Shown here: in pieces, positions 1 to 64,000 of the stretch | Position numbering within the stretch: position 1 is the first letter of the stretch | Layout: every line of letters starts with the position of its first letter | Assembly (NCBI GenBank): GCA_038114285.1 | Contig: JAYNQN010000007.1 | Span: 4,786-68,785, forward strand | Length of the DNA: 64,000 bases | Direction of reading: 5' to 3' | Source: Gammaproteobacteria bacterium | GTDB taxonomy: Bacteria; Pseudomonadota; Gammaproteobacteria; Poriferisulfidales; GCA-002705445 | Program-made: the position numbers and the translations under genes | Notes under the pieces: model-generated | Database searches by the model: none | Seen by the model: the letters and a program-made list of their open reading frames with translations, nothing else | Told to the model about the DNA's origin: nothing

Positions 1-216
1 CTGTACTTCTAGAACTCCGCCTGATATAAAAAATAAATGTTCAGTATCTTCTTCTGTAATTATTTTTATTTCGCCAGGCTTTAATGGCGTGATCATAGGT
101 GTATGCTTAGGATATATACCTACTTCACCCATAGTTGCTGCCGCAATAATATTTTTAACCTCACCAGAAAATATCTCTTCCTCGGCACTAACTATATCTA
201 GATGCATTGTTGTCAT
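1..216 (-). CDS. atpC: ATP synthase F1 epsilon subunit, N-terminal part; the gene continues off the window start
   Basis: Reverse-strand translation from the ATG at 216 gives MTTMHLDIVSAEEEIFSGEVKNIIAAATMGEVGIYPKHTPMITPLKPGEIKII, which is typical of AtpC. It is the last gene of the atp operon. Confidence 0.8.
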   Translation of the reverse strand, partial: MTTMHLDIVSAEEEIFSGEVKNIIAAATMGEVGIYPKHTPMITPLKPGEIKIITEEDTEHLFFISGGVLEVQ

Positions 217-223
217 TTACTTT

Positions 224-1615
<1,392 letters not shown>

Positions 1616-1622
1616 TTAATAA

Positions 1623-2486
1623 CTAAACTGCAGCTGCTCCAGCTACGATTTCTGAAAGTTCTTGTGTTATAGATGCCTGTCTTGCTTTGTTATAAATTAA
1701 TTGTAATTCATCTATCAAATTACTAGCATTGTCCGATGCGCTTTTCATAGCAACCATTCTAGCTGACATTTCACATGCAACATTTTCAACAATACCTTGA
1801 TAAACTAATGATTCAATATACCTAATTAATAAGTTATCTATTACGCTTTTCGAATCCGGTTCATATATATAATCCCAATGATGAGAAAGATCACTCTCAA
1901 GATCTGGCTCTGTAGGTAACAAATTAATTAAACCGGGTTCTTGTGACATAGTATTTATAAATTTATTTTCAGCCAAATGAAGTTCGTCTATTTTTTCATC
2001 TGTGAAATTATCTAGCATTATTTTTATTGAACCAATTACATCATTTATTTCTGGACTATCGCCTAGATGAGAAACTTGCGCAACTAAATTAACATTTAAT
2101 CTTTTAAAGAATTTTTCAGCTTTAGAACCAATTGCACATACATCAACTTCTATTGAATTTTTATTCCATTCGTTAATTTGTTTAAGAGCCTGCTTGAATA
2201 AATTTGTGTTCAGTCCTCCGCATAATCCCCTATCAGTGCTTATTATGATTAAGCCTACTCTTTTAACCTTTTCTCTTTTTACCAAAAAGGGATGTTTGTA
2301 TTCTGGGTGGGCACTAGCAAGATGCCCAACTACATTTTTAATCATTTTTGCATAAGGTCTAGCGGCAGCCATCCTGCTTTGAGCTTTCTTCATTTTGCTT
2401 GCCGCAACCATTTCCATAGCTTTTGTAATTTTCTGAGTATTTTTAATACTAGAAATTTGCCCTTTTATTTCTTTTCCGCCTGACAT
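1623..2486 (-). CDS. atpG: ATP synthase F1 gamma subunit
   Basis: 287 aa lying between atpA and atpD. The termini are typical of the gamma subunit. Confidence 0.93.
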
Positions 2487-2491
2487 TTAAA

Positions 2492-4033
2492 TTACCATGT
2501 TTGTGTTGATACAAATTTATCTAATAACTCTTTAAGAGTATTTCCAATTTCATCAGTATAGTCACCAGAATCTTCAATACCCTTCATAAAATCAGCGTAT
2601 TCAGAAACAGCAAACCCTAACAAAGCCTTTTCAAAATCTTTAATTTTACTAACTTCAATATTATCTAAATATCCTTCATTAGCTGCATACAAAACTAATC
2701 CCATAGATGATATGTTCAATGGAGAGTACTGGGTTTGTTTCATTAGCTCCATAACACGTTCACCACGTTCAAGTTGTTTTCTTGTTTGTTCATCTAAATC
2801 AGAAGCAAATTGTGAGAACGCAGCAAGCTCTCTATACTGAGCTAAGGCTAAACGAACTCCACCACCAAGTTTTTTAATTAATTTTGTTTGTGCTGCGCCA
2901 CCTACCCTCGATACGGATAGTCCGGCGTCAACTGCTGGCCTTAGGCCAGAATTAAATAAATTTGTTTCTAAAAATATTTGTCCATCAGTAATAGAAATTA
3001 CATTTGTTGGTACGAATGCGGAAACATCTCCTGCTTGAGTTTCGATTATTGGCATAGCAGTTAATGAGCCTGTTTTTCCTTTTACTTCTCCATTTGTAAT
3101 TTTTTCTATATGTTCGGCATTAACTCTTGATGATCTCTCTAGCAACCTTGAGTGCAAGTAGAACACATCACCTGGGTATGCTTCTCTTCCTGGAGGTCTT
3201 TTTAATAAAAGCGAAACTTGTCTATATGCAACAGCTTGCTTACTTAAATCATCATAAATAATTAGTGCGTCTTCCCCTTTATCCCTAAAATATTCTCCCA
3301 TAGAACAACCAGCATATGGCGCAATGTATTGCATTGCTGCAGATTCTGATGCAGTTGATGCGACAACAATAGTGTGGTCAAGAGCCCCATGTTCTTCTAA
3401 TTTTTTTACTACATTAGATACTGAGGACGCTTTTTGACCTATAGCAACATAAATACACTTTACGCCTGTACCTTTTTGATTAATTATTGTATCAATGGCA
3501 ATTGCAGTTTTACCGGTTTGTCTGTCACCAATAATCAACTCCCTTTGGCCTCTTCCGATAGGAACCATAGCATCAATTGATTTTAATCCTGTTTGAACAG
3601 GTTGATCAACTGATTGTCTTTGAATAACACCTGGAGCAATTTTTTCTATAGGAGAAAATTCTTTAGCTTCAATTTCTCCTTTTCCATCAATCGGAGCGCC
3701 CAATGAATTCACAACTCTACCCATTAATGATTCCCCAACAGGAACCTCTAAAATTTTACCTGTACATTTTGCTTTATCGCCTTCAGACAAATGCTGATAA
3801 TCACCTAAAATAACTGCCCCAACAGAATCTCTCTCTAAGTTAAGTGCTAAGCCATAAGTATTGTTAGGGAATTCTATCATTTCTCCAGCCATTACGTCTG
3901 ACAAGCCATGGATTCTAACAATTCCATCAGTAACAGCTACAATGGTACCTTCTGTTTTTGCTTCAGCGGAAAGGTCTGAACCTTCAATTCTTTTTTTTAT
4001 TAAATCACTAATTTCTGTTGGACTAAGTTGCAT
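2492..4033 (-). CDS. atpA: ATP synthase F1 alpha subunit
   Basis: 513 aa with GDRQTGKT Walker A. Confidence 0.97.
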
Positions 4034-4053
4034 TATTCTTTACCTCTATTGTT

Positions 4054-4587
4054 TCAATTTAATTGAGATTCTAATTTTCTCAACTGCTCTCTAAGTGAAC
4101 CGTCTATTACCAAATCATCTACCTTAACAACAGCGCCTGCTAAAAGTTCTGTATTAATATTTTGCTCAACTTCAATTTTTTTATTAAATCTATTTTCAAG
4201 GGAAGTTTTAATTTCTTCAATTTGCTCATTGCTTAACTCAAATGCAGTATCAATTACTGCTTTTTTTAAATTTTTTTCTTCTTGCAAATATTTATTAAAA
4301 AGTCCTGTAACCTCAGAAACTACCAGCAATCTATTGTTCTTGGCTAGCAAGTCAATGAACCTTGTGAAATTTTCGTCTATGCTATCTTTTAAAATCTCCA
4401 ACAAAAGATTTGATTTATATTTATCATCAAAAGAATCATTTGTAAGAATTTGCTTAACATCTTTATCATTTACAGCTAAATCTAAATTTCGCAACATGTC
4501 ATAATATTTTTCAAGCATATTCTTTTCTTTGGCGCTTTTAAAAAGAGCTTTAGCGTAAGGTCTTGCGGTTGTTAATAATTCTGACAT
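4054..4587 (-). CDS. atpH: ATP synthase F1 delta subunit
   Basis: 177 aa between atpF and atpA. The N-terminus RPYAKALF is OSCP-like. Confidence 0.88.
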   Translation of the reverse strand: MSELLTTARPYAKALFKSAKEKNMLEKYYDMLRNLDLAVNDKDVKQILTNDSFDDKYKSNLLLEILKDSIDENFTRFIDLLAKNNRLLVVSEVTGLFNKYLQEEKNLKKAVIDTAFELSNEQIEEIKTSLENRFNKKIEVEQNINTELLAGAVVKVDDLVIDGSLREQLRKLESQLN

Positions 4588-4592
4588 ATGTT

Positions 4593-5063
4593 TTATATTT
4601 TAGTTACCAAATCTTGTATTGCTTTATCATGAACTTTTTTATCAATTTCTTTTTTTAATATCATTTCTGCGCCTTCAACAACTAACTTCGATACATCTTG
4701 CTTTAAAGACTCTTTTAATCTCATAGCTAACTGATCAACTTCTTGTTCTGCAAGCTTTAATTTTTTTGATGCCTCTTCAGATGCTTTGGTATTAGCTTCA
4801 TCTAATATATCGCCTTGTCTTTTTTCTGCCATAGAAACGATATTTTTTGCTTCGGTCTTAGCCTCGGCAATTTTAGATTCTACTTCTAACTTAGCTTTTT
4901 CTAAAGCTTGTTGACCAAGTTCTGCGGCAGACAAACCATCAGAAATAGTTTTTTTTCTTTGTTCTAAAGCTGATGTAATTGGTGGCCATACATATTTCAT
5001 GCAGAACCAAACAAATATAGCAAAAGATATTGCTTGACCAATTAAAGTTAAATTTATATTCAA
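4593..5063 (-). CDS. atpF: ATP synthase Fo subunit b
   Basis: 156 aa with an N-terminal TM helix followed by a long charged helix. Confidence 0.88.
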
Positions 5064-5088
5064 TTTTAGCTCCTATAGCTTTTAAAAA

Positions 5089-5331
<243 letters not shown>

Positions 5332-5361
5332 CTACTTTTATATTGTCATTAAAAAAAATAC

Positions 5362-6566
<1,205 letters not shown>

Positions 6567-6691
6567 AATCTCTTCGGGTATGAAGTATATTAAGAGTGTA
6601 AAAATTTATCAATATATTTAATGATGATATCGATAAATTTAATATATATATTGCAATTTTGACCAATTATTAGCCTATTTTCTATAAAAAA

Positions 6692-7564
6692 TTATTTTTT
6701 ATAGCCAAGTTTTTTTAAAAGCCCCTCTAAAACATCTAAATTACTATATTTTAATGTAATTTTACCATTATTTTTCAATGTAGAATGGCTAATGTCTACC
6801 TGTATACCTAGTTTTTCTCTCAACTGATTTTCTATTTCGTCTATATGCTTATCTTTTTTATTTTTTCCCTGTCTTTTTATCTTATTTTTGCTGCCCTCAA
6901 AAACCATTTTTTCTATATCTCTTACAGAAAGTTTTAATGAGACTACTTTATCTGCATAAATTTTTTGTGAAGATTTGCTTAAGGTCAGTAACGCCCTGGC
7001 ATGCCCCATATCTATTTTTTTTTGCTCTAATAAGCCTATTACATAGTTATCTAGTGATAACAACCTAATTAAATTTGCGATATGTGACCTTGATTTTCCA
7101 GTTTTTTTTGCAAGTGCTTCTTGTGTAAATTTAAATTTTTTTATAAGCTTTTCTAAACCTATTGCTTCTTCAACCGGATTGAGGTTTTCTCTTTGAACAT
7201 TCTCTAACAATGCATAAATAGCAGCTGATTCATCAGATATTGATTTTAAAATAGCAGGAATTTTTTTCATCCCTAAAATTTTGACAGCTCTTAATCTTCT
7301 TTCTCCTGCAATAAGTTCGTATTTATTTTTATCACTTTTTCTTACTAATATTGGCTGTATGACTCCTTGTTCTCTTATAGATTCTACAAGTGACTTGAGA
7401 TTTTCTTCATCAAAATTTGTTCTTGGCTGGAAAGGACTTGTAATAATTGCTGATGTTTCTATGTTGAGTGATAATTTTTCTGATGAATCTGACTTATTAA
7501 CACTAGAAGAGCTTAGAAGAACTTCTACTCCTTTGCTACCTAATCCACCTTTTTTTTTAGCCAT
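6692..7564 (-). CDS. parB: Chromosome partitioning protein ParB
   Basis: 290 aa with the ParB-box GERRLRA and an HTH. It lies downstream of parA. Confidence 0.9.
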   Translation of the reverse strand: MAKKKGGLGSKGVEVLLSSSSVNKSDSSEKLSLNIETSAIITSPFQPRTNFDEENLKSLVESIREQGVIQPILVRKSDKNKYELIAGERRLRAVKILGMKKIPAILKSISDESAAIYALLENVQRENLNPVEEAIGLEKLIKKFKFTQEALAKKTGKSRSHIANLIRLLSLDNYVIGLLEQKKIDMGHARALLTLSKSSQKIYADKVVSLKLSVRDIEKMVFEGSKNKIKRQGKNKKDKHIDEIENQLREKLGIQVDISHSTLKNNGKITLKYSNLDVLEGLLKKLGYKK

Positions 7565-7573
7565 TTAAAATTC

Positions 7574-8338
7574 CTATTTTGATATTTTTACAATTTCACC
7601 AGCTAACGCCAAATATGACATTGAGCCTTTTGAGCCCCTGTCATAACTTATAATTGATGAACCATGACTTGGGGCTTCAGCAAGACTCACGTTTCTTGGA
7701 ATAACTGTATTTAAAACTTCTTTTCCAAAGTGGCTTTCTAATTCTGAAGAAACGTCTTGCGCCAAATTATTTCTTGGGTCATACATTGTTCGTAAAATTC
7801 CGCCAATTTTTAAATTTTGATTTACTGACATTTTAATCTTATCAATAGTCTCGAGCAACGCTGTTAAACCTTCAAGCGCATAATATTCACATTGAGTAGG
7901 GATAATCACTGCATCCGATACTGCTAAAGCATTAACAGTTAAAATATTTAAAGATGGCGGGCAATCTATTATTACAAAATCATATTCTATATTATTTCTT
8001 TTTATGATTTCTTTTAATACTAATTCTCTATTTTTAAACTCTAAAAGCTTAACTTCTGCTAAAGTTAAAGCTTGGTTAGCTGGCAACAAGTCAAAGCCCT
8101 CGTTAGCAGAACAAATAATCTCCTTAACATTTTGATTGTCTTCTAAGAGCAAGTCTGCCAAAGAATATTCTAGATCATACTTGTTTACACCCGAGCCCAT
8201 TGTAGCATTTCCCTGGGGATCCATATCGATTAACAAAACTTTTTTATTGTTTAATGAAAGAGCCGCAGCCAAATTAACGCTTGTGGTTGTTTTGCCAACA
8301 CCCCCTTTTTGATTACAAATGGAAAAAATTTTACTCAA
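7574..8338 (-). CDS. parA: Chromosome partitioning ATPase ParA/Soj
   Basis: Deviant Walker A NQKGGVGKTTT. The track ORF starts at 8374 and overlaps rsmG. A TTG at 8338 preceded by an AGGTGG SD gives the canonical MSKIFSI-NQKGG N-terminus and is the likelier start. Confidence 0.88.
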   Translation of the reverse strand: MSKIFSICNQKGGVGKTTTSVNLAAALSLNNKKVLLIDMDPQGNATMGSGVNKYDLEYSLADLLLEDNQNVKEIICSANEGFDLLPANQALTLAEVKLLEFKNRELVLKEIIKRNNIEYDFVIIDCPPSLNILTVNALAVSDAVIIPTQCEYYALEGLTALLETIDKIKMSVNQNLKIGGILRTMYDPRNNLAQDVSSELESHFGKEVLNTVIPRNVSLAEAPSHGSSIISYDRGSKGSMSYLALAGEIVKISK

Positions 8339-8348
8339 AACCCCACCT

Positions 8349-8984
8349 TTATTTTTTATAGATAATAACCGCATGCCTTTCAGCAGAAAGTTCTGGTACT
8401 TTTAATTTTTCTACTTCAAAAACAACATTTTTATCAAACTCAACAAGTTCATCTAGCTCTTGTTTTGGATATTTTCCCTTCATTGCAATAATAGTACCAT
8501 CTTTAACTAAATGCTTTATAGAATTAGAATATATTTTTGTTAATTTAGCAAAAGACCTGCATATAACCGTATCAAAAGAAGTATCAGTTTTTAAGCTTTC
8601 TATTGTTTCATGCAGTGCGCTCGCATTCATAATATCCAAATTTATTTTTACATGATTCAAAAAAATTATTTTTTTATTATTAGAATCTAATAATAGGAAA
8701 TTTTTTTTGGGCAATGTCAAGGCAAGTGGTATTCCTGGAAGTCCGGCACCAGAACCTATATCCAATATATTTTCCCCATTAATAAGATATTTTATTGATA
8801 GGCTGTCCAACACATGCTTTATCAACATATCGTCTAATTTTTTAATTGAGGTTAAATTATATAATTTATTAGACTTATCTATATACTCACAAAATTTTAT
8901 TAGTTTTAGGCCAACTTCTTCGTCTTTTGTAAATTTTTTAAGCTCACTTAAAAATAATTCTTTTATATTGTTATTTTGCTTCAT
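8349..8984 (-). CDS. rsmG: 16S rRNA m7G527 methyltransferase RsmG (GidB)
   Basis: 211 aa with SAM-binding DIGSGAGLPGIPLA. It lies next to mnmG. Confidence 0.9.
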   Translation of the reverse strand: MKQNNNIKELFLSELKKFTKDEEVGLKLIKFCEYIDKSNKLYNLTSIKKLDDMLIKHVLDSLSIKYLINGENILDIGSGAGLPGIPLALTLPKKNFLLLDSNNKKIIFLNHVKINLDIMNASALHETIESLKTDTSFDTVICRSFAKLTKIYSNSIKHLVKDGTIIAMKGKYPKQELDELVEFDKNVVFEVEKLKVPELSAERHAVIIYKK

Positions 8985-10818
8985 GAGCCATTTTCTTTCC
9001 GCGGCTTTTTATAGCTTTTATCTGAACTTTCAATATCGAAATAGCAGCTGGCGTTACTCCTGGAACTCGTGATGCTTGTCTAAGGTTTTGCGGTCTGGCT
9101 ATTGCTAAATTTTCCCGTGCTTCTATAGATAACGCTGTTATTAATGAATAATCAATTACTGATGGCAATTCCATCTCCTCGTCTTTTTTGCTTCTTGCAA
9201 TTTCATTATTTTGTCTTTCAATATAACCTTCATATTTAATTCTAATCGCGCAATTTTCACCGATTTCCAAAGATGTAAAATCATAATCTTTTATAATTTT
9301 TTTTAATTCCTCATAAGATTTGTTAGGTCTTTTTAAATAGTCACTAGCTAAATATGTTTTGTCATTTTCAACAAATTTTAAGTTTCTCAATTTCTCAATC
9401 TCATTATTTATTTGTTGTTCTTTCTTACTAAAAATATCAAACCTTTTTTTACTAACTGACCCAAGCTGCCAACCTATTTTTGTTAATCTCTCATCAGCAT
9501 TATCCTCGCGCAAATAAAGTCTATGTTCTGCTCGGCTTGTAAACATCCTATAAGGCTCTGGAGCTCCTTGTGTTATTAAATCATCAATCATCACTCCTAT
9601 ATATGAATTTTCTCTAGATGGCGACCACATGTCCTTCCCTTGTGATTTCAATGATGCATTAATTCCAGCCACTATTCCTTGTGATGCGGCTTCTTCATAT
9701 CCTGTAGTGCCGTTAATCTGTCCAGCCATAAAAAAACCAGCGATCTTTTTATTTTCTAAAAAAGAAGTTAAGCCTCTTGGGTCAAAAAAATCATATTCAA
9801 TTGCATAACCAAATTTTATTATTTCAACTTTCTCCAAACCTGAGATAGTTTTTATAAATTTCTCTTGATCTTTTTCCGGAAGACTTGTTGATATTCCATT
9901 TGGATAAACAAGGTTTGTATTTAATCCCTCTGGTTCTAAAAATATTTGATGAGATGTTTTTTCTGAAAATCTAGTAACCTTATCTTCTATAGAAGGGCAA
10001 TACCTTGGACCCTTACTAGTGATTACACCGTTAAATAAAGGGGAGTTTTTTAGAGATTGCCTTATGCTGTCATGAGTTTTTTCATTTGTTCTAGCTATAA
10101 AACAATTAATTTGTTTTGGGTGATCAGATAATTTACCTACAAATGAAAATACTGGTCTTGGGTCATCTCCAGGCTGCTTTATAAGCTTATCATAATTTAT
10201 CGTATCTCCATTTAGTCTTGGAGGGGTTCCTGTCTTCAACCGACCCATCATTAAATCATACTGCTTCAATCTTTTAGCTAATTTTGTAGAAGCTGCTTCT
10301 CCAATCCTGCCCGCAGGAAAAGACTTATTTCCTAGATGAATGATTCCAGACAAAAAAGTGCCTGCAGTTAAAATTATATTTTTTGTTCTAAGCTTTTCAC
10401 CATCATCTAATTCAATGCCAGTTATTTTATTTTGATTAATAATAATATCTGTGACCTCTCCTTCCAAAACTTCAAGATTTTCTTGCCCTTTAATTTGTTT
10501 TTGAATAAATTCTTTATATAAATCTCTATCTGCTTGAGAACGAGTTGCCCACACAGCAGGGCCTTTCTTTTTATTTAAAGTTCTAAAATGTATACCAGCC
10601 GCATCCGCCGCCTGTGCCATAACACCGCCAAGAGCATCGACTTCTTTGGTCAAATGTCCTTTGCCTATTCCGCCTATGGATGGATTACAGCTCATTTGCC
10701 CTACTGTGCTGAAATTTTGAGTAACCAATAGGGTCTTACTACCGCATCTCGCGCTTGCTAATGAGGCTTCTGTGCCTGCGTGTCCTCCGCCAATAATTAT
10801 CACATCATACTGTTTCAT
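8971..10818 (-). CDS. mnmG: tRNA uridine 5-carboxymethylaminomethyl modification enzyme MnmG (GidA)
   Basis: 615 aa with an FAD-binding N-terminus DVIIIGGGHAGTEA. Confidence 0.95.
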   Translation of the reverse strand: MKQYDVIIIGGGHAGTEASLASARCGSKTLLVTQNFSTVGQMSCNPSIGGIGKGHLTKEVDALGGVMAQAADAAGIHFRTLNKKKGPAVWATRSQADRDLYKEFIQKQIKGQENLEVLEGEVTDIIINQNKITGIELDDGEKLRTKNIILTAGTFLSGIIHLGNKSFPAGRIGEAASTKLAKRLKQYDLMMGRLKTGTPPRLNGDTINYDKLIKQPGDDPRPVFSFVGKLSDHPKQINCFIARTNEKTHDSIRQSLKNSPLFNGVITSKGPRYCPSIEDKVTRFSEKTSHQIFLEPEGLNTNLVYPNGISTSLPEKDQEKFIKTISGLEKVEIIKFGYAIEYDFFDPRGLTSFLENKKIAGFFMAGQINGTTGYEEAASQGIVAGINASLKSQGKDMWSPSRENSYIGVMIDDLITQGAPEPYRMFTSRAEHRLYLREDNADERLTKIGWQLGSVSKKRFDIFSKKEQQINNEIEKLRNLKFVENDKTYLASDYLKRPNKSYEELKKIIKDYDFTSLEIGENCAIRIKYEGYIERQNNEIARSKKDEEMELPSVIDYSLITALSIEARENLAIARPQNLRQASRVPGVTPAAISILKVQIKAIKSRGKKMAHEAK

Positions 10819-10830
10819 ATCACTATTATA

Positions 10831-12180
10831 TTACTTTCCAATACAAAAATTTGAAAATATACCACTTAAAACCCTATCGTCATTATCATTATTTAAAACC
10901 ATGGAGATACTTTCCTGAGCCTTTTTTAAATCTTCAGCAACTAGCTCAAGCTCGCTCAAACCCAAATGGATTTTATTAATTATTTCATAAGCTCTTTTTA
11001 AATGCTTAGAATTTTCTAATTTATAAACCCCGGGAGATGAATTTTGCATGCATATTTTAAGGTACTTTATTATTTCCTCTTTTACTGCTGCCATATTGTG
11101 ATCTTCCTTTATAGAAACAAATATAAAATCATTATTGTTCTTTTTAAAAATATTAAGCTGCTCTTTTCTTATAAGATCTATTTTATTTGCTATAACAATT
11201 ATGTTTGAATTTATTGCTTTTAAATTATCTAGTATCTTTTCATCCTCGTTATCTATATCACTTTTAACATCATATAAATATAAAACCAAGTTGGCTTCTG
11301 CAGCTTGTTTAATAGCTTTTTCTTTTCCTTCTATTTCTATCAAATCCTTTGTTTCCCTGATGCCGGCAGTATCAAATATTGTAATTGGAATGCCATTAAA
11401 ATTTATCATTTTAGAAACCACATCTCTTGTTGTTCCGGCTTTGGCATTTACTATTGAGACGTCCTCTTTTGCAAAATAATTAATTAAAGAAGACTTTCCA
11501 GTATTAGGTTTTCCGATTACAGCTACCTTGCTTGTTTCAAATAAAAGCCTGTTTTTTTCAAGTCTATTTGCTATCTCCAAGATTTCTTTTTTACAGCCAT
11601 TTAATTGCTCTTCTATAGACTTTAGCCCCTCAGTTTCTATATCTTCTTCTGAGAAATCTAGAAGAGCTTCTACTTGTATTCTTGCATTTAAAATTACATT
11701 ATCAATTTTGATAATATCCTGAGAAATATTTCCAGATAAAGACTCCCTGGCTGCAATTGCTGCTTCCTTAGTTTTTGCATTAATCAATGCACAAATAGAC
11801 TCGGCCTGCACGATACTCATCTTATTATTCAAAAAAGCTCTTTCGCTATATTCTCCAGCTTTAGCTAGACGACAGCCGTTAATTTTTAATATTTCACTTA
11901 TTATAAGCTGATACATTACAGGGCCGCCGTGACAAGTTATTTCTAACATATCTTCCCCAGTAAATGACTTGGGCGAAGCATAGTAAACTGCGATTACATC
12001 ATCTATAACTCTTTCTTTATTTTTAAAATTTAAATAGTAAGCATATCTTGGAGATAATTTTTTATTAAAGAAAGTGTCTATAATTTTTAATACATTTATA
12101 CCAGAACATCTAATAACAGACATTGCGCCGGTGCCCATAGGAGTAGCAATACTTACAATAGTATCAATATTATTATTCAC
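10831..12180 (-). CDS. mnmE: tRNA modification GTPase MnmE (TrmE)
   Basis: 449 aa with a G-domain GKPNTGKSSL and a C-terminal CIGK motif. Confidence 0.93.
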   Translation of the reverse strand: MNNNIDTIVSIATPMGTGAMSVIRCSGINVLKIIDTFFNKKLSPRYAYYLNFKNKERVIDDVIAVYYASPKSFTGEDMLEITCHGGPVMYQLIISEILKINGCRLAKAGEYSERAFLNNKMSIVQAESICALINAKTKEAAIAARESLSGNISQDIIKIDNVILNARIQVEALLDFSEEDIETEGLKSIEEQLNGCKKEILEIANRLEKNRLLFETSKVAVIGKPNTGKSSLINYFAKEDVSIVNAKAGTTRDVVSKMINFNGIPITIFDTAGIRETKDLIEIEGKEKAIKQAAEANLVLYLYDVKSDIDNEDEKILDNLKAINSNIIVIANKIDLIRKEQLNIFKKNNNDFIFVSIKEDHNMAAVKEEIIKYLKICMQNSSPGVYKLENSKHLKRAYEIINKIHLGLSELELVAEDLKKAQESISMVLNNDNDDRVLSGIFSNFCIGK

Positions 12181-12186
12181 CTTTTA

Positions 12187-13845
12187 CTAGTTAGATGTTA
12201 TCGACTTAGTTATTTTCCATTGCTGCGCAATAGATAGCAAGTTGTTAACGACCCAATATAAAACTAAGCCAGAAGGGAAAAATGCAAAAAATGCAGTAAA
12301 AATTATCGGCAACATTTGCATAACTCTTGCTTGCATGGGGTCTGGCGGAGCTGGATTCAGTTTTTGCTGAAAATACATAGACGCGCCCATGATTAAAGGC
12401 AAAACATAGTAAGGGTCTTTGGCTGAAAGATCATTTAACCAAAAAATAAAATCTGCCTGTCTCAACTCTACGCTCTCTAACAAAACCCAGTATAGAGCAA
12501 TAAAAACTGGTATTTGTATAAGAATTGGCCAACAACCTCCAAGCGGGTTAATTTTCTCTTGCCTATACATGTCCATCATTGCTTGATTCATTTTTTGTCT
12601 ATCACTTCCATATCTTTCTCTAATTGATTGTATTTTTGGAGAAAACTGCTTCATTTTTGCCATTGAACGATAACTGGTTTCTGATAATTTATAAAAAGCT
12701 AATTTTATTAAAATTGTTAGGAATATAATTGCCCAGCCCCAATTTCCTGTGAAAGAGTGTATTTTATCTAGCAACCAAAAAAGTGGTTTAGAAATAAAAG
12801 TTAAAACACCATAATCAATTGTTAACTCTAAACCTTCTGAAATGTTTTCTAACTCTTTTTGAGTTTTTGGCCCGACGTACAAAGAAGAGCTTAAGGAGCC
12901 CCTCTCGTTTGGCTGAATTATAACTGCTTCAGACCTTGAGCCTATTATATAGTCTGACCTTTTATCATTAACCAATATTTCTTTCGTATAAAACAAATTG
13001 TTTTCATTTTTTGGAAAATACCATGACGAGACAAAATAATGCTCCATCATAGCTATCCAGCCGCCTTGAACATTAAATTTTGGTTTTGAATCTGCTATGT
13101 CTCCATATGAAAGTTTATTATATTTCCCATCATAATAGGCGCTTCCAGTAAAAGTTGGAGTAACCCAGGACCTTCCTTCTCCGTCACTACTTCTTCTAAT
13201 TTGTCTATACTGTCTTCCGGCCCAGGCTCTACTTGATTGATTTATAACAACATTTTCAACATTTATTTTATATCCTGAGTCGTCTAAAGATATTTTCTTC
13301 AAAACTTTTATCTGCCCGCTTTTATCTTTCCACTCTAGGGTTACATTTTTACCATCCTCTTCTATAACTACAAACAGATCATGATGGTTTGGCGCGAGCT
13401 TTTTTTGGTTTTTCTTTGAAGCATCTTTATCATGTAACAAACCGGACTGACCAACATAAAACTCATCTTTGTAATCAAATAAATTAATATTTTTGCTGCC
13501 AGGGCTTATCGTTTCAAAATATTTTAATAATTTAACTTTTTTTACTGTAGCTCCAATTGTATCTATCGTGACCTCTACATCACTATTTTGCAGAACAACT
13601 TCTTTGCCATTTTTAATTTCTTTGTTATGAGAAGCTTCCTTATTAAAAGCTTGGCCCGACTTAACATTTAAATCCATTTCTGCATGATCTGGAAGATCTT
13701 CGGATTGATTGGTTTCACCTGGGGAGTTATTTTTTTGCGCCTGTATTTCCGCTGAATCTAAAGGCGTTTGTTCTATTTTCCATTGCTGCCATATCATAAA
13801 CAACACGAGTGAAAATGCTATATATAACAAAAATCTATTATTCAT
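12187..13845 (-). CDS. yidC: Membrane protein insertase YidC
   Basis: The conserved C-terminal 5-TM core is present. The likely true start is MNNRFLLYIAF at 13845. The track ORF extends 31 codons further upstream into yidD. Confidence 0.92.
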   Translation of the reverse strand: MNNRFLLYIAFSLVLFMIWQQWKIEQTPLDSAEIQAQKNNSPGETNQSEDLPDHAEMDLNVKSGQAFNKEASHNKEIKNGKEVVLQNSDVEVTIDTIGATVKKVKLLKYFETISPGSKNINLFDYKDEFYVGQSGLLHDKDASKKNQKKLAPNHHDLFVVIEEDGKNVTLEWKDKSGQIKVLKKISLDDSGYKINVENVVINQSSRAWAGRQYRQIRRSSDGEGRSWVTPTFTGSAYYDGKYNKLSYGDIADSKPKFNVQGGWIAMMEHYFVSSWYFPKNENNLFYTKEILVNDKRSDYIIGSRSEAVIIQPNERGSLSSSLYVGPKTQKELENISEGLELTIDYGVLTFISKPLFWLLDKIHSFTGNWGWAIIFLTILIKLAFYKLSETSYRSMAKMKQFSPKIQSIRERYGSDRQKMNQAMMDMYRQEKINPLGGCWPILIQIPVFIALYWVLLESVELRQADFIFWLNDLSAKDPYYVLPLIMGASMYFQQKLNPAPPDPMQARVMQMLPIIFTAFFAFFPSGLVLYWVVNNLLSIAQQWKITKSITSN

Positions 13846-14059
13846 AATTTTTTGGGACCTCGTCAATGCCGCCTTCTGACCACGGGTGGCACTTGCAAAT
13901 TCTTTTTGAAGCCAACAACGTGCCTTTGGCTGGGCCATAAGTTTTTATCGCTTCAAGTGCATAATTTGAGCATGTTGGTGTGAACCTGCAGTGTTGCCCA
14001 ACAAAAGAACTTAAAAAAACTTGATATATCTTAATAAATTTAGTTAACAAATAAGTCAT
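13838..14059 (-). CDS. yidD: Membrane protein insertion efficiency factor YidD
   Basis: 73 aa with the CRFxPTCSxYA motif. It lies between rnpA and yidC. Confidence 0.8.
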   Translation of the reverse strand: MTYLLTKFIKIYQVFLSSFVGQHCRFTPTCSNYALEAIKTYGPAKGTLLASKRICKCHPWSEGGIDEVPKNYE

Positions 14060-14367
14060 TTTTTATTTAATTGGCTAAATACTTCGTTAATTAACATATT
14101 GCAGCGAGATTTTTCATAATTTTTTTCGTTTTTCAGAATTAGAATAATGTCTATACCCTCAAACTTTCCCTTTCTAAAAATTTCTCTAGCAACTCTTTTA
14201 ATTTTATTCCTATCTACTGCTTTCTTTAATTTTTTTTTAGCAATATTTACACCCAGTCTAGCAGGATGCTCGCCATTATCTATGTAATGTAAAACAAATG
14301 CTGCATTTTTTACTCTTTTGCCTTTTGAAAAACATCTTTTAAAGTCTAGCGGATTAGTTAATCGCAT
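14056..14367 (-). CDS. rnpA: RNase P protein component
   Basis: 103 aa basic protein encoded downstream of rpmH. Confidence 0.85.
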   Translation of the reverse strand: MRLTNPLDFKRCFSKGKRVKNAAFVLHYIDNGEHPARLGVNIAKKKLKKAVDRNKIKRVAREIFRKGKFEGIDIILILKNEKNYEKSRCNMLINEVFSQLNKK

Positions 14368-14400
14368 TGATTGAGTTTATAAAGCATTTTGTTTATATGT

Positions 14401-14535
14401 TTATGCAGAAAGGCGCTTTCTGCCTTTTGCTCTTCTTGCGTTTATTACTGCTCTGCCGCCACTTGTGCTCATTCTTGATCTAAAACCATGAGTTCTCTTT
14501 CTTTTTATTTTGCTTGGCTGATATGTTCTTTTCAT
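14401..14535 (-). CDS. rpmH: 50S ribosomal protein L34
   Basis: This gene is not in the ORF track. Reverse-strand translation gives [44 protein letters not shown]. Confidence 0.92.
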
Positions 14536-14624
14536 TTTGTTAATCCTTTGTATATTCTGCTCGCGACATTACTTCTATAGGCCATGTTTGTCAATAAATA
14601 CTTTATCACATATTTTTACATAAC

Positions 14625-14633
14625 TTATCCACA
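14625..14633 (+). promoter_or_regulatory. DnaA box TTATCCACA (perfect consensus) in the rpmH-dnaA spacer
   Basis: Exact 9-mer. A 2-mismatch box TTTTACACA follows at 14634..14642. Confidence 0.6.
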
Positions 14634-14665
14634 ATTTTTACACAGATTTGTTGATTTATTTCTTC

Positions 14666-14674
14666 TGTGGATAA
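14666..14674 (-). promoter_or_regulatory. DnaA box (TGTGGATAA, which is TTATCCACA on the minus strand)
   Basis: Exact 9-mer followed by gTATAATataat. This is a likely autoregulated dnaA promoter and part of oriC. Confidence 0.6.
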
Positions 14675-14729
14675 GTATAATATAATCTAAAAATAACAAT
14701 AATTCATAAAAAAACGAGGGATAAAAATA

Positions 14730-16046
14730 ATGCAGCCTGGTTTCTGGGAAGAATGTCTTATAGATCTTCAAAATAATTTTGACGAACAGCAATTTAATAC
14801 TTGGGTAAGGCCACTTCAAGCCATTACAAAAAATAAGATGATTATGATTACAGCGCCAAACCAGTACGCTGTTGATTGGGCCAATGAAAATTTAAAAGAA
14901 TATTTTATAAAACGGCTTCAAAACTCTGATTATAGTTTTAATTTTGAAGTTGGGGGAATATCGCAGAATTTAGATACAAATAACCATATTATAGAAGAAG
15001 ATAAAAGAAATTCTTTTAATAATAACCCTAAGTTTTCGTCGGGCTATACTTTTGATAACTTTGTTACAGGCAAATCTAACGAGTTCGCTAGAGCATCAGC
15101 CCTGCAAATATCAAACAATCCAGGAAAGTCTGCCAACAACCCATTTTTTATATATGGTGGTGTGGGATTGGGCAAAACCCATCTTATGAACGCCATTGGA
15201 AACAACATTCTTAAACACAATAAAGAAGCAAAAATTTTATACTTACATTCAGAAAAATTTGTTGCTGACATGGTTAGGGCTCTACAACACAATAAAATGG
15301 ATGACTTCAAAGAGTACTATAGATCTGCTGATGCTTTGTTAGTAGACGATATTCAGTTTTTTGCTGGTAAAGAGCGTTCGCAAGAAGAATTCTTTCATAC
15401 CTTCAATGCTTTGCTAGAAGAAAATTGCCAAATAGTTCTAACTTGTGACAGATATCCAAAAGATGTTAACGGGCTAGACGAAAGGCTTAAATCTAGATTT
15501 GGCTGGGGTTTGTCGCAATCTATAGAGCCGCCCGAACTAGAAACACGTGTCGCAATACTTCAAAAAAAGGCTGCCTCCATAGGAACAAGGCTGGACACAG
15601 ACGTGGCTTTTTTTATTGCAAAATGCATACAATCAAACGTTAGAGAGCTTGAGGGCGCTTTGCGTAGAGTAGTCGCCAACTCTCAGTTTACTGGGAAAGA
15701 GATAAATTTAGCATTTACAAAAGAAGCGTTAAGAGACCTTATATCTTTACAAAACAAAATGGTATCTATAGATAACATCCAAAAAACTGTAGCCAATTAT
15801 TATAAAATAAGAATGTCAGACCTTCTTTCTGCAAAAAGGAACAGGTCTTTAGCAAGGCCCAGACAGCTTGCAATGTCATTAGCAAAAGAACTAACTAATC
15901 ACAGTCTTCCTGAAATAGGAGACGCTTTTGGCGGCAGAGACCATACAACTGTTTTACATGCTTGTAAGAAAATCTCTGAAATAAGTCTAACTGACAACAA
16001 GATAAAAGAAGATTTAATTAATTTAAGGAGGGCTTTAAGCACATAA
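14730..16046 (+). CDS. dnaA: Chromosomal replication initiator DnaA
   Basis: 438 aa with an AAA+ [10 protein letters not shown] motif and a C-terminal DNA-binding domain. Confidence 0.97.
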
Positions 16047-16235
16047 ACAAATCATGTGGTAAACCTGTTTATAGTTCTTTAACAAACTGGTATACATTGA
16101 AGCAGACAAATAAAAATAACATAATTAAAAAAGATATTAACAATTTAATATAATTATAAGCAACTGTATTTAATATGTTTTTTAATGATATAAACAAATA
16201 ATAAGCTAACTAATAATAAATATATATATAAAATT

Positions 16236-17348
16236 ATGAAATTAATAATAACTAAAGAAAATTTAATTAAAGCTATGCAAAAAGTTATTGGCGTAGTTGA
16301 AAAAAGGCAAGCTATGCCAATTTTGAGTCATATTCTTTTTATAAAGAAAGATAATGATTATGAAATTCATGCTTCTGATCTTGAGGTGCAACTTTCTTCT
16401 TCAGTGTTACTAGAAAGTGATTCTGAATTTACTAAAGAATTTACTGTACCAGGGAGAAAGCTATTTGATATATGCAAAGGTTTGCCAGATGAAGCTATTC
16501 TTGAAATTACAGACAAAGAAGAAGGCAAGCTTCAAATTAAGTCTAATCGCAGCAAGTTCATTCTGTCTGCACTTGACGCTAAAACTTTTCCGCTAATGGA
16601 AACAAACGACGAGGGTAATTTAAAAGCAAACGTTAAGGCTAACAAACTAGCAGAAATTATAGAAAAAACATCTTTTGCAATGGCTCAGCAAGATGTTAGG
16701 TATTATTTAAATGGTTTATTTTTAAATTTTTCAAACCAAGAGATTTTTGGTGTAGCAACGGATGGGCATAGATTGGCTAAATCAGGCTCAGAGGCCGAAG
16801 AAAACATAGAAGAGGCCACTAGCGCAATTGTCCCAAGAAAAGGAATTATAGAAATAGAAAAACAAATTAAGGAAGAAAAAAACAGCGTTCAAATAAGCAT
16901 TTCTAAAAATCATCTACAAGTAGCAAGTGACGGGTGTCAAGCTATTACCAAGCTTATTGATGGCAAGTTTCCTGATTTTGAAAAAGTTATTCCTGCCAAC
17001 CTAGACAAGTTAATAGTTGTTGATTGTAAGTTATTTAAGGATGCTCTTTTGCGGGTTTCTATTTTGTCTAACGATAGGTTTAGAGGAGTTAGGTTAAATT
17101 TCGTAGAAAACGAAATACAAGTTTCTGCAAATAACCCTGAGAAAGAAGAAGCATCGGACAATATTAAGTCTGTGTACACCGGTGAGCCTATAGAGATCGG
17201 GTTTAATGTGAATTATCTTATTGATGTGCTTAATGTAATAAAAACAAAAAATGTTCAAATTGCAATTAAAGACGCAAACAGCAGTGCTTTGTTAGCCCCA
17301 GAAAACGATAGCGCCTCAAGTTATGTAGTAATGCCCCTTAGATTGTAA
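16236..17348 (+). CDS. dnaN: DNA polymerase III beta sliding clamp
   Basis: 370 aa encoded downstream of dnaA. Confidence 0.95.
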   Translation: MKLIITKENLIKAMQKVIGVVEKRQAMPILSHILFIKKDNDYEIHASDLEVQLSSSVLLESDSEFTKEFTVPGRKLFDICKGLPDEAILEITDKEEGKLQIKSNRSKFILSALDAKTFPLMETNDEGNLKANVKANKLAEIIEKTSFAMAQQDVRYYLNGLFLNFSNQEIFGVATDGHRLAKSGSEAEENIEEATSAIVPRKGIIEIEKQIKEEKNSVQISISKNHLQVASDGCQAITKLIDGKFPDFEKVIPANLDKLIVVDCKLFKDALLRVSILSNDRFRGVRLNFVENEIQVSANNPEKEEASDNIKSVYTGEPIEIGFNVNYLIDVLNVIKTKNVQIAIKDANSSALLAPENDSASSYVVMPLRL

Positions 17349-17349
17349 A

Positions 17350-20780
<3,431 letters not shown>

Positions 20781-20807
20781 AACAAAGACAAAGGAAAGAA
20801 GTTAAGA

Positions 20808-22850
20808 ATGGAAAGAAAAAGTAATTCTCTAATTAATAATAATGTTTTGCCCCCTTTTGCTAGTTTAAAAACTAAAGATATGTTTAAAGCGATTAAGTAT
20901 CTTGTGGGTGAAAATAAGAAAACAATAAGTTCCTTAGAAAATAAAAAAAAACTCACTTGGTCAAATTTTATTTATAAAATTGAAGAATCAGACGATAAAA
21001 TTTCAAAGGCATGGGCGCCAGTAAGACATCTAAATTCTGTAATGAATGATTCAAAAATTAGAAAGCAATATGAAAAGAGTTTAGCATTATTGACTTCACA
21101 CTATGGAAAAGTTGGACAAAATAAAAAACTCTTCAAACAATATGAAAAATTTTATAACGAGAACAAAAAATTATTGAAGCCCTCTCAAAAAAAATTATTA
21201 ACAAATATTTTAAATGACTTTAGGCTTTCTGGCGTTCATCTTGATTCAGAAAAAAGAAAGCTGTATAGAGAGTGCCAAGAAAAATTAGCAAATATAGAGT
21301 CTAAGTTTGAGCAAAATATTTTGGACTCTACAAACTCCTGGGAAAAAAATTTTAAAACAAATAAACAGCTCAAAGGCATACCAATAAATTCTTTGGAAAT
21401 AGCATCTGAAGTTGCAGCGTCAAAAAAACAAAAAGGCTATACCTTAACCTTAGATCAACCTTGCTATTTAGCTGTGATGACCTATGCTGATAATCAAGAG
21501 TTAAGAAAAACACTTTATATGGCTTATGCAAGCAGAGCATCAAGTAAATTTCCAGTAAAGGGAAATTGGGATAACACAAAAAATATTGAAGAAATTTTAG
21601 TATTGAGGCAAACAATGTCACAACTTTTAAGCTTTAATAATTATGCGGAGTATTCGCTGGCAACTAAAATGGCAAAATCTCCAGATGAAGTTATAAGTTT
21701 TTTAAATAATTTGAAAATTAAGGCAATAAAAAAATCAAAAAAAGAAATTCATGTATTAAAAAACTTCGCCAAAGAAAAACTAAATATAAAAAAATTAAAT
21801 CCTTGGGATCTTGCTTATGTTTCTGAAAAATACAAAGAAGAAAATTTTGGTTTTTCACAGGAAGAGCTTAAAAAGTATTTTCCAGTGGAAAATGTAATCG
21901 AGGGTCTATTTAAGTTAGTTAAAAACCTTTATGGCATAAAAGTTGTATTGAAAAAATCAAAAAATGTATGGCATCCAGATGTTCGTCTATATGAAATTTA
22001 TGATAAAAGTAAAAATCTTCGTGGTAAATTTTATTTTGATCTTTATGCAAGACCAAATAAAAGAGGTGGGGCATGGATGGACGAATGTATTCAGCGAAGA
22101 AAAAAATCAAATGGGTCCATTCAATCGCCAGTCGCTTTTATTACATGTAATTCAAGTCCCCCAACAAAGACAAGCCCGGCTTTTTTTAGTCATTATGATG
22201 TTGAAACTTTGTTTCATGAATTTGGTCACGGTTTACAACACATGTTAACAAAAGTTGATTACGCTGGAATCTCAGGGATCTCAGGAGTTGAATGGGATGC
22301 CGTTGAATTGCCAAGTCAATTTATGGAAAATTGGTGTTGGGGAAAAGAAGTTCTTGATACATTTGCCTATCATTACAAAACAAAAGAAAAATTGCCTACC
22401 TCGTTATTTAAAAAATTATTATTAACAAAAAACTATAATTCTGGTCTCGCATTATTAAGGCAAATCGAGTTTTCTTTGTTTGATTTTTTATTACATATGA
22501 ATGATAAAAAAGATAAGAAAAATTTGGCAAACATTATTTTAAAAAATGTCAGAAAAGAAACATCTGTGTTGCCAATACATAAAAGCAATATGTTCCAAAA
22601 TAGTTTCGCGCATATATTTTCTGGCGGCTATGCTGCAGGTTATTATAGTTATAAGTGGGCCGAAGTTTTGTCAGCAGATGCTTTTATGGCATTTAAAGAA
22701 AAAGATCTGGTTGATAAAAAAGTAGGTAAAAACTTTATGAAAACAATTTTAGAGACAGGTGGCTCTAAGTCTGCGTTAGATCTCTTTGTTGATTTTAGAG
22801 GAAGAGAACCAAAAATAGATCCGTTATTAACAAGCCTTGGATTAAAATGA
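20808..22850 (+). CDS. prlC: Oligopeptidase A (M3 family)
   Basis: 680 aa with an HEFGH zinc motif. Confidence 0.85.
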   Translation: MERKSNSLINNNVLPPFASLKTKDMFKAIKYLVGENKKTISSLENKKKLTWSNFIYKIEESDDKISKAWAPVRHLNSVMNDSKIRKQYEKSLALLTSHYGKVGQNKKLFKQYEKFYNENKKLLKPSQKKLLTNILNDFRLSGVHLDSEKRKLYRECQEKLANIESKFEQNILDSTNSWEKNFKTNKQLKGIPINSLEIASEVAASKKQKGYTLTLDQPCYLAVMTYADNQELRKTLYMAYASRASSKFPVKGNWDNTKNIEEILVLRQTMSQLLSFNNYAEYSLATKMAKSPDEVISFLNNLKIKAIKKSKKEIHVLKNFAKEKLNIKKLNPWDLAYVSEKYKEENFGFSQEELKKYFPVENVIEGLFKLVKNLYGIKVVLKKSKNVWHPDVRLYEIYDKSKNLRGKFYFDLYARPNKRGGAWMDECIQRRKKSNGSIQSPVAFITCNSSPPTKTSPAFFSHYDVETLFHEFGHGLQHMLTKVDYAGISGISGVEWDAVELPSQFMENWCWGKEVLDTFAYHYKTKEKLPTSLFKKLLLTKNYNSGLALLRQIEFSLFDFLLHMNDKKDKKNLANIILKNVRKETSVLPIHKSNMFQNSFAHIFSGGYAAGYYSYKWAEVLSADAFMAFKEKDLVDKKVGKNFMKTILETGGSKSALDLFVDFRGREPKIDPLLTSLGLK

Positions 22851-23617
22851 AAATAGCCTCATGGAATGTAAATTCACTTAGAGTAAGACTGCCGCAAGTT
22901 CTTTCATGGCTTCAAGAAACAAATGTTGATATTTTAGGCATTCAAGAAACAAAAGTAGAAGACGACTTTTTCCCAATAAATGAAATAAAAGAAGCTGGTT
23001 TTTTTTGTGAGTATATAGGTCAAAAAACTTATAATGGTGTTACAACAATTAGCAAAATTCCTCCAGATGAGTCTGTGAAGTTGATAAATGGGAAAGAACA
23101 AGACCAAAAAAGATTTTTAGTAACTAGGTATGGCAATGATTTAACTGTGCTAAATTTATATGTCGTTAATGGGCATGAAGTGGGTTCAGATAAGTACGAT
23201 TATAAGCTCGCATGGTTAAGAGACGTTATGAATTTTATAAAAAAAGATATGAAAAAAACAAAATATTATTTGATTCTTGGAGATTTTAATATTGCACCTA
23301 GTGACGAAGATATTTATGATCCAGCAGCATGGAAAGGAAAAATATTATGCAGCGAAAAAGAAAGAGCTTCTTTAAAAAATATTTTAAATTTGGGCTTTAA
23401 AGATAGCTTTAGACTATTTGATCAAGAAAAAGAACTTTATAGCTGGTGGGATTATAGAACAGGCGCTTTTAGAAGAAACAGAGGGCTGAGAATTGACTTG
23501 ATTTTAACTAATGAATCTTTATCAAAAAAGTGTTCTTCAAGCTATATTGATCTTGCCCCAAGGAAAAACGAGCGCCCCTCAGACCATGCTCCAGTTGTGT
23601 CAGTTTTTGATTTGTGA
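22847..23617 (+). CDS. xthA: Exodeoxyribonuclease III
   Basis: 256 aa with an EEP-fold N-terminus MKIASWNVNSLRVR and C-terminal SDHAPV. Confidence 0.85.
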   Translation: MKIASWNVNSLRVRLPQVLSWLQETNVDILGIQETKVEDDFFPINEIKEAGFFCEYIGQKTYNGVTTISKIPPDESVKLINGKEQDQKRFLVTRYGNDLTVLNLYVVNGHEVGSDKYDYKLAWLRDVMNFIKKDMKKTKYYLILGDFNIAPSDEDIYDPAAWKGKILCSEKERASLKNILNLGFKDSFRLFDQEKELYSWWDYRTGAFRRNRGLRIDLILTNESLSKKCSSSYIDLAPRKNERPSDHAPVVSVFDL

Positions 23618-23682
23618 GAATTAGACATGAAACAAAATAATGATAATATATTACTAATCTTAATTATTTCAAATCTATAACA

Positions 23683-24309
23683 ATGAGATCAATATTAGTT
23701 CTAAATTCAAAAGGTGGGTCAGGCAAAACAACAATAGCAACGAACTTGGCTAGCTTCTATGCTTCAATAGGAAAATCTGTTGCGTTGGTAGATTTAGATA
23801 GCCAAGAGAGCTCTATCAGCTGGCTCAAGGCCAGATCATCTGCAAAACCGCCAATTATTGGCATCAAAGGCTATGGTGAAAAGGTAAAAAGAGGCGTAGA
23901 TTACAGAATAATTGATGCTCCTGCAGGTTTGCAAGGCGCAGCACTTACAAAAGTTTTAAACATGGCAGAGAGTGTCATTATACCGGTTTTACCTTCACCC
24001 ATTGATATGAGAGCGGCTGGTGAATTTATAAAAAATATTAAAAAGCATTCTAGGGTTGTAAAAAAGAAATCAAAAATTGCCCTTGTTGCTAACAGGGGAA
24101 GAGATTATACCAATATTTATTGGGAGCTTGATGATTTTCTAGAAAACCAAAAGATACCTTTTTTAACAATGGTGAGAGACAGTCAAAATTATATTAGAGG
24201 CGCAGAAAAAGGGCTTGGAATTTATGAAATGGGGCCCGCAATGACTGAGGTAGATAGAACTTATTTTGAGCCAATTATTGATTGGCTAAATAGTAAGAAA
24301 AGTAGATAA
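23683..24309 (+). CDS. Orphan ParA/MinD-family ATPase (small, 208 aa)
   Basis: Deviant Walker A NSKGGSGKTT. There is no adjacent ParB-like partner. Confidence 0.7.
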   Translation: MRSILVLNSKGGSGKTTIATNLASFYASIGKSVALVDLDSQESSISWLKARSSAKPPIIGIKGYGEKVKRGVDYRIIDAPAGLQGAALTKVLNMAESVIIPVLPSPIDMRAAGEFIKNIKKHSRVVKKKSKIALVANRGRDYTNIYWELDDFLENQKIPFLTMVRDSQNYIRGAEKGLGIYEMGPAMTEVDRTYFEPIIDWLNSKKSR

Positions 24310-24378
24310 TCAGCGTATTATTAGCGGGCGTATACAAGGTTTCTTTTCAAAAAATTGATTAAGTAATGTGTAATAATT

Positions 24379-24681
24379 TTATTCTGCACATTGGTTTTCG
24401 TCACATTTGACAACAAGCTTTTTAGATTTTGTAACACAGGTTACTTCATATAATAAAATATTTTTGTCTTTTGTTTCTATTGGTTTTGCACTAGAACCAC
24501 TAATGCATCCATTTTTTTCTAAATAATCTTTTAATTTAGTTTTTCCTGTTTTAAAACTTTTCTTTTCATTTTCTTGGTGTTCTCTGGTGCCCTCTTTTAA
24601 CCAATCTTTTATATCTGTGGTAGAGGAACATCCTGAAAATAAAAAAGTAAAGATAGTTAATAATAAAATTTTTTTCATCAT
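24379..24681 (-). CDS. Small lipoprotein with a C-terminal Cys motif (paralog of the next gene)
   Basis: Signal peptide with lipobox LFSGC. The likely start is MMKKILL at 24681, not the track start at 24720. The C-terminus reads LYEVTC-x10-C-x5-C. Confidence 0.5.
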   Translation of the reverse strand: MMKKILLLTIFTFLFSGCSSTTDIKDWLKEGTREHQENEKKSFKTGKTKLKDYLEKNGCISGSSAKPIETKDKNILLYEVTCVTKSKKLVVKCDENQCAE

Positions 24682-24682
24682 G

Positions 24683-25537
24683 TTATTGAAGGACCTCACA
24701 TCCGCTTGGGCTGCAGTCAAAAATCATTCTTTTGATTTCTTTGATACAATTAACTTCGTATAACTCTCTTTTTTTTGTTTTTTTAACTAAATTTATTTCG
24801 GTTGCTTTATGGCACGAGTACTCGTCAATAAGTTTTTCAGCAACTTTGCCAATATATACCTTCTTCTTTTTCTTAGTAATCTCTATTTTGTTTTCTAATA
24901 AATTTTCTTTAAGAACAGATTCTTGTGGCTTACTAGAAACGTCATCAAAATCTATATCTAATTCATCTGTTTGCTTGTTACTGGCAATGAATTCTTTGTT
25001 GTCAGCTATCGCGAAACCAATTATGTCGTTTTTGTATGCTGCTAAATGATTTTTTAAATAACTATTAAATGCAAAATATTCTTTATCTATAAAGCTATTA
25101 CAATTCTTTGGACAATCTGCAGAAATTTTAATTATATTCGTTTTTCCGTTTGGTATTTTTATAACTTTGAATGTAATTTTATCAGCTTTCTTTTTTCTGG
25201 GATTAATCGCAGTCTCTATCAAATTATTTGTATCTGTTTTTAAGGTTGATTTATACGTTGATTTTTCAGTTAACCATTTTTTCGCAGTATCCCATAGTAA
25301 TGCACACTCAGTAGCGTCATAACATTGGGCAAAATCTTCAGCCCCCTCATCTATTTCTGCGCTGCTTAGATCATCATCATCTTCATATCCGTCATAATTA
25401 TTATCTAAAACTCGTTTGTATGAATAAGGCTCAAGCTCAAGATTGTCCTCACTGCCAAAATCTGGCAAAGATAAAGTACAGCCAGACACTAAAAAAACTA
25501 AGCCCATAACAAATGCTTTATAAATACTATTATTCAT
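24683..25537 (-). CDS. Lipoprotein with an acidic linker and the same C-terminal Cys motif
   Basis: Lipobox LVSGC and a D/E-rich segment. The C-terminus reads LYEVNC-x10-C-x5-C. Confidence 0.5.
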   Translation of the reverse strand: MNNSIYKAFVMGLVFLVSGCTLSLPDFGSEDNLELEPYSYKRVLDNNYDGYEDDDDLSSAEIDEGAEDFAQCYDATECALLWDTAKKWLTEKSTYKSTLKTDTNNLIETAINPRKKKADKITFKVIKIPNGKTNIIKISADCPKNCNSFIDKEYFAFNSYLKNHLAAYKNDIIGFAIADNKEFIASNKQTDELDIDFDDVSSKPQESVLKENLLENKIEITKKKKKVYIGKVAEKLIDEYSCHKATEINLVKKTKKRELYEVNCIKEIKRMIFDCSPSGCEVLQ

Positions 25538-25986
25538 TGATAGAAATTATATTAAAATTTAAAAAGGCAATAATACATGTTTAAATCATAAAATAAAGAA
25601 CCATAAATGAATATAACCCTTTCTTATATAAGCTATGTATTGTATGTAAACTATTGTTTTATATAGTATATTATCTTTATTTAAATATATTAATTTAGAA
25701 ATTAATTATAAGCTATATTAGTAAATTCTTATATATAATTGATTTTGCTAGATTTATTGCACTATAAAAAGGCATTTTATGTTGACTTGACGGTAAAGAA
25801 CGGTCAAAATTGACAAATCCTGCAGTAATGCGGGAAGTGCTATTGACAAGGAGAAGTCTTATTTCTTTTATTTTTTTAATAAAGAAATATTATAACAAGA
25901 AGTATAAATAGCATTTAAGTGGGGGAGTATTTAGTTATTGCTTGATGTTCCTCTTAAAATAATTAAGACAATTATTAGGAGTCCTA

Positions 25987-27315
25987 ATGAAAATAAAAAT
26001 CTTAGCAAGTATGCTAGCCGGAGCATTGGCCATGCTTCCAGTTACTGCTAACGCAGGCTGGGGTGGCGGTGGAGTTGGACCTTACGGGGATCCAATTACA
26101 ATCTACGGATGGCAAAACCATACTTATGAGATCGTAGAATCTGGTGCGGAAGGTTCGCAAACAGATAGAACTATGATTAACGGTAATGCTGGTAACATTG
26201 GTTTTCTTGGTTTCGTTGATACAGGAATCGAAGGCTTAAAAGTTACATGGCGTTGTGAACAGTTCACATACATGAACGACTACGCTGGTACAGGTGGTTG
26301 GTGTAACCGTAACTCTAAAGTAGGTATTTCAGGATCATTTGGTGAAGTTATGTTCGCTAACTGGTTACTACCTTACAACGAAATGGTAGCAGCTTGGGTA
26401 GATCCATGGTATGACGCAGGTTCTGCATCTCATACAAACATCATGGGTTCTGTTGGTGCATACACAATCTTCTATAACTTAGGTGATTTTGGTTCACAAA
26501 CATTCGTTTCATACAGCGCATACAGCGGTTTATACAACCAAGGTTTCAACAGACGTCAAGAAGAAATTCTTCAGTACATGGGTTCTACAGGAAAATTCTC
26601 TTATAGAGCTGCTATTACTGCTGACATGAAATCTGAAAACGCAGATGCTAGAAGTGGTGGTAAAAAAGATCCATACATCTTCTCTGCAGGTATCGCATAT
26701 AGCGATGGTCCTTTCTGGGGTGCTGTAACATACCAAAGACATGAGTCATGGGCTGCAACAACATTGCATGCAAGTGGTTCAAAATCTGTAATGGATGATT
26801 CAGAAGCTGAATCATATCGTATCGCTGGACGTTACATCGCTGACTTAGGTAATGGCGGAAGCTTAACATTATCAGCAATGTGGGAAAACGTTGAGTACGA
26901 ATTTGACAACGTAACAACACCTGGTGCTGCATTACAAGCATTTGGTTTTGCAAGTTCAGTATTCGCTGGTGGTACACAAAACACAAACGTAAAATTTGAT
27001 AGAGATGCTTGGTTAGTATCTGGTAAATTTGCTCCAGGCGGAAACTTTGACTTCCGTTTCATGTATGCTGAAGCAGACGAGCTAGATGTTGAAGCTACAA
27101 GCTTATCAACAGATAACTCTAATCAAACTGGTGCTGACACAACATTATTTGGTGTGTTCTACGCATTAGGTGATTCTACAGAGCTAAACATTTCATACAT
27201 CGATGTATCTAACGATACATATGGTGCTTATGGAACAGGTATTAGTGCTATAGGATCTGGTACAACAAATAACCAAGTTGAAATTATCCAATTTGGTATT
27301 TTAACAATGTTCTAA
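25987..27315 (+). CDS. Outer-membrane porin-like beta-barrel protein
   Basis: Signal peptide ending ANA, amphipathic beta-strand periodicity and a C-terminal Phe (ILTMF). It has a long upstream leader and a strong terminator. Confidence 0.6.
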   Translation: MKIKILASMLAGALAMLPVTANAGWGGGGVGPYGDPITIYGWQNHTYEIVESGAEGSQTDRTMINGNAGNIGFLGFVDTGIEGLKVTWRCEQFTYMNDYAGTGGWCNRNSKVGISGSFGEVMFANWLLPYNEMVAAWVDPWYDAGSASHTNIMGSVGAYTIFYNLGDFGSQTFVSYSAYSGLYNQGFNRRQEEILQYMGSTGKFSYRAAITADMKSENADARSGGKKDPYIFSAGIAYSDGPFWGAVTYQRHESWAATTLHASGSKSVMDDSEAESYRIAGRYIADLGNGGSLTLSAMWENVEYEFDNVTTPGAALQAFGFASSVFAGGTQNTNVKFDRDAWLVSGKFAPGGNFDFRFMYAEADELDVEATSLSTDNSNQTGADTTLFGVFYALGDSTELNISYIDVSNDTYGAYGTGISAIGSGTTNNQVEIIQFGILTMF

Positions 27316-27340
27316 TATTTATTAGATCAATGTATCATAA

Positions 27341-27372
27341 GAACAGGCGCTGTAATGGCGCCTGTTTTTTTT
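27341..27372 (+). terminator. Rho-independent terminator
   Basis: The stem GAACAGGCGCC-ATTACAG-GGCGCCTGTTC is followed by T9. Confidence 0.75.
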
Positions 27373-27440
27373 TGAAGATATTAATAATAAAATGGTAGAA
27401 TATCTTTTTTAAAACGTAATGTGAAAAAGGAATATTTAAT

Positions 27441-28343
27441 ATGGTCAACATATTCAAGAAAAAAATACATAATAAATTTTTATTATTAGTAGTTTGTATA
27501 TTGCTTAATAACAATGTATATGCTGAATGTAAAAAAGAAGATGTTGATTATTATTTAGAAAAAGGATTTACAACTGAACAAGTTACAGCTTTATGCAGTG
27601 GTGATGTTAAAACAACTCCAAAAAAGCAAGAGTATAAAACTTTTAGTGATGAGTATGCAGATGAACAAGATGCAGAATATGTAAAAAAAATGCGTATCGA
27701 ACGACAAGTATTTTTTAAGTCAGCTTTAAATGCTCAAAACATTAAGATCAGAAGAAACATATTGTCATTTCATCTATATGAATGTTCAAGAGATGGACTT
27801 GCAAAGCCTGGCTCTGATTTAAATGTAAAGGGTTGTGCTACTGTCTTAGTAAGAATAAATCTTGCAAATGTTACCGTAGAAGAAAAAGTGTTTAAAGAAA
27901 AAGTCGTATTTGGTACAAAAAGTATATTGGTTAAAGGAGATGTAGTTTCTAAAATTATTGGCGGTCTTGAGGGATTGAGTGATTATGATAGAAAAGTTTT
28001 AAAAAGCAAAATAAGTGCTAGGCTGAGTAAAAACAAAGGCGAAGTGTTAGTTCCAATAAAAAGGGGTCTTAATTTTAGCTATGCTTTAGAATCATTTCAA
28101 GAAATTGTAGCCTTTCATAAAGGAGAAACTAATAAAAATAAATTAGGTGGAGATTTGGGTGGAGAGCTAGAAGTAGAGGACTTTGATAATACACAGGAAT
28201 ATATTATCGATGATGGTAAGAAAAAAATAAAACTATCAAATGATGAGAATGATACTATTGATGGAACATTGGTCTTTGATGATTTGGATACCTCATCGCC
28301 AAGTAGTAGTACTAATGAAATTCCAGATGATATATTAAATTAA
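27441..28343 (+). CDS. Secreted hypothetical protein with an acidic C-terminal tail
   Basis: 300 aa with an N-terminal signal peptide and a D/E/S-rich C-terminus. Confidence 0.4.
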   Translation: MVNIFKKKIHNKFLLLVVCILLNNNVYAECKKEDVDYYLEKGFTTEQVTALCSGDVKTTPKKQEYKTFSDEYADEQDAEYVKKMRIERQVFFKSALNAQNIKIRRNILSFHLYECSRDGLAKPGSDLNVKGCATVLVRINLANVTVEEKVFKEKVVFGTKSILVKGDVVSKIIGGLEGLSDYDRKVLKSKISARLSKNKGEVLVPIKRGLNFSYALESFQEIVAFHKGETNKNKLGGDLGGELEVEDFDNTQEYIIDDGKKKIKLSNDENDTIDGTLVFDDLDTSSPSSSTNEIPDDILN

Positions 28344-29875
28344 TGTTCTTTTATAAGGCTTTCACTAGTCATTTCTTTTGGTTTTTTAATACCCATTAAT
28401 GTGAGCATTGTAGGCGCAATATTAGATAACCCGCCATTATCATTTATTATATTCCACTTCTTATTATTATCTACAATAATACAAGGAACAGGATTTAATG
28501 AGTGTTGAGTATTTGGTTTGCCAGTTTTTGGATTATTAATTTCATCAACATTTCCATGATCTGCAGTTATCAAAGTTGATACATTTGCACCAATAGCTTC
28601 ACATACAACCTCTCCAATAACGGAATCAAGCTCATTCATAGCTTCAATAATTGCATCTTTAACTGCAGTATGCCCAACCATATCACCATTGGCAAAGTTT
28701 ACGACAATGAGTTTATATTCTGGATTTTTTATTGCCCTAATAACTTCTTCAGCAACCTCCTTGCAACTCATTTCGGGTTTTAGGTCATATGTTGCTACAT
28801 TAGGCGAAGGTATTAAAACTCTTTTTTCTCCTGGGTATGGGTCTTCTCTTCCACCATTAATAAAATATGTTACATGCGGATATTTCTCTGTTTCTGCGCA
28901 ATGAAATTGTTTTAAACCAAGGTCGCCTACAATGCTACCCAAAGTCACGTCTGGTGATTTTGTTCTAAAAGCAACGGGGCATGATAAATAAGGATCATAC
29001 TCTGTCATAGTTGTAATAGAATATGCAGTATCATTATTTGTTCTTCTAAAATTTTCAAATCTTTCGACATTTAAAGCTCTTGCGATTTGTCTTGTTCTAT
29101 CATTTCTAAAATTAAAGAACAGGAGGGAGTCGTTTTTCTTTAAAGGTTTTGAATTATCTAAACAGGTCGGAAGTATAAATTCATCTGTAATATTTTTTTT
29201 ATAAGAATTGGTAATTAATTGATTATAATCTTTAGCAGACTCTCCTTTATTATTGACGATTGCATCCCATGCAAGTTCTGTTCTTTCCCACCTTTGATCT
29301 CTATCCATCGCATAGTATCTTCCGCAAATTGTATAAATTTCTCCTCCGTATTCATCAAGATGACGTTGTAAGTCCTCAAAAATCTTCAGAGCAGATTTTG
29401 GATCATCATCTCTGCCGTCAGTGAAAAGATGAAGTTTTGGAGAAACGCCATATGATTTGCACATTTTTAATAATGCAATTAAATGATCCGAGTGAGAGTG
29501 AACTCCTCCTTGCGAAATTAACCCCAGCAAGTGTAGATCATTATCAGTATTTTTTACTGAAAGTATTGAATTAAGTAACGCTTCATTACTGTAAAAACTT
29601 CCGTTTTCTATCGCTTCATTAATAACAACCAAGTCTTGTTTAAAAATAGTTCCAGAACCTATGATCATGTGGCCAACCTCTGAATTGCCCATTTGGCCAT
29701 CTGGAAGTCCTACACTTTTACCAGATGCTTCAATAGAGGTAGAAGGATAGTCTTTGAGCAGCAGATCTATATTTGGAGTATTTGCTAGTGACCATCCGCT
29801 ATTATCATTATTTGGGCCTATCCCCACACCATCAAGAATAATCAAAAGAGCTCTGTTTGTATTTTCAGTGGTCAT
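28340..29875 (-). CDS. gpmI: 2,3-bisphosphoglycerate-independent phosphoglycerate mutase
   Basis: 511 aa iPGM. Confidence 0.93.
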   Translation of the reverse strand: MTTENTNRALLIILDGVGIGPNNDNSGWSLANTPNIDLLLKDYPSTSIEASGKSVGLPDGQMGNSEVGHMIIGSGTIFKQDLVVINEAIENGSFYSNEALLNSILSVKNTDNDLHLLGLISQGGVHSHSDHLIALLKMCKSYGVSPKLHLFTDGRDDDPKSALKIFEDLQRHLDEYGGEIYTICGRYYAMDRDQRWERTELAWDAIVNNKGESAKDYNQLITNSYKKNITDEFILPTCLDNSKPLKKNDSLLFFNFRNDRTRQIARALNVERFENFRRTNNDTAYSITTMTEYDPYLSCPVAFRTKSPDVTLGSIVGDLGLKQFHCAETEKYPHVTYFINGGREDPYPGEKRVLIPSPNVATYDLKPEMSCKEVAEEVIRAIKNPEYKLIVVNFANGDMVGHTAVKDAIIEAMNELDSVIGEVVCEAIGANVSTLITADHGNVDEINNPKTGKPNTQHSLNPVPCIIVDNNKKWNIINDNGGLSNIAPTMLTLMGIKKPKEMTSESLIKEH

Positions 29876-29927
29876 CGGTTTTCAATTTTTTCAACATTAA
29901 TTAAGATTTTAGCAAATTCGTTAATTT

Positions 29928-30674
29928 TTATTTACTTTTATTTTTCGTGGTAAAACGAGCAAGAAACAATCCAAGTTCAAATAGTAGCCATATTGGCACT
30001 GCAAGCAAAATTTGAGAAATTACATCAGGAGGAGTAAGAATCATTCCCAAAATAAAAGAGAAGACAATTATATAAGGTCTTTTCTTTGTTAAAGAATCAA
30101 CACTACTTATGCCAAGAAGAATAATTAAAAAAGTGATAATAGGGACTTCAAAAGCCAAGCCAAAAGCGAAAAATATTTTAACGGCAAAATTCAAAAAACT
30201 GCTAATATCTGTTGCCACTTGCACACCCTGTGGGCCTATACTTGTAAAAAAATTAAATATTAATGGAAAAACTATAAAATAAGCAAAAGCAATACCAACA
30301 TAAAAAAGCAAAGTACTTGATAGAAGAATTGGCGCAATAAATTTTTTTTCATTTTTATATAGGCCAGGAGATATAAAAGCCCAAAAATGATAAATTGATA
30401 TCGGAAAAGTTATTGCGACTGATAACAAGAGAATTAGTTTAAATGGCGCTAAAAATGGTGATGCGACGTCTACCGCTATCATATTTGATCCCTCAGGTAG
30501 CGCATTTAAAAGAGGCAAAGACAAAAAGTTATATAATGAATTTGAAAATGGCGTAAGTAACAAAGCACAAATGATAATTGATGCAATAATTATAAGTAAC
30601 CTATTTCTGAGTTCTAAAAGATGATCTGCTAATGAGTTTTTATTGTTTTTCATCTGAATCAATCTTATTTTCAA
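29928..30674 (-). CDS. tatC: Sec-independent translocase TatC
   Basis: 248 aa with six TM segments and an HLxELRxRLL N-terminus. Confidence 0.9.
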   Translation of the reverse strand: MKIRLIQMKNNKNSLADHLLELRNRLLIIIASIIICALLLTPFSNSLYNFLSLPLLNALPEGSNMIAVDVASPFLAPFKLILLLSVAITFPISIYHFWAFISPGLYKNEKKFIAPILLSSTLLFYVGIAFAYFIVFPLIFNFFTSIGPQGVQVATDISSFLNFAVKIFFAFGLAFEVPIITFLIILLGISSVDSLTKKRPYIIVFSFILGMILTPPDVISQILLAVPIWLLFELGLFLARFTTKNKSK

Positions 30675-30891
30675 ATTCTGAAAGCTCGTCTTTTTGTTTT
30701 TCGATAATTTTTTTTAAATCATTTAATTTAGACTCATTTTCAATATTTGTTTTGATATTATTAGCAAAATCTTTAATTTTTTTTATAAAAGATCCAAGTT
30801 GTGAAGCAAATACTGGAAGCCTTTCTGGGCCTAAAACTATCAGGCTTATTATGAGTATAAGAGCAAGTTCCCAGAACCCAAAATCAAACAT
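30640..30891 (-). CDS. tatB: Sec-independent translocase TatB
   Basis: N-terminus MFDFGFWELALILIISLIVLGPERLP. Confidence 0.85.
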   Translation of the reverse strand: MFDFGFWELALILIISLIVLGPERLPVFASQLGSFIKKIKDFANNIKTNIENESKLNDLKKIIEKQKDELSEFENKIDSDEKQ

Positions 30892-30905
30892 TATTTACAC
30901 CTAAT

Positions 30906-31061
30906 TTAATCTTTATCTGATTTATCATCATTTACTGATTTTTTAAAATTTTTAATAGCGCCACCAAGGTCGCTACCAATATTTTTCAGTTTTTTTGTGC
31001 CAAAAAGTAAAAGCACAATTGCAAAAATCAATAATAATGACCATATACTTATTCCAGCCAT
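30906..31061 (-). CDS. tatA: Sec-independent translocase TatA
   Basis: This gene is not in the ORF track. Reverse-strand translation gives MAGISIWSLLLIFAIVLLLFGTKKLKNIGSDLGGAIKNFKKSVNDDKSDKD. Confidence 0.85.
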   Translation of the reverse strand: MAGISIWSLLLIFAIVLLLFGTKKLKNIGSDLGGAIKNFKKSVNDDKSDKD

Positions 31062-31081
31062 ATTTTAAACTCCTACTATTT

Positions 31082-31399
31082 TTAAGTGTTTCTATTTTTT
31101 TTCTCTTCGTGCCCAGATGTACCAAATCTTCTTTCTAATTCTTCTAATATATCATCAGAGGAGAGATTTTTCATTGATAATGCAACTAGGCTGTGAAACC
31201 ATAAATCAGCAGCTTCAGATATTATTCTCTTGTTACTTTCATTTTTTATGGCCATCATAAGTTCTTCCGCCTCTTCATCTATTTTATCGCAGACGTGAGA
31301 TAATCCTTTATCATAAAGTGATGAAACATACGATTCTTTTGAAGATCTATTTTTTCTATCCTCTAGAATAAGATTTAATTTTCTAAGTATATCAGTCAT
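31082..31399 (-). CDS. hisE: Phosphoribosyl-ATP pyrophosphatase
   Basis: 105 aa MazG-like HisE. It sits in a hisE-tatABC arrangement as in Pseudomonas. Confidence 0.85.
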
Positions 31400-32174
31400 T
31401 AGTTGTTCTCATCTCAATGCCTTTGTTATGTAAATAATTTTTGACATCTTTGACGGTATAGGTTCCAAAATGAAATATACTTGCTGCAAGAACTGCATCT
31501 GCCCCACCTATTTTAATTCCATCGTACATATCTTCAAGTGTACCTACTCCGCCACTAGCTATTATGGGAATATTTACCTTTTTATTAATAGCTTGCATTA
31601 ATTCTAGGTCAAAACCTTGTTTTGTTCCATCTTTATCCATACTAGTGACTAATAGTTCTCCAGCGCCTCTTTTTTGCATTTCTTCTGACCAAGATATTGC
31701 GTCAATTCCAGTAGCGTTTCTGCCACCATGAGTGTATATTTCCCATTTAAGTGTTCCATCGCCATCAATTTTTCTCTTTGCGTCAATAGCTACAACAATA
31801 CATTGATTGCCAACAGCATCGCTCGCATCAGAAATAAGTCTTGGGTTATTGATGGCAGCAGTATTTATTGTAATTTTATCAGCACCTGAATTAAGTAATA
31901 GCCTAATATCTTTCACAGACCTTATTCCACCACCTACTGTTAATGGGATAAATACCTGAGAAGCCACATTTGCAACAACATCTAAAATAGTATTTCTATT
32001 GCTAGAGCTTGCAGTAATATCTAAAAAAGTGATTTCGTCAGCTCCTTGGTCATTATATCTTTTGGCAACATGAACAGGGTCTCCAGCATCTTTAATATCT
32101 ACAAATTTTACGCCTTTGACAACTCTTCCATTGTCTACATCGAGGCAAGGTATTATTCTTTTAGTTAACGCCAT
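31392..32174 (-). CDS. hisF: Imidazole glycerol phosphate synthase cyclase subunit
   Basis: 260 aa TIM barrel. Confidence 0.95.
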
Positions 32175-32178
32175 AATT

Positions 32179-32907
32179 TTATTTGTTAAATATTTCTTTT
32201 GCTTTCATTATATTAATTTTTTTTTCGTAAAGAGCTCTACCAATGATAATTCCAGAAATTCTTGAATTTTTGTAGGAACTTATCTTATGAATATCTTCTA
32301 TACAACTTACTCCACCAGATGCAATAACGGGAATATTTATATTGTTCGCTAAATCTAAAGTTGCTTCAATATTAAGGCCCTTCATCATTCCATCTTTTTC
32401 AATATCAGTATAAACAATTTCAGCAACGCCATGATTTTCAAATTCTTTCGCAAGTTCTAAGGCATTTTTATCTGCTATAGATTTCCATCCTTCTGTAGCT
32501 ACTTCTCCTTTTTTTGCATCAATACCTACTATAACTTTATCAGGGAATTTATCGCATAATTTTTTAATGAAGGTTGGATCTTCGACAGCCATAGTTCCAA
32601 TAATTATAAAGCTTGCTCCTGAGGAAAGATATTTGTTTGCAGTCTCGAAATCTCTTATGCCACCGCCAATTTGAATTGGTATATTTGGAAATTTTTTACA
32701 TATGTTTGATACAACTTTAATATTTATTGGGCTGCCAAGTCTTGCACCATCTAGGTCGACAAGATGAAGTCTTTCGGCCCCTTCATTAACCCACTTATCA
32801 GCCATATCAATAGGATTGTGATGAAATATCGTTTCTTGGGAGAAATCACCTTGTTTAAGTCTTACACAGTTTCCATTTTGTATATCAATTGCTGGTATTA
32901 TTATCAT
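32179..32907 (-). CDS. hisA: ProFAR isomerase
   Basis: 242 aa. Confidence 0.93.
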
Positions 32908-32913
32908 AATTTT

Positions 32914-33537
32914 TTATCTGATTTCTATAAAGTTTTTTAAGAATTGCAATCCTGCTTTTGAGCTTTTTTCAGGGTGCCCCTGAATTGCTATTATGTTATT
33001 TTTGGCTATGACAGAGCAGAAATTATCACCGTATTTTGTTTCACCTATTATGTTAGTTTTGTCTTCAGGTTCAATAAAATAACTATGTACAAAGTAAAAA
33101 TATGAATCATTATCAATCTTATTCCAGATAGGATGTTCGTTTTTTTTTGAAATTTTATTCCATCCCATATGAGGTATTTTCATTTGATTTTTTTGTGTAC
33201 TTTGAAATTTCTTTACTTTGCCTTTTATTAACCCTAGACAATCTGTACCATTATTCTCTTCACTATAATCCATTAAAACTTGCATACCCATGCATATCCC
33301 CAAGAAAGGTTTTTCACTTGAAATTTTTTTTATTACCTTATCAAGATTCTTATCAAATATAGAGTTAATACATTTTCTTGCTGCCCCTTGTCCTGGGAAA
33401 ATTATTTTGTCAGCATTATCTATTTCTTTTGGGTTTGAAGAAATTATTACTTTTTGATTAGGAGCAACATATTCAACAGCTTTTACAACAGAACTTAAAT
33501 TACTCATTCCATAATCTACAATAGCAATAGTATTCAA
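32914..33537 (-). CDS. hisH: Imidazole glycerol phosphate synthase glutaminase subunit
   Basis: 207 aa class I GATase with GICMGMQ. Confidence 0.93.
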   Translation of the reverse strand: MNTIAIVDYGMSNLSSVVKAVEYVAPNQKVIISSNPKEIDNADKIIFPGQGAARKCINSIFDKNLDKVIKKISSEKPFLGICMGMQVLMDYSEENNGTDCLGLIKGKVKKFQSTQKNQMKIPHMGWNKISKKNEHPIWNKIDNDSYFYFVHSYFIEPEDKTNIIGETKYGDNFCSVIAKNNIIAIQGHPEKSSKAGLQFLKNFIEIR

Positions 33538-33555
33538 TTTTTTTCGCCTATAATG

Positions 33556-34152
33556 CTAGAGGACGCCTTTTGTTGAAGGCGGCTTATTTCCGTTATTAAT
33601 AAAATCAATTTCTTTTGCACATCTGAATGCTCTACCGAAAGCTTTAAATATTGTTTCAGCAATATGATGTCCATTTTCACCTTTTAGATTATCAATATGC
33701 AAAGTTACCATTGCATGGTTACAAAAACCTTGAAAAAATTCATGTATTAGATCAACATCGAAGTCATTAATATATTGTCTAGGGTATGAAGCTGAATACT
33801 CAACTCCGGGTCTCCCAGAAAAATCTATTACAACTCTAGATAAAGCTTCATCTAGAGGAACATATGCATGCCCATATCTATTAATTCCTTCTTTGCCTCC
33901 AATAGCTTTATCAAAAGCTTGGCCAAAGCATATTCCGATATCTTCTACAGTGTGGTGTGCATCAACTTCTAAATCTCCCTTAGCTTTTATATTAAGATCT
34001 ATATGACCATGCTTACAGATTTGTTCCAGCATATGCTCAAAAAAAGGCATTCCAGTATCAATTTTGCAAATGCCAGTTCCATCAATATTCAATGAAAGCT
34101 CTATATCTGTTTCATTTGTTTTTCTTTTTATGGATGCTTCTCTTTTATTCAT
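33556..34152 (-). CDS. hisB: Imidazoleglycerol-phosphate dehydratase (monofunctional)
   Basis: 198 aa IGPD. Confidence 0.93.
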
Positions 34153-34175
34153 TATTTTAAAATTTATGTTAAAAG

Positions 34176-35099
34176 TTGAGTATAATTAAATTTTATACAA
34201 TATACACTAAAATGATGATAATTAGCATAATACAGAGATTTTTTCTATTTTTACTGAGTTATTGCGGGTTAGCAATAACTCATTGTATTGCTGCTATTTT
34301 GGCGAAAATACTGTTTTCAAGTAGTAGCAAAAAGTATTTAGTAGCTTATAAAAATTTGAGTATATGTTTTCCTGATAAATCAGAGGACTGGGTAAAAAAA
34401 AATGCTAAAAAAAGTTTAGTAGAATATTTAAAAAGTCTCCTAGAGTCACCATACGTTTATAGAGTGTCAAAAAATAATATTAATACTTTAATAAATAAAG
34501 TTCATAATAAAAATGTAATAGAAGAATGCGCAAAAGATAATAATGGAATAATATTTATGACCCCACACCATGGTTCTTGGGAGTTAAGTGGGTTGTTTGT
34601 GGCTAATAAAATAAAAACATATACAATGTTTAAGCCATTAAGAAATAAAGTTTTAAATGATTATGTTTTCTCTGGGAGAATGTCTCAGGGCGCCACTATG
34701 GTAGAAACAGATAATAGCGGTGTAAAAAAATTACTCAAAGCATTAAAAAATAATTACGGTATTGGTATTTTGCCAGACCACACACCAAAAATTAATCAGG
34801 GAATAATGGCAGATTTTTATGGTATACCTGCAAACACATCAACTCTTATATATAAGTTAGGAAAAAAAAATAAAGTTCCTATTGTTTATATTTTCTCCGA
34901 GCGTATCTCAAGTAGCAAAGGATTTGATGTTCATCTTGGCGTTATTGATAAGTCTTTTTATGATCTTAGTGAATTAGATGCAGCTGTTTTTTTAAATAAA
35001 AAAATTGAAGAACTTGTTAATAAGAATATTGTTCAATATTTGTGGTCATACGAGAGATTTAGGAATAGAAGTGGGGTTAAAGAAAATATCTACAATTAA
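34176..35099 (+). CDS. Lipid A biosynthesis (lauroyl/myristoyl) acyltransferase, LpxL/HtrB family
   Basis: 307 aa with an N-terminal TM and an HHGSWE catalytic-dyad-like motif. Confidence 0.6.
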
Positions 35100-35105
35100 G
35101 AAAAA

Positions 35106-36551
35106 TTATTTTTTCCAAAAATCTGGTATAAAAATTACTAATAGAGTAAATATTTCTAGCCTTCCAACAATCATACTAAATGATAAGATCCATTTATTTA
35201 AATCTGTTAAACCAGCGTAATTGAGTGCGACTTCCCCTTGGCCTGGGCCTAAATTATTAATTGTTGCTGCTACAGCAGAGAACGAAGTTAAAAAATCTAA
35301 ACCTGATAACATTAATAAAAGCATTACAGTTATAAATACAAATACATATATAGCAAAGAATCCCCAAATTGTTTCTAAAGTTCTTTCGTTTATAGCTGCA
35401 TTACCTACTTTTACTTTTATTTTAGAATTTGGGTGCACAAGCCTTCTAAGTTCTCTATACCCTTGTTTTAATAAAAGAATAACTCTTATTGCTTTCATTC
35501 CACCGGCTGTAGAGCCTGCACATCCTCCTATAAAGCTAAAAAGAATTAATAATAATGGTAAAAACCCTACATAGTTATAATAATTTGAATTTGTAAATCC
35601 AGTGGTAGTAGAAATCGATACAGCATAAAAAGTATGCTGGATTACTTCTCTTGTATTTAAATCTAAAGATTGATTATAAGCATACAATATTGTCAGAGCT
35701 GATACTAAAATTGTTAAAAATATGAAAAAATATGCCTCATTATCATTTTTATATGGATCTAATGATTTATTTTTAAAAGCAAGGTAATGTAGACTAAAGT
35801 TCAAACACGCAGCTATCATAAAAAATATTGCGACCATCTCAATCCATTGATTGTCAAAGAAAGCAAAACTTTCTGTATGCGTTGAAAAGCCTCCAATTGC
35901 GATAGTTGAAAAACTGTGGCAAATAGAATCAAAAATAGTCATTCCGGCAATGTAATAACTTATGCCACAAAATAATGTCATTATTAAATATACTAACCAG
36001 AGCCACTTAGCTGTTTCAGTTATTCTTGGAGTAATTTTATTTTTTATTGGACCAGCAACTTCCGCCTTATATAATTGCATACCACCTACGCCAAGCATTG
36101 GAAGAACAGCAACTGCAAGAACAATAATACCAAGCCCACCAAGCCACTGAAGGTATTGTCTATAAAATAATATGGATTTCGGCAAATTATCAAATTCATT
36201 TAAGATTGTTGCGCCAGTAGTGGTCAATCCAGAAATTGATTCAAATATTGCATTTGTTATTGAAATATTAAGTGACTCGCTAAGTATCATTGGCAAAGAA
36301 GCAAATGAACTTAGAACAAACCAAAATAAAACAACAATAATAAATCCATCTCTTAATTTTAAATCAGACTTTGCTTGCATTGCTGGAAGCCAAAGTAAAA
36401 GTCCTGATACAAAAATTAATATTAAAGCATAAAAAAATGACCAAGTTTCATTGTCTTCATACAAAACACTTACAATAATTGGAGGTATTATAGCTAGACT
36501 AAACAGCATTAATAATAATCCAAGTATTCTAATTACAGATTTAATTTGCAT
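35106..36551 (-). CDS. trkH: Trk potassium uptake protein TrkH
   Basis: 481 aa polytopic protein. Confidence 0.9.
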   Translation of the reverse strand: MQIKSVIRILGLLLMLFSLAIIPPIIVSVLYEDNETWSFFYALILIFVSGLLLWLPAMQAKSDLKLRDGFIIVVLFWFVLSSFASLPMILSESLNISITNAIFESISGLTTTGATILNEFDNLPKSILFYRQYLQWLGGLGIIVLAVAVLPMLGVGGMQLYKAEVAGPIKNKITPRITETAKWLWLVYLIMTLFCGISYYIAGMTIFDSICHSFSTIAIGGFSTHTESFAFFDNQWIEMVAIFFMIAACLNFSLHYLAFKNKSLDPYKNDNEAYFFIFLTILVSALTILYAYNQSLDLNTREVIQHTFYAVSISTTTGFTNSNYYNYVGFLPLLLILFSFIGGCAGSTAGGMKAIRVILLLKQGYRELRRLVHPNSKIKVKVGNAAINERTLETIWGFFAIYVFVFITVMLLLMLSGLDFLTSFSAVAATINNLGPGQGEVALNYAGLTDLNKWILSFSMIVGRLEIFTLLVIFIPDFWKK

Positions 36552-36556
36552 TATTT

Positions 36557-37900
36557 TTACTCAAATAGATTTTCTATTTGTTTAACGTCTTTTTTATTTA
36601 CAAGACATATCAATCGGTCATTTTTTTCAAAAAGCATATTTGATGTGTCAAATAAAAAACTATCATTTCTAATAATACAACAAATAATAGTATTTTCAGG
36701 TAGATTTATTTGCTCGGTATTTTTATCTAAAATTTTTGAGTCATTCTTGTCCTTTACTTCTATTTCTAGTAGTTCATGAGAGCCATGCATTATAGAATGG
36801 GCTTTAAGTACACCACCTTTTCTGATATGTGTTAAAAGAGCCCCCATAGTTAAATCTTCAGGAGATATAGTTATATCAATTTCTTGTTTTTCAACAAGAT
36901 CTGAATAACTTATTTTATTGATAATAGATATGACATTTTTTGTTCCTAGTTTCTTAGCAAGCATTGCTGAAAGAATATTAGCTTCATCATCATTAGTAAG
37001 AGCACAGAATATATCCATATGTTCTATATTTTCTTCTAGAAGTACATCTTCATTTGATGAGTCAGCATTTATTATAGTTGCATCATCTATTATTTCAGAC
37101 AAATAATCTGCTCTTTCTTCATTTGATTCAATAACTTTTACTTGATGGCTATCACTAATACTCTGACACAAATGTTTTCCAATATTGCCTCCCCCAGCAA
37201 TCATAATTCTTTTATTATTTTTTATTTTTCTAAAAATTTTTGTTATATCTTCAATATTTTCTTCTTTGCAGATAAATAATAGTTCGTCTCCATTCTCTAA
37301 TATATCTCCATCTTCTATTGAATATAATTTATCTTTTCTTATAAAAGCACATATCTTAGCATTATACTTTTCACAAGCTTGTTGGTAATGTTTTATTGTA
37401 TTTTCTACATCATTTTGTTCTTTATATATAATATTTATGCAGCAGCTCTCTTTATTTGAAAAACTAAAAACTTGATGAATGCCTTGAAAAGAAATTAATT
37501 TTTTAATGTAATTCGATGCAATGAGATCTGGGCTTATTGTAAAATCAATTGGCGTAGATTCATCTGCAAATAAATTTTCATAATTTAAATATTCTAAATC
37601 TCTTATTCGAGCAATTTTCTTATTTACGCCAAAAACTGTGTATGCTACCTGGCATGCAATCATATTTGTTTCGTCGCTTTTTGAGACAGCAACTATCATA
37701 TCGGCCTTGTGGGCACCTGCTGCATCTAAAATTCTAGGGTGAGCACCATTTCCGTGTATAGTTTGAAGATCAATCTTTTCCGCAATATTTTCTAAAAGCT
37801 CTGCGCTTTTATCAATTAAGGTTACGTCATTGCCTTCTTTAACAAGATTTATGGATAATGAGCTGCCGACTTGCCCAGCCCCAACGATTATAATTTTCAT
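36557..37900 (-). CDS. trkA: Trk system NAD-binding protein TrkA
   Basis: 447 aa with two RCK domains. Confidence 0.9.
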   Translation of the reverse strand: MKIIIVGAGQVGSSLSINLVKEGNDVTLIDKSAELLENIAEKIDLQTIHGNGAHPRILDAAGAHKADMIVAVSKSDETNMIACQVAYTVFGVNKKIARIRDLEYLNYENLFADESTPIDFTISPDLIASNYIKKLISFQGIHQVFSFSNKESCCINIIYKEQNDVENTIKHYQQACEKYNAKICAFIRKDKLYSIEDGDILENGDELLFICKEENIEDITKIFRKIKNNKRIMIAGGGNIGKHLCQSISDSHQVKVIESNEERADYLSEIIDDATIINADSSNEDVLLEENIEHMDIFCALTNDDEANILSAMLAKKLGTKNVISIINKISYSDLVEKQEIDITISPEDLTMGALLTHIRKGGVLKAHSIMHGSHELLEIEVKDKNDSKILDKNTEQINLPENTIICCIIRNDSFLFDTSNMLFEKNDRLICLVNKKDVKQIENLFE

Positions 37901-37948
37901 AATTGATCTGTATTATAAATGAAATTTGATAATTTTTTAAATATTTGT

Positions 37949-38881
37949 TTATTCAAATTTTTTTCCTTTAAAATCAGTAGAGCGTGAGAATTCTTCGGCA
38001 GTTAGTATTTTAGAATTATCTTTTTGTATTTTTTTTATTAGAAGTAATCCATCTTTTGTGAATACCTCAATAAATTTATTTTTTGTTGATTTAATATTTC
38101 CTGGAAAGCCATTTATTTTTAATTCTCTAAATTCACTATCATGTATTCTAACTCTTTCTCCAGATAAACTTGTTTCAGCGACAGGCCAAGAATTAAAAGC
38201 CATAATTTTTTTATGAATTTTTTCTGCAGAGGTATTCCAATTAATTTTAGCTTCATCTTTTTTAATTTTTTTTGCATATGTAGCTAAGTTATCATCTTGA
38301 GGATGGAGCATATAATTATTTTCTAGAATAGAATCAAGAGTTGTTAGCAATGAGTCTATTCCTATGTTTATAAATTTTTCATGTAACTTTGTTGAAGAAT
38401 CATTTTCTTCAATTTTAATTGGTTCCTGATAAATTATATCTCCTTTATCAAGACCCTCTGACATTTTCATAATAGAAATACCAGAAAGTTTATCCCCAGC
38501 TTCTATAGATCTTTGAATAGGTGCTGCTCCTCTCCATCTGGGCAATAAAGATGGATGAACATTAATACATCCATACTTAGGAATAGAAATAAATTCCTTT
38601 GTTAAGAGCAATCCATATGCAACAACAATGACTATGTCAGGGTTAAGTTCAGCAAGAGCATCAGTTTCTTTTATAGTTATTTTTTCAGGTTGTCTAATTA
38701 TAATATTATTTTTTTCTGCAGTATTTCTTACGGGACTGTGAGTAAATTTTAAACCTCTCCCTGATCTCTTGCTAGGTTGAGTAAAAACAGCAGCAACATT
38801 ATGCTTTGAACTTATTAAAGCCGAGAGATAATTTTCTGCAAACTGTGGTGTTCCCGCGAACACGATTTTTAAATTTTTCAT
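37949..38881 (-). CDS. fmt: Methionyl-tRNA formyltransferase
   Basis: 310 aa. Confidence 0.92.
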   Translation of the reverse strand: MKNLKIVFAGTPQFAENYLSALISSKHNVAAVFTQPSKRSGRGLKFTHSPVRNTAEKNNIIIRQPEKITIKETDALAELNPDIVIVVAYGLLLTKEFISIPKYGCINVHPSLLPRWRGAAPIQRSIEAGDKLSGISIMKMSEGLDKGDIIYQEPIKIEENDSSTKLHEKFINIGIDSLLTTLDSILENNYMLHPQDDNLATYAKKIKKDEAKINWNTSAEKIHKKIMAFNSWPVAETSLSGERVRIHDSEFRELKINGFPGNIKSTKNKFIEVFTKDGLLLIKKIQKDNSKILTAEEFSRSTDFKGKKFE

Positions 38882-38896
38882 TTTATATGTGATTTA

Positions 38897-39445
38897 TTAT
38901 GTTGCTGATTTATAATCAGGTGTTTTCTTTCTTGAAATTAAAGCACCTTCTTTTTTTAGTTTTGTAATCTTTTTTTCTATTCTATTTCTTTTTAAAGATG
39001 ATATGTGATCTACAAAAAGTTTTCCATTTAGGTGGTCTATTTCATGTTGAATGCAGGTTGATAAAAGTCCATCAGCCTCTATTTCAATTAACTTTCCATT
39101 TAAGTCAAGTGTTGATAATTTTATACGTGATGGTCTAGATACAGACTCATAAAAACCTGGAACTGACAAACATCCTTCTTCCATAGTTTCATTATCTTCA
39201 GATAAAAATAATATTTCCGGATTAATAAGACATACTTTATCATCTTTATTTTCTGACACATCTATAACAATTATTCTTTTATGAATATTAACTTGAGTTG
39301 CTGCAAGGCCAATTCCTTTTTCCTCATACATTGTAAAAAACATTTGGTCTACAATTTTTTTTATATTTTTATCAACACTTTTAACTGGCTCAGCTATTTT
39401 TCTTAGTCTTGGGTCAGGAAAATGCAGTACTTCTAAGCTTTTCAT
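38897..39445 (-). CDS. def: Peptide deformylase
   Basis: 182 aa with GxGLAAxQ, EGCLS and HEIDH. Confidence 0.92.
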
Positions 39446-39646
39446 GGCAAATTTTTTGTTTTTTAAATTAGTTTAATTATACTATTCTCTAAATTTTAAT
39501 ATATGAAATTTAGTAAATTTCTTTAATTTGAATATTTCTACTTTTGACTAAACTATAACAATGTATTAATGTTAAAAAGTTGATATTATTTTTACGATAA
39601 ATAAATTATTTTTTTTATTATAAATCAAATACTTAAGGAATAACTC

Positions 39647-40123
39647 ATGAAAGAAACCATACTAGATGTCTTGATGTTCATGTTTCAAAGCTATGTTGAA
39701 GATAATGATGAAGTGGAGCTTGATAAAGAATCGCTTCACAAAAACCTGTCTGAGGCAGGATTTGCTGATCATAATATTGAAAAAGCATTTGAGTGGCTAG
39801 AGGGCCTCCCAGGCGTTGATGATAGTTCCTTGCTTAATAAGCCCACAAAAAATAGTTTTAGATTATATAGTGATGCCGAGCATAGAAAAATTGGAGAAGA
39901 GGGATTAAGTTTCTTGATGTTCTTAGAAAGGCTTGGAATATTTCACGGAGAAATTAGAGAACATGTTATTGATAGAATAATGGCATTGGATACTCAAAAT
40001 GTAGATTTAAGTCAAATCAGGTGGGTTGTGTTAATGATATTATTTAATACACCTGGAAATGAAAGCAGTTATACATGGCTGCAAAATCTAAACTCTGACA
40101 AAGCTTTACCCTATATACATTAG
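39647..40123 (+). CDS. smg: Smg protein (DUF494)
   Basis: 158 aa encoded upstream of topA. Confidence 0.8.
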   Translation: MKETILDVLMFMFQSYVEDNDEVELDKESLHKNLSEAGFADHNIEKAFEWLEGLPGVDDSSLLNKPTKNSFRLYSDAEHRKIGEEGLSFLMFLERLGIFHGEIREHVIDRIMALDTQNVDLSQIRWVVLMILFNTPGNESSYTWLQNLNSDKALPYIH

Positions 40124-40157
40124 TAAAAAAGAATATTTATAAGATCTTTATTTAATT

Positions 40158-42581
40158 ATGAGTGAAAATCTAGTAATTGTTGAATCCCCAGCAAAATCAA
40201 AAACAATTGAAAAATATTTAGGCAGTGATTATCGTGTAATTTCTACCGTTGGTCATCTTCGTAATTTACCCTCAAAACATGGTATCGATGTTGATAATAA
40301 TTATCATATGAATTATGAATTAATTGAAAGAGATCATAATAAACCAAAACAGATAATTAATGATATAAAGAAAGCATTAAAAAGTGCGAAGAAACTATAT
40401 CTGGCAACTGACCAAGATAGAGAAGGCGAGGTTATTGCTTGGCATTTAATAGATATTTTAGAAAAAGAAGATTCGTTATCGGGAATTGAAATAGTACGTA
40501 TTGTTTTCAACGAAATAACAAAGAAGGCTATATTAGAATCTATAGAGAATCCAAGAGAACTTTCGTATGATCTTATTAACGCTCAATTTGCAAGAAGGTC
40601 AATTGATTATTTATTTGGCATGGGAATATCACCTCTGTTATGGGGAATAGGTATTAGAAAAGGTTCTGCCGGGAGAGTTCAAAGCCCTGCTTTAAAAATG
40701 ATTGTTGAAAGAGAAGAGGCTATACGAAAATTTATTCCTCAAGAATATTGGACATTAAATGCAAATTTTACTAAAGACAATAATTCTTTTGATGGTTTTT
40801 TGCATAGTAATGATAATAAGAAACTTTTAAAATTTGATATTGATAATGAAAAAGATGCTACTCGTCTTAAAGATGAAATAACAAGTTTATCTACAAATGG
40901 TTTTGAAGTTTTAAAAGTTGTAAAAAAAGAGAGGAAAAGACAGCCAGCAAAGCCATTTATAACATCCACACTTCAGCAAGAAGCTTCAAGAAAGCTTAGG
41001 TTTGCAGCCAGAAGAACAATGGGAATTGCACAAGAATTATATACAGGTATAGATCTAGGAGAAGGACCTGTCGGTTTAATAACATATATGAGAACAGATT
41101 CTATAAATCTGGCTAAAGAAGCAACCGATGAAATTAGACAAATAATTCCAAAATTATTTGGTGATGATGCATTGCCAGATAAAATAAGAGAATATACGAA
41201 TACATCAAAAAATGCTCAGGAAGCCCATGAAGCGATTAGGCCAACTGCTTTTTCTCGCATACCAGATGAAGTAAAAAAATATTTAAACAAGGATCAATAT
41301 GATCTTTATTCTTTGATTTGGAAACGAACAGTTGCTTCACAAATGAATGATGCAATTTTAGATTCTGTTTCAATAGATTTAGGAGTCGGCGATAAAATTT
41401 TTAGATCAACTGGACAATCAATAAAATATCCTGGGTTTATGCAGGTATATTTAGAAGGAAATGATGAAGAAGAAGTAGAGACAGAATCAAAAATACTTCC
41501 AACGATGAGTGAGGGGGATAAGGTTAAGCTTGAAAAACTTGATGCTATACAACATTTCACGCAACCTCCCGGAAGATATACAGAAGCAAGTTTAATTAAA
41601 AACTTAGAAAAAGAAGGAATTGGAAGACCTTCTACGTATGCTGCAATTATAGAGACACTTAGATTTAAAGAATATGTTGAGATTGAAAACAGAACTTTAA
41701 CACCAACAGGTAAGGGGGCATCGGCTTGTGCATTTTTAGATAAAAATTTTAATGATTTTATAAAGTATAGCTATACGGCTGAACTTGAGGAAACTTTGGA
41801 TAAAATTGCAAGAGGTGAAGTTGAATGGGTTCCTACAACAGATTCGTTTTATAAATATTTAACTAAAATGGTTGGACAAACAGAGAAGTTGTCGCCAGAA
41901 GAAAGAAAACAAGAGCGAATTTTAGGAACAGACCCAAAAACTGGCAGGAAAGTTAGCGTAAGACATGGTCCATTCGGTCCACACGCTATGATTGGTTCAA
42001 AGGATGATCCAAAGGAAGCCGGCAAACCAAAATCGGCGTCTTTAAAAAAAGGACAAGATATCACAACAATAACTTTAGACGAGGCTCTGGATTTATTTGT
42101 ATTACCAAGATTACTTGGAGAAACTCCAGATGGAGAACATATAACAGCATGTTTAGGCAGATTTGGGCCATACCTAAATTATGGTGAAAAGAAAAATTTA
42201 TCTTTAAAAGGTCTAGAAGAGAAAGGGCAAGACCCTTATGATCCTTACACAATAACTTATGAGGAAGCATTGCCATTAGTTGAGCAGAAAAAAATTATAG
42301 AGGCTAACAAAGTAATACAGGATTTTAAAGAAAATGACATTCAAGTGTTAAATGGTAGATGGGGGCCGTATGTCACCGATGGAAACAAAAATGTTAAGGT
42401 TCCAAAAGATCAAGATCCAAAAGAATTATCATTAGCTGAGTGTGAGGAAATGATAGCAAATGCCCCAATTAAAAGAGGGAGATTTACAGCTAAAAAGAAA
42501 GTGGTTAAAAAGAAAGTGGTTAAAAAGAAAGTAACTAAAAAGTCATCTAAATCTACTACGAAAAAACAAGATGCAATCTAA
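40158..42581 (+). CDS. topA: DNA topoisomerase I
   Basis: 807 aa with Toprim, a catalytic Tyr region and a Lys-rich tail. Confidence 0.95.
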   Translation: MSENLVIVESPAKSKTIEKYLGSDYRVISTVGHLRNLPSKHGIDVDNNYHMNYELIERDHNKPKQIINDIKKALKSAKKLYLATDQDREGEVIAWHLIDILEKEDSLSGIEIVRIVFNEITKKAILESIENPRELSYDLINAQFARRSIDYLFGMGISPLLWGIGIRKGSAGRVQSPALKMIVEREEAIRKFIPQEYWTLNANFTKDNNSFDGFLHSNDNKKLLKFDIDNEKDATRLKDEITSLSTNGFEVLKVVKKERKRQPAKPFITSTLQQEASRKLRFAARRTMGIAQELYTGIDLGEGPVGLITYMRTDSINLAKEATDEIRQIIPKLFGDDALPDKIREYTNTSKNAQEAHEAIRPTAFSRIPDEVKKYLNKDQYDLYSLIWKRTVASQMNDAILDSVSIDLGVGDKIFRSTGQSIKYPGFMQVYLEGNDEEEVETESKILPTMSEGDKVKLEKLDAIQHFTQPPGRYTEASLIKNLEKEGIGRPSTYAAIIETLRFKEYVEIENRTLTPTGKGASACAFLDKNFNDFIKYSYTAELEETLDKIARGEVEWVPTTDSFYKYLTKMVGQTEKLSPEERKQERILGTDPKTGRKVSVRHGPFGPHAMIGSKDDPKEAGKPKSASLKKGQDITTITLDEALDLFVLPRLLGETPDGEHITACLGRFGPYLNYGEKKNLSLKGLEEKGQDPYDPYTITYEEALPLVEQKKIIEANKVIQDFKENDIQVLNGRWGPYVTDGNKNVKVPKDQDPKELSLAECEEMIANAPIKRGRFTAKKKVVKKKVVKKKVTKKSSKSTTKKQDAI
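42492..42536 (+). repeat. Tandem 15-bp repeat x3 encoding the KKKVV tail of TopA
   Basis: aaaaagaaagtggtt occurs twice, followed by a variant copy. Confidence 0.6.
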
Positions 42582-42587
42582 TTAATT

Positions 42588-43175
42588 TTGAATATTCTTA
42601 TGTCAAAGATTATTAATTTACAAAATAATAATGAAATCTCTGAATTTATCGAGTCGGTCAAGAAGGGAGCTATTTTTGCTTATCCTACTGAAGCAGTTTT
42701 TGGTCTTGGTTGTGATATTAATAATAAATATGCAATACAAAAAATATTAAATATAAAGAAAAGAGACATATCAAAAGGATTAATAGTAATTTCTGACAAT
42801 CTTGAAAAGGTTAGAAATCTCATTGATGATAATTATTTCAAGATTTTTGTTGAGGAGAATAGCGCATCAACCCCTACAACATGGCTTTGTCCAGCTAGTA
42901 ATTTAGTCTTACCAGAAATAACAGGAGATAGTAAAAAAATCGCAATAAGAATAACAAAGCATGATATTTCAAAGGCAATATGCAAGTTGTTAGATATGCC
43001 AATAATATCAACAAGCGCAAATATTGCTGGCGAGAAACCTGTTACAAAACAAGATGGCTTAAAATCTTTTTTTGATGATATAGATTATACTGTAGATGGT
43101 GAAGTGGGTAATAATAAAAAGCCTTCTAGAATTATTGACCTGATCTCAAAAGAAGTTATTAGAGAAGGAGGGTAA
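42588..43175 (+). CDS. tsaC: Threonylcarbamoyl-AMP synthase (YrdC/Sua5 family)
   Basis: 195 aa. Confidence 0.8.
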   Translation: MNILMSKIINLQNNNEISEFIESVKKGAIFAYPTEAVFGLGCDINNKYAIQKILNIKKRDISKGLIVISDNLEKVRNLIDDNYFKIFVEENSASTPTTWLCPASNLVLPEITGDSKKIAIRITKHDISKAICKLLDMPIISTSANIAGEKPVTKQDGLKSFFDDIDYTVDGEVGNNKKPSRIIDLISKEVIREGG

Positions 43176-44090
43176 GTGTCAAATATCACAGATGAAAAAA
43201 TTGAAGGAGTTAAAAGTTATTTATTAAACTTGCAAAGTAATATCATTTCTATGATTTGTAAATATGAAGATCATGAATTTTATAAAGATAAATGGTCTAG
43301 AGAAGAAGGTGGTGGAGGAATAACTTGTATTCTCCAGGGTGGGGAAACCTTTGATAAAGTAGGAGTGAATTTTTCAGATATTGCTGGCGAAAGTTTGCCA
43401 TCAGCAGCAACAAATTTAAGACCTGAGCTTAAAGGGAGAAAATATCAGGCTATGGGTGTATCTGTTGTATGTCACCCAAAAAATCCTCATATGCCTACCA
43501 CACACTTAAATGTAAGATTATTTATAGCATCTTTAGATAATAACGCGCCAATATGGTGGTTTGGAGGAGGTTTTGATATGACACCATATTATGGTTATGA
43601 AGAGGATGCTATTCATTGGCATAAAACAGCAAAAGATATATGCGACCCATATGGGAAAGAAGTATATAAAGATTATAAATCAAATTGTGATAAATATTTT
43701 TATATTAAACATAGAAAAGAGCCAAGAGGAATTGGAGGGCTGTTTTTTGATGATTTAAATCAATGGGGTTTTGATAGTTGTTTTAAGTTTATTCAATCTG
43801 TGGGTAATGGATTTATTAAAGCGTATGAGCCAATTATTATAAAACGTTTTTCTGAAGAATATTCTGAAAAGCAAAAAGATTTTCAGTTATTTAGAAGAGG
43901 AAGGTATGCTGAATTTAACTTAGTATACGACAGAGGCACCTTGTTTGGACTACAATCAAATGGCAGAACAGAATCAATTTTAATGTCTATGCCACCATTA
44001 GTAAAATGGGAATATAATTACAAGATAGAAGAAAATAGTTTGGAACAAGAATTATATAATAAATTTTTAATTCAAAAAAATTGGGTTTAA
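43176..44090 (+). CDS. hemF: Oxygen-dependent coproporphyrinogen III oxidase
   Basis: 304 aa. Confidence 0.92.
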   Translation: MSNITDEKIEGVKSYLLNLQSNIISMICKYEDHEFYKDKWSREEGGGGITCILQGGETFDKVGVNFSDIAGESLPSAATNLRPELKGRKYQAMGVSVVCHPKNPHMPTTHLNVRLFIASLDNNAPIWWFGGGFDMTPYYGYEEDAIHWHKTAKDICDPYGKEVYKDYKSNCDKYFYIKHRKEPRGIGGLFFDDLNQWGFDSCFKFIQSVGNGFIKAYEPIIIKRFSEEYSEKQKDFQLFRRGRYAEFNLVYDRGTLFGLQSNGRTESILMSMPPLVKWEYNYKIEENSLEQELYNKFLIQKNWV

Positions 44091-44091
44091 T

Positions 44092-44892
44092 CTATTTTTT
44101 GTGATTTGGAAAAAATAATTGACTACCAGAAATTTTAAATTCAGAAATTAATTTTTGACCCTCTTCTCCTATTAACCATGATGAAAAGTGATTAGCTAAT
44201 TTACTCTTCACATGCGGGTGTTTTTTTGGGTTAATAACTATTACGCTATATTGGTTGTGAAGTGGGGGCACTCCTGAGTACAAAACATCTAAATCTTGTT
44301 TGTTATTAAAACTTAACCATGTACCCCTATCAGTAATTGTGTAAGCATCCATACTTGCCGCCATATTTAGAGTTGCACCCATTCCTCTTCCAGCATCTAT
44401 ATAAAATTCTCTATTAAGATTTTTTGGATTTATACCTGATTTTTTCCATAGTAGAACTTCACGTTTATGGGTTCCGCTATTGTCTCCTCTTGTTAAAAAA
44501 GATAATTCTTTTTCTTGTATTGTCTTGAATACATCTTTTATAGTTTTTTTTTCTTTAATTTTTTCTGGGTCTTTTTTTGGTCCAATGATAATAAAGTCAT
44601 TGTACATTAAGAGTTTTCTTTCAAGTCCATAACCTTTTTTAATAAACTCTTTTTCATCGTCTTCTGAATGAACTATTAACAAATCACCATCACCATTCAT
44701 AGCATTCTTTATAGCCTGACCGGTCCCGACAGCAACCACACGAACATCAACACCAAATTTCTCTTCATATTTCGGAAGTAAAAATTCATAAAAACCTGAA
44801 TCAGAAGTAGAGGTTGTTGATTGGACAACTAAGAACTCTGATGCGCTTGCATTGTTAAGTAAAAAAAAAATTAATAGAACTCTATAAATCAT
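44092..44892 (-). CDS. Orphan periplasmic substrate-binding protein, TupA-like (tungstate/molybdate-type PBP)
   Basis: Signal peptide and an STTSTSDSG anion-binding motif resembling TupA TTTST. There is no adjacent permease or ATPase. Confidence 0.55.
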   Translation of the reverse strand: MIYRVLLIFFLLNNASASEFLVVQSTTSTSDSGFYEFLLPKYEEKFGVDVRVVAVGTGQAIKNAMNGDGDLLIVHSEDDEKEFIKKGYGLERKLLMYNDFIIIGPKKDPEKIKEKKTIKDVFKTIQEKELSFLTRGDNSGTHKREVLLWKKSGINPKNLNREFYIDAGRGMGATLNMAASMDAYTITDRGTWLSFNNKQDLDVLYSGVPPLHNQYSVIVINPKKHPHVKSKLANHFSSWLIGEEGQKLISEFKISGSQLFFPNHKK

Positions 44893-44919
44893 AAATATTT
44901 TATAAAATAATTAAATTTA

Positions 44920-45336
44920 CTAGTCTATAAAAATAGTAAATTTTTTTGTTATTAATGGTATTTTATGTGGAGTATGACTGTAGTCTGCAAATAAAAGCTG
45001 TATGGTATTTTTTCCTTTCTTGAGTTCAATTGTTGCAGATGTTTGCCCTTTTCCGTAATGGATAATATATTCATTCATAGGAAGAGGTTTTGTGAGATCT
45101 GGTAGTTTCTCTAAATTAATTAATAAATGGTGATGTCCACTATTTTTTTCTTTTACACCAGCTTTATTAACTTTCATATTTTTTACAACGAAATCTAGCT
45201 TTATTGGAGATGTGTATTTTTTACCATCCTCAATGCCTAGCAACTCTATAGATGGTTTTGAATGATTACCACTTATAGCTATTCCTGAAATAGTGAATAA
45301 AATAAAAATATAAATAAATTTTTTTATACTAATCAT
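44920..45336 (-). CDS. Secreted small protein with a GHHH motif (DUF4399-like)
   Basis: 138 aa with a signal peptide and an NSGHHHLLIN motif. Confidence 0.4.
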   Translation of the reverse strand: MISIKKFIYIFILFTISGIAISGNHSKPSIELLGIEDGKKYTSPIKLDFVVKNMKVNKAGVKEKNSGHHHLLINLEKLPDLTKPLPMNEYIIHYGKGQTSATIELKKGKNTIQLLFADYSHTPHKIPLITKKFTIFID

Positions 45337-45829
45337 TTTTTCCTCTTAATAAAATTTTCACGGTTATTATAGTTAATATCAAAAATAAAATAAATGTGTA
45401 TATTGGTATCGACAGGCCAAAAAGCTGCCATTTAATATCATTGCAAGGAGTTGGGTTATCAAAAATATTTTTCAAAGCATCTAACAATGGTAGTGTAGTA
45501 ATATAATAAAAGAATCCACCTCCGCATCCAAAACCCTCCATAGCTGTCTCGTCGTAAAAGTATTGAAGCCAAATATGTCTTATAGTACTTATAATTCCAA
45601 AGGAACATAAAAGTAAATTAAAAAAGAAAAGTGTTTTAAAAAAGTACTTATTTTTTGTCAATAGCGAAATTAAAAAGATTGAGGCAATAATAAAAATTAT
45701 CAATCTATCTAAAACGCAAAGCGTGCATGCAACAAGTCCTTCAATTAAGTCAAAATAAATATATGCTACAAATAAAGATAAAATGCATATAATTAAGCCA
45801 ATAGTTTCTAATTTGATTAGTTTGAACAT
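45329..45829 (-). CDS. dsbB: Disulfide bond formation protein DsbB-like
   Basis: 166 aa with four TM segments and Cys pairs CTLC and C-x-PTPC in the predicted periplasmic loops. Confidence 0.6.
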   Translation of the reverse strand: MFKLIKLETIGLIICILSLFVAYIYFDLIEGLVACTLCVLDRLIIFIIASIFLISLLTKNKYFFKTLFFFNLLLCSFGIISTIRHIWLQYFYDETAMEGFGCGGGFFYYITTLPLLDALKNIFDNPTPCNDIKWQLFGLSIPIYTFILFLILTIITVKILLRGKND

Positions 45830-45875
45830 ATCTATATTATAGGCTTATTAATTAATAATTTCAGCTTAAACACTT

Positions 45876-46874
45876 ATGAGTAAGAGTTATCCAACTACTA
45901 GAATGAGAAGAAATAGGTCTGCTAAATTTATTCGAAATCTTGTTCGCGAGACTTCATTTTCAGCAGATGATTTAATATATCCAATTTTTATTTTATCAGG
46001 CAAGAACAAAGAAGAACCTATAGATTCTATGCCTGGGAGAAAAAGATGTACGATTGATAAGCTTCTCCCTGATTTGACAAAACTTCATAAGAAAGGCCTT
46101 AATGCAATTGCAATTTTCCCGGTTGTAGAATTAACAAAAAAATCAGAAGATGCTAAAGAGTCATATAATCCAAATGGTTTGGTCCAGAATGCTGTAAAAA
46201 TTATTAAAAAAGAATTACCAGATTTAGGAGTAATAACTGATGTGGCTTTGGATCCTTATACTATTAGCGGGCATGATGGATTAATTGACGATAATGGTTA
46301 TGTAATAAATGATCAAACTGTGAACATTTTAACAAAACAGGCATTGTCGCATGCTGAAGCAGGAGCGGATATTGTTGCTCCTTCTGACATGATGGATGGT
46401 AGAGTAATGGAAATTCGGAATATTTTAGAAAAAAATAAGTTTCATAATACAAAAATATTATCTTATGCAGCAAAATATGCTTCAAATTTATACGGGCCAT
46501 TTAGAAATGCAGTTGATTCGTCTGACAACTTGAAAGGTTCTTCAAAAGAAACATACCAAATGGATTTTGCAAATATTACAGAGGCATCATTGGAAATCAA
46601 ATTGGATATTAATGAAGGTGCAGACATGATAATTATAAAACCAGGTTTACCTTACCTTGACATAGTTGCAAAAATAAAAAGTAAATTTTCTGTGCCTGTT
46701 TTTTCTTATCATGTGAGTGGCGAATATTCTATGATAAAAAGTGCTGCTTTAAATAATTATATTGATGAAAAATCTTTTGTTTTAGAAGCTATGTATTGTT
46801 TTAAAAGAGCAGGCTGTAATGCTGTATTGACATATTACACTCCTGAAATAATAGAATGGTTAGGTGATAATTAA
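45876..46874 (+). CDS. hemB: Porphobilinogen synthase
   Basis: 332 aa. Confidence 0.95.
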   Translation: MSKSYPTTRMRRNRSAKFIRNLVRETSFSADDLIYPIFILSGKNKEEPIDSMPGRKRCTIDKLLPDLTKLHKKGLNAIAIFPVVELTKKSEDAKESYNPNGLVQNAVKIIKKELPDLGVITDVALDPYTISGHDGLIDDNGYVINDQTVNILTKQALSHAEAGADIVAPSDMMDGRVMEIRNILEKNKFHNTKILSYAAKYASNLYGPFRNAVDSSDNLKGSSKETYQMDFANITEASLEIKLDINEGADMIIIKPGLPYLDIVAKIKSKFSVPVFSYHVSGEYSMIKSAALNNYIDEKSFVLEAMYCFKRAGCNAVLTYYTPEIIEWLGDN

Positions 46875-47692
46875 TGATAAAAAAATATGCTGTATTTGGA
46901 AATCCGATTGAGCATAGTCTTTCTCCTTTGATACATTCTCATTTTGCGAATAGTCTTAAAATTGATTTAAGTTATAAGCCTATTTTAGTAAATCTTGGTA
47001 AATTTGAAGAAGAAGCGAAAAAATTTCTACAAGGTGGCGGTTTAGGATTTAATATAACCCTTCCTTTTAAGCAAGAAGCATATAATTTTGTAGATTCTAA
47101 ATCTAATATTGCGCAAATCACAGGAGCAGTTAACACAATTTCATTTAAAGATGGAAAAATACATGGCGATAATACAGATGGAGTGGGTTTTATAAGAGAC
47201 CTTAAAAAAAATAATTTTTATGAAATGAAAGATAAGAAAGTGCTTTTGGTAGGCGCAGGCGGAGCAGCTATGGGCGTCATACCTAATATTTTAAATGAAG
47301 AACCTTCGTTATTAAAAATATATAATAGAACTTATGATAAAGCTAAAAATCTTTGTGAAAAATTTAAGGATATAGGAAAAATAGAGGCTGTAAAAAAAGA
47401 TTTATCAAATAAAGATGATTTTGATTTAATTATAAATGCCACTTCTATTGGTATTAATAACTCTAGTTTTGAATTGTCTCAAGATTTTTTTAATATTGGC
47501 ACAGTGTGTTATGACATGTCTTATGGAAAAGCTTCTTATAGTTTTATGGAGTGGGCAAAAAAAAATAATTTGAAGTTTTACGATGGTCTTGGAATGTTAA
47601 TAGAACAGGCGGCCGAATCATTTTATATCTGGGAATCAAAAAGACCTTTAATTTCAGATGAGCTTCAAAAATTAATAAGAAATAAATTATGA
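46874..47692 (+). CDS. aroE: Shikimate dehydrogenase
   Basis: 272 aa. Confidence 0.88.
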   Translation: MIKKYAVFGNPIEHSLSPLIHSHFANSLKIDLSYKPILVNLGKFEEEAKKFLQGGGLGFNITLPFKQEAYNFVDSKSNIAQITGAVNTISFKDGKIHGDNTDGVGFIRDLKKNNFYEMKDKKVLLVGAGGAAMGVIPNILNEEPSLLKIYNRTYDKAKNLCEKFKDIGKIEAVKKDLSNKDDFDLIINATSIGINNSSFELSQDFFNIGTVCYDMSYGKASYSFMEWAKKNNLKFYDGLGMLIEQAAESFYIWESKRPLISDELQKLIRNKL

Positions 47693-48325
47693 GCCGTATT
47701 TTTCCTTGTAAGTAATTATGCTATCTTTGTATTTTTCAAATTCTTTAGTGCGTGCTACAAACTCTATAATATCCGAAATACTTATTAGACTATGAACTTT
47801 AATGCCAAAATCTTTTTGAATTTCTTCTGACGCTGATATATCTTTACTACCTTTTTCTTGTCTATCAAGTAGTACTAATAAGGTGTCTACTTCTATATTA
47901 TATTTATCTAACTTTTTTAAAGTATTTTTTATAGCTGTACCAGCTGTTATGACATCATCAATAATCAAAGTTTTTCCATCATTAAAAGTTCCAACAATAT
48001 CTCCTTTCTCGCCATGCATTTTTTGATCCTTTCTGTCATATATAAAATTAGTTTCATAACCATTTTTTTCTGCTATAAAAGAAGATAGAGTTGCGGCCAA
48101 TGGAATGCCTTTATAAGCAGGTCCAAGAATGTTTGCGAATTTAATGTTTTTTTCTTTGATTAATTCTATAAATAAATTACTGATAATAGATAGCGATTTT
48201 CCATCAGAAAATACTCCGCTATTAAAAAAGTAGGGACTCATTCGTTCAGATTTAAGCTTAAAACTACCAAATTTTAGTGCATCTTTATCAATGGCTAGTT
48301 TTATGAATGTTTTTTTATAATCCAT
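47687..48325 (-). CDS. pyrE: Orotate phosphoribosyltransferase
   Basis: 212 aa. Confidence 0.92.
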   Translation of the reverse strand: MDYKKTFIKLAIDKDALKFGSFKLKSERMSPYFFNSGVFSDGKSLSIISNLFIELIKEKNIKFANILGPAYKGIPLAATLSSFIAEKNGYETNFIYDRKDQKMHGEKGDIVGTFNDGKTLIIDDVITAGTAIKNTLKKLDKYNIEVDTLLVLLDRQEKGSKDISASEEIQKDFGIKVHSLISISDIIEFVARTKEFEKYKDSIITYKEKYGS

Positions 48326-48383
48326 TGTTTTTTATCGAAGTTATAATAGACTAACTATATTATATATTAAAAAAGCAAATTAT

Positions 48384-49151
48384 ATGAAAATAGTATCTTG
48401 TAATCTTAATGGAATTAGAAGTGCTCATCGCAAAGGTTTCTTTGATTGGTATAAAAAGCAGAAATCTGACGTATTATGTATACAAGAATTGAAGGCTCAA
48501 GAAGACCAGATTGATACAAATATAATGTTTTCTAAACACACACATTCATTCTTTAAATGTGCAGAAAAAAAGGGTTATAGTGGCGTCTCAATTCATTCAA
48601 AAGTAAAGCCTGATAAAGTCATTTATGAATATGGTGATAAAGAGTTTGATAAAGAAGGAAGATATATTGAGGCACAATTTGGAAATTTATCAGTAATATC
48701 ATTATATGCACCATCGGGCTCGTCTGGCGAAGCAAGACAAGAGGCAAAGTTTAGATTTTTAAAATCTTTTAAAAAGCATTTGATAAAAATTTTAAGAACA
48801 AAAAGAAAATATATTATATGCGGTGATTGGAATATAGCACATAAGGAAATTGACTTAAAAAATTGGAAAGGTAATAAGAAAAATTCTGGATTTTTGCCCG
48901 AGGAAAGAGCATGGCTTGATGATTTGTTTAAGGAAAAGAAATATATTGATGCTTTTAGGGAGATTAATAAAAATGCTGATGAGTACACATGGTGGTCAAA
49001 TAGAGGTAATGCGAGAGAAAAAAATGTAGGTTGGAGAATAGATTACCAAATTGTGTCAGGTAACCTTGCAAATAAAATAGAAAAACAAAAAATATATAGA
49101 GATACTATCTTTTCAGATCATGCCCCTTTAATTTTTACGTATAAAATATAA
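48384..49151 (+). CDS. Exodeoxyribonuclease III family nuclease (second paralog)
   Basis: 255 aa EEP fold with an SDHAPL C-terminus. It is divergent from xthA at 22847. Confidence 0.8.
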   Translation: MKIVSCNLNGIRSAHRKGFFDWYKKQKSDVLCIQELKAQEDQIDTNIMFSKHTHSFFKCAEKKGYSGVSIHSKVKPDKVIYEYGDKEFDKEGRYIEAQFGNLSVISLYAPSGSSGEARQEAKFRFLKSFKKHLIKILRTKRKYIICGDWNIAHKEIDLKNWKGNKKNSGFLPEERAWLDDLFKEKKYIDAFREINKNADEYTWWSNRGNAREKNVGWRIDYQIVSGNLANKIEKQKIYRDTIFSDHAPLIFTYKI

Positions 49152-50425
49152 TGAGAGATTTTTTCAATAAAGAAGTGTGGACTAATATATTTTTACATCT
49201 TAAAAATAAAAAACTATTAACAATGTTTTTATTCGGTTTTTCTGCTGGGCTTCCATTATTATTAGTGTTTACTACTTTGTCAGCTTGGTTAAGAGACGAA
49301 GAAATTGTTAGATCAGCAATAGGTTTTTTTGGGTGGGTAACAATTTTTTATGGCCTAAAGTTTTTGTGGGCACCTTTAATAGATAGTATTAAATTACCGC
49401 TTTTACATAATTTTTTGGGTAAAAGAAGAAGCTGGTTATTATTAACCCAAGTAGCTATTGGAATTTTTCTTTATCTCTTGGCGACAGTATCGCCAAGTAG
49501 TGATAGTTTATTTCTATTTGCAATGTGCGCATTATTTGTTTCTTTTTTTTCCGCTTCACAAGATATTGTTGTTGATGCATATCGTATAGAAATTGCTCCT
49601 ACCGAGTCACAAGGATTGTTAACAGCTGGCTATCAATTTGGCTATAGAGTAGCAATTTTAGTATCTGGCGCAGGAGCTCTTTATATAGCAGATAGTTATT
49701 CTTGGGAAATTTCATATAAAGTTATGTCTCTTTTAATGCTTGTAGGTATTATCACAACTCTATTATCTTCTGAGCCAAGAGAACATAAATTTAAACTTAA
49801 TAATTCTGAAAATTTAATTTCAGCAGTATTTTGGGCGCCTATAAGAGATTTCTTTTCAAGATATAAAAATGCTTTTTTAATTTTAATTTTTATAGGTGTT
49901 TATAGATTGAGTGATTTATCCATGGCCGTTATGGCAAACCCATTTTATTTAGACATAGGATTTACGCTTTCGCAAATAGCATCTGTAACAAAAGTTTTTG
50001 GTATCGTGATGACGCTGATTGGAGCATTTGTTGGAGGTATTATTGTTTTAAGATATGGAGTTCTAAAGCCACTTTTTTACGGTTCGATAATGATAGCATC
50101 CACGACCTTAATGTTTGTTATTCAATCTATATTTGGTAATGATATTTATTTATTTATATTAACAATAGCATTGGATAATTTTACAGGTGGCTTTGCTGGA
50201 ACTGTTTTTATAGCATATTTATCTAGCTTGACTGATCCAAAGTATACGGCAACGCAATATGCTCTTTTTAGTTCATTGATGCTTGTGCCTGGAAAATTTC
50301 TATCAGGGTTTTCAGGTCTAGTTGTAGATAATTATGGGTACGTAGAGTTATTTTTAGTTTCTGCATCTTTAGGAATTCCAGCAATTATTCTTTCTTACTA
50401 TTTAAAGAATAATATTAAGGTTTAA
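49151..50425 (+). CDS. ampG: Muropeptide MFS transporter AmpG
   Basis: 424 aa, polytopic. Confidence 0.8.
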   Translation: MRDFFNKEVWTNIFLHLKNKKLLTMFLFGFSAGLPLLLVFTTLSAWLRDEEIVRSAIGFFGWVTIFYGLKFLWAPLIDSIKLPLLHNFLGKRRSWLLLTQVAIGIFLYLLATVSPSSDSLFLFAMCALFVSFFSASQDIVVDAYRIEIAPTESQGLLTAGYQFGYRVAILVSGAGALYIADSYSWEISYKVMSLLMLVGIITTLLSSEPREHKFKLNNSENLISAVFWAPIRDFFSRYKNAFLILIFIGVYRLSDLSMAVMANPFYLDIGFTLSQIASVTKVFGIVMTLIGAFVGGIIVLRYGVLKPLFYGSIMIASTTLMFVIQSIFGNDIYLFILTIALDNFTGGFAGTVFIAYLSSLTDPKYTATQYALFSSLMLVPGKFLSGFSGLVVDNYGYVELFLVSASLGIPAIILSYYLKNNIKV

Positions 50426-50897
50426 TAAGAATCTGAGTCCCTTCTGTAGCCAAACCCCATAAATCTTGCATATCAGAGTTACTAAGAGCTATGCAGCCTT
50501 CTGTCCAATCTGATCCATTGTATAAATATTGTGACAACAGTTTAGTTGGTGGAAGTCCATGTATAGCGATATGTTTTCCTGGATTTCTTTTTTTCTTTAA
50601 AGCAACTTGCTCATCATGATAATTTGGATAAGAAATATGGAGTGATAAGAAGTATTTACTTTTGGCATTCTTACCATCAATAAAATAATATCCTTCTGGA
50701 GTTTTTTTATCTCCTTCAAATTTTTTATGTCCTATAGGATTTTGTCCTAATGCAATATCATACTTCCTTAAAATTTTATCATCTTTAATTGCATATAATT
50801 TTCTTTCAGATTTTTTAATTATAATAATGTCAATTTCATCATCAGCAAAGCTTATATATGAAGAAAGAATTAATAAAATTGTTAATAAGATTTTCAT
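50415..50897 (-). CDS. L,D-transpeptidase (YkuD domain)
   Basis: Signal peptide and an HGLPP...GCIALSN catalytic motif. Confidence 0.8.
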   Translation of the reverse strand: MKILLTILLILSSYISFADDEIDIIIIKKSERKLYAIKDDKILRKYDIALGQNPIGHKKFEGDKKTPEGYYFIDGKNAKSKYFLSLHISYPNYHDEQVALKKKRNPGKHIAIHGLPPTKLLSQYLYNGSDWTEGCIALSNSDMQDLWGLATEGTQILIKP

Positions 50898-51709
50898 TTT
50901 GATAAGGATAATAAATGTTCAGGGTTAACTTTTATTTTATTCCAATAAATATTCCAATGTAAATGCGGACCGGTGGCTCTACCTGTCATTCCTACTGTAC
51001 CAATAATATCTCCTTGTTTTATAATATCTCCTTTTTTAACATTTATGTCTTGCATATGAATATACATTGATTTTAAGTTAAAGCCATGCCCGATAATTAC
51101 AATATTGCCTGTATAAAATAAACCTTTTGCAGCTAAAAGAACCTTCCCAGCGGCCGTTGCTTTTATTTCGGTTCCTATCGGTGCCGCGATATCCATACCG
51201 CCGTGAGGATTTTTTTTAACGCCATTTAGTATTCTTTGACTTCCATATATACCAGAAATTCTTCCATCTGTCGGCTTAATAAAGTTAAGAGGTAATATTG
51301 AATTTGAATAATTTTCAAGCATACTATTTTTAATTAACGCCCTATCTTCATTAATTTTTTTATAAAATTCAGGACCCGGTTGTACCATCTTTGGTGGCAG
51401 CCCATCGATTTTTTCAATTTTATATATACTTTTAGCTATTTTTAAATTGTGAGTATATTTTTTATTATTTTTTTGTATAATTTTTAAAGTAGAATTTTCT
51501 TTATGATTTCTTCCAAAACCAAAAATAAAATAACCTTGATCGCTTAATCGTAATTCTTTGTTATCGAAAATTATTTTTTCTGCAAATTTATTATGGCCAA
51601 TAATTATTCCGCCTTGAACAAATTCACCAATAAAAGTAGTTTGATTAGAAAAAGCATTTGATATCGATAAGATAATAATTAGAACTATATACTTTATTTT
51701 ATAGAACAT
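50894..51709 (-). CDS. M23 family metallopeptidase
   Basis: HxxxD and HLHW motifs plus a signal peptide. Confidence 0.8.
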   Translation of the reverse strand: MFYKIKYIVLIIILSISNAFSNQTTFIGEFVQGGIIIGHNKFAEKIIFDNKELRLSDQGYFIFGFGRNHKENSTLKIIQKNNKKYTHNLKIAKSIYKIEKIDGLPPKMVQPGPEFYKKINEDRALIKNSMLENYSNSILPLNFIKPTDGRISGIYGSQRILNGVKKNPHGGMDIAAPIGTEIKATAAGKVLLAAKGLFYTGNIVIIGHGFNLKSMYIHMQDINVKKGDIIKQGDIIGTVGMTGRATGPHLHWNIYWNKIKVNPEHLLSLSK

Positions 51710-52236
51710 TATATATTGTTCTTTAACTCTAAAATTATTTCAGCTGCATGTTTGCTTGGGTTTACTTTTTTATATATTTTGTGAATTTTCCCTGCAGGAT
51801 TAATAATAAAGGTATGTCTGCTTGCATATTTAAAGCCTACAAACGAACCAAAACTATCATATTTTTTTGCAACTTCTCCATTTATATCAGCTAATATAGG
51901 GAATGGTAAAGAATATTTATCAGAAAAATCTTTATGACTTTCTTGAGAGTCAACACTTACACCTAAAATGTTTGCTTTAAGATTGTTAATTATTTCTATA
52001 TTGTCTCTAAAGGAACAAGCTTCCGTTGTGCACCCAGGCGTGTCATCTTTTGGATAAAAATATAAAACGACCCATTGGCCACTATAATCTGTAAGTGATC
52101 TTTTAATGTTGTCTTGATCTACAAGAGTAAAGTCGGGAGCCTGCATTCCCTTTGTCAGCTCATCTTTCGCATTTGTATTGAAAACCATAACTAAAAGTAT
52201 TAAGGTAATGTAAGTAAATTTTCTTATTAAAAACAT
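51709..52236 (-). CDS. bcp: Peroxiredoxin Bcp-type (AhpC/TSA family) with a signal peptide
   Basis: FYPKDDTPGCTTEAC active site. Confidence 0.85.
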   Translation of the reverse strand: MFLIRKFTYITLILLVMVFNTNAKDELTKGMQAPDFTLVDQDNIKRSLTDYSGQWVVLYFYPKDDTPGCTTEACSFRDNIEIINNLKANILGVSVDSQESHKDFSDKYSLPFPILADINGEVAKKYDSFGSFVGFKYASRHTFIINPAGKIHKIYKKVNPSKHAAEIILELKNNI

Positions 52237-52242
52237 AATCTT

Positions 52243-52752
52243 ATGATATCAAAAATTAAAACTACTTGCCTAATTATTTTATTTTGTTCAGTAAATGTAC
52301 ATTGTTTTGCTTATGAATATATCCCAGATGTGATTTATGCAAAAGTTATTAAAATAGTTGATGGTGATACTATTTACTTAGAACATAAAAAATATGGAAA
52401 AATAAAGGTAAGATTGGCAGAAATAGATACTCCGGAAAGAGATCAGCCGTACGGTAAAAAAGCAACAGCTGTATTAAAAAAAATGATTTTAAAGAAATCT
52501 GTAGAATTGCATAAGGTTACTATAGGTAAATATAAGAGACTAGTTGGAATTATTTATCTTAATAATTTAGAAATCAATTATTACTTAGTAAGAAACGGTT
52601 TTGCATGGTGTTTTGATAAATATCCTTATCGTGAAAAAATAAAAAAAGCAGAAAACCAAGCAAGATCAGAAGAGATTGGCCTATGGTCAAGTAAAGAAAA
52701 GCCTATAGCACCATGGAACTGGAGAAAAAACAAAAAGAAAGTTAATGAATAA
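52243..52752 (+). CDS. Secreted thermonuclease (SNase-like)
   Basis: 169 aa with a signal peptide and an SNase fold motif DGDT...RLAEIDTPE. Confidence 0.75.
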   Translation: MISKIKTTCLIILFCSVNVHCFAYEYIPDVIYAKVIKIVDGDTIYLEHKKYGKIKVRLAEIDTPERDQPYGKKATAVLKKMILKKSVELHKVTIGKYKRLVGIIYLNNLEINYYLVRNGFAWCFDKYPYREKIKKAENQARSEEIGLWSSKEKPIAPWNWRKNKKKVNE

Positions 52753-53425
52753 CCAAGAAAAAATATATAGCATTTTACTTGTTTTCTTTATAACTATGAT
52801 AGTTTTAACCAATATTATCGGCGTAAAGTTATTTGAAATATTTCCGAATCTTTTAAAAAATCCTATTACTTTAACTACTGGTATTATTACTTATCCAATA
52901 ACATTTTTAATTACAGATATTGTTTGTGAAGTTTTCGGCAAGAAGAAAGCTAGTTTGATGGTAGTTTTTGGATTTTTTGCAAGTTTATTGTCTCTCTTTT
53001 TTATAAATATCTCAGTAATCCTTCCAGGATCTGAAGTTTGGATAAATAATTCTTTAGGATATAAATCAGTGTATGAAATGCAAACTGCTTATGAGTCAGT
53101 ATTTACATTACCAGGATTTTTAATATCTGCCTCTATGTTGGCATATTTAGTATCACAATTAATTGATGTTCGTATTTTTCATTTTTTAAAAAATTTAACA
53201 AATGGGAAAAAATTATGGCTAAGGAACAATATATCAACAATTTTTTCGCAGTTAGTTGATACAATTATTGTTAACACAATATTTTTATATTTAGGATTAA
53301 ATTTAGAGTGGAGCATTATAATAGAGATTATAATTGCTAGTTATATTTTTAAAGTTTTGATAGCAATGTTAGATACGCCATTAGTATATATTGGGGTAAA
53401 ATATATTAGGAGATATGTTAATTAG
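52745..53425 (+). CDS. YhhQ/DUF165-family queuosine-precursor transporter
   Basis: 226 aa with six TM segments. The family assignment is from recall. Confidence 0.55.
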   Translation: MNNQEKIYSILLVFFITMIVLTNIIGVKLFEIFPNLLKNPITLTTGIITYPITFLITDIVCEVFGKKKASLMVVFGFFASLLSLFFINISVILPGSEVWINNSLGYKSVYEMQTAYESVFTLPGFLISASMLAYLVSQLIDVRIFHFLKNLTNGKKLWLRNNISTIFSQLVDTIIVNTIFLYLGLNLEWSIIIEIIIASYIFKVLIAMLDTPLVYIGVKYIRRYVN

Positions 53426-54176
53426 ATTTATTAATTTTTTTTTTCACCTTTAAATCAACGTATTTCATTACTGTTGTTTCATATCTTAGAAGTGCCAATG
53501 TAAAACCTACCGCTCCATCAAGAAAACCTAGTTTTAAGAAATACATTTTAATAAATGCCCAATATCCTCTTAGTATACCTATAAATAGACCACCAGTTTT
53601 TTTACTAACATTTTGTGTGCTCCATGCGTCAATATATAAGCTCATTTTTTGATAGTAATCTTTCATACTTTTATATGTATCATGATAAAGAATCCCAGAA
53701 ATTTTCACAGGCTTATGATCTTCAGGAATTATCAAAGTTTCATGTACCAAGGCATCATTATATGTAGTTAAATTATTAGGATAAATTCTATTAATCCAAT
53801 CAGGAAACCATCCAGAATGTCTTATTTCACAACCAAAAGCCTTGCTTAATCTATTTATTTGATAAATTTTTGGTTCTTTATTGATAATTCTTTTAACTGA
53901 TTTTTGTAAATCTTCACTAATTTCTTCGTCTGCATCAAGCATAAATATCCAATCTGAGGTTGAGAGTTTTTGAGCATTTTGACGTTGCTTGCCAAAGCCT
54001 GGCCAAGATGATGATTTATGAATATTATTAGTATATTTTTTTGCTATCTCTAGTGTGCGGTCAGTGCTTCCAGAATCTAATATAATTATTTCATTAGCCC
54101 AAACCGAACTTTTAAGAGCTCTTTCAATAAACTCTTCACCATTTTTAACAATTATTATAATGCTTATAGTTTTCAT
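53418..54176 (-). CDS. Family 2 glycosyltransferase
   Basis: The N-terminus ISIIIIVKNGE...DSGSTD is GT2. The likely start is MKTISIII at 54176. The track start at 54200 would run into the tRNA. Confidence 0.75.
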   Translation of the reverse strand: MKTISIIIIVKNGEEFIERALKSSVWANEIIILDSGSTDRTLEIAKKYTNNIHKSSSWPGFGKQRQNAQKLSTSDWIFMLDADEEISEDLQKSVKRIINKEPKIYQINRLSKAFGCEIRHSGWFPDWINRIYPNNLTTYNDALVHETLIIPEDHKPVKISGILYHDTYKSMKDYYQKMSLYIDAWSTQNVSKKTGGLFIGILRGYWAFIKMYFLKLGFLDGAVGFTLALLRYETTVMKYVDLKVKKKINKSN

Positions 54177-54199
54177 CTTTAAGAAAATTATAGCATACA

Positions 54200-54276
54200 T
54201 GGTGGCCCCGGTAGGACTCGAACCTACGACAAATGGATTATGAGTCCACTGCTCTAACCAACTGAGCTACAGGGCC
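54200..54276 (-). tRNA. tRNA with CAU anticodon (elongator Met or lysidine-modified Ile2)
   Basis: GGCCCTGTAGCTCAGTTGGTTAGAGCAGTGGACTCATAATCCATTTGTCGTAGGTTCGAGTCCTACCGGGGCCACCA. A G1:C72 pair means it is not an initiator. The 3' CCA is encoded. Confidence 0.85.
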
Positions 54277-54358
54277 ATGTAAGATAAAAGTTAACATTAA
54301 TTAAAAATAGATTATATCACAATTACTTTTAAAAACTTCTTGAATAAGCGAGGTTTAA

Positions 54359-54393
54359 ATAAAAAAACCACCATCTAGGTTTCTAAATGGTGG
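54359..54393 (-). terminator. Rho-independent terminator of the His-rich OMP gene
   Basis: On the minus strand CCACCAT-loop-ATGGTGG is followed by T7. Confidence 0.7.
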
Positions 54394-54422
54394 ATTTATT
54401 AGAAGTCCGAAGTATTTACAAT

Positions 54423-55574
54423 TTATAGCTCATAAACGTATTTAAGGCCTAAACCAAATCTTTCTGTAACTTCATCTTCTTCGTCTGTGCGCTTAAATCC
54501 AAAGTCTACGATTAAAGAGTTAGATATAGCATAACCAACTGAAATCTGAAGTAACTTCCCATCATGATTTTCGTCTGGTTCTTCTGGCGCATCGTTATCA
54601 ACAAATGTATATGTAGTAGCAAAATTCCAAGGATACATTTTTAAACCTAAAGAAGTTGTGAAATATGTTCTATCATGTGCCTCTTCTCCAGAATAATGCT
54701 CAATATCCATATATTCAAAAATTAAAGTTTTGCTTATTCCTTTTGAAAAGTTTTCTTTATAGCCAGCTGATATAGAGTATCTAACTTCATCTTCTTCGTT
54801 ACCTATTCCTGCTTTTTGAAAAGCATAGCCAAGTCTATAAAAAATCCTTTCTGCTATATTGTTATCTAACGAATAAAATTCCTTACCGCTGATAGATATT
54901 GCATATGAATCAAAGTCTTCTGTATTTGCTAACCCTCCATCTTCCTTACTTGTGTGACCTCTTTGATCAATTAAGGAATCACTTAAGAATGTTGTATCAG
55001 CAAAGAAAGAGCTAATATTTATTTGATGGGTACCAAAGTCTTCAAGATTTGCAGAATATTTGAACCCTGCCCCAATGCGCTCTGCAATTTTATATTCCTC
55101 AATCATTGAGTATGAATAAAGTCCTGGGAAGCTATGATAATCTAGACCAACTTTAGGGTTAAATTTTCCTATATACGCCGAAAAGTTTTCATTGCTGTAA
55201 GTTAAAGTTAAGCTTTCAACAACTAATGGATGATCTTCAAAAAATCTACTATTACCATCATGTGTTCTTCTAATGCCACCATGTGAGTGACCGCCGGGCT
55301 CACCTTCAATCTTGAGGTTTGTGTCAATATTAAAACCTTCTGCAATCCTTGATCCAAGCTCTATGTGAGAATGAGTGTAAATTTCATTAACTTCTTCATC
55401 GCCCTCGCCTGCATCACTAATATGATCAGCATGAAGACGTATACTAATATGCCCATAAAAAGGTTCATCTGAGTGTGCTGAATGATCATGATCATGCTCG
55501 TCATCTGCTGCAAAACTAACACCTTGAAAAAGGAAAGCTAGTATAAAAAATTTTATAAGTAATTTTATTTTCAT
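54423..55574 (-). CDS. His-rich outer-membrane beta-barrel protein, putatively Zur-regulated
   Basis: Signal peptide. The mature N-terminus is ADDEHDHDHSAHSDE, with further His clusters. Beta-strand periodicity and a C-terminal aromatic-rich YVYEL. A Zur box lies 34 nt upstream. Confidence 0.55.
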   Translation of the reverse strand: MKIKLLIKFFILAFLFQGVSFAADDEHDHDHSAHSDEPFYGHISIRLHADHISDAGEGDEEVNEIYTHSHIELGSRIAEGFNIDTNLKIEGEPGGHSHGGIRRTHDGNSRFFEDHPLVVESLTLTYSNENFSAYIGKFNPKVGLDYHSFPGLYSYSMIEEYKIAERIGAGFKYSANLEDFGTHQINISSFFADTTFLSDSLIDQRGHTSKEDGGLANTEDFDSYAISISGKEFYSLDNNIAERIFYRLGYAFQKAGIGNEEDEVRYSISAGYKENFSKGISKTLIFEYMDIEHYSGEEAHDRTYFTTSLGLKMYPWNFATTYTFVDNDAPEEPDENHDGKLLQISVGYAISNSLIVDFGFKRTDEEDEVTERFGLGLKYVYEL

Positions 55575-55607
55575 TGATTTTTACGCTCGATTATTATGTA
55601 AGCACGT

Positions 55608-55626
55608 AATGTTATATTATAACATT
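55608..55626. promoter_or_regulatory. Zur box palindrome AATGTTATATTATAACATT
   Basis: Perfect inverted repeat matching the gammaproteobacterial Zur consensus core. It sits in the promoter of the His-rich OMP. Confidence 0.65.
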
Positions 55627-55660
55627 TAATTGTCAACAATTAATCCTTTGTTGTTTAGCT

Positions 55661-56458
55661 TTAGGGATTTTTTTTAGAAATAAATGAGAAGATTGATACA
55701 AATATAAATATTATAGTAGATGCGACAACTATCGAAGGCCCAGATGGAGTATCTAAATATAAAGAACTATAAATTCCAATAATAACTGCTAGTACAGCTA
55801 ATGCTGAAGAAATTATTGCCATATTTTCAGGGGAATTAGCAAGTTGTCTAGAAGTAGCAGCAGGAATAATTAGTAAAGATGTTATAAGTAGCAAACCAAC
55901 AATTTTAAACGAAACAGCAACAACAATGGTCATTAGTAACATTATTAGCAATTGATTTAGCAAAACATTAATACCTTCTGCTCTAGCTAATTTTTCATCA
56001 ATTGTCATTAAAACAAAAGAAGACCAATTGAAATAAATAAAAACTGATACAAGAAATCCTCCAAATATAATGAGATATATTTCAGTAGCTGTAACAGCCA
56101 AAATATCGCCGAATAAATAGGAGTGAAGATCAATACTGTTCTCAAGCAAGCTTAAAGTTACCATCCCAACCGAGAGGGCTGAGTGAGCTAGAATTCCTAG
56201 AAGTGTATCAGTCGCTAAAATATTCTTCTGTTGTAACCAAATTAAAACAACAGCAAAAATAGAGCATATAATTATCGTGCCTAAGTTGGTACTAATTCCC
56301 ATAACAAGGCCTAGGGCAACACCAAGTAAAGCACTATGAGCTAAGGAGTCACCGAAATATGCCATTTTCCTCCAAACGACAAAGCACCCAATAGCCCCAG
56401 CAATTATGGCAACACCTATTCCGGCAATTATTGCCCTGATGATAAATGCTTCAGTCAT
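55661..56458 (-). CDS. znuB: Zinc ABC transporter permease
   Basis: 265 aa polytopic protein. Confidence 0.9.
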   Translation of the reverse strand: MTEAFIIRAIIAGIGVAIIAGAIGCFVVWRKMAYFGDSLAHSALLGVALGLVMGISTNLGTIIICSIFAVVLIWLQQKNILATDTLLGILAHSALSVGMVTLSLLENSIDLHSYLFGDILAVTATEIYLIIFGGFLVSVFIYFNWSSFVLMTIDEKLARAEGINVLLNQLLIMLLMTIVVAVSFKIVGLLLITSLLIIPAATSRQLANSPENMAIISSALAVLAVIIGIYSSLYLDTPSGPSIVVASTIIFIFVSIFSFISKKNP

Positions 56459-57179
56459 TTATTATCTCTTGATGAGAATGATTATGTGTATGCTGATATA
56501 CAGACATCATCTTTGCCATATCGTTACCAAATAATGATATAAACTCAGGGTCTTTTGCGACTATTTGTGGTTCTCCTGAACAGCATACATGATGATATAA
56601 ACATATAACCTGTCTTGTTGAGGACATTACCATATGAAGATCATGGGAAACCATAAGAATACTTAAGTCTCTATCTTTATAAATTTTGTTTAGTAGATTA
56701 TAGAAATTTAATTGATTTTTTATATCAAGATTTTGAGCTGGCTCATCTAGAATAAGTAATTCTGGTTTATTCAAAAGGCTTCTTGCTAAAAGTACTTTTT
56801 GGAGCTCACCTCCAGATAATGTTGACAAGTGTTTACCAAGAATTTCTGAGATATTTGTTTCTCTTGAAATGTCTATCAATTCTTTAGATGTGAATTTTTT
56901 TTTTAATGTTAAGAATCTTTTTACACTAATTGGCATAGAATTATCTGGAGAAAAATTTTGTGGTATATAGCCAATAGAAAGATTATTTTTTTTTATTATC
57001 TTGCCACTATCTGGCAAAAAAGAACCCATTAAGCATTCTAGTAAAACAGATTTTCCCGCACCATTTGGACCAATGATAGTTATAAAATCATTTTTTTTAA
57101 TATTAACAAATACGTTTTCTAAAATATTTTTATTATTTCTATTAACGCATAAATTTTTGGCTTCAATTAAAAGAGACAT
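56451..57179 (-). CDS. znuC: Zinc ABC transporter ATPase
   Basis: Walker A GPNGAGKS and LSGGE. Confidence 0.9.
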   Translation of the reverse strand: MSLLIEAKNLCVNRNNKNILENVFVNIKKNDFITIIGPNGAGKSVLLECLMGSFLPDSGKIIKKNNLSIGYIPQNFSPDNSMPISVKRFLTLKKKFTSKELIDISRETNISEILGKHLSTLSGGELQKVLLARSLLNKPELLILDEPAQNLDIKNQLNFYNLLNKIYKDRDLSILMVSHDLHMVMSSTRQVICLYHHVCCSGEPQIVAKDPEFISLFGNDMAKMMSVYQHTHNHSHQEIIND

Positions 57180-57638
57180 TTAATTAATACATTCCTGGCA
57201 AACGCCCGAGATTTCAAATGTGACTTGATTTGGCTTGAAATTATTTTTTACTGTTGTAGATGTAACAACTTTATCTATCTTTTCTGAGCAACACTCTTCT
57301 ATGTTTTGGCATTTTTTGCAAATTAAAAAATAACATTCTTTGTGTTCATTGGGGTGAGCGCAGCCTATGTAAGCGTTTAAACTTTGAATTTTATGGATAA
57401 AGCCATTTTCTATTAAAAAATCTAGAGTTCTATATATAGTTGGTGGTTTCGCCGCAGGATCAATTTGTTTCAGTTCTTCAAGAAGATCATATGCTTTAAC
57501 ATAACTGTGACTTTTCCATATAAGCTTTAAAACTCTTTGTCTAAGCTTAGTTAACTTGAGTTCTTTTTGTTTACATATAGTCTCAACTTTTTTTAATGTT
57601 TCGTTGACACATGTTTTATGATTCTTACAAGTGCTCAT
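57180..57638 (-). CDS. zur: Zinc uptake regulator (Fur family)
   Basis: C-terminal CxxC...CQEC. The likely ATG start is at 57638. The track start is a TTG 4 codons further upstream. Confidence 0.8.
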   Translation of the reverse strand: MSTCKNHKTCVNETLKKVETICKQKELKLTKLRQRVLKLIWKSHSYVKAYDLLEELKQIDPAAKPPTIYRTLDFLIENGFIHKIQSLNAYIGCAHPNEHKECYFLICKKCQNIEECCSEKIDKVVTSTTVKNNFKPNQVTFEISGVCQECIN

Positions 57639-57666
57639 TTTTCCCCACAATGATGTTGAATTAAAT

Positions 57667-57683
57667 TATGTTATAATATAACA
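57667..57683. promoter_or_regulatory. Zur box palindrome ATGTTATAATATAACAT
   Basis: Perfect 17-bp palindrome in the divergent zur-znuCB / znuA promoter. Confidence 0.7.
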
Positions 57684-57716
57684 TTTGTTTCAACTTATAA
57701 TCATAGGATAACATGT

Positions 57717-58625
57717 ATGTACAAAAAGACATTGTTTATAATTTTCAGTTACATTATTTATAATAATGCTTTTTCAAGCGAAATTGTCGCGAGCGTTAAA
57801 CCACTTCATTCTCTAGTGGAGGCAGTTGCTGGAGGCAAAAACTCTGTATCATTACTTATAGATGGAAGTATGTCTCCTCATAATTTTTCTCTTAAACCAT
57901 CACATGCAAAATTATTAAATAATGCAAAAATTGTATTTTATATCGATAATCAACTTGAGTCAGCGCAAAAAAAAACAATTATAGGATTGCCATCTAAAGT
58001 TAGAGTAGTAAAAGTTTCTCAAACTAAAAATCTAAAACTTTTTCCAGTAAGATCTGGAGATAATTGGGAAGAGGATGGTCATGATCACCATCGCCACCAT
58101 GATCATGGATCAAATGATGTCCACTTCTGGCTAGACCCATATAATGCTATTCAGATTATCAAAGGAATTGTTCGTCAGCTAAGCATTGTTTACCCAGAAA
58201 ATATTACTTTTTATAAAAAGAATGCAAAGAATATTATAAAAAAAATTAAGGAAACAGATAATTTTATAAAGTCTAAATTAAAGTCTATAAATGAAAAACC
58301 ATATATTGTTTTCCATGATGCTTATCAGTATTTTGAAAAAGCATATAATTTAAAACCTGTTGGCTCTATACTTTTGGACCCTGAGATACCTGCCTCACCA
58401 AAAAGAATCATCAAGATAAGATCAAAAATTAAAGCATTAAATGCAAGCTGCGTTTTTAAAGAGCCTCAGTTTAAAGCAAAAATAGTTAATACAGTAATAG
58501 AGGATATGGATGTCAATGTAGGGACTTTAGATCCGTTGGGTGCGGATTTAGACCATGGCCCAGATATGTATAATAATCTTTTAAAATCAATCGCTGATAA
58601 TTTAGTCACATGTTTAGAAATGTGA
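57717..58625 (+). CDS. znuA: Periplasmic zinc-binding protein ZnuA
   Basis: 302 aa with a His-rich loop EEDGHDHHRHHDHGSNDVHFW. Confidence 0.9.
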   Translation: MYKKTLFIIFSYIIYNNAFSSEIVASVKPLHSLVEAVAGGKNSVSLLIDGSMSPHNFSLKPSHAKLLNNAKIVFYIDNQLESAQKKTIIGLPSKVRVVKVSQTKNLKLFPVRSGDNWEEDGHDHHRHHDHGSNDVHFWLDPYNAIQIIKGIVRQLSIVYPENITFYKKNAKNIIKKIKETDNFIKSKLKSINEKPYIVFHDAYQYFEKAYNLKPVGSILLDPEIPASPKRIIKIRSKIKALNASCVFKEPQFKAKIVNTVIEDMDVNVGTLDPLGADLDHGPDMYNNLLKSIADNLVTCLEM

Positions 58626-58731
58626 ATATCAATATATAAAGATAAAATTCATAATACTAATAATAATCATTTGCAATTGAGAATGACTTGCATTATTATT
58701 ATAGAAATTAATAATATTTGAGGCAAAACAA

Positions 58732-59097
58732 ATGAAAAGAATAATTAGTTTTATGGTTTTTTTAATACTTTCCCAAAATACATTTGCAGGAAGCTATATA
58801 ACAACAAAGCATGAATTTAAATCAAAAGACTCAGATTATAATAAAACAGTTAATCAAATAAGATTTGGATATGATAAAAAGATTAAAAATTCAACATACT
58901 ACATAGAAATAGGTGGTGGAGAGACTTTACCAAATGGCAAGAGCCTTGGAAGCGGACAAAGTATAATTTCTTATGAACTAGGATTTAAAAAAAAGGTTAA
59001 TGATAAATTTTCATTCAAGATTCAATATGAAGGCAAAAATTATACTGATACATATTTAGATCATGAACTGGAGTTAGAAACAAAATATCGATTTTAA
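58732..59097 (+). CDS. Small secreted beta-rich protein with a C-terminal Phe (OMP-like)
   Basis: 121 aa with a signal peptide, alternating hydrophobic residues and terminal YRF. Confidence 0.35.
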   Translation: MKRIISFMVFLILSQNTFAGSYITTKHEFKSKDSDYNKTVNQIRFGYDKKIKNSTYYIEIGGGETLPNGKSLGSGQSIISYELGFKKKVNDKFSFKIQYEGKNYTDTYLDHELELETKYRF

Positions 59098-59123
59098 ATG
59101 AAATAAGGTGTAACATTTATTTT

Positions 59124-59699
59124 GTGAATAATCAAAATGAAAAAATATCAGATATTGAATTGTCATTAATCTCAGTTATTTCTGCATTGGAAAACAAACT
59201 TGAAGAACTTGATCATAATATTTCTTTAATATCAAAAAATAACTCCAGTTCACAGCAAAATATTTTAGCAGAAAACACAATTAACGAGAAAATTAAAACT
59301 ATTGAAAATAGAATATCTTCTTTAGAAAAAATAATTAAAGATAAAACTTCAGAGGCTCAAATTAAAAAATATAATAATACAATGCCATCCAGAAAAATAC
59401 TTTATTCATCAAAAAAAGGATATGCGGCTGCTGAAAATTTAAGATTAAAAAGAATAGAAAATATTGAAAACACATTAAATGATCTTCTAAAAAAAATTAA
59501 AGATAATCCATTAGACTCTAAAAATATTTCTAATAATGTCTCAAGAAATTCAGGACATAATTCTTATAGTTACGAAGTTACCCCAGAAGAATTTCATAAA
59601 AACTCAAAAAGAATATTTTTTGGATTTATTTTCTCCATCTCTATAGTATTTTTATTGTTGTTAGTAGTAACTAATCCAAATATTTTTATAGGATTTTGA
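59124..59699 (+). CDS. Coiled-coil protein with a C-terminal transmembrane anchor
   Basis: 191 aa with a heptad-like N-terminal region and the C-terminal hydrophobic helix FFGFIFSISIVFLLLLVV. Confidence 0.35.
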   Translation: MNNQNEKISDIELSLISVISALENKLEELDHNISLISKNNSSSQQNILAENTINEKIKTIENRISSLEKIIKDKTSEAQIKKYNNTMPSRKILYSSKKGYAAAENLRLKRIENIENTLNDLLKKIKDNPLDSKNISNNVSRNSGHNSYSYEVTPEEFHKNSKRIFFGFIFSISIVFLLLLVVTNPNIFIGF

Positions 59700-59712
59700 T
59701 AGGGTACTTAAC

Positions 59713-59901
59713 TTGAATTTTATTATAAATTTCTTTTTATTTTTTATTGGATTATTTATAAAAATGTTTTCTTATACAATACTAACATTTTTATTTATTT
59801 TTTTAGGTTTGATATTTTTTTTATATATTTATTTTGGAGAAGAAATTGTATTTATTATAGAAAAATTTCATGAAACAATACCGCAATCTATACCTATATA
59901 A
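59713..59901 (+). CDS. Possible small membrane protein
   Basis: 62 aa and very hydrophobic. Only AT-richness and its position support it. Confidence 0.15.
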   Translation: MNFIINFFLFFIGLFIKMFSYTILTFLFIFLGLIFFLYIYFGEEIVFIIEKFHETIPQSIPI

Positions 59902-59902
59902 T

Positions 59903-61753
59903 TCATTCCATATCTAAAAAGCTTTTTAACTGCTCTGATCTACTTGGGTGTCTAAGTTTTCTTAGTGCTTTTGCTTCAATTTGTCTAATTCTTTCCCTCG
60001 TTACATCAAATTGTTTACCAACTTCTTCAAGTGTGTGATCTGTATTCATGTCTATACCAAAGCGCATTCGTAACACTTTAGCTTCTCTAGGAGTTAAGGA
60101 GCCAAGTATGCTTCTTGTTGCTTCACCCAAACTCTCATTCGCGGCAGATTCCATTGGAGTAAGTATATTTCCGTCTTCTATAAAATCACCTAGATGTGAA
60201 TCCTCATCGTCACCGATTGGTGTTTCCATGGATATTGGTTCTTTAGCAATTTTCAACACTTTTCTAATTTTATCTTCTGGCATTGCCATTTTTATTGATA
60301 GTTCTTCTGGAGTTGGTTCTTTGCCATTTTCCTGCGTCATCTGTCTTGTTATTCTATTTAATTTATTAATAGTTTCTATCATGTGAACGGGTATTCTTAT
60401 TGTTCGCGCTTGGTCTGCAATCGATCTTGTTATTGCTTGTCTTATCCACCATGTTGCATATGTTGAAAATTTATATCCTCTTCTATATTCAAATTTATCA
60501 ACAGCTTTCATAAGCCCAATATTTCCTTCTTGGATTAGATCTAAAAATTGTAATCCTCTATTGGTGTATTTTTTGGCAATAGAAATAACAAGTCTTAAAT
60601 TCGCCTCGATCATTTCTTTTTTAGCACGTTTTGACTTTGCCTCGCCAATTGACATTTTTCTATTAATTTCTTTAATTTCAGATACTGAGAGATTTGTCTG
60701 CTCTTCAATTTTTACTAACTTTTTTTGATATTTAATAATTTCATCTTTATTCTTTTTAAGTTTAGTAGCGTATGTTGGTTTGCTAATGAGCCTATTAGTA
60801 ACCCAGCGTAAATTTGTACTGTTTTCTGTAAAGGTTTTTATAAATTCTCTTCTTGGCATTCCAGATGATGTTGCTATTTTTGCAATATGTTTTTCAAAGT
60901 CTCTTATTTTTGCGACAATTATTTTTAAATCATCTTTTAGTTCAGAAAGTAAAACTGGAACTAGTCTAAATCTCATAAAATAATCAGCTGTTTTTTCTCT
61001 AGCTTTTAAAAGTTTTTTTGGATCTTTTTTCACAGCGGGTTGATTTGTTTTTTTGTAAAGTTTAATAAGATTATCGAAATGTAGTTTTGCTTCTTCTGGA
61101 TCAATGCCAGTATCTAGTTCCACACCTTCATCGTCTTCATCATCTTCATCTTCATCGTCAGAGCCCTTAGCAGTATGGTCTTCTATCACATCGTTATCAG
61201 CTTCTGGATCGATAAATCCATTAAGTAAATCACTCAATTTTAATCTTTCAATTTCTTCGTCTTCTTCTTCTTCAACTTCAGGCTGATCTATTACAAGAGC
61301 ATAGGAAGTTAAAAGTTTTTCTATGGTATTTGGATAGAAAGCTAGAGCGTGAGTTACTTGGTTAAGCCCTTCTTCAATTCTTTTGGCTATACTGATTTCA
61401 CCTTCTCTGGTCAATAGATTTACTGTACCCATTTCTCTCATGTACATTCTAACTGGATCTGTAGTTCGACCAAATTCTTGGTCCACAGTAGCTAATGCTT
61501 GTGCTGCTTCTTCTGCAGCATCATCGTCTGTTGATTCTTTATCACTTAAGCTGAGTGAGTCTTCGTCAGGTGCTTGTTCTTGGACAACTATACCCATTTC
61601 AGTGATCATATTAATGATATCCTCTATTTGGTCGGAATCGACTATACCTTCAGGAAGGTGGTCGTTAACCTCCGCGTAAGTCAGGTATCCCTGCTCTTTT
61701 CCTTTAGAAATAAGCTCTTTTATTTTAGTTTGTTGGTCTTGAACTTTTGTCAT
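59903..61753 (-). CDS. rpoD: RNA polymerase sigma-70
   Basis: 616 aa with regions 1.1 through 4 and an acidic insert. Confidence 0.97.
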
Positions 61754-61824
61754 TTACGTAGATTTGAGTGTACTTTCAATATATTTTTGGGAATGGGATT
61801 ATACCATATAAATCAGAATATTTT

Positions 61825-63537
61825 TTAATATTTCTTTGATTTCTCTTCAATTTTTCTAGTTTCTTGTTGAATCTGGGCACGTTTTTTTATGTCAGATAAC
61901 TCCGTTTTATCTAATTTAGATTTTAGAGCTTTTTTAATAACCAGACAGATACATGCATTAAATTCTTTATCAGGATAATCATATTTTGTAATTGGCACGC
62001 TACTTATTTTTTCTAAAATTTTGAAGTTATTATTATCTGGCCTAAAATGCTCTATAATTTTCCCCATATTAATATCTTTGTCGGATTTTATAAGTTTTAT
62101 GATTGATTTTAATAAAATGACTCCTTTATTATCACTAATGCGATCATCGTTAACAATATCATAGTCAATTTTTATATGAGGGTGGTTCATTAAAATTAGA
62201 ATGGCTTTTTGTAGAGGTGATGATGATTTATTATTTTTTAAATTTGTAACTACTTTTGTGTTTTTTTGATCTGAAATATATTTTGCACCGGCTTTTTCTT
62301 TTAAACTTTCAGATAAAAATCCTTTTAGTATTTTTGCATTTAAATTTTTTAAAAGATTGTTAACTTTCTTTATATATTCTGTCTTCCCTGTAGCAGTTTT
62401 CATGTCTGATTCTAAAGAGAATTTATTGTATATAAAATCTTCAAGACTAATTTTTTTACTAATAGTCTTGTCCCACAATGCTTTACCTCCATTTTTTATA
62501 ATGTTGTCAGGGTCAGTATCTTTTGGGAGAAAAACAAAACTTATTATATCGCCATCTTTAAGTACACTCATTATATTTTGAACGCCTTGCCAGGCAGCTT
62601 TTTCACCAGCATTATCACCATCAAAACAACATATTATTTCTCTAGTATATTTAAAGCATTGTATAAGATTATCTTGGGTAACAGCAGTACCTAGAGTAGC
62701 CACTACGTTTTTAATACCAGCTTGATGTAGAGCTATAACATCCATGTATCCTTCTACAATTATAAGACTTTTTCGAGAATTTTTTTCTTGTTTAGCTAAA
62801 TGAAGATTGTATAAGACTTTTTTTTTGCTAAATAATATGGTCTCTGGTGAATTCATATATTTTGCAACAGGTTTATCTTTATTTTCTGATAAGACTCTTC
62901 CTCCAAAAGCAATTGTATTGCCACTAGCATCATGTATTGGAAAAATAATTCTATCCCTAAATTTATCATATGAATTATTTTCTTTTTTTACGATTAATCC
63001 AGAATTTAATAAATTTAATTCAGAATATTTCTTTCCTAAATTTTTACTTAAAGAATGAAAATCATTTTCAGCATAGCCAATATTAAATTTTTTGGCAGTC
63101 TCCCCTGTAATTTTTCTTTCTTTTAAATAATTTATAGCTTTTTTTGAATTTTTAAGCTGACTCTCAAAAATATCTTTTGCATCGTTTAGAGAATTTTGTA
63201 TGTTTTTTCTTTCCTTATATATTTTGTCAGATTCTCTGTCCCTAGGTATATCCATTCCCAGAGAATTAGCAATCGTTTCTATAGCTTCTGGGTAAGTTTT
63301 ATTTGAATAATCCATAACAAAACCAATAGCATTACCATGTGCGCCACACCCAAAACAGTAATAAAATTGTTTATTTTCACTAACACTAAAAGATGATGTT
63401 TTTTCATTGTGGAATGGGCATCTAGCCCAATAGTCGTTTCCTTTTTTTTCTAATTTTATATAATTACCAATTACATCTACGATGTTTGCCTTTTCTAATA
63501 AGCTGTTTATAAAATCTTTTGGAATATTTTTAGCCAT
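61825..63537 (-). CDS. dnaG: DNA primase
   Basis: Zinc-binding CPFHNEKTSSF and Toprim. The likely start is MAKNIPKDFI at 63537. The track start at 63555 would overlap gltB. Confidence 0.93.
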   Translation of the reverse strand: MAKNIPKDFINSLLEKANIVDVIGNYIKLEKKGNDYWARCPFHNEKTSSFSVSENKQFYYCFGCGAHGNAIGFVMDYSNKTYPEAIETIANSLGMDIPRDRESDKIYKERKNIQNSLNDAKDIFESQLKNSKKAINYLKERKITGETAKKFNIGYAENDFHSLSKNLGKKYSELNLLNSGLIVKKENNSYDKFRDRIIFPIHDASGNTIAFGGRVLSENKDKPVAKYMNSPETILFSKKKVLYNLHLAKQEKNSRKSLIIVEGYMDVIALHQAGIKNVVATLGTAVTQDNLIQCFKYTREIICCFDGDNAGEKAAWQGVQNIMSVLKDGDIISFVFLPKDTDPDNIIKNGGKALWDKTISKKISLEDFIYNKFSLESDMKTATGKTEYIKKVNNLLKNLNAKILKGFLSESLKEKAGAKYISDQKNTKVVTNLKNNKSSSPLQKAILILMNHPHIKIDYDIVNDDRISDNKGVILLKSIIKLIKSDKDINMGKIIEHFRPDNNNFKILEKISSVPITKYDYPDKEFNACICLVIKKALKSKLDKTELSDIKKRAQIQQETRKIEEKSKKY

Positions 63538-63541
63538 TATA

Positions 63542-64000
63542 TTAGGCAGCGACACTATCTTTGTTTAATAAATCCGTAATTTCTAGAGCTTTTGGTTTTA
63601 CTATTAAAAATTTATCTATATATGTATCAAAATTATCTAGAATGAATTGCCCCCACTCGCTTTGTGTTTTACTAACATAATCGTTAATTGAGTCTTTTAA
63701 AAAACTTTTATGATATGGATTCTTCTTCTCATCAATTCTTAAAGTTTCTACAAGTTCTGGATTATATTTATGTTTAAAAGTATCGTCTTCATCTAAAACT
63801 ATAGCGAAACCACCTGACATTCCAGCGCCAAAATTAACACCTGTTTTTCCTAGAATTATTACAGTTCCATTAGTCATGTACTCGCACCCATGATCTCCAA
63901 CACCTTCAACAATAGCTGTTGCACCAGAGTTCCTAACTGCAAACCTTTCACCAGCAATTCCAGCAGCATAAAGCTTTCCACCTGTTGCTCCATACATACA
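63542..64000 (-). CDS. gltB: Glutamate synthase large subunit, C-terminal GXGXG domain; the gene continues off the window
   Basis: LYGATGG...GERFAVRNSGA...VEGVGDHGCEYMTNG...GKTGVNFGAGMSGG matches the GltB C-terminus. Confidence 0.75.
   Translation of the reverse strand, partial: CMYGATGGKLYAAGIAGERFAVRNSGATAIVEGVGDHGCEYMTNGTVIILGKTGVNFGAGMSGGFAIVLDEDDTFKHKYNPELVETLRIDEKKNPYHKSFLKDSINDYVSKTQSEWGQFILDNFDTYIDKFLIVKPKALEITDLLNKDSVAA

Follow-up and report, generated by a model that had tools for sequence, protein, structure and literature searches.

Bacteria such as Neisseria, Acinetobacter and Caulobacter bring zinc across the outer membrane with TonB-dependent receptors of the ZnuD/ZnuK type (PMC2895646; PMC3516566; PMC4176598). 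Where such a receptor is lacking, zinc entry is still explained as 'probably through non-specific porins' (PMC4176598; PMC3516566; PMC3323870). The ZnuD-type receptors are Zur-regulated and feed ZnuABC, a likeness to the protein described here. However, the ZnuD barrel has 22 strands, about 700–800 aa and a plug and is energised by TonB, whereas our protein has 383 aa and 16 strands. In Mycobacterium smegmatis, both zinc starvation and deletion of zur induce the porin MspD, which plays an accessory part alongside ZnuABC (PMC13098993). MspD differs in its MspA-type fold in the mycomembrane, which is unrelated to that of the 16-stranded proteobacterial porin; it closely copies a general porin, does not form part of a His-lined specialised clade, and lies outside the znu locus.

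The question of metal-selective porins is otherwise represented mainly by MnoP of Bradyrhizobium japonicum, a Mur-regulated outer-membrane Mn2+ channel (Hohle et al., 2011; PMC6011978; PMC9334652; PMC3449104). The accessible portions of these sources describe MnoP as passive and selective for Mn2+, and not for Co2+ or Cu2+, and they report no His-ladder. We propose MnoP as the functional model, since this channel of the outer membrane is switched on when a single metal runs short, under joint control with the inner-membrane importer for it. The likeness concerns function, and the metal and regulator are Mn and Mur there and Zn and Zur here. Control by the cognate metalloregulator and coupling to the importer are seen here at the genomic level only, as a Zur box and linkage to znuABC. 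The classical 16-stranded porins OprP/OprO (PDB 2o4v, 4rjw; ion-specific) and VhChiP (5mdo) are lined with Arg/Lys and respond to Pho or chitin signals, in contrast to the predicted His/Glu/Asp lining and the Zur control of our candidate.

The window, which is the whole 64-kb stretch of DNA analysed, contains a zinc locus with the following features.

57717..58625, plus strand: znuA, periplasmic zinc-binding protein (Pfam ZnuA 3.2e-61; NCBIfam ZnuA NF007091 1e-65)
57668-57684, palindromic: Zur box 1, 17-nt perfect palindrome ATGTTATAATATAACAT, divergent zur-znuCB / znuA promoter region
57180..57650, minus strand: zur, Fur-family zinc uptake regulator (Pfam FUR 1e-14)
56451..57179, minus strand: znuC, ABC ATPase, between zur and znuB (Pfam ABC_tran 5.8e-24)
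55661..56458, minus strand: znuB, ABC-3 permease (Pfam ABC-3 3.6e-68)
55609..55636, minus strand: porin promoter, sigma-70-like TTGACA-16-TAACAT (10/12 matches, consensus match only)
55608-55626, palindromic: Zur box 2, 19-nt perfect palindrome AATGTTATATTATAACATT, last base 34 nt before the porin ATG at 55574
54423..55574, minus strand: 383-aa His-rich 16-stranded porin, candidate zinc channel (homologues, predicted fold)
55509..55574, minus strand: signal peptide, residues 1-22, MKIKLLIKFFILAFLFQGVSFA, Sec type
55461..55508, minus strand: mature N-terminal His/Asp tail ADDEHDHDHSAHSDEP, predicted disordered
55365..55379, minus strand: YTHSH motif, strand β2 (H68, H70; 57/57 sequences), predicted lumen-facing
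55281..55307, minus strand: EGEPGGHSH, end of β3 and start of loop L2 (E90, E92, H96, H98; alignment)
55080..55160, minus strand: long loop L3, residues 139-165, with a short helix (DSSP of model)
54669..54689, minus strand: GEEAHDR motif, loop L6 and start of β12 (H300 57/57; E297, D301 and R302 each 55/57)
54368..54393, minus strand: intrinsic terminator ending the porin transcript, 11-bp stem followed by a T-run

The two perfect palindromes that the preliminary description had placed in the divergent promoter and 34 nt upstream of the 383-aa gene are both present at these positions, and so are the signal peptide and at least three further His clusters (HADH, THSH, GHSH) that it ascribed to the protein. 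Its account of the mature N-terminus is right in the His-rich start; the cleavage site, by the -3/-1 rule, is likely SFA|ADDEH, one residue earlier than the DDEH proposed.

Zur box 2 matches the published 19-bp gammaproteobacterial consensus AATGTTATAWTATAACATT at 19/19 positions, and 16 nt of Zur box 1 are identical to the core of the EMSA-validated A. baumannii znuA/zur probe (PMC3516566). Scanning the 64-kb window for sites with up to 3 mismatches to either palindrome gave none beyond these two. In 100 dinucleotide shuffles, the observed match count of the 19-mer was never reached (0/100; mean 0.38). By consensus scan, box 2 covers the spacer and the -10 hexamer of the predicted porin promoter, and box 1 overlaps a minus-strand promoter-like site, TTGAAA-17-CATAAT. 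These matches suggest that Zur binds box 2 and that the porin gene is under Zur control. The top NCBIfam match of the regulator gene is Zur (NF008646, 3.3e-37), with Fur/PerR models at 2.3e-12 or weaker, although its score against NF008646 is under the curated cut-off (127.8 versus 167 bits). The linked ZnuA carries the His-rich loop EEDGHDHHRHHDHGSNDV, read from the sequence. Between 54200 and 58800, the terminator behind the porin gene is the only terminator-like site.

The same arrangement recurs elsewhere. We surveyed 56 genome loci from Gamma- and Alphaproteobacteria and other marine MAGs. In 47/56, znuA, zur, znuC or znuB lies within 2.6 kb of the porin, in at least three gene orders (znuA<>zur-znuC-znuB-porin; znuA<>porin(-zur); znuA<>porin-znuC-znuB), so that the znuABC linkage persists across bacterial classes despite rearrangement. 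A Zur-type box precedes the porin in all 56, either immediately or at the operon head. In 51 of the 56 loci, a box with no more than 2 mismatches from TGTTATANTATAACA is located upstream of the porin, mostly at -33 to -65. In the three loci where the porin has no box of its own, the znuA-zur promoter bears a Zur-like box and the gap between znuB and the porin is short. Nine loci lack a neighbouring znu gene; seven of them retain the box at up to 3 mismatches, and L037, an eighth, shows a weaker box of the alpha type. A consensus operator, its overlap with the promoter by consensus scan and its conservation across genomes are thus all found, as in members of a Zur regulon. We found no published description of a Zur-boxed His-rich porin. 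The porin is common in ocean metagenomes.

The open reading frame is real, as it has 228 homologues at E<=1e-3. Its AlphaFold2 model (pLDDT 78.8, pTM 0.78) shows a 16-stranded porin fold, with strand connections of alternately 8, 2, 26, 2, 27, 5, 30, 12, 9, 2, 8, 2, 10, 4 and 2 residues. A signal peptide, 16 antiparallel strands, and long external loops against short periplasmic turns are the features of a classical porin, and the protein is probably trimeric. Model confidence is low (pLDDT <50) at residues 15-34, 95-102 and 206-217, which include His-rich segments. The model matches solved porins, the best including the substrate-specific VhChiP, OprP and DcaP, at a sequence identity to the structurally matching 16-stranded porins of only 8-12%. 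Pfam Porin_4 (PF13609) aligns with the C-terminal third only, at 18.9 bits, below the gathering score of 27 (E 1.4e-3); some orthologues carry a precomputed PF13609 match. Neither the NCBIfam models nor the PDB sequences gave a match to the window porin. The earlier suggestions of a barrel-like protein, and of one too short for a ZnuD-type receptor, agree with this structure. We rejected a ZnuD-type identity, as the 22-strand barrel, plug, TonB box and length of about 700–800 aa are all missing. With no plug or TonB box, transport must be passive.

The window porin has 19 His in total, clustered as HDHDHSAH (27-34), HADH (48-51), THSH (67-70) and GHSH (95-98), plus singles. We counted conservation over 57 clade sequences spanning 34-98% identity and containing 14-38 His each. 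Residues H68, H70, E90, E92, H98 and H300 are invariant (57/57), and H96 (56/57), H147 (55/57) and H42 (54/57) nearly so; in the tail, H27 is found in 53/57 and H29 in 45/57. Hydrophobic alternation places H42, H48, D50, E64, Y66, H68, H70, E72 and E90 on the lumen face. Together with the topology, this alternation suggests that the conserved His/Glu/Asp residues of β1 to β3 line the pore. Loop L3, which carries D145, H147, E159, E160 and Y161, is highly conserved among orthologues, and by analogy with classical porins we presume that it is the constriction loop folded into the pore. By the same analogy, the N-terminal His/Asp tail would be periplasmic. Some members (P0085, P0094, P0125, P0126) have His/Asp/Glu-rich insertions of 60-130 residues in L2, L7 or the N-terminus. 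Surface loops rich in His and Asp are a theme of the ZnuD structure.

The porin belongs to an unnamed, mostly marine family of about 900 clusters at 50% identity, and its sister clades (P0143, P0147-P0158; loci L058-L082) serve as a natural control. They share the scaffold motifs GKFxPxxG, PGxxG, EDYE..ERIG and FFxDTxFLSxS..RG..DGGxSNT, the family-wide H183, and 28-34% identity across the whole barrel. Unlike the His clade, they have only 2-11 His and show K/T/E/D or gaps at the signature columns, with 'EPV' and a gap at those of EGEPGGHSH and D or E at that of H147. None of the 25 sister-clade loci is linked to znu. Upstream they carry either Fur or Fur/Mur-like boxes (18/19, 17/19 and 15/19), with an imelysin gene downstream, or cobalamin riboswitches. 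In these alignments, the His/Glu signature is specific to the znu-linked clade. The sister clades seem to be connected with iron and with cobalt/cobalamin, and they offer built-in comparisons for the origin of metal selectivity in porins. No Bradyrhizobium protein is named among the top 120 sister-clade homologues.

Taken together, the Zur box, the znu linkage, the porin fold and the clade-specific His support what the preliminary description had raised, a distinct Zur-controlled outer-membrane zinc channel. We put the probability at about 0.62 that the 383-aa protein is a Zur-derepressed, His/carboxylate-lined porin feeding Zn2+ to ZnuA. For the step of zinc uptake that is missing at the outer membrane, the locus thereby provides a concrete and strong candidate, a small porin with invariant His/Glu and its own consensus Zur box. 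With ample zinc, Zn-Zur would occupy both the 19-bp box in the porin promoter (spacer and -10) and the box in the zur/znuA divergent promoter. A drop in zinc would release Zur, and the porin, ZnuA and ZnuBC would be produced together; read-through from zur-znuCB into the porin gene may also occur, because no terminator separates it from znuB.

In the pore, the basic wall residues of general porins would be replaced by invariant or near-invariant His, Glu and Asp. Putative ligands on the lumen face of β1 to β3 (H42, H48, D50, H68, H70, E72, E90), at the start of L2 (E92, H96, H98), on the presumed constriction loop L3 (D145, H147) and on L6 (E297, H300, D301) might act as a series of weakly binding Zn2+ sites, a 'histidine ladder', which captures Zn2+ or strips it from weak ligands. 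Zn2+ would then follow a gradient that periplasmic ZnuA, with its high affinity, keeps steep, and ZnuA may receive the metal on its His loop from the disordered HDHDH tail. Zn binding, Zn transport, selectivity and flux direction are what we infer for the porin. One argument against a zinc channel is that passive pores lack the means to concentrate zinc. Free Zn2+ in seawater is very low, and there the gain over general porins depends on the chemistry of the putative binding sites; His/Asp/Glu sites alone do not tell Zn apart from Ni, Co or Cu.

The porin could also be a general diffusion porin induced by zinc starvation, raising small-solute permeability with no metal selectivity and with His that are structural or incidental. 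We regard this as unlikely: invariance of six His/Glu in 57/57 sequences over 34-98% identity, at just those positions where the Fur- and B12-wired sister clades diverge, and recurrent His-rich low-complexity insertions in the extracellular loops of some members are not expected of a non-selective pore. Its strengths are that the fold is the same as in general porins, that non-selective porins are the textbook route for Zn2+ (PMC4176598; PMC3516566), and that the Zur-regulated MspD has an accessory role only.

Slightly less probable still is a surface protein that captures or buffers zinc, or a channel that passes zinc not as the free ion but bound to a ligand (in a zincophore or Zn-amino-acid complex). 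The His clusters of loops and tail would then bind and enrich zinc on the cell surface, or serve to recognise the chelate. Seawater zinc is mostly organically complexed (PMC3323870), and 14-38 His per protein, the 60-130-residue insertions of some members and the substrate-specific porins VhChiP, OprP and DcaP among the top structural matches are all compatible with this. However, the conserved neighbours identified are znuA, zur and znuCB, with no metallophore biosynthesis gene seen among them, and the invariant residues occupy predicted lumen-facing strand positions besides loops, so passage fits better than mere surface binding.

That the porin handles a divalent metal other than zinc (Ni, Co, Mn or Cu), or has an export or protective function in the manner of PcoB/CopB and is simply a neighbour of znu, is very improbable even though His/Asp/Glu ligands are not zinc-specific and the sister clades appear tied to iron and cobalt/cobalamin, given the consensus Zur box kept even where the porin gene has left znu, the His-rich loop typical of zinc-specific ZnuA in the linked protein, the usual repression of uptake functions by Zur (PMC6103462), and the lack of any Pfam match of the porin to CopB or another efflux family.

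Returning to the zinc channel, it is possible, at a little short of even odds, that dedicated gates for trace metals make up the unnamed family as a whole, with lumen ligands tuning each clade and a different sensor controlling it, and with the His clade and its 'histidine ladder' as the long-missing TonB-independent outer-membrane component of ZnuABC. Ocean zinc is scarce and genomes there are streamlined, and a cheap passive gate would therefore matter for trace-metal biogeochemistry. The window porin ends in ...YVYEL, with a final Leu where an aromatic residue is usual; its close relatives have L or, in a few, M, and most orthologues outside its clade F. Cultured carriers are Sneathiella litorea, S. 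chungangensis and S. glossodoripedis, which makes genetics and biochemistry feasible.

The 383-aa His-rich ORF beside the znu genes is best read as a porin under Zur control with a functional link to ZnuABC, and we put the probability of this reading at roughly 0.85. The zinc locus is arranged as follows.

57717..58625, + strand: znuA, divergent from zur (Pfam ZnuA, 3.2e-61)
57668-57684: Zur box 1, a 17-mer palindrome, ATGTTATAATATAACAT
57650..57180, - strand: zur (Pfam FUR, 1e-14; Zur is clearly the top NCBIfam model)
57179..56451, - strand: znuC (Pfam ABC_tran, 5.8e-24)
56458..55661, - strand: znuB (Pfam ABC-3, 3.6e-68)
55608-55626: Zur box 2, a 19-mer palindrome, AATGTTATATTATAACATT, ending 34 nt 5' of the porin ATG
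55574..54423, - strand: 383-aa porin ORF, 3' of znuB
54393..54368, - strand: intrinsic terminator after the porin ORF

Pfam and NCBIfam confirm all four zinc genes of the window, as named in the preliminary description, and the two perfect palindromes reported there, including the one 34 nt upstream of the 383-aa gene, lie where they were said to be. The window ZnuA has the His-rich loop EEDGHDHHRHHDHGSNDV. Across the whole 64 kb, the two boxes are the sole sites with at most three mismatches, and the observed count for the 19-mer box was reached in none of 100 dinucleotide shuffles. The 19-mer is identical to the published gammaproteobacterial Zur consensus AATGTTATAWTATAACATT, and the 17-mer has 16 nt in common with an A. 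baumannii probe to which Zur binds in a zinc-dependent manner (PMC3516566). By consensus scan, the porin box sits inside a promoter-like site, TTGACA-16-TAACAT, where it spans the spacer and the -10 hexamer. No terminator was found between znuB and the porin gene, so that transcription from the zur promoter may also run on into the porin gene.

The 383-aa protein has no NCBIfam match and no PDB chain by sequence. Its match to Pfam Porin_4 is sub-threshold (18.9 bits against a cut-off of 27) and covers the C-terminal third only; the 228 homologues at E<=1e-3 are called 'hypothetical protein' or 'porin' where a name is given. AlphaFold2, run on an alignment of 35 sequences, returned a model (pLDDT 78.8, pTM 0.78) of 16 strands whose long and short connections alternate in the style of classical porins. 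Low confidence is limited to residues 15-34 (the signal-peptide end and the His/Asp tail), 95-102 (GHSHGG) and 206-217 (part of loop L4). On the basis of this model, we assign the protein as a predicted divergent classical porin with no new fold; the structure prediction thus bears out the beta-barrel proposed earlier. Size, as had been claimed, and fold rule out a ZnuD/TonB-dependent receptor. ZnuD-type receptors have their regulon and task in common with the porin, whereas architecture and energetics differ.

When one genome per species was scanned, 56 loci came up with orthologues that carry a conserved His/Glu signature (the His clade). They come from AT-rich marine Gammaproteobacteria, which are the window's relatives (72-83% identity), from the alphaproteobacterial Sneathiella (cultured species included), Parvibaculaceae, Thalassobaculaceae, SAR116, Rhodospirillaceae and Nisaea, and from further MAGs labelled, as given, Thermodesulfobacteriota, Spirochaetales or 'bacterium'. 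Counted over the window protein and these orthologues (n=57, window numbering), H68, H70, E90, E92, H98 and H300 are present in 57/57, H96 and R265 in 56/57, H147, E297, D301 and R302 in 55/57, H42 in 54/57 and H27 in 53/57. Every His-clade protein contains 14-38 histidines.

We assigned the lumen face from the strand boundaries of the model and from hydrophobic alternation in the family alignment; sidedness assumes the usual porin topology, with periplasmic termini and long external loops. The residues predicted to face the lumen are Y40, H42, H48 and D50 on beta-1, E64, Y66, H68, H70 and E72 on beta-2, and E90 on beta-3. On this topology, H68/H70 and E90/E92 would be neighbours in the barrel's upper half, H96/H98 at the opening of loop L2, D145/H147 on the long helix-containing loop L3 and E297/H300/D301 at loop L6, while H42 and the HDHDH tail would be located at the periplasmic end. 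L3 is the constriction loop in classical porins, and OmpF-type porins carry a cluster of basic residues on the beta-1 to beta-6 wall opposite it. In the His clade, the wall opposite L3 would carry metal ligands, given the assumed L3 position and sidedness.

A profile search over 1.8 billion representatives expanded the porin family to 900 clusters at E<=1e-3, 711 of them at E<=1e-10. Distant members retain the scaffold (GKFxPxxG, PGxxG, EDYE..ERIG, FFxDTxFLS..RG..DGGxSNT, H183), have K, T, E, D or gaps at the signature columns in place of the His signature, and contain 2-11 histidines. This distribution bears on the alternative that the porin is regulated by zinc without being selective. MspD, the sole Zur-regulated porin found in the literature searched and unrelated in fold to the 383-aa porin, is possibly such a case (PMC13098993), but a non-selective pore leaves the invariant, clade-specific ligands unexplained, and we hold it improbable here.

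Some His-clade and intermediate members, among the homologues P0085, P0069, P0094, P0125, P0126, P0131 and P0132, contain His/Asp/Glu-rich low-complexity insertions of 60-130 residues at L2, L7 or the N-terminus; some insertion-type members also have C-terminal HxH tags, for example ...GHDGHVH. The insertions and tags may be surface metal-capturing antennae. The insertions are compatible with a protein that soaks up zinc at the cell surface or conducts zinc chelates, a reading to which we give a slightly smaller chance.

With the window Zur, ZnuA, ZnuB and ZnuC as tblastn queries, 47/56 loci proved to have a znu or zur gene no more than 2.6 kb from the porin. The linked loci show at least three gene orders: znuA<>zur-znuC-znuB-porin; znuA<>porin, followed or not by zur; and znuA<>porin-znuC-znuB. 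Linkage kept through rearrangement and across classes is strong evidence for a shared function of porin and znu genes. In 51 of the 56 loci, the porin is preceded by a box that departs from TGTTATANTATAACA at no more than two positions and usually starts 33-65 nt 5' of the start codon, with the variant GTTATGTTATAAC in Alphaproteobacteria; elsewhere in the 627 kb of loci there are 30 such matches, znuA-zur promoter boxes included.

Of the nine loci that have no nearby znu gene, seven keep a box with at most three mismatches and one more (L037) has a weaker box of the alpha type. At one locus of Sneathiella sp. HT1-7 (L027), the porin (6001-7146) does not adjoin znu genes and has a phage-integrase fragment (5106-5402, + strand; upstream) and HTH regulators as neighbours, with its Zur box retained at -40 with one mismatch, which suggests that the porin was relocated with its operator intact. 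Three loci (L031, L034 and L054) have a porin without its own box; a Zur-like palindrome in their znuA-zur intergenic region and a znuB-porin gap of only ~75-110 nt suggest co-transcription of znuB and the porin. Judged from the sequences, every orthologue is in effect placed under a putative Zur-type operator. A different metal or an export function is unlikely because the Zur operator is retained even at the unlinked loci; a PcoB/CopB-like efflux role likewise has no family match at all, and the Zur box implies uptake. Separately, the gammaproteobacterial MAG NAT271 (NZYO01) has two copies of the His-rich porin on separate contigs (L012 and L010), each with a perfect Zur box at -38; they may be a paralogue pair or reflect a strain mixture in the bin.

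A metagenome scan based on a four-sequence alignment yielded 25 loci of the non-His sister clade, in none of which znuA, znuB or zur was found. Scored against GATAATGATAATCATTATC, Fur boxes occur ~130 nt (L075, GATAATGACAATCATTATC, 18/19), ~164 nt (L072, 17/19) and ~115 nt (L066, 15/19) upstream of the porin match, and several non-His loci have 14/19 matches that exceed the local background. On high-GC alphaproteobacterial contigs, Fur/Mur-like TTGCAAAT motifs were seen upstream, by eye only. An imelysin gene (Peptidase_M75) lies directly 3' of the porin in seven non-His loci and nearby in L074; none is present in the His-clade loci. The Fur boxes upstream and imelysin downstream suggest that porin and imelysin form an iron-related module. 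Four non-His loci carry full-length cobalamin riboswitches on the coding strand (Rfam RF00174, 95-113 bits), each closely 5' of the porin gene.

L060 1392-1591, + strand: cobalamin riboswitch
L077 895-1093, + strand: cobalamin riboswitch
L080 1825-2024, + strand: cobalamin riboswitch
L081 450-648, + strand: cobalamin riboswitch

Their position implies a cobalt- or cobalamin-related outer-membrane channel. The non-His locus L074 (61% GC) is an exception, with a perfect alphaproteobacterial-type Zur-like palindrome, AATGTTATAACATT, at 4859-4872, shortly 5' of the first in-frame porin ATG (4887), and bacterioferritin-like and imelysin genes as neighbours; the correspondence of regulator with ligand signature is thus strong, not absolute. 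Our findings suggest a role in trace-metal acquisition for the whole family, with the His set as the adaptation specific to zinc.

We propose that Zn-Zur would act as repressor at the porin promoter and at the divergent promoters of zur and znuA, and that zinc depletion would jointly derepress the porin, ZnuA and ZnuBC. In the lumen, a series of weak His/carboxylate sites could take up Zn2+, directly or by exchange from weak ligands, and relay it down the gradient that ZnuA maintains; the disordered periplasmic His/Asp tail may then transfer it to the His-rich loop of ZnuA. The main weaknesses of this ladder model are that a passive pore is unable to concentrate a sub-nanomolar ion and that His/Asp/Glu chemistry is not zinc-exclusive, and we lean only modestly towards a zinc-selective ladder specifically. 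At the level of sequence analysis, the earlier proposal of a Zur-controlled outer-membrane zinc channel is supported, as a metal-regulated porin that sits within the znu locus and has a putatively zinc-specific design with a His lining.

For a ladder of specificity residues, OprP is the closest structural parallel. The functionally closest known case is MnoP, which is described as induced when Mn is limiting, coupled to MntH and Mn2+-selective in liposomes (PMC6011978, PMC9334652, PMC3449104). No named Bradyrhizobium protein appeared among the top 120 homologues of a sister-clade protein, which is a weak negative. Reviews and regulon papers let zinc enter through non-specific porins or TonB-dependent receptors (PMC4176598, PMC3516566, PMC3323870). 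No Zur-regulated porin of the His-rich proteobacterial type turned up in the literature covered, with RegPrecise and most subscription papers outside that coverage.

Downstream of znuA, at a distance of 106 nt, a 121-aa signal-peptide protein (58732-59097, + strand) matches Pfam Phage_OMP (PF24653, 'cyanophage outer membrane protein-like beta-barrel', 6.8e-19). We rejected it as part of the zinc system: it is conserved in 2/56 loci only, where it does not adjoin znuA, and is therefore probably unrelated. On the other side, a tRNA-Met (CAT) at 54200-54276 (- strand) lies between the porin terminator and a glycosyltransferase-family-2 ORF (53418..54200). The 3' end of the tRNA gene adjoins or overlaps the mechanically called start of this ORF, so the true start is probably further downstream.
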